The notes beneath the pieces are model-generated. The model had not been told where the DNA came from and did not search any database. It was given only the letters and a program-made list of their open reading frames with translations. This document shows, piece after piece, positions 1-6,063 of a stretch of DNA of 6,063 nucleotides. Source of the DNA: a virus; the IMG/VR virus record IMGVR_UViG_3300020030_000106, positions 1 to 6,063 of that record. One strand, 5' to 3'. The position numbers were made by a program, and so were the translations under genes. Every line of letters begins with the position of its first letter. The first letter of the stretch is position 1.

Positions 1-121
1 ATCTATTGAGCAGGGCATCGACGTTCGCAGTAATCCACTCGCTGTTCCGACGTTCAATCCCTACACTATTCGACTCCATCGTTTTTGGGTGCCGCTTCAG
101 TTGTATCATCCTGAATTGAGG
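1..121 (+). repeat. Terminal direct repeat, copy 1 (identical to 5943..6063); assembly overlap of a circular genome
   Basis: Base-by-base comparison shows 1..121 (atctattgagcagggc...cctgaattgagg) equals 5943..6063 with no mismatch. The capsid reading frame is continuous across the implied junction. Confidence 0.97.
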
Positions 122-1663
122 ACGAATAGCAGTAAGTTTGATATGAACAACTTGAGCCTGAATTGGATTACTGCTCTTGTTGGCACCGCTGGGACCACCA
201 CCCCCAATTCCGCCCTTGGTGCTTCGCGAGCCTTTCCCAATTCGCTTATGTCCTGGCTCCGCGTTTCTAACAAGACGTCACTTCAGCTTTCTAATCAACC
301 TCCTTATACCGCCAGTCTCCCTTCTGGTGCTGCGGTTAATCAGTGGGCGAACGCTGATACATATTTAGCTTATTGGGACATCGTTCGTAACTTCTATAGC
401 TACTCGCAGTGGTCTTTATTTTCGATCGCGTGGCCTGCTTCCTGGTCGATTATGTCCGACTCTTACTCTTTTGCTGGCGATTCTGCGTTTTTTAAGCAGG
501 AATACGCTAACCTGGAATTTCTTGACGCTTATTTTGAGAGTCAGTTCTACCCGTCAGCTGTTTCGAGTACGAATAACACGTTCAATAGAGGTAACTTGTT
601 TTTTCAGATAATCAATTCTCAGCTTCCGTCGGGAGGCGATCAAGATGGCTATCCCGTTTCTACCACGTTGCCTAGTGGTGCTAGTATTGTCTCCGGCAGC
701 GGCCCGGCTGATCAGTTTTCTGACGAGATAGGTACGACTTCTGTTTCTGGTATTTCGGCTTTCTTGTTTGCGCATCCGATGGCTGTTGTACCTTCGAATC
801 CTGATCGTTTCAGTCGTCTTATTCCCGTAGGCTCTTCGGCTGCTGTTTCTATGTCCGGAGTAAGCACCATTCCACAGTTGGCTATTGCTTCTCGCCTTCA
901 GGAATACAAGGACCTTCTCGGCGCCGGAGGTAGCCGTTATAGCGATTGGCTTGAGACATTTTTTGCTTCTAAGATTGAGCATGTAGATCGCCCCAAGCTC
1001 CTTTTTAGTGCTTCGCAAACCGTTAATGTGCAGATTGTTATGAATCAAGCTGGCCAAAATAATTTCGCGGTTTCGTCGCCCAACGGCCCTCTCGGTCAAC
1101 AAGGAGGAGCAATTGCTTTTAACGATCGCTTGGGTCGTCGCCAGTCTTATTATTTTCGCGAGCCTGGTTACATGATCGATATGCTGAGTATCCGTCCTGT
1201 TTATTTTTGGAGTGGCGTCACGCCGGATTATTTGAATTATCAAGGTTCGGATTATTTCAACCCCATTTATAATGATATTGGTTATCAGGATGTTCCTGCC
1301 GCGCGTCTTTTTAGTAATGCTGCGGGCTCAAACCTTGGCCTCTCCGTTGCTTACGAGCCTTGTTTTAACGAGTTTCGTTCGTCCTATGATGAGGTATTGG
1401 GCTCACTGTCTTCGTATCCCGCTCCTGTAGTTGGTACTCCCAAGGCTCTTTACTCGTATTGGGTACAGCAACGTTCTCTCGGTTTCTCGTATGTTGGTTC
1501 CGCTTCTGCTAATTATTACCCTGCACTCTTTGTGGATATGGCGCAAGTCAATTCCCCTTTTTCTTCTAATTCAGAGGATAATTTCTTTGTGAATATGTCT
1601 TATTCTGTTCAGAAGAAGAATTTGATTAACAAAACATTTGCTACTCGTTTGTCTAATCGTTAA
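2..1663 (+). CDS. VP1: Major capsid protein (Microviridae VP1 / phiX F-like), C-terminal 553 codons; continues from 5806..5942 across the circular junction
   Basis: Frame 2 is open from nt 2 to TAA 1661..1663 (the track start at 89 is only an internal GTG). The joined product is 599 aa. Its N-terminal region (...KAFTCTPGILYPVRIDFINARDRVSIEQGIDVRSNPLAVPTFNPYTIRLHRFWVPLQLY) follows the conserved microvirus capsid pattern G-x-L-x-P ... VR-x-x-P ... hydrophobic-F-V-P-x-R/Q-x-x-W/Y. Its size, its position directly after Rep and its T-rich third codon positions also fit. Confidence 0.9.
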   Translation, partial: SIEQGIDVRSNPLAVPTFNPYTIRLHRFWVPLQLYHPELRTNSSKFDMNNLSLNWITALVGTAGTTTPNSALGASRAFPNSLMSWLRVSNKTSLQLSNQPPYTASLPSGAAVNQWANADTYLAYWDIVRNFYSYSQWSLFSIAWPASWSIMSDSYSFAGDSAFFKQEYANLEFLDAYFESQFYPSAVSSTNNTFNRGNLFFQIINSQLPSGGDQDGYPVSTTLPSGASIVSGSGPADQFSDEIGTTSVSGISAFLFAHPMAVVPSNPDRFSRLIPVGSSAAVSMSGVSTIPQLAIASRLQEYKDLLGAGGSRYSDWLETFFASKIEHVDRPKLLFSASQTVNVQIVMNQAGQNNFAVSSPNGPLGQQGGAIAFNDRLGRRQSYYFREPGYMIDMLSIRPVYFWSGVTPDYLNYQGSDYFNPIYNDIGYQDVPAARLFSNAAGSNLGLSVAYEPCFNEFRSSYDEVLGSLSSYPAPVVGTPKALYSYWVQQRSLGFSYVGSASANYYPALFVDMAQVNSPFSSNSEDNFFVNMSYSVQKKNLINKTFATRLSNR

Positions 1664-1675
1664 TACATCAATTTT

Positions 1676-1972
1676 ATGGCACTTGATTGGTTATTAGAGG
1701 ATGCGCCCGCATATGTTTCTCGCGGTCAGCGTATTCTTTCCGTTCTTGATGGCTCTGGCACTGTCGACGTTCTTCCTGGTCGTCCAGATGTGGTAGCCGA
1801 GTCCTCTGATTTCGAAAAGGGTGAAAGATTCAATCCTGAAATCGATTTTGATCCTAATTCGTTTTCTCGTATGGATAAGTTCGACGGTCTCGAAGTTGGT
1901 CAAGAACTTATTGATTCAGAGCTAGATAGATCGAAGTCTGCTTCGAAATCTTCTAATTCTGAAGAAAAATAG
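1676..1972 (+). CDS. Hypothetical acidic protein, 98 aa (possible internal scaffolding-type protein; unassigned)
   Basis: ATG 1676, TAG 1970..1972, 12 nt after the capsid stop and in the same frame. Codon usage matches the other genes. The C-terminal half is rich in D/E/S (DFEKGERFNPEIDFDPNSF...ELIDSELDRSKSASKSSNSEEK). I recognise no motif. Confidence 0.6.
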   Translation: MALDWLLEDAPAYVSRGQRILSVLDGSGTVDVLPGRPDVVAESSDFEKGERFNPEIDFDPNSFSRMDKFDGLEVGQELIDSELDRSKSASKSSNSEEK

Positions 1973-2002
1973 TATATCCTTTACTTGACGATATATGCTA
2001 CG

Positions 2003-2080
2003 TGCGCGGACCCCTTCGGAAAGAGTTCGTGAATTTCTGAAGGTTATTGGTAACGACTGCCGGAGAGGCCGCGCATTTTT
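2003..2080 (+). terminator. Nested stem structure followed by T5: candidate intrinsic terminator/attenuator or ssDNA structural element
   Basis: The outer stem pairs 2003..2012 with 2067..2075 (tgcgcgg(a)cc / ggccgcgca; 9 bp, bulged A2010). Stacked on it is an inner 10-bp hairpin, 2013..2022 / 2034..2043 (ccttcggaaa / tttctgaagg, one G-T wobble, 11-nt loop). TTTTT at 2076..2080 follows the outer stem directly. Confidence 0.35.
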
Positions 2081-2105
2081 CTATCGTTCTTTAATTTTTA
2101 TCCCT

Positions 2106-2297
2106 ATGCCTGATATTAAACAACCTTTCTATAAGTCGAAGGCTTTTTGGACGCTCGTTTCGTCTATTGTTGCTGCCCTGGCTGCCTTTTTCCTTGCGTC
2201 TTGCTCGGCTCAAGCTAGGGTGCAGCGTAGTGGTGTTCACGTCGACACTGTTCGTGTTGATTACATTATTCGTTCTAACAATTTAACTCAGATGTAG
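2106..2297 (+). CDS. Small predicted lipoprotein, 63-aa precursor with a 31-aa mature part
   Basis: ATG 2106, TAG 2295..2297, one nt before the VP2 ATG. The sequence MPDIKQPFYKSKAFWTLVSSIVAALAAFFLASC has a Lys-rich n-region, a ~17-residue hydrophobic core and a lipobox L-A-S-C (Cys33, codon 2202..2204). The track start at 1995 would bury this signal peptide behind 37 residues that have atypical codons and overlap the stem structure, so I prefer 2106. Confidence 0.55.
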   Translation: MPDIKQPFYKSKAFWTLVSSIVAALAAFFLASCSAQARVQRSGVHVDTVRVDYIIRSNNLTQM

Positions 2298-2298
2298 T

Positions 2299-3558
2299 AT
2301 GCCTATTCCTGTTGCCGCTGCTGCTTCTTTTGGACAGGCTCTTGGTCAGTCTGCTGCCTCTACTGGCTCTTCCGGCCTGATTAATGGTTTTTTGGGTCAG
2401 CTTTTTGGCGGCATGAATGCTCGTCGCCAATGGCGATTTCAGCAGAAACAAATGAAGCTTCAGCAGAAGTACGCCCTCGAGCAGATGCAGAAGCAATCCG
2501 AACTTTCTTATGCTAATTGGCAAAGACAGTTTGACTATGAAAACGCTTACAACGATCCTTCGAAGGTCTTCGATCGCTACTTGAAAGCCGGTGTTACGCC
2601 TGCTGCAGTGCTTGGCTCTTCCGGTGTTGGTGTGAATGCTACTATGTCCGGTGGTTCTGCAGGTATGCCTTCCGCTTCTGGTCCTTCAGGTGGTGCACCT
2701 GTTTCCCCTGGCGCTTTTGCTCCTGGCGATCCTGCTGCTATTGCGCAAAACATGATTGCGCGTTCTACGGTTGATCGTAATACTGCTGCCGCTAATCGAG
2801 ATGAGGCAGAGGCTGATAATCTTCGTGGTAATACTCATACTCAGGATTGGCGTAAACGGATGGATGATCTTGAGTTGCAGATTGCTCAGCATAATGTTAA
2901 AGATGCCCGTGAACTTGCTAATCTTCGTGAGGCACAGGCTCAAATTGGAGCAATCGACGCTTACCTTTCTAGTATTACGCAGGGTTACAAAATGTCCTCT
3001 ATTATGGCCATGGCTGGTATTTTGGAAGAAAAGTACCAAAATCTCCGTTTGACGAATGATTGGTTCGAACCTCAAGCCGGCGCGGCTCTTGCTGTTGCCT
3101 GGTCTTCCGCAATCGCAAATGTTTCCTCTGCTGCTGAATCTGAATCTCGTATAAAGCTTAACGCCCAGGAACTTAAGGATATGCAAAACTGGTACGAGTT
3201 GAATTGGAAAAAGGATGTTCCCGTTCAGATTCGTAATGATAAAGGTGAAGTCGTTGAGACTAAAATGATGAAAGTTGCTGAGACTATGGCTATTTTGAAG
3301 TCCGCTGCTGCTGAAGCGGCTCAGCTTGAAACTGGAAATGCCCGTTGGGATTTGCGTAACTCCAGGCTTCGTCTTGCTCATGACGTTGTTCGATCTTTCG
3401 CCACCGCCGCAGGCATTGCCGGCGCTTCGTATGTTGGCCGCAAGGCTGCAGGTCCTGCCGGTCCTGAAGGTTATGAGGAAGTGAGAGAGATTTACGGTCC
3501 TTCAGGTACCCCCACTGGTAGTACCTTTACTCGTCGCAGCTATCTTGGGAGAAATTGA
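2299..3558 (+). CDS. VP2: Minor capsid / DNA pilot protein (Microviridae VP2, phiX H-like), 419 aa
   Basis: ATG 2299, TGA 3556..3558. The N-terminal segment is Gly/Ala/Ser-rich and hydrophobic (MPIPVAAAASFGQALGQSAASTGSSGLINGFLGQLFGG), reminiscent of the phiX174 H N-terminus. It is followed by Q/K/E-rich heptad-like stretches (RRQWRFQQKQMKLQQKYALEQMQKQ) and a motif YNDPSKVFDRYLKAGVTPAAVLG that resembles the conserved ...K-x-AGLNP-x-L region of gokushovirus VP2. Size and position fit a pilot protein. Confidence 0.85.
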   Translation: MPIPVAAAASFGQALGQSAASTGSSGLINGFLGQLFGGMNARRQWRFQQKQMKLQQKYALEQMQKQSELSYANWQRQFDYENAYNDPSKVFDRYLKAGVTPAAVLGSSGVGVNATMSGGSAGMPSASGPSGGAPVSPGAFAPGDPAAIAQNMIARSTVDRNTAAANRDEAEADNLRGNTHTQDWRKRMDDLELQIAQHNVKDARELANLREAQAQIGAIDAYLSSITQGYKMSSIMAMAGILEEKYQNLRLTNDWFEPQAGAALAVAWSSAIANVSSAAESESRIKLNAQELKDMQNWYELNWKKDVPVQIRNDKGEVVETKMMKVAETMAILKSAAAEAAQLETGNARWDLRNSRLRLAHDVVRSFATAAGIAGASYVGRKAAGPAGPEGYEEVREIYGPSGTPTGSTFTRRSYLGRN

Positions 3559-3581
3559 ACAGTTTTTTCGACTTTTTGATC

Positions 3582-3613
3582 TTTGCGTGTTGTGTTCTTT
3601 TGTTGTAACTTTG
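3582..3613 (+). promoter_or_regulatory. Candidate Bacteroides-type promoter (-33 TTTG / -7 TAnnTTTG)
   Basis: TTTG at 3582..3585 and TAACTTTG at 3606..3613 are separated by 20 nt, 28 nt upstream of ATG 3641, in the T-rich VP2-to-ORF spacer. In such T/G-rich sequence a chance match is quite possible. Confidence 0.25.
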
Positions 3614-3640
3614 TGGAACAAAACCAATAACCCTACTATT

Positions 3641-3952
3641 ATGAAAAAAAACAAGTTCAATCGCAGTCTCCTCACCCTGGATGTCGCTGATTATCTGTTT
3701 GTTGAATGGCTTATCCGTAATGATTGCTATTCGAAGTTCGCGGCGAATCTTTCTGGTAACTCCGATTGCGATATTCCCCGAGAGGCTATTCGCTGCCATC
3801 TCTCTCTTATTTTGCGTAGTAACTCTATGACTCTTCGCAATGCGATTTCTACGGCCTTCCTGTTTCTTCATACGCCCGAAGGCGAAGACTATTGGTGCTC
3901 CATCGAACTGAGGTGGATAGCTTTTCTTGATGAGTTTAATGTTCAACTTTAA
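3641..3952 (+). CDS. Hypothetical protein, 103 aa, no recognisable family
   Basis: ATG 3641 (the track start 3545 is a TTG that overlaps the VP2 end), TAA 3950..3952. Codon usage resembles the core genes (ctt, cgt, tct, gat). It contains four Cys and starts with an A8 run (3644..3651). Confidence 0.55.
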   Translation: MKKNKFNRSLLTLDVADYLFVEWLIRNDCYSKFAANLSGNSDCDIPREAIRCHLSLILRSNSMTLRNAISTAFLFLHTPEGEDYWCSIELRWIAFLDEFNVQL

Positions 3953-3964
3953 ATTTTTTTTCTT

Positions 3965-4288
3965 ATGACACAGATTCATGTCGTTATTCGGCGATCTAAT
4001 CCCTCTTTCAAAATTGACCTTGTCCAGGTTGGTCATATCCAGGAAGGTCAGTTCGCCACTCTTCCTTTTGACACACTTAACTGCGCGCCTCTTACGTCCT
4101 TTATAAAGCGTTCCAGTATCTCTGATTCGCCTTATATTGACCATAGCGATGTTTCTCGTCTTGTGGAGGCTTTAACCATGTATTTGAACTTCGCAGTCGA
4201 GTTTTTCGACAATACGCTTGTTCTTATGTTTGACCTTAATCTTGATCATAATGAAAGCACGTCGGAAGAAGAAGGGAAAGGGAACTAA
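3965..4288 (+). CDS. Hypothetical protein, 107 aa, acidic C-terminal tail, no recognisable family
   Basis: ATG 3965, TAA 4286..4288, 12 nt after the previous stop, across a T8 run and in the same frame. By hand count 18 of its first 40 codons end in T, as in the core genes. The tail is DHNESTSEEEGKGN. Confidence 0.6.
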   Translation: MTQIHVVIRRSNPSFKIDLVQVGHIQEGQFATLPFDTLNCAPLTSFIKRSSISDSPYIDHSDVSRLVEALTMYLNFAVEFFDNTLVLMFDLNLDHNESTSEEEGKGN

Positions 4289-4335
4289 AGTAGTTACCCG
4301 CCCGCTTGGTGGCCGAGTCCTCTAGTTTATTGTAT

Positions 4336-4359
4336 CCCGGGAGAGAATCCTCTCCTGGG
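4336..4359 (+). other. Hairpin: 10-bp stem, AATC loop
   Basis: cccgggagag-aatc-ctctcctggg; ten consecutive pairs, including one G-T/G-U wobble (4339-4356). Confidence 0.6.
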
Positions 4360-4421
4360 CTTTCTTGCTCGCAAACTCACCGAACTCGTTCGGTATATCC
4401 CTTGTGTAGTGGAGCCACGGA

Positions 4422-4462
4422 GCTCGAAGACGCGTAGCGTCCCGGCCGTTAGGCCGTCGAGC
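4422..4462 (+). other. Compact three-way junction (41 nt, 16 bp)
   Basis: The closing stem pairs 4422..4427 with 4457..4462 (gctcga/tcgagc). Arm A pairs 4429..4433 with 4437..4441 (gacgc-gta-gcgtc). Arm B pairs 4443..4447 with 4452..4456 (cggcc-gtta-ggccg). The junction linkers are 1, 1 and 0 nt. Confidence 0.55.
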
Positions 4463-4482
4463 GGCGTAACGAAACAGTTTTC

Positions 4483-4511
4483 GCGCTCGAAAGTGCCGTC
4501 TTTCGAAGCGC
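4483..4511 (+). other. Hairpin: 11-bp stem with one bulged A, 6-nt loop
   Basis: gcgctcgaaag-tgccgt-ctttcga(a)gcgc; A4507 is bulged. The stem ends 20 nt before ATG 4532 and is followed by TATTTTTG (4519..4526), which matches TAnnTTTG. Confidence 0.55.
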
Positions 4512-4531
4512 ATGGTAATATTTTTGTTGTT

Positions 4532-4732
4532 ATGGATAGATTTGATTTTCGTCCTAGATTTTCTCCGATAGTTAATAGTATTCCTTATCGTTATTCTATT
4601 GGTGCATATCGCGGAAAAAAACGAGTTATTATTGCTTGGTTTTCCGACGAAGAACCTGCTAATGATTACCTTGCTCGCTGTCGTTTTGATCATCCTGGTG
4701 TTAAATTTGATTGCCTTCGAAGTTTACTCTAA
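4532..4732 (+). CDS. Hypothetical small protein, 66 aa, stop/start-overlapped with Rep
   Basis: ATG 4532; TAA 4730..4732 overlaps Rep ATG 4732..4734 (TAATG). T-rich third codon positions resume exactly here. The track start (GTG 4409) lies in the G3-rich structured spacer and is less likely. Confidence 0.5.
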   Translation: MDRFDFRPRFSPIVNSIPYRYSIGAYRGKKRVIIAWFSDEEPANDYLARCRFDHPGVKFDCLRSLL

Positions 4733-5802
4733 TGCCCTGTTCATCGCCCATATGGATACGGAATCGCCGTTATTTCGACAAGAAGAATCCTTGTCGCAAC
4801 GGTTCTGATGTCGCAAGGTCTGCTCTTGCCCTTCGGCCCTGGGATGTCGCACGCCAATGGCTTATGGTCCCCTGCGGAAAGTGCGAAGACTGTCTTCGTC
4901 GTCAGCGTAATGATTGGTTTGTGCGCCTGGAGCGCGAACTTGCTTTTTGCAAGGCTAATGATCAGCAGGCTATTTTCATTACAATAACGATCGCCCCGAA
5001 GTATTATAATGAGGCCCTGCTTAATCCTTCTCGATTTATTCGTCGATTCAATGAGCGTTTGCGTCATAAACTTGGTCATTCGTTTAAACATGCTTTTTTC
5101 CAGGAGTTTGGAACTCACCCGGAAACAGGAAACGAACCTCGATTGCATTTTCATGGCTTCCTTTTTGCGACAAATGCCCTTTACAACACTATTCGTTCGG
5201 CCGTTCGAGACCTTGGCTTTGTGTGGTTAGCGAAGGCTACTCACAAGCGTGCTCGTTATTGCGTTAAGTACGTTACTAAACAAATTCATTTTAATCCCGA
5301 AGAAATTTCGGATAAATATGTTACTGTAGATGGAAAACCTACACCTTTATCTTGCCTCCTCCAACATCGCCGCTATACGCGAAAATTCGTATCTGCTGGC
5401 GTTGGTGATTTTCTTGGTTATATGCCTCGCCCTTCTGCTCGTGTTTCGTCGTGGTCTTATTTCGATCTTAAGACTGGTATCGATTATAATTACTCGATTC
5501 CTCGATATTATCTTAAATATCTCAAACCGGAAGACGAAGTTGCTCGCTCAATTACCGCTGCTGATGCTTATGCACGTTTTAGCAAGTCTTCTTTGGTTAA
5601 GCGTATTGTGTCTCTGTGCGTTGAGCGGTTCGCCCTCAATTCCGCCGTATCCCGTAGAGCATCGTATACGTGGGAACAGAAGCAAATGATGCGCTTTTCC
5701 GAATCTTCGCGGAAGATGCCCGACTTTGACCCTCCCACCTGGCTGGATTTGGATATTCTTCGGTTCTGGAGAGATCATTATAAACTTCAACTAATTACTT
5801 AA
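4732..5802 (+). CDS. VP4: Rolling-circle replication initiation protein (Microviridae VP4, phiX A-like HUH endonuclease), 356 aa
   Basis: ATG 4732 gives MPCSSPIWIRN..., a typical VP4 N-terminus (the track start 4711 is a TTG). Supporting motifs are the Cys cluster PCGKCEDCLRRQRNDW, motif 1 FITITI, the HUH motif HFH at 5146..5154 (RLHFHGFLF), and the two-tyrosine motif YCVKYVTK at 5257..5280 with the Y-x-x-x-Y spacing of the phiX174 A active site. TAA at 5800..5802. Confidence 0.93.
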   Translation: MPCSSPIWIRNRRYFDKKNPCRNGSDVARSALALRPWDVARQWLMVPCGKCEDCLRRQRNDWFVRLERELAFCKANDQQAIFITITIAPKYYNEALLNPSRFIRRFNERLRHKLGHSFKHAFFQEFGTHPETGNEPRLHFHGFLFATNALYNTIRSAVRDLGFVWLAKATHKRARYCVKYVTKQIHFNPEEISDKYVTVDGKPTPLSCLLQHRRYTRKFVSAGVGDFLGYMPRPSARVSSWSYFDLKTGIDYNYSIPRYYLKYLKPEDEVARSITAADAYARFSKSSLVKRIVSLCVERFALNSAVSRRASYTWEQKQMMRFSESSRKMPDFDPPTWLDLDILRFWRDHYKLQLIT

Positions 5803-5805
5803 TTT

Positions 5806-6063
5806 ATGGGAAAACAACCTTTTATTTCTCACGCTGTAAATGGCTATTCTCGTTACGATGTTCCTGAGAGTAAGGCCTTTACGTGCACACCGGGTATTTT
5901 GTATCCAGTGCGAATCGATTTTATTAATGCTCGAGATCGTGTATCTATTGAGCAGGGCATCGACGTTCGCAGTAATCCACTCGCTGTTCCGACGTTCAAT
6001 CCCTACACTATTCGACTCCATCGTTTTTGGGTGCCGCTTCAGTTGTATCATCCTGAATTGAGG
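5806..6063 (+). CDS. VP1: Major capsid protein, N-terminal part (runs off the window end; 5943..6063 duplicates 1..121)
   Basis: ATG 5806 lies 3 nt after the Rep stop. The frame is open to the window end, so it is absent from the ORF track, which requires a stop. Translation: MGKQPFISHAVNGYSRYDVPESKAFTCTPGILYPVRIDFINARDRVSIEQGIDVRSNPLAVPTFNPYTIRLHRFWVPLQLYHPELR. Nt 5943 is a third codon position, which matches frame 2 at nt 1..2. Confidence 0.85.
   Translation, partial: MGKQPFISHAVNGYSRYDVPESKAFTCTPGILYPVRIDFINARDRVSIEQGIDVRSNPLAVPTFNPYTIRLHRFWVPLQLYHPELR
5943..6063 (+). repeat. Terminal direct repeat, copy 2 (identical to 1..121)
   Basis: Exact 121-nt identity with the window start. Confidence 0.97.

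Follow-up and report, generated by a model that had tools for sequence, protein, structure and literature searches.

Few phages of the mammalian gut are as abundant as microviruses, yet phiX174 is the sole microvirus whose lysis mechanism is understood (PMC3394797). The locus described here, a tiny open reading frame lying just ahead of a pilot gene and read in an earlier note as encoding a lipoprotein that could act in lysis, release or exclusion, raises the question of whether it is a gene at all, whether its product is a lipoprotein, and what such a product might do for the phage. The window, by which we mean the whole stretch of 6,063 nucleotides that was analysed, derives from a circular microvirus genome of ~5.94 kb, and three of its features are needed at the outset.

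2106..2297, plus strand: LPP63, the candidate small lipoprotein gene, 63 codons and a TAG stop by ORF translation.
1973..2105, plus strand: conserved structured non-coding element with a core CTTTACTTGACGATATATGCTACGTGCGCGG, a variable middle and then CCGCGCATTTTTCTATCGTTCTTT; it includes a non-conserved ATG at 1995.
2299..3558, plus strand: DNA pilot protein gene (VP2; PHROG 8689, pilot protein), directly 3' of LPP63.

LPP63 is a genuine and strongly constrained gene. It runs from an ATG at 2106 to a TAG at 2295-2297 and encodes MPDIKQPFYKSKAFWTLVSSIVAALAAFFLASCSAQARVQRSGVHVDTVRVDYIIRSNNLTQM (63 aa), and the 63-codon length and the same ATG are kept in 80 of 80 relatives. Pairwise dN/dS is ~0.06 (pS 0.63), the entropy at the three codon positions (0.27/0.13/1.11) has a coding pattern, and the remaining two frames across the gene give ratios >2 and are thus without constraint, which leaves LPP63 a coding space of its own. 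That the ORF is a chance one, or that the protein is a 100-aa form extended N-terminally from 1995, has next to no probability, even though the 100-aa form is what about half of the public gene calls give. Relatives do not keep the 1995 start; the upstream frame is broken in many of them and shifted in others, and a stop lies in frame within five codons 5' of the 2106 ATG in 33 of the 80. Moreover, the region upstream is a structured non-coding element, conserved even in a genome without LPP63: blastn matches it in 144 of 158 genomes, among them the LPP-less L097, its predicted fold is closed by a GC stem followed by a T-run, and compensatory changes occur at 13 of 20 consensus pairs. Both readings are refuted by these changes together with the invariant start and length and the coding signature. 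The small syntenic lipobox ORFs envisaged by the earlier note are therefore present in related genomes, and its proviso that relatives might lack the ORF, or conserve only the 1995 start, falls away. Scans for sigma-70 promoters and simple terminators returned sites not above those in shuffled sequences, the sigma-70 model being inapplicable to Bacteroidota promoters.

The gene is indeed wedged before the pilot gene, whose ATG at 2299 lies one base past the LPP63 stop. This spacer is exactly 1 nt (TAG-T-ATG) in 71 of 73 relatives, and the pilot gene is apparently translationally coupled to LPP63. The position of LPP63, 1 nt 5' of a low-copy pilot gene and 3' of a terminator-like hairpin, suggests that it is co-expressed late and at a low level. 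The precursor itself can be divided as follows.

2106..2144, plus strand: signal n-region MPDIKQPFYKSKA, with K5, K10 and K12, the last invariant superfamily-wide.
2145..2201, plus strand: h-region and lipobox positions -3 to -1 (F14-S32; L30-A31-S32), from hydropathy, conservation and an AF2 helix.
2202..2204, plus strand: Cys33 codon TGC, predicted lipid-modified first mature residue, from its invariance in relatives.
2202..2294, plus strand: mature 31-aa peptide CSAQARVQRSGVHVDTVRVDYIIRSNNLTQM, a type-1 tail by its motif (pN/pS 0.17).

The signal is fully compatible with the lipoprotein type, as all the sequence features of a bacterial lipoprotein precursor can be recognised. The textbook signal described earlier, with L-A-S-C and Cys33, holds up in each of its parts: a Lys-containing n-region, a hydrophobic core of 19 residues (F14-S32; Kyte-Doolittle 19-residue maximum 2.12) and a lipobox, L30-A31-S32-C33, where the sequence before the cysteine reads AALAAF-FL-A-S-C33. 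The full PROSITE PS51257 rule combines an N-terminal Met, K/R in the first 7 residues and an uncharged hydrophobic stretch with the pattern [LIVMFWSTAG](2)-[LIVMFYSTAGCQ]-[AGS]-C, Cys at 15-35; it is satisfied by LPP63, with K5 as the basic residue, and by 147 of 159 family members, against a background of 26 of 4253 (0.6%) other ORFs of >=40 aa in the same 158 genomes. Cys33 is kept in 81 of 81 close relatives and its column is invariant in an alignment of diverse family members; the cysteine sits at a fixed position in 43 of 46 diverse representatives, the others being shifted in register by one residue. S, G or A occupies position -1 in 43 of the 46 (S 29, G 9, A 5; C 2), whereas at -3 and -2 the sequence varies more than anywhere else in the h-region and lipobox, with an E at -2 in one genome (L096). 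F14, W15, T16, L17, V22, A23, A24 and F29 are invariant or nearly so, distant members included. The signal peptide is better conserved than the tail (pN/pS 0.10 vs 0.17), and the most distant clusters keep the hydrophobic segment nearly unchanged with the tail replaced. Dulem virus 210 (L095) carries a type-2 tail behind an unrelated signal peptide, and the junction still reads ...FFCS-C. A helix is predicted by AF2 over the h-region and lipobox (pLDDT 86-92). Conservation in the hydrophobic segment has no helical periodicity (permutation p = 0.44), and the idea of a single conserved transmembrane face comprising W15/V22/F29/C33 was rejected. From these features the product is almost certainly, by prediction, a tiny membrane-anchored lipoprotein.

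Translation of 2106-2297 confirms the mature length of 31 aa given earlier. The predicted mature peptide has a net charge of +2 and is devoid of acidic residues right after the cysteine, of proline, of a second cysteine and of a C-terminal hydrophobic segment. The motif G-[VIL]-H-x-D-[TS]-V is invariant in type-1 members; other tail types are 30-36 residues long, and at least three sequence types are swapped among otherwise close genomes. AF2 models the 63-aa product as one long helix, with confidence only in the hydrophobic segment (tail pLDDT 56-70). An amphipathic helix of the antimicrobial-peptide kind finds no support in the helical hydrophobic-moment z-scores, which range from -1.6 to +1.0 across all ten tails tested. 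A beta-strand motif, D-[TS]-[ILVM]-x-[VIL], occurs in 23 of 46 representative tails compared with 0.9 in shuffles and resembles a TonB box; we rejected it as independent evidence since common descent accounts for its recurrence. In long-form relatives the N-terminal lipoprotein signal is followed by a C-terminal hydrophobic stretch of 11-15 residues and a polybasic end, and in group-2 genomes the module lies in one frame with a J-like polybasic peptide, which in the window is a separate conserved 24-codon gene. The idea that these long read-through ORFs (lipoprotein module, linker and J-like end) are under selection was dropped, as the chance of encountering no stop is 4-49% per genome when the overlapped gene is randomised synonymously, in a sample of genomes that had been picked for open frames.

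The family numbers 342 homologues at 90% clustering and 64 clusters at 50% identity, and it is confined to faecal microviruses and a prophage integrated in Alistipes montrealensis (Bacteroidales); no cellular homologue was found among 1.84 billion representatives. It is present in all sampled relatives of the window's clade but L097. LPP63 is among the best-conserved proteins of these microviruses, with a median identity to the window of 86% compared with 71% for VP1 and 55% for VP2; the copy in the Alistipes prophage is 76% identical, although VP1 there is only ~25% identical. LPP63 has no match in Pfam, PHROGs, NCBIfam or the PDB chain sequences, and its best PADLOC match is to PDC-M02A, an uncharacterised candidate (E ~0.02). 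Looking up contigs by the exact sequence of the window's product gave no recorded entry. Among the other ORFs of the genome, searches of Pfam, PHROGs and NCBIfam gave no match to an enzyme, muralytic, holin or lysis family. The earlier statement that a role of this kind is undescribed in the phage family stands as far as the literature searched is concerned, where we found no description of a microvirus lipoprotein, or of a spanin or lysis gene in Alpavirinae-type phages, but the product is not wholly new to the databases: an automated nr record, DAU60727.1, already labels the 100-aa form 'lipoprotein'.

Any proposal for LPP63 must accommodate a second gene, concealed within the Rep gene (VP4).

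5330..5689, plus strand: hidden overprinted gene, 119 aa, in the +1 frame of the Rep gene, with ~3 predicted TM segments and a basic C-terminus.

This frame is strongly supported as a real coding gene by its pattern of variation. It is intact in 77 of 80 relatives, with its ATG in 68 of 68 and its stop column in 67 of 68; VP4 synonymous variation drops from ~0.7 to ~0.2 exactly across nt 5302-5691, and VP4 third-position entropy falls from 1.08 to 0.45 over the ORF. Homologues, likewise overprinted, are present in divergent genomes, and public gene callers have nearly always missed the gene, registering it just 4 times in 5.8 billion proteins. Strongly hydrophobic, TM-like segments occur in no conserved ORF other than LPP63 and the overprinted one; further hydrophobic ORFs are much less consistently intact or lack coding evidence. 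HMM searches place the two together in 130 genomes, and inspection by eye adds L095; L097 is without both, a co-loss that amounts to one genome in a sampling biased towards LPP carriers. Group-2 genomes, the Alistipes prophage included, have LPP and no recognisable homologue of the overprinted ORF. As a candidate for lysis its product is no weaker than LPP63, of which it may be a functional partner or a rival for the same task.

We consider LPP63 probably to be an envelope effector, and among the specific roles one in lysis or egress appears the most likely to us from its sequence and context, if only tentatively and at less than an even chance; superinfection exclusion is the main rival. In an exit role, the precursor would be exported by Sec, Lgt would attach diacylglycerol to Cys33 and signal peptidase II would cut off the signal peptide of 32 residues, giving a 31-aa, weakly cationic lipopeptide. 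Surface export of lipoproteins in Bacteroidota needs acidic residues after the cysteine, and as these are lacking the lipopeptide would be expected to stay anchored and facing the periplasm. Late in infection it would then act on the host envelope as part of phage exit, most plausibly in partnership with the polytopic inner-membrane protein encoded at 5330-5689: the latter would make a lesion in the cytoplasmic membrane, and the outer layers would be destabilised by the lipopeptide, perhaps helped by a signal peptide whose conservation is unusual, a step akin to that of colicin-release lipoproteins or spanins in a genome without a recognisable cell-wall hydrolase.

Several observations argue for an exit role: the invariant cysteine with S, G or A nearly always before it, and the same tail behind different signal peptides; the lack of cellular homologues and of an enzyme or lysis domain in the other ORFs; the co-occurrence with the overprinted ORF, their joint absence from L097 and the tight coupling to the pilot gene; and a signal peptide better conserved than the tail, given that the signal peptides of colicin-release proteins are stable and take part in release, as titles cited in PMC5727409 indicate. 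The high identity of LPP63 beside divergent VP1 and VP2 also points to a conserved host target rather than to capsid- or receptor-specific matching. Against an exit role, the 19-residue h-region is long for a signal peptidase II substrate and could be a stable membrane anchor, similarity to lysis, release or spanin families is absent, and the tail is not an amphipathic helix; group-2 genomes have LPP without the overprinted homologue, and the co-loss comes from one genome. A small lipopeptide by itself would also leave the breach of peptidoglycan for a ~30 nm virion unexplained. The 'single-gene lysis' form of the proposal in particular is weakened by the overprinted polytopic membrane-protein gene in the same genome, by the non-amphipathic tail and by the swapped tail types, which are also expected of exclusion or other host-interaction genes.

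Among the closest likenesses are the colicin/cloacin release lipoproteins (PF02402, Lysis_col). Like LPP63, these are tiny lipobox precursors yielding a mature lipopeptide of ~30 residues (31 in LPP63, within the ~27-35 range of release proteins), and they lie on small mobile replicons with no cell-wall hydrolase and a macromolecule to deliver out of a Gram-negative cell. Phospholipase activation underlies the leakage caused by release proteins, and such leakage is not known to free virions. They are plasmid-borne, SOS-controlled and found in Enterobacteriaceae, whereas LPP63 is phage-borne with a Bacteroidales host and its tail has its own conserved G-x-H-x-D-T-V motif; neither the 63-aa nor the 100-aa form matches Lysis_col or any other Pfam family at E <= 0.1, and NCBIfam gave no match. 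The signal peptide is unusually conserved in LPP63; those of release proteins are stable and act in release, according to the titles of references 16-18 listed in PMC5727409. With spanins (o-spanin Rz1 and the unimolecular gp11 of T1) LPP63 shares being a small, periplasmic phage lipoprotein proposed for the final step of Gram-negative lysis, and the lipoprotein signal, short hydrophobic stretch and basic end of the long-form relatives recall T1 gp11. Unlike a unimolecular spanin, however, LPP63 ends 31 residues past the cysteine without a C-terminal membrane segment, and the stretch in the long forms is just 11-15 residues, in read-throughs for which selection is undemonstrated. There is no i-spanin partner (N-terminal TM segment and periplasmic coiled coil) in or beside LPP63, its neighbours being the non-coding element and the pilot gene, and the one other conserved hydrophobic membrane ORF is polytopic and sits within the Rep gene; no holin-endolysin cassette or muralytic enzyme was found in the genome with Pfam, PHROGs or NCBIfam. 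PhiX174 E (PF04517) is likewise a small membrane-targeted microvirus protein most conserved in its hydrophobic N-terminal part, but E has no lipobox, is overprinted in gene D and is an uncleaved TM inhibitor of MraY, while LPP63 has a lipobox, its own coding space and no match to PF04517; E-in-D is more closely matched in this genome by the membrane protein that overprints the Rep gene. Bacteriolytic lipoproteins of the entericidin or phiKT gp28 type also fit poorly, as the ten LPP tails tested lack a cationic amphipathic alpha-helix and LPP63 has no Pfam match.

That LPP63 instead protects the infected cell or the progeny is possible but doubtful. Small phage lipoproteins are classic exclusion factors, and on the model of T5 Llp, phi80/N15 Cor or the streptococcal Ltp lipoprotein a periplasmic lipopeptide, expressed from infected cells or prophages, could block an envelope component (a receptor, a TonB-type energiser or the path of the pilot tube) used for entry by the same or related phages. 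Llp and Cor are small phage lipoproteins acting at the periplasmic side of the envelope, and relatives of LPP63 too occur in a prophage, the one integrated in Alistipes; tail types swapped between close relatives are what conflict, an arms race or an exclusion gene would produce, LPP63 adjoins and is coupled with the pilot gene, and half of the representatives bear the motif reminiscent of a TonB box, which does not count independently. Yet exclusion genes are typically accessory, and LPP63, about half the size of mature Llp, is a core gene found in every sampled relative of the clade but L097, with a dN/dS of 0.06 and high conservation across phages with very different capsids (VP1 25-71%, VP2 55%). 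Since it is far better conserved than the capsid and pilot proteins that set entry specificity, an Llp- or Cor-like block of the phage's own outer-membrane receptor is indirectly disfavoured; similarity to Llp or Cor was absent from Pfam, PHROGs and the PDB chain sequences, and PADLOC models gave nothing beyond E ~0.02.

It is unlikely, if conceivable, that LPP63 has some other membrane-linked job and that lysis falls to the overprinted protein alone; LPP63 might then, for instance, anchor replication, packaging or assembly at the membrane, or alter the physiology of the host envelope. The overprinted ORF is itself an E-like candidate and alone could be the lysis protein, leaving LPP63 free for another task; LPP63 is coupled to the pilot gene, and the group-2 module shares a frame with a J-like polybasic peptide. 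That read-through, though, is not demonstrably selected (no-stop chance 0.04-0.49 per genome in the open-frame sample), the J-like peptide is a separate gene in the window, and a periplasmic lipopeptide would be unable to contact cytoplasmic DNA or procapsids. We regard it as more improbable still that the precursor goes unprocessed and that an uncleaved, signal-anchored single-pass peptide acts through its conserved TM segment, either inhibiting an inner-membrane enzyme of envelope synthesis, as the TM domain of phiX174 E does MraY, or jamming lipoprotein processing. The lower pN/pS of the hydrophobic segment, its persistence in the most distant clusters, its 19 residues (sufficient to span the membrane) and the confinement of AF2 confidence to this helix would all suit such an anchor, and most of the single-gene lysis proteins known are small TM peptides. 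What speaks against it is that the [SGA]-C junction persists in 43 of 46 representatives despite free variation at -3 and -2, that no single helical face is conserved, that so many members pass the PROSITE lipoprotein rule, and that in Dulem virus 210 an unrelated hydrophobic segment precedes a retained type-2 tail and Cys junction, so that what matters is the tail and the cysteine rather than this one helix.

Returning to a role in exit, it is tempting, if rather speculative, to extend it to a large clade of gut Bacteroidales microviruses leaving the host by an undescribed, endolysin-free two-part module of overprinted inner-membrane protein and periplasmic lipoprotein, whose signal peptide, conserved to an unusual degree, would either be part of the effector, as in colicin release, or jam lipoprotein maturation; we think this unlikely as a whole. 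Less likely is that TonB is titrated by the tail, whose conserved D-T-V-x-V strand would serve as a TonB-box mimic.

For one widespread, Bacteroidales-linked clade, 'no lysis gene identified' now gives way to two concrete, clonable candidates, the 63-aa lipoprotein and the membrane protein of 119 aa hidden in the Rep gene, the one mis-started in about half of public records and the other missed almost wholly by gene callers. As an exclusion factor, LPP63 would have no described precedent in microviruses. Should it be the whole effector or one half, it would represent a phage 'protein antibiotic' of a new kind that works from the periplasm of Bacteroidota, and would point to a conserved target in their envelope.

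The window is a complete circular microvirus genome, assembled as 6063 nt with an exact 121-nt terminal repeat (1-121 = 5943-6063) that is the assembly signature of circularity; because of this redundancy the unit length is ~5942 nt, and the capsid gene spans the junction. All genes lie on the + strand, and the features are as follows.

5806 wrapping to 1663, +, VP1, major capsid protein (Pfam Phage_F)
1676-1972, +, 98-aa acidic ORF
1973-2105, conserved structured non-coding element of 133 nt, directly upstream of LPP63 and after the capsid-side genes
2106-2297, +, LPP63, the lipoprotein gene
2299-3558, +, VP2, pilot protein (PHROG 'pilot protein')
3641-3952, 3965-4288 and 4532-4732, +, three small ORFs
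4251-4325, +, unannotated 24-codon gene (MKARRKKKGKGTKVVTRPLGGRVL), overlapping the 3' end of the ORF at 3965-4288 in another frame
4732-5802, +, VP4 (Rep), replication initiator
5330-5689, +, overprinted ORF inside Rep, 119 aa, +1 frame, with ~3 predicted transmembrane (TM) segments and a basic C-terminus

The 25 nt before each gene (starts at 1676, 2106, 2299, 3641, 3965, 4251, 4532, 4732, 5330 and 5806) are A/T-rich and contain no Shine-Dalgarno-like motif, which fits Bacteroidota-type translation initiation and a Bacteroidota host. Among close relatives the 103-aa ORF at 3641-3952 is by far the least conserved gene (median identity 35% vs 55-89% for the others); it could be evolving fast for host interaction or anti-defence. 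The ~200 nt at 4326-4531, flanked by the J-like gene and the ORF that follows it, are non-coding and G+C-rich relative to the genome, and include a strong, terminator-like hairpin followed by a T-rich run at 4336-4359 (CCCGGGAGAGAATCCTCTCCTGGG).

The earlier note had read the ORF at 2106 as a lipoprotein with a Lys-rich n-region, a hydrophobic core and an L-A-S-C lipobox, and translation bears this out: the product (MPDIKQPFYKSKAFWTLVSSIVAALAAFFLASCSAQARVQRSGVHVDTVRVDYIIRSNNLTQM; ATG 2106, TAG 2295-2297) carries three lysines in its n-region, followed by a hydrophobic core of 19 residues and L-A-S-C; Cys33 is encoded by TGC at 2202-2204, which leaves a mature peptide of 31 residues. The complete PROSITE PS51257 lipoprotein rule is satisfied by LPP63 and by 147 of the 159 collected family members; of the remaining ORFs of 40 aa or longer, taken from the six frames of the same 158 genomes, only 26/4253 (0.6%) satisfy it. 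The note would have been refuted by relatives that lacked the ORF or conserved only the start at 1995. In all 80 related IMG/VR genomes the identical ATG opens 63 codons, and the frame upstream of it runs into a stop within five codons in 33 of these and is shifted in some others. Pairwise dN/dS is ~0.06, synonymous sites being almost saturated (pS 0.63), and entropy by codon position is 0.27/0.13/1.11, both alternative frames having the opposite pattern. Median identity to the window among relatives is 86% for LPP63, 89% for Rep, 88% for the 98-aa ORF, 71% for VP1 and 55% for VP2. LPP63 is thus a real, core and strongly constrained gene that starts at 2106, and its lipoprotein-type signal has comparative support.

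The N-terminally extended 100-aa form from the ATG at 1995 appears conserved because the 133 nt upstream of LPP63 are themselves a conserved structured non-coding element. Its 5' core (CTTTACTTGACGATATATGYTAYGTGCGCGG) is invariant and its interior variable; a GC stem closes it, and a T-run (TTTTTCTATCGTTCTTT) comes next. Compensatory changes are seen at 13 of 20 predicted pairs, and blastn matches the element in 144/158 genomes, one of which has no lipoprotein gene. We take its core to recall the phiX174 origin (CAACTTGATATTAATAAC), and the element may be an origin and/or a terminator.

Among 5.8 billion proteins, 342 homologous clusters were found, nearly all on microvirus-size contigs, and searching 1.84 billion representatives exhaustively with a profile gave only 64 clusters at 50% identity. 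Those of the 64 that were read back were short microvirus-type proteins or long ORFs opening with the LPP module, with no cellular family among them; the exception, a repetitive 564-aa sequence (E ~1e-5), is probably spurious. The tblastn search of microvirus genomes that the earlier note had proposed finds the gene in 42 deposited genomes, from faeces of pig, dog, bird, civet, musk deer, rodent, tortoise and lemur.

Across the superfamily K12, W15, F29 and C33 are invariant and F14, T16, L17, V22, A23 and A24 nearly so. In 46 representatives chosen at or below 80% identity, Trp and Cys lie 18 residues apart in 40, position -1 of the lipobox is S (29), G (9) or A (5), and the hydrophobic segment as a whole varies most at positions -3 and -2. 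The mature tails fall into several types, among them type 1, G-[VIL]-H-x-D-[TS]-V, which is that of the window, and type 2, with ...SGDTTRTTITYEQVGNFK. Three close capsid relatives that seemingly lack the gene (L093, L096 and the human-faeces genome L094, where the copy was spotted by eye) carry a type-2 tail of ~32 aa after the same signal peptide; the lipobox of L096 has an atypical Glu at -2. In Dulem virus 210 (L095) a type-2 tail follows an unrelated signal peptide, which also ends in ...FFCS-C, and no comparative argument for a functional lipobox is stronger than this persistence of the Cys junction behind unrelated signal sequences. The type-2 loci are:

L093, 2560-2757
L094, 2982-3179
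L096, about 3390-3590
L095, 2392-2628

LPP63 is coupled to the pilot gene: in the window's clade it lies directly 5' of it, with a spacer of exactly 1 nt (TAG-T-ATG) in 71/73 relatives. In a second group of genomes (group 2) the gene is located between the pilot and Rep genes. The sole match in 185,579 species genomes is in an integrated microvirus prophage of Alistipes montrealensis (gene order LPP, VP4, VP1, an ORF, VP2), so that the host range takes in Bacteroidales. Its LPP is 76% identical to that of the window over residues 10-60, with VP1 only ~25% identical; either conservation of the module far exceeds that of the virion proteins or lineages have exchanged it.

Long ORFs, of 160-220 aa, make up about half of the 50%-identity clusters. 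Such long forms were noted in the following.

L092 (the Alistipes montrealensis prophage), 6977-7585
L085, 4097-4672
L130-L136 and L147
proteins P0125-P0167

In these long forms the LPP module leads into an unalignable Ser/Thr-rich linker of ~120 aa, which overlaps a real gene read in a different frame, and then into a conserved hydrophobic and polybasic end, a short hydrophobic stretch plus RRGGRRGRPRPK..IPLGGSHL, for which no separate start codon exists. This end resembles the product of the separate 24-codon gene at 4251-4325. That gene is kept in 75/80 relatives, its variation by codon position (0.16/0.14/0.86) is of the coding kind, and its product is reminiscent of small basic DNA-binding peptides of the J/ORF8 type. 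Because under synonymous randomisation the long frame has a 4-49% chance per genome of being stop-free, and the genomes had been picked for their open frames, we make no claim of a selected fusion; the likeness in layout to a unimolecular spanin, a lipoprotein signal with a C-terminal hydrophobic and basic end, is a lead only.

A conservation screen of all hydrophobic ORFs in the window brought up the overprinted ORF at 5330-5689, which is intact in 77/80 relatives. Normalised synonymous variation in Rep falls from ~0.7 to ~0.2 exactly over nt 5302-5691 and then recovers, and a scan of VP1 and VP2 found nothing comparable; over the ORF, third-position entropy of Rep drops from 1.08 to 0.45, and the ATG is kept in 68/68 and the stop column in 67/68. 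Divergent genomes of the clade have homologous overprinted ORFs. The ORF was called as a gene only four times in 5.8 billion proteins, and Pfam and PHROG gave no match; its predicted architecture is holin-like or E-like. As sampling favoured lipoprotein carriers, co-occurrence of the two genes is no more than suggestive: among genomes of at least 5.3 kb, HMMs detect both in 130 and inspection by eye adds L095, LPP without the overprinted ORF is seen in twelve group-2 genomes, and one genome has neither. That one, the capsid relative bajarodmic virus 760 (L097, PQ006994.1), has no ATG-started hydrophobic ORF of at least 45 aa in its whole genome, and provides a useful natural contrast. Group-2 genomes also have mutually similar hydrophobic alternative-frame ORFs inside their different Rep gene (L092 7997-8212; L130 3329-3649; L132 1601-1921; L133 4387-4707).

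The LPP63 precursor would be exported by Sec, lipidated at Cys33 and cleaved by signal peptidase II, giving a weakly cationic 31-aa lipopeptide. In Bacteroidota, acidic residues are the signal for lipoprotein surface export, and as the lipopeptide lacks them it would face the periplasm. We tentatively favour a role in lysis or egress, possibly jointly with the overprinted membrane protein. No conserved ORF apart from this pair has strongly hydrophobic, TM-like segments, no hydrolase or other lysis domain is recognisable in the window genome, and LPP is retained like a core gene by phages whose capsids differ greatly. Conservation is higher in its signal peptide than in its tail; colicin-release lipoproteins have stable signal peptides that take part in release, according to references listed in PMC5727409. 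Moreover, phiX174 is still the sole microvirus with a known lysis mechanism (PMC3394797). Against lysis, we found no similarity of LPP63 to any lysis or release family, the mature tail does not form an amphipathic helix, close genomes have swapped tail types, the overprinted ORF alone could be an E-like lysis protein, and group-2 genomes lack that ORF.

Superinfection exclusion is a somewhat unlikely alternative to lysis or egress, and some other membrane-linked role is unlikely. That LPP63 acts as an uncleaved E-like TM effector seems quite improbable, given Dulem virus 210 and the retained [SGA]-C junction (S/G/A at -1 in 43/46 representatives). LPP63 resembles colicin-release lipoproteins and o-spanins in architecture and protein E in genetic setting, but by sequence and context it falls outside all three. 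The earlier note had thought its role undescribed, and we found no paper that describes such a gene from a microvirus, whether as a lipoprotein, a spanin-like or a lysis gene, although an nr entry (DAU60727.1) already bears the automated name 'MAG TPA: lipoprotein [Microviridae sp.]'. We class LPP63 as a variant of the small envelope lipoproteins of phages and plasmids, from a virus family with no characterised example. How microviruses other than phiX exit the cell is a long-standing question, and with two defined candidates it is now directly testable.

Follow-up and report, generated by a model that had tools for sequence, protein, structure and literature searches.

An exchangeable folded cassette upstream of the Rep module of a Bacteroidales gut microvirus, a candidate complementary-strand origin

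The complementary-strand origins of the coliphages phiX174 (n'/PriA primosome assembly site), G4 (primase origin) and M13 (minus-strand origin) are built from hairpins of the packaged strand, which presumably escape coating by single-strand-binding protein and recruit host priming enzymes. The G4 origin comprises three hairpins and that of M13 two long imperfect ones, and in coliphages such origins are, as far as we know, fixed parts of the genome. The sso elements of rolling-circle plasmids (ssoA, ssoU, ssoT, ssoW) are non-coding, about 150-300 nt long and extensively folded. They are active only on the displaced single strand and are thus orientation-bound, they employ host factors and not the Rep of the replicon, and they are interchangeable between unrelated replicons and dispensable at a cost. 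To our knowledge, the mode of complementary-strand initiation is not known for microviruses outside the coliphages. Such microviruses count among the most abundant gut DNA viruses.

The window, i.e. the whole 6,063-nt stretch of DNA that was analysed, contains a circular microvirus genome (unit 5942 nt, terminal redundancy 121 nt). The phage is a small ssDNA gut microvirus of ~5.9 kb with VP1, VP2 and Rep all on the + strand, and the hosts of these phages are Bacteroidales, not enterobacteria. An initial annotation, made from the sequence, had pointed to a structured, G+C-rich island at 4289-4531, and this observation is confirmed. Its hand count of about 57% G+C was too high, the computed value being 54.3% compared to 45.2% for the rest of the genome, with up to 58% in the window 4301-4500. 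The claimed richness in CG dinucleotides holds (26 CpG, top ~1% of 243-nt windows), as does the position of the island, which in this window immediately precedes ORF 4532-4732 and Rep and lies in the sense of their mRNA. The annotation had proposed folding against dinucleotide-shuffled controls, and the island was more stable than all 200 shuffles whether folded as ssDNA of the + strand (z = -4.89), as RNA (z = -3.87) or as ssDNA of the - strand (z = -3.62). In a genome-wide scan of 50 windows (mean -0.44, sd 0.89), the three most negative z values belonged to the three windows that overlap the island. Here, z was -4.68 for the exact island, -4.41 for the three-way junction taken alone and -3.58 for the cassette described below; by ssDNA folding, no other part of the genome is as structured as the island. 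Both the 10-bp hairpin at 4336-4359 and the three-way junction at 4422-4462 were found where they had been placed, and there is an additional hairpin at 4379-4394. A hairpin at 4483-4511 exists as well; rather than the 11-bp stem assigned to it, comparative data prefer a lower stem of 3 bp, a 2x1 internal loop and an upper stem of 7 bp.

In agreement with the initial annotation, the island holds no ATG ORF of at least 30 aa. It might still be read as ordinary or decaying coding sequence, namely as an N-terminal extension of the 66-aa ORF (GTG 4409 in frame), a TTG ORF at 4306-4437 or a minus-strand ORF at 4322-4693. Such mechanical ORFs exist, and in the window the frame shared by both flanking ORFs happens to stay open through all 243 nt. 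However, one to four stops interrupt this frame in 28 of 29 relatives, and none of the frames is open throughout the set. Indels and spacer length differences among the relatives are not multiples of three, their variable columns lack 3-periodicity (52/43/41), and the island's ORFs gave no match to Pfam or PHROGs. The stops, the non-triplet indels and the missing periodicity indicate that the island is non-coding, and we consider a coding origin extremely improbable. An Rfam search of the window (E up to 10) gave no hit within or close to 4289-4531, and a search of eight related loci that carry the other cassette types (E up to 1) gave none either, so that the scan suggested by the initial annotation assigns the island to no Rfam family. 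A tRNA/tmRNA search found none.

The island had been described as one element. It is indeed structured, but it is not a single unit; rather, it is a composite of element A, hairpin B and an exchangeable cassette at ~4373-4511. Element A (4289-4326, + strand) comprises the 38 nt directly after the stop of ORF 3965-4288. All 63 related spacers carry it at their 5' end irrespective of length (98-265 nt), and 22 of its first 35 positions are conserved at 95% or more. Its possible hairpin (4298-4302/4308-4312) varies by G.T and T.G only and shows no double compensations. Since lineages 2 and 3 (see below) yielded no match to it, element A is lineage-specific and lies outside the exchangeable cassette; it is a candidate Rep-specific or regulatory site. 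Hairpin B (4336-4368, + strand) is terminator-like, with a 10-bp stem (4336-4345/4350-4359) followed by the T-rich tail CTTTCTTGC. Seven of its ten pairs are G-C, the loop has 4 nt and the tail on the mRNA strand reads CTTTCTTGCT. In relatives the pairing is kept while the sequence varies (A1 alignment, columns 50-55/66-71; pair 54/67 is AU 12, GC 9 and AC 9 times), and 43 of the 63 relatives possess at least five T within 10 nt after the hairpin. Hairpin B probably acts as an intrinsic terminator for the genes upstream of it. It resembles intrinsic (Rho-independent) terminators in its G+C-rich stem, its T-rich tail and the survival of its stem through sequence turnover, whereas the cassette hairpins, without T-runs in lineages 2 and 3, are unlike them. 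The position of the lineage-1 cassette downstream of this terminator-like hairpin was counted in favour of an ssDNA element, and so were the absent Rfam match and the lack of a conserved promoter on the cassette strand of lineage 3. The island ends with the AT-rich tail ATGGTAATATTTTTGTTGTT (4512-4531, + strand), which precedes the ATG of the 66-aa ORF (4532-4732). This tail does not depend on the presence of the cassette, its motif GTAATATTTTT being retained also in short cargo-free spacers. It may harbour the promoter of the Rep module or the region where its translation starts; a promoter scan of 3500-5000 found no sigma-70-type promoter.

The cassette spans ~140 nt (about 4373-4511) and combines hairpin H2 plus TATAT, a three-way junction and hairpin D. 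Its left end (4373-4399, + strand) is made up of AAACTCAC, H2 (4379-4384/4389-4394) and the TATAT motif (4394-4398). H2 covaries (A2 alignment: pair 17/24 is GC 39 and AU 37 times, pair 15/26 is CG, UA or UG), TTTTGTCCRCAAACTCAC is common to lineages 1 and 2, and in each type of cassette a TATA(T/C)A motif directly precedes the structured domain. The near-invariant segment TAGTGGAGCCACGGA (4407-4421, + strand; consensus GAAGTGRAGCCAYGGAG) is apparently unpaired, and over 76 copies each of its columns is either invariant or conserved to at least 90%. Its GCC 4414-4416 may pair with GGC 4463-4465, a pairing that never varies in the 76 copies. The three-way junction, termed C1 (4422-4462, + strand), is formed by the stems P1 (6 bp, 4422-4427/4457-4462), P2 (5 bp, 4429-4433/4437-4441) and P3 (5 bp, 4443-4447/4452-4456). 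P2 carries a G-N-A triloop (4434-4436) that is closed by C-G and whose middle base takes all four bases, and P3 carries a GTTA(A) loop (4448-4451). In 76 distinct copies every pair cell of C1 is paired. Compensatory changes were found in P1 (59/98: CG 44, GC 31, AU 1; 60/97: UA 38, CG 37, GC 1), in P2 (66/76: AU 74, GC 2) and in P3 (80/92: GC 43, AU 24, CG 9; also 83/89). The linker (4463-4481, + strand) consists of an invariant GGCG and a weak 3-bp hairpin (4468-4470/4477-4479), which is 99.6% paired and varies by G.U only. Hairpin D (4482-4511, + strand) forms the right end. An internal loop separates its lower stem (4482-4484/4508-4510) from its upper stem (4487-4493/4500-4506), which carries a 6-nt loop, TRCCGY. 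The hairpin is placed after either C1 or a second module, C2, and including its loop it is almost invariant in >130 genomes of three lineages. As hairpin D shows no covariation, what is conserved is its sequence.

Across the 76 distinct copies, 99.9% of 2811 pair cells of the cassette are paired, compared to 20-41% in slid controls. Compensatory double changes occur at seven pairs (145 cells), which was reached by none of 500 shuffles. Covariation in relatives, which the initial annotation had suggested looking for, is thus seen in the cassette and indicates that its structure is real and selected. Furthermore, all 12 one-sided changes in C1+D are G.T or T.G on the cassette-sense strand (A.C 0), and module C2 has consensus G.T pairs on that strand, including in its lineage-3 copies. 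With wobble pairs found only there, the folded structure is specific to the cassette-sense strand. None of the 37 consensus pairs of C1+D is G.U, which together with the G-N-A triloop fits DNA hairpins; G-N-A triloops are unusually stable in DNA.

A presence in all relatives was not observed: 12 of the 63 related spacers are cargo-free and contain element A and hairpin B only. These relatives have no compensating cassette elsewhere, their extra length being due to a longer VP2. In other spacers the same slot holds different folded modules (C1, C2, C3). Comparative folding gives C2 as a single rod-like hairpin, and a hammerhead-like reading made by eye was dropped on this account. Three microvirus lineages share the cassette with an identity of 92-100%. 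Between lineages 1 and 2 the identity of C2 is 100% over 101 nt, and C1+D of lineage 3 is 94% identical to that of lineage 1. This is the case despite a Rep identity of about 28-30% between these lineages. A horizontally acquired segment, mentioned as an alternative in the initial annotation, is therefore what we find for the cassette, and the comparison indicates that it is optional and horizontally exchanged between unrelated microviruses. Because its identity is that high among phages with dissimilar Rep, the cassette is independent of the phage Rep and of gene context. The pattern favours a host-linked rather than a phage-linked element. It occurs as one copy per genome, in a non-coding region. 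PLSDB plasmids gave no match to it, and a blastn search of 50,697 phage records (word size 11) hit nothing but three records of microviruses from this group; in the literature we found no description of it. The core of hairpin D produced 21 hits in representative bacterial genomes, which lay within ordinary coding genes or were otherwise unrelated, and where the core patterns of C1 and C2 hit large viral contigs, this was by chance and within coding DNA of high G+C content.

The orientation of the cassette is of particular relevance for its interpretation. It lies on the gene strand in 128 lineage-1 and 11 lineage-2 genomes, whose third codon positions show T at 0.38-0.44 and A at 0.11-0.14. 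In all 15 lineage-3 genomes it is antisense to the genes, and there the third codon positions show T at 0.12 and A at 0.37. Consequently, the cassette-sense strand is the T-rich strand in 154 of 154 distinct genomes from three lineages. The orientation follows the T-rich strand and not the genes, with only three independent lineages contributing to this pattern. A preference for NNT codons has been described as signature of a strand that exists as ssDNA (PMC3278643), and the T-rich strand is thus presumably the packaged one. The inverted cassette and the mirrored codon bias could then mean that the lineage-3 clade, which includes MG945515 and its relatives bajarodmic virus 761, Dulem virus 214 and Tortoise microvirus 11, packages the strand antisense to its genes, and that the cassettes are laterally exchanged, host-specific complementary-strand origins. 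We put this forward as a possibility that is on balance doubtful. No report of a microvirus with such a negative-sense polarity was found in the literature. In lineage 2 the cassette is located after VP2, ~535 nt before a dif-like attachment site. In lineage 3 no conserved promoter or upstream element was found on the cassette strand, the upstream DNA being the antisense of the Rep start, and neither there nor in lineage 2 does a T-run follow hairpin D.

Our preferred, yet tentative reading is that 4373-4511 represents an accessory, exchanged cis-acting element that works as folded ssDNA on the packaged strand and is a candidate complementary-strand origin; we assign it a probability of roughly 45%. 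Such an origin had been proposed in the initial annotation for the island as a whole. Covariation, the wobble pairs of the sense strand, the orientation along the T-rich strand and the independence of Rep speak for it, and in single-stranded form the cassette is a non-coding cluster of stable hairpins, as expected for an origin. Against it stands the lack of sequence similarity to the origins of phiX174, G4 and M13 (blastn, 50,697 phage records). Two further findings were counted against it: the TATA(T/C)A before every cassette type, which might be the -10 element of an RNA gene, and several G.T pairs in C2, as seen in structured RNAs. The argument from orientation assumes that T-richness marks the packaged strand, in which case lineage 3 would package the non-coding strand. 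One might envision the following scenario. The circular ssDNA would enter its Bacteroidales host, where the host single-strand-binding protein would coat all but very stable hairpins, leaving bare the hairpins H2 and D and the three-way junction, whose loops are G-N-A and GTTA. This protein-free folded patch could be recognised by a host priming machine, be it RNA polymerase, primase or a PriA-type primosome, which would prime the complementary strand and thereby turn the genome into the double-stranded replicative form. Reliance on host proteins instead of the phage Rep would allow unrelated microviruses that share hosts to swap the cassette. Both the priming function and the host factor in this scenario are what we infer. 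As 12 of 63 related spacers are without cargo, the cassette is not essential, which likewise speaks against this reading; phages lacking it must convert their ssDNA in some other way.

Besides such an origin, a small ncRNA gene could be envisioned, in which TATATA is a -10-like element and hairpin D the 3' end, and whose product is a trans-acting accessory, e.g. an anti-defence or host-regulating RNA. This alternative, which was also raised in the initial annotation, accounts for the TATA(T/C)A directly 5' of every cassette type, for the covarying structure with wobble pairs on the sense strand and for an optional, horizontally mobile nature like that of phage accessory genes, and a self-contained unit would tolerate the antisense placement of lineage 3. 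However, it gives no reason why the orientation tracks the T-rich strand in three lineages. It is weakened further by the absent Rfam match, by the lack of a sigma-70-type promoter and of a conserved upstream element on the cassette strand of lineage 3, by the missing T-run after hairpin D in lineages 2 and 3, and by the absence of G.U from the consensus pairs of C1+D. The promoter consensus of Bacteroidetes is TAnnTTTG, to which no match was seen in a check by eye only. Overall, we hold an RNA gene to be unlikely. If the structure acted as RNA within the Rep-module mRNA instead, i.e. as a cis-acting structured leader that determines how stable this message is or how well the 66-aa ORF and Rep are translated from it, its place directly upstream of both on the mRNA-sense strand and its good folding as RNA (z = -3.87) would be explained. 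Yet the same cassette is antisense to all genes in 15 lineage-3 genomes, stands after VP2 and ~535 nt before the dif-like site in lineage 2, is preceded by a terminator-like hairpin and is lacking in 12 of 63 close relatives that have the same downstream genes. Inverted placement and optional presence refute the structured leader listed in the initial annotation, and we regard it as very improbable.

An element bound to one strand, optional, in one copy per genome and present in three unrelated lineages might as well have another ssDNA function or be selfish. It could be a hairpin-ended mobile element that moves through ssDNA, resembling palindromic elements derived from IS200/IS605, or it could fold into a decoy or protection site that keeps host nucleases or defence sensors from the ssDNA. 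In both cases, a link to the single-stranded form of one strand would be expected as well; for an ssDNA decoy we know of no precedent. Hairpins at both ends (H2, D) fit a selfish element, and so does a short imperfect direct repeat that flanks the cassette (GGTATAT at 4392-4398 and GGTAATAT at 4514-4521) and is found as a single copy in cargo-free spacers. However, this repeat is weak in lineages 2 and 3, no transposase is linked, the cassette invariably occupies one non-coding region, ahead of the Rep module, and representative bacterial genomes and larger phages yielded nothing except chance matches in coding DNA. In addition, the internal domain is strongly constrained and covarying, which transposon ends alone do not require. 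Thus we deem this group of explanations quite unlikely.

As a candidate complementary-strand origin, the cassette is defined, conserved, ~140 nt long and directly testable. That unrelated phages exchange it laterally suggests a module specific to the host, which could affect host range and mark shared hosts. Should its orientation report the packaged strand, genome polarity could be called from sequence only, and a negative-sense clade of Microviridae would be implied. Should the cassette turn out to be RNA, it would represent a new class of phage-borne structured RNAs that is absent from Rfam.

Among known systems, dif-like XerC/XerD sites of Bacteroidales microvirus proviruses, enterobacterial gokushoviruses and CTX phage resemble the cassette in their location in non-coding regions of ssDNA phages. 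Cassette-carrying lineage-2 relatives integrate at a dif-like site, as was published for related proviruses (PMC3091885, PMC7062461). In contrast to such sites, the lineage-2 cassette lies ~535 nt away from the point of integration. A first impression that it marks the edge of prophage L146 was abandoned, given that the free form L095 maps the junction to the dif-like site ~535 nt further. A search of the window for a dif-like 28-bp site with a TTATGTTAAAT-like XerD arm revealed no convincing motif; the best match to TTCATTATGTTAAAT has 3 mismatches in 15, is situated outside the island at 4241-4255 on the - strand and is attributable to chance, as 49 of 200 shuffles match.

With the coliphage origins of phiX174, G4 and M13 the cassette has in common that it is an intergenic hairpin cluster, made of H2, the three-way junction and D, or of the rod C2. 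It differs from them in its sequence, in its Bacteroidales rather than enterobacterial host and in being optional and laterally exchanged. The CS-6 hexamer of ssoA, TAGCGT, does occur at 4435-4440, where its first base is the variable middle of the triloop (A/C/G/T) and the rest falls into a stem; it is unconserved. Compared to plasmid sso elements in general, the cassette lacks similarity to PLSDB plasmids, is carried by phages instead of plasmids and is only a putative origin. What it shares with them is the non-coding, extensively folded make-up, the presumed use of host factors, the exchangeability across unrelated Rep proteins, the strand-bound orientation and the dispensability.

The 6063 bases of the window represent one circular microvirus genome, consisting of a 5942-nt unit and a 121-nt terminal redundancy. 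The + strand is rich in T (33% versus 22% A; 47% T at third codon positions) and carries every recognisable gene: the major capsid protein VP1, which wraps the genome ends and extends to 1663, the pilot protein VP2 (2299-3558), two orphan ORFs (3641-3952 and 3965-4288), a 66-aa ORF (4532-4732) and the rolling-circle Rep, which ends at 5802. The redundancy (1-121 and 5943-6063) has the same length in the window and in 8 of 9 IMG/VR contigs checked (L005, L022, L030, L039, L040, L044, L056, L072); this common length is probably an assembler overlap at circular contigs and not biology.

Between the second orphan ORF and the 66-aa ORF lies an island (4289-4531) that the initial annotation described as G+C- and CpG-rich and densely folded. 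Enrichment was found for both, with 54.3% G+C versus 45.2% in the rest of the genome and 26 CpG dinucleotides (top ~1% of windows), while the G+C value itself had been put at ~57%. The stems it had named were recovered at the same positions, and the island is far better folded than its dinucleotide shuffles (z = -4.89 as ssDNA, -3.87 as RNA, -3.62 for the complementary strand). Furthermore, the three lowest z-scores of a genome-wide scan of 50 windows belong to the three windows overlapping it. The island is non-coding, since its mechanically called ORFs gave no match in Pfam and PHROGs, no open frame is common to all relatives (that of the window contains 1-4 stops in 28 of 29), indels among relatives are not multiples of three and substitutions lack 3-periodicity. 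No Rfam family, tRNA or tmRNA matched the island either. One reading frame spans the ORF at 3965-4288, the whole island and the 66-aa ORF, separated solely by the TAA at 4286-4288; among 30 sequences, the island is stop-free in this frame only in the window and in one relative (L033), and the shared open frame across 3965-4732 is probably due to chance.

A Rep-based IMG/VR search delivered 80 close relatives (Rep 84-93% identical), from which 63 spacers with both flanks, reaching from the upstream ORF stop to the ATG of the 66-aa ORF, were compared. They range from 98 to 265 nt and are composite. Element A (4289-4326, 38 nt, consensus AGTAGTGACCCGCCCGCTTGGTGGAAGAGTTCTTTAAC) is found in all 63 regardless of cargo; of its first 35 positions, 22 are conserved to at least 95%. 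The two other cassette-carrying lineages gave no match to it; being conserved in lineage 1 (that of the window) only, it could be a Rep-specific site, perhaps the Rep recognition/nick region, or it might be a regulatory site. Hairpin B (4336-4359) varies in sequence with its pairing preserved and is followed by a T-rich tail; given this terminator-like look, it probably terminates the structural-gene block. An AT-rich tail precedes the ATG of the 66-aa ORF in every spacer.

The cargo in between is optional, with 12 of 63 spacers lacking any. Module C1 consists of hairpin H2 and TATATA, followed by an invariant stretch and a three-way junction (4422-4462), module C2 of a rod-like hairpin of roughly 95 nt, and each may or may not be accompanied by hairpin D. 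The window carries C1+D (cassette at about 4373-4511), as do 30 of the 63 spacers. Module C3 (L011, L051, L049, L276-L278) is a small three-way junction inserted in the loop of hairpin B, the form present in the pig-faeces GenBank relatives MG945784, MG945813 and MG945141. A GAA triloop caps each of its two arms, in one case within GCGAAGC, a heptamer that forms an exceptionally stable DNA mini-hairpin. An imperfect direct repeat brackets the cassette (GGTATAT, 4392-4398; GGTAATAT, 4514-4521). Cargo-free spacers such as that of L030 have one GGTAATAT copy; in lineages 2 and 3 the repeat is weakly developed. A deletion/insertion scar or a target duplication could account for it.

Hairpin D was searched for in IMG/VR and public metagenomes, and the cores of C1, C2 and C3 in IMG/VR; cassettes turned up only in microviruses of about 6 kb or prophages thereof, chiefly in gut samples of humans, pigs and dogs. 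Matches in large contigs and, for hairpin D, in representative bacterial genomes were chance hits inside coding DNA. The carriers form three lineages: that of the window, lineage 2 with the gene order hyp-Rep-VP1-hyp-VP2, and the MG945515-like lineage 3, whose Rep is about 28-30% identical to that of the window. Nevertheless, the C2 modules of lineages 1 and 2 show 100% identity over 101 nt, and lineage-3 C1+D matches lineage-1 copies at 94% identity. Judged from these sequences, the cassette moves between unrelated phages, which agrees with the earlier proposal of a horizontally acquired segment. One lineage-2 contig of 8343 nt (L211, from ERZ1024489) contains hairpin D twice (491-514 and 3145-3168, about 2.65 kb apart), which could reflect a prophage in tandem or rearranged form, or an error of assembly.

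Lineage 2 includes prophages. One of them (L146; IMGVR_UViG_3300029376_000308, 2330-8167, reverse strand) is bordered by bacterial genes on a Bacteroidales contig; the best named homologue of a flanking gene stems from an uncultured Alistipes (66% identity), so that the host is a member of the Bacteroidales. Imperfect dif-like repeats flank it (attL ..ATATATTCATTATGTTAAAT, attR ..ATACTTGTCATTATGTTAAAT, attP ..ATACTATTCATTATGTTAAAT). Comparison with its free form L095 places the junctions at a dif-like site whose TTATGTTAAAT arm is perfect. The distance from this site to the cassette is about 535 nt, which rules out the cassette as attachment site. Integration of the XerC/XerD type has been published for Bacteroidales microviruses (PMC3091885; see also PMC7062461), and these junctions agree with it. 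The window itself contains no dif-like site. Further prophage contigs are L188, L200, L204, L213 and L217.

The structure of the cassette is under selection. In an alignment of 76 distinct C1+D copies, scored against a specified structure, 99.9% of 2811 pair cells hold standard pairs, and both-sided, compensatory changes occur at 7 pairs (145 cells). None of 500 column shuffles, which like the E-values ignore shared ancestry, equals the alignment in pairing, in the number of double changes or in covariation score; several independent pair types per position and cross-lineage copies lessen this concern. If partners are slid by 1-3 columns, pairing falls to 20-41%. The three-way junction offers the clearest examples: in its stem P1 one pair occurs as CG 44 / GC 31 / AU 1 and the next as UA 38 / CG 37 / GC 1; stem P3 has GC 43 / AU 24 / CG 9 and H2 GC 39 / AU 37. 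The 37 consensus pairs include no wobble, and the 12 one-sided changes all yield G.T or T.G when read in cassette sense, never A.C. Stem P2 is capped by a C-G-closed G-N-A triloop, with N being any of the four bases. C2 folds into a single long imperfect hairpin; across 14 sequences, 10 of its pairs covary, and the several G.T pairs of its consensus likewise lie on the cassette-sense strand. The sequence is near-invariant in a GGCG linker, in the segment GAAGTGRAGCCAYGGAG and in hairpin D, which points to sequence-specific recognition in addition to shape; the predicted pairing of D and of the putative GCC/GGC helix shows no variation.

The cassette lies on the gene strand in 128 lineage-1 and 11 lineage-2 distinct genomes, and opposite to it in 15 of 15 lineage-3 genomes (IMG/VR, ENA human-gut assemblies, GenBank). 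Codon bias is mirrored along with it: third positions have T 0.12 and A 0.37 in lineage 3, versus T 0.38-0.44 and A 0.11-0.14 in lineages 1 and 2. Thus cassette sense is the T-rich strand everywhere, an argument drawn from three independent lineages, in which base composition stands in for the packaged strand. Published work describes NNT codon preference as a signature of the strand existing as ssDNA and ascribes it to mutation pressure from C to T (PMC3278643). In lineage-3 C2 copies the G.T pairs stay on the cassette-sense strand, while the gene-sense strand would have A.C mismatches. An A-rich coding strand (third positions A 0.34-0.60, T 0.08-0.20) extends across a whole microvirus clade, comprising lineage 3 (L081 = MG945515.1, L096, L116, L122, L133, L193-L223) and others (L226-L229; PQ006995, MW202703, PP511402, MK765561). 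This is the mirror image of the T-richness usual in ssDNA phages and suggests that the clade may package the strand antisense to its own genes; we found no published account of microviruses doing so in the literature.

What might the cassette do? The structured RNA leader considered initially is excluded, since the cassette is antisense in lineage 3, has other gene neighbours in lineage 2 and is missing from close relatives. A self-contained small-RNA gene draws its main support from a TATA(T/C)A motif conserved upstream of every cassette type, yet it is less likely, because promoter and terminator features are missing and the strand rule speaks against it. In lineage 3, the cassette is preceded by the antisense of the Rep start, where no conserved promoter-like element was seen. 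Another ssDNA role, or a selfish hairpin-ended element, is slightly less probable again. The best fit, to which we assign a probability of about 0.45, is a cis-acting ssDNA element: folded on the packaged strand, the cassette would be read by host proteins and would start the complementary strand, the known role of such elements in ssDNA phages and rolling-circle plasmids. The plasmid single-strand origin (sso) is the nearest parallel. Such origins are structured, orientation-bound, host-specific, interchangeable and dispensable, properties that the cassette, on this reading, would share.
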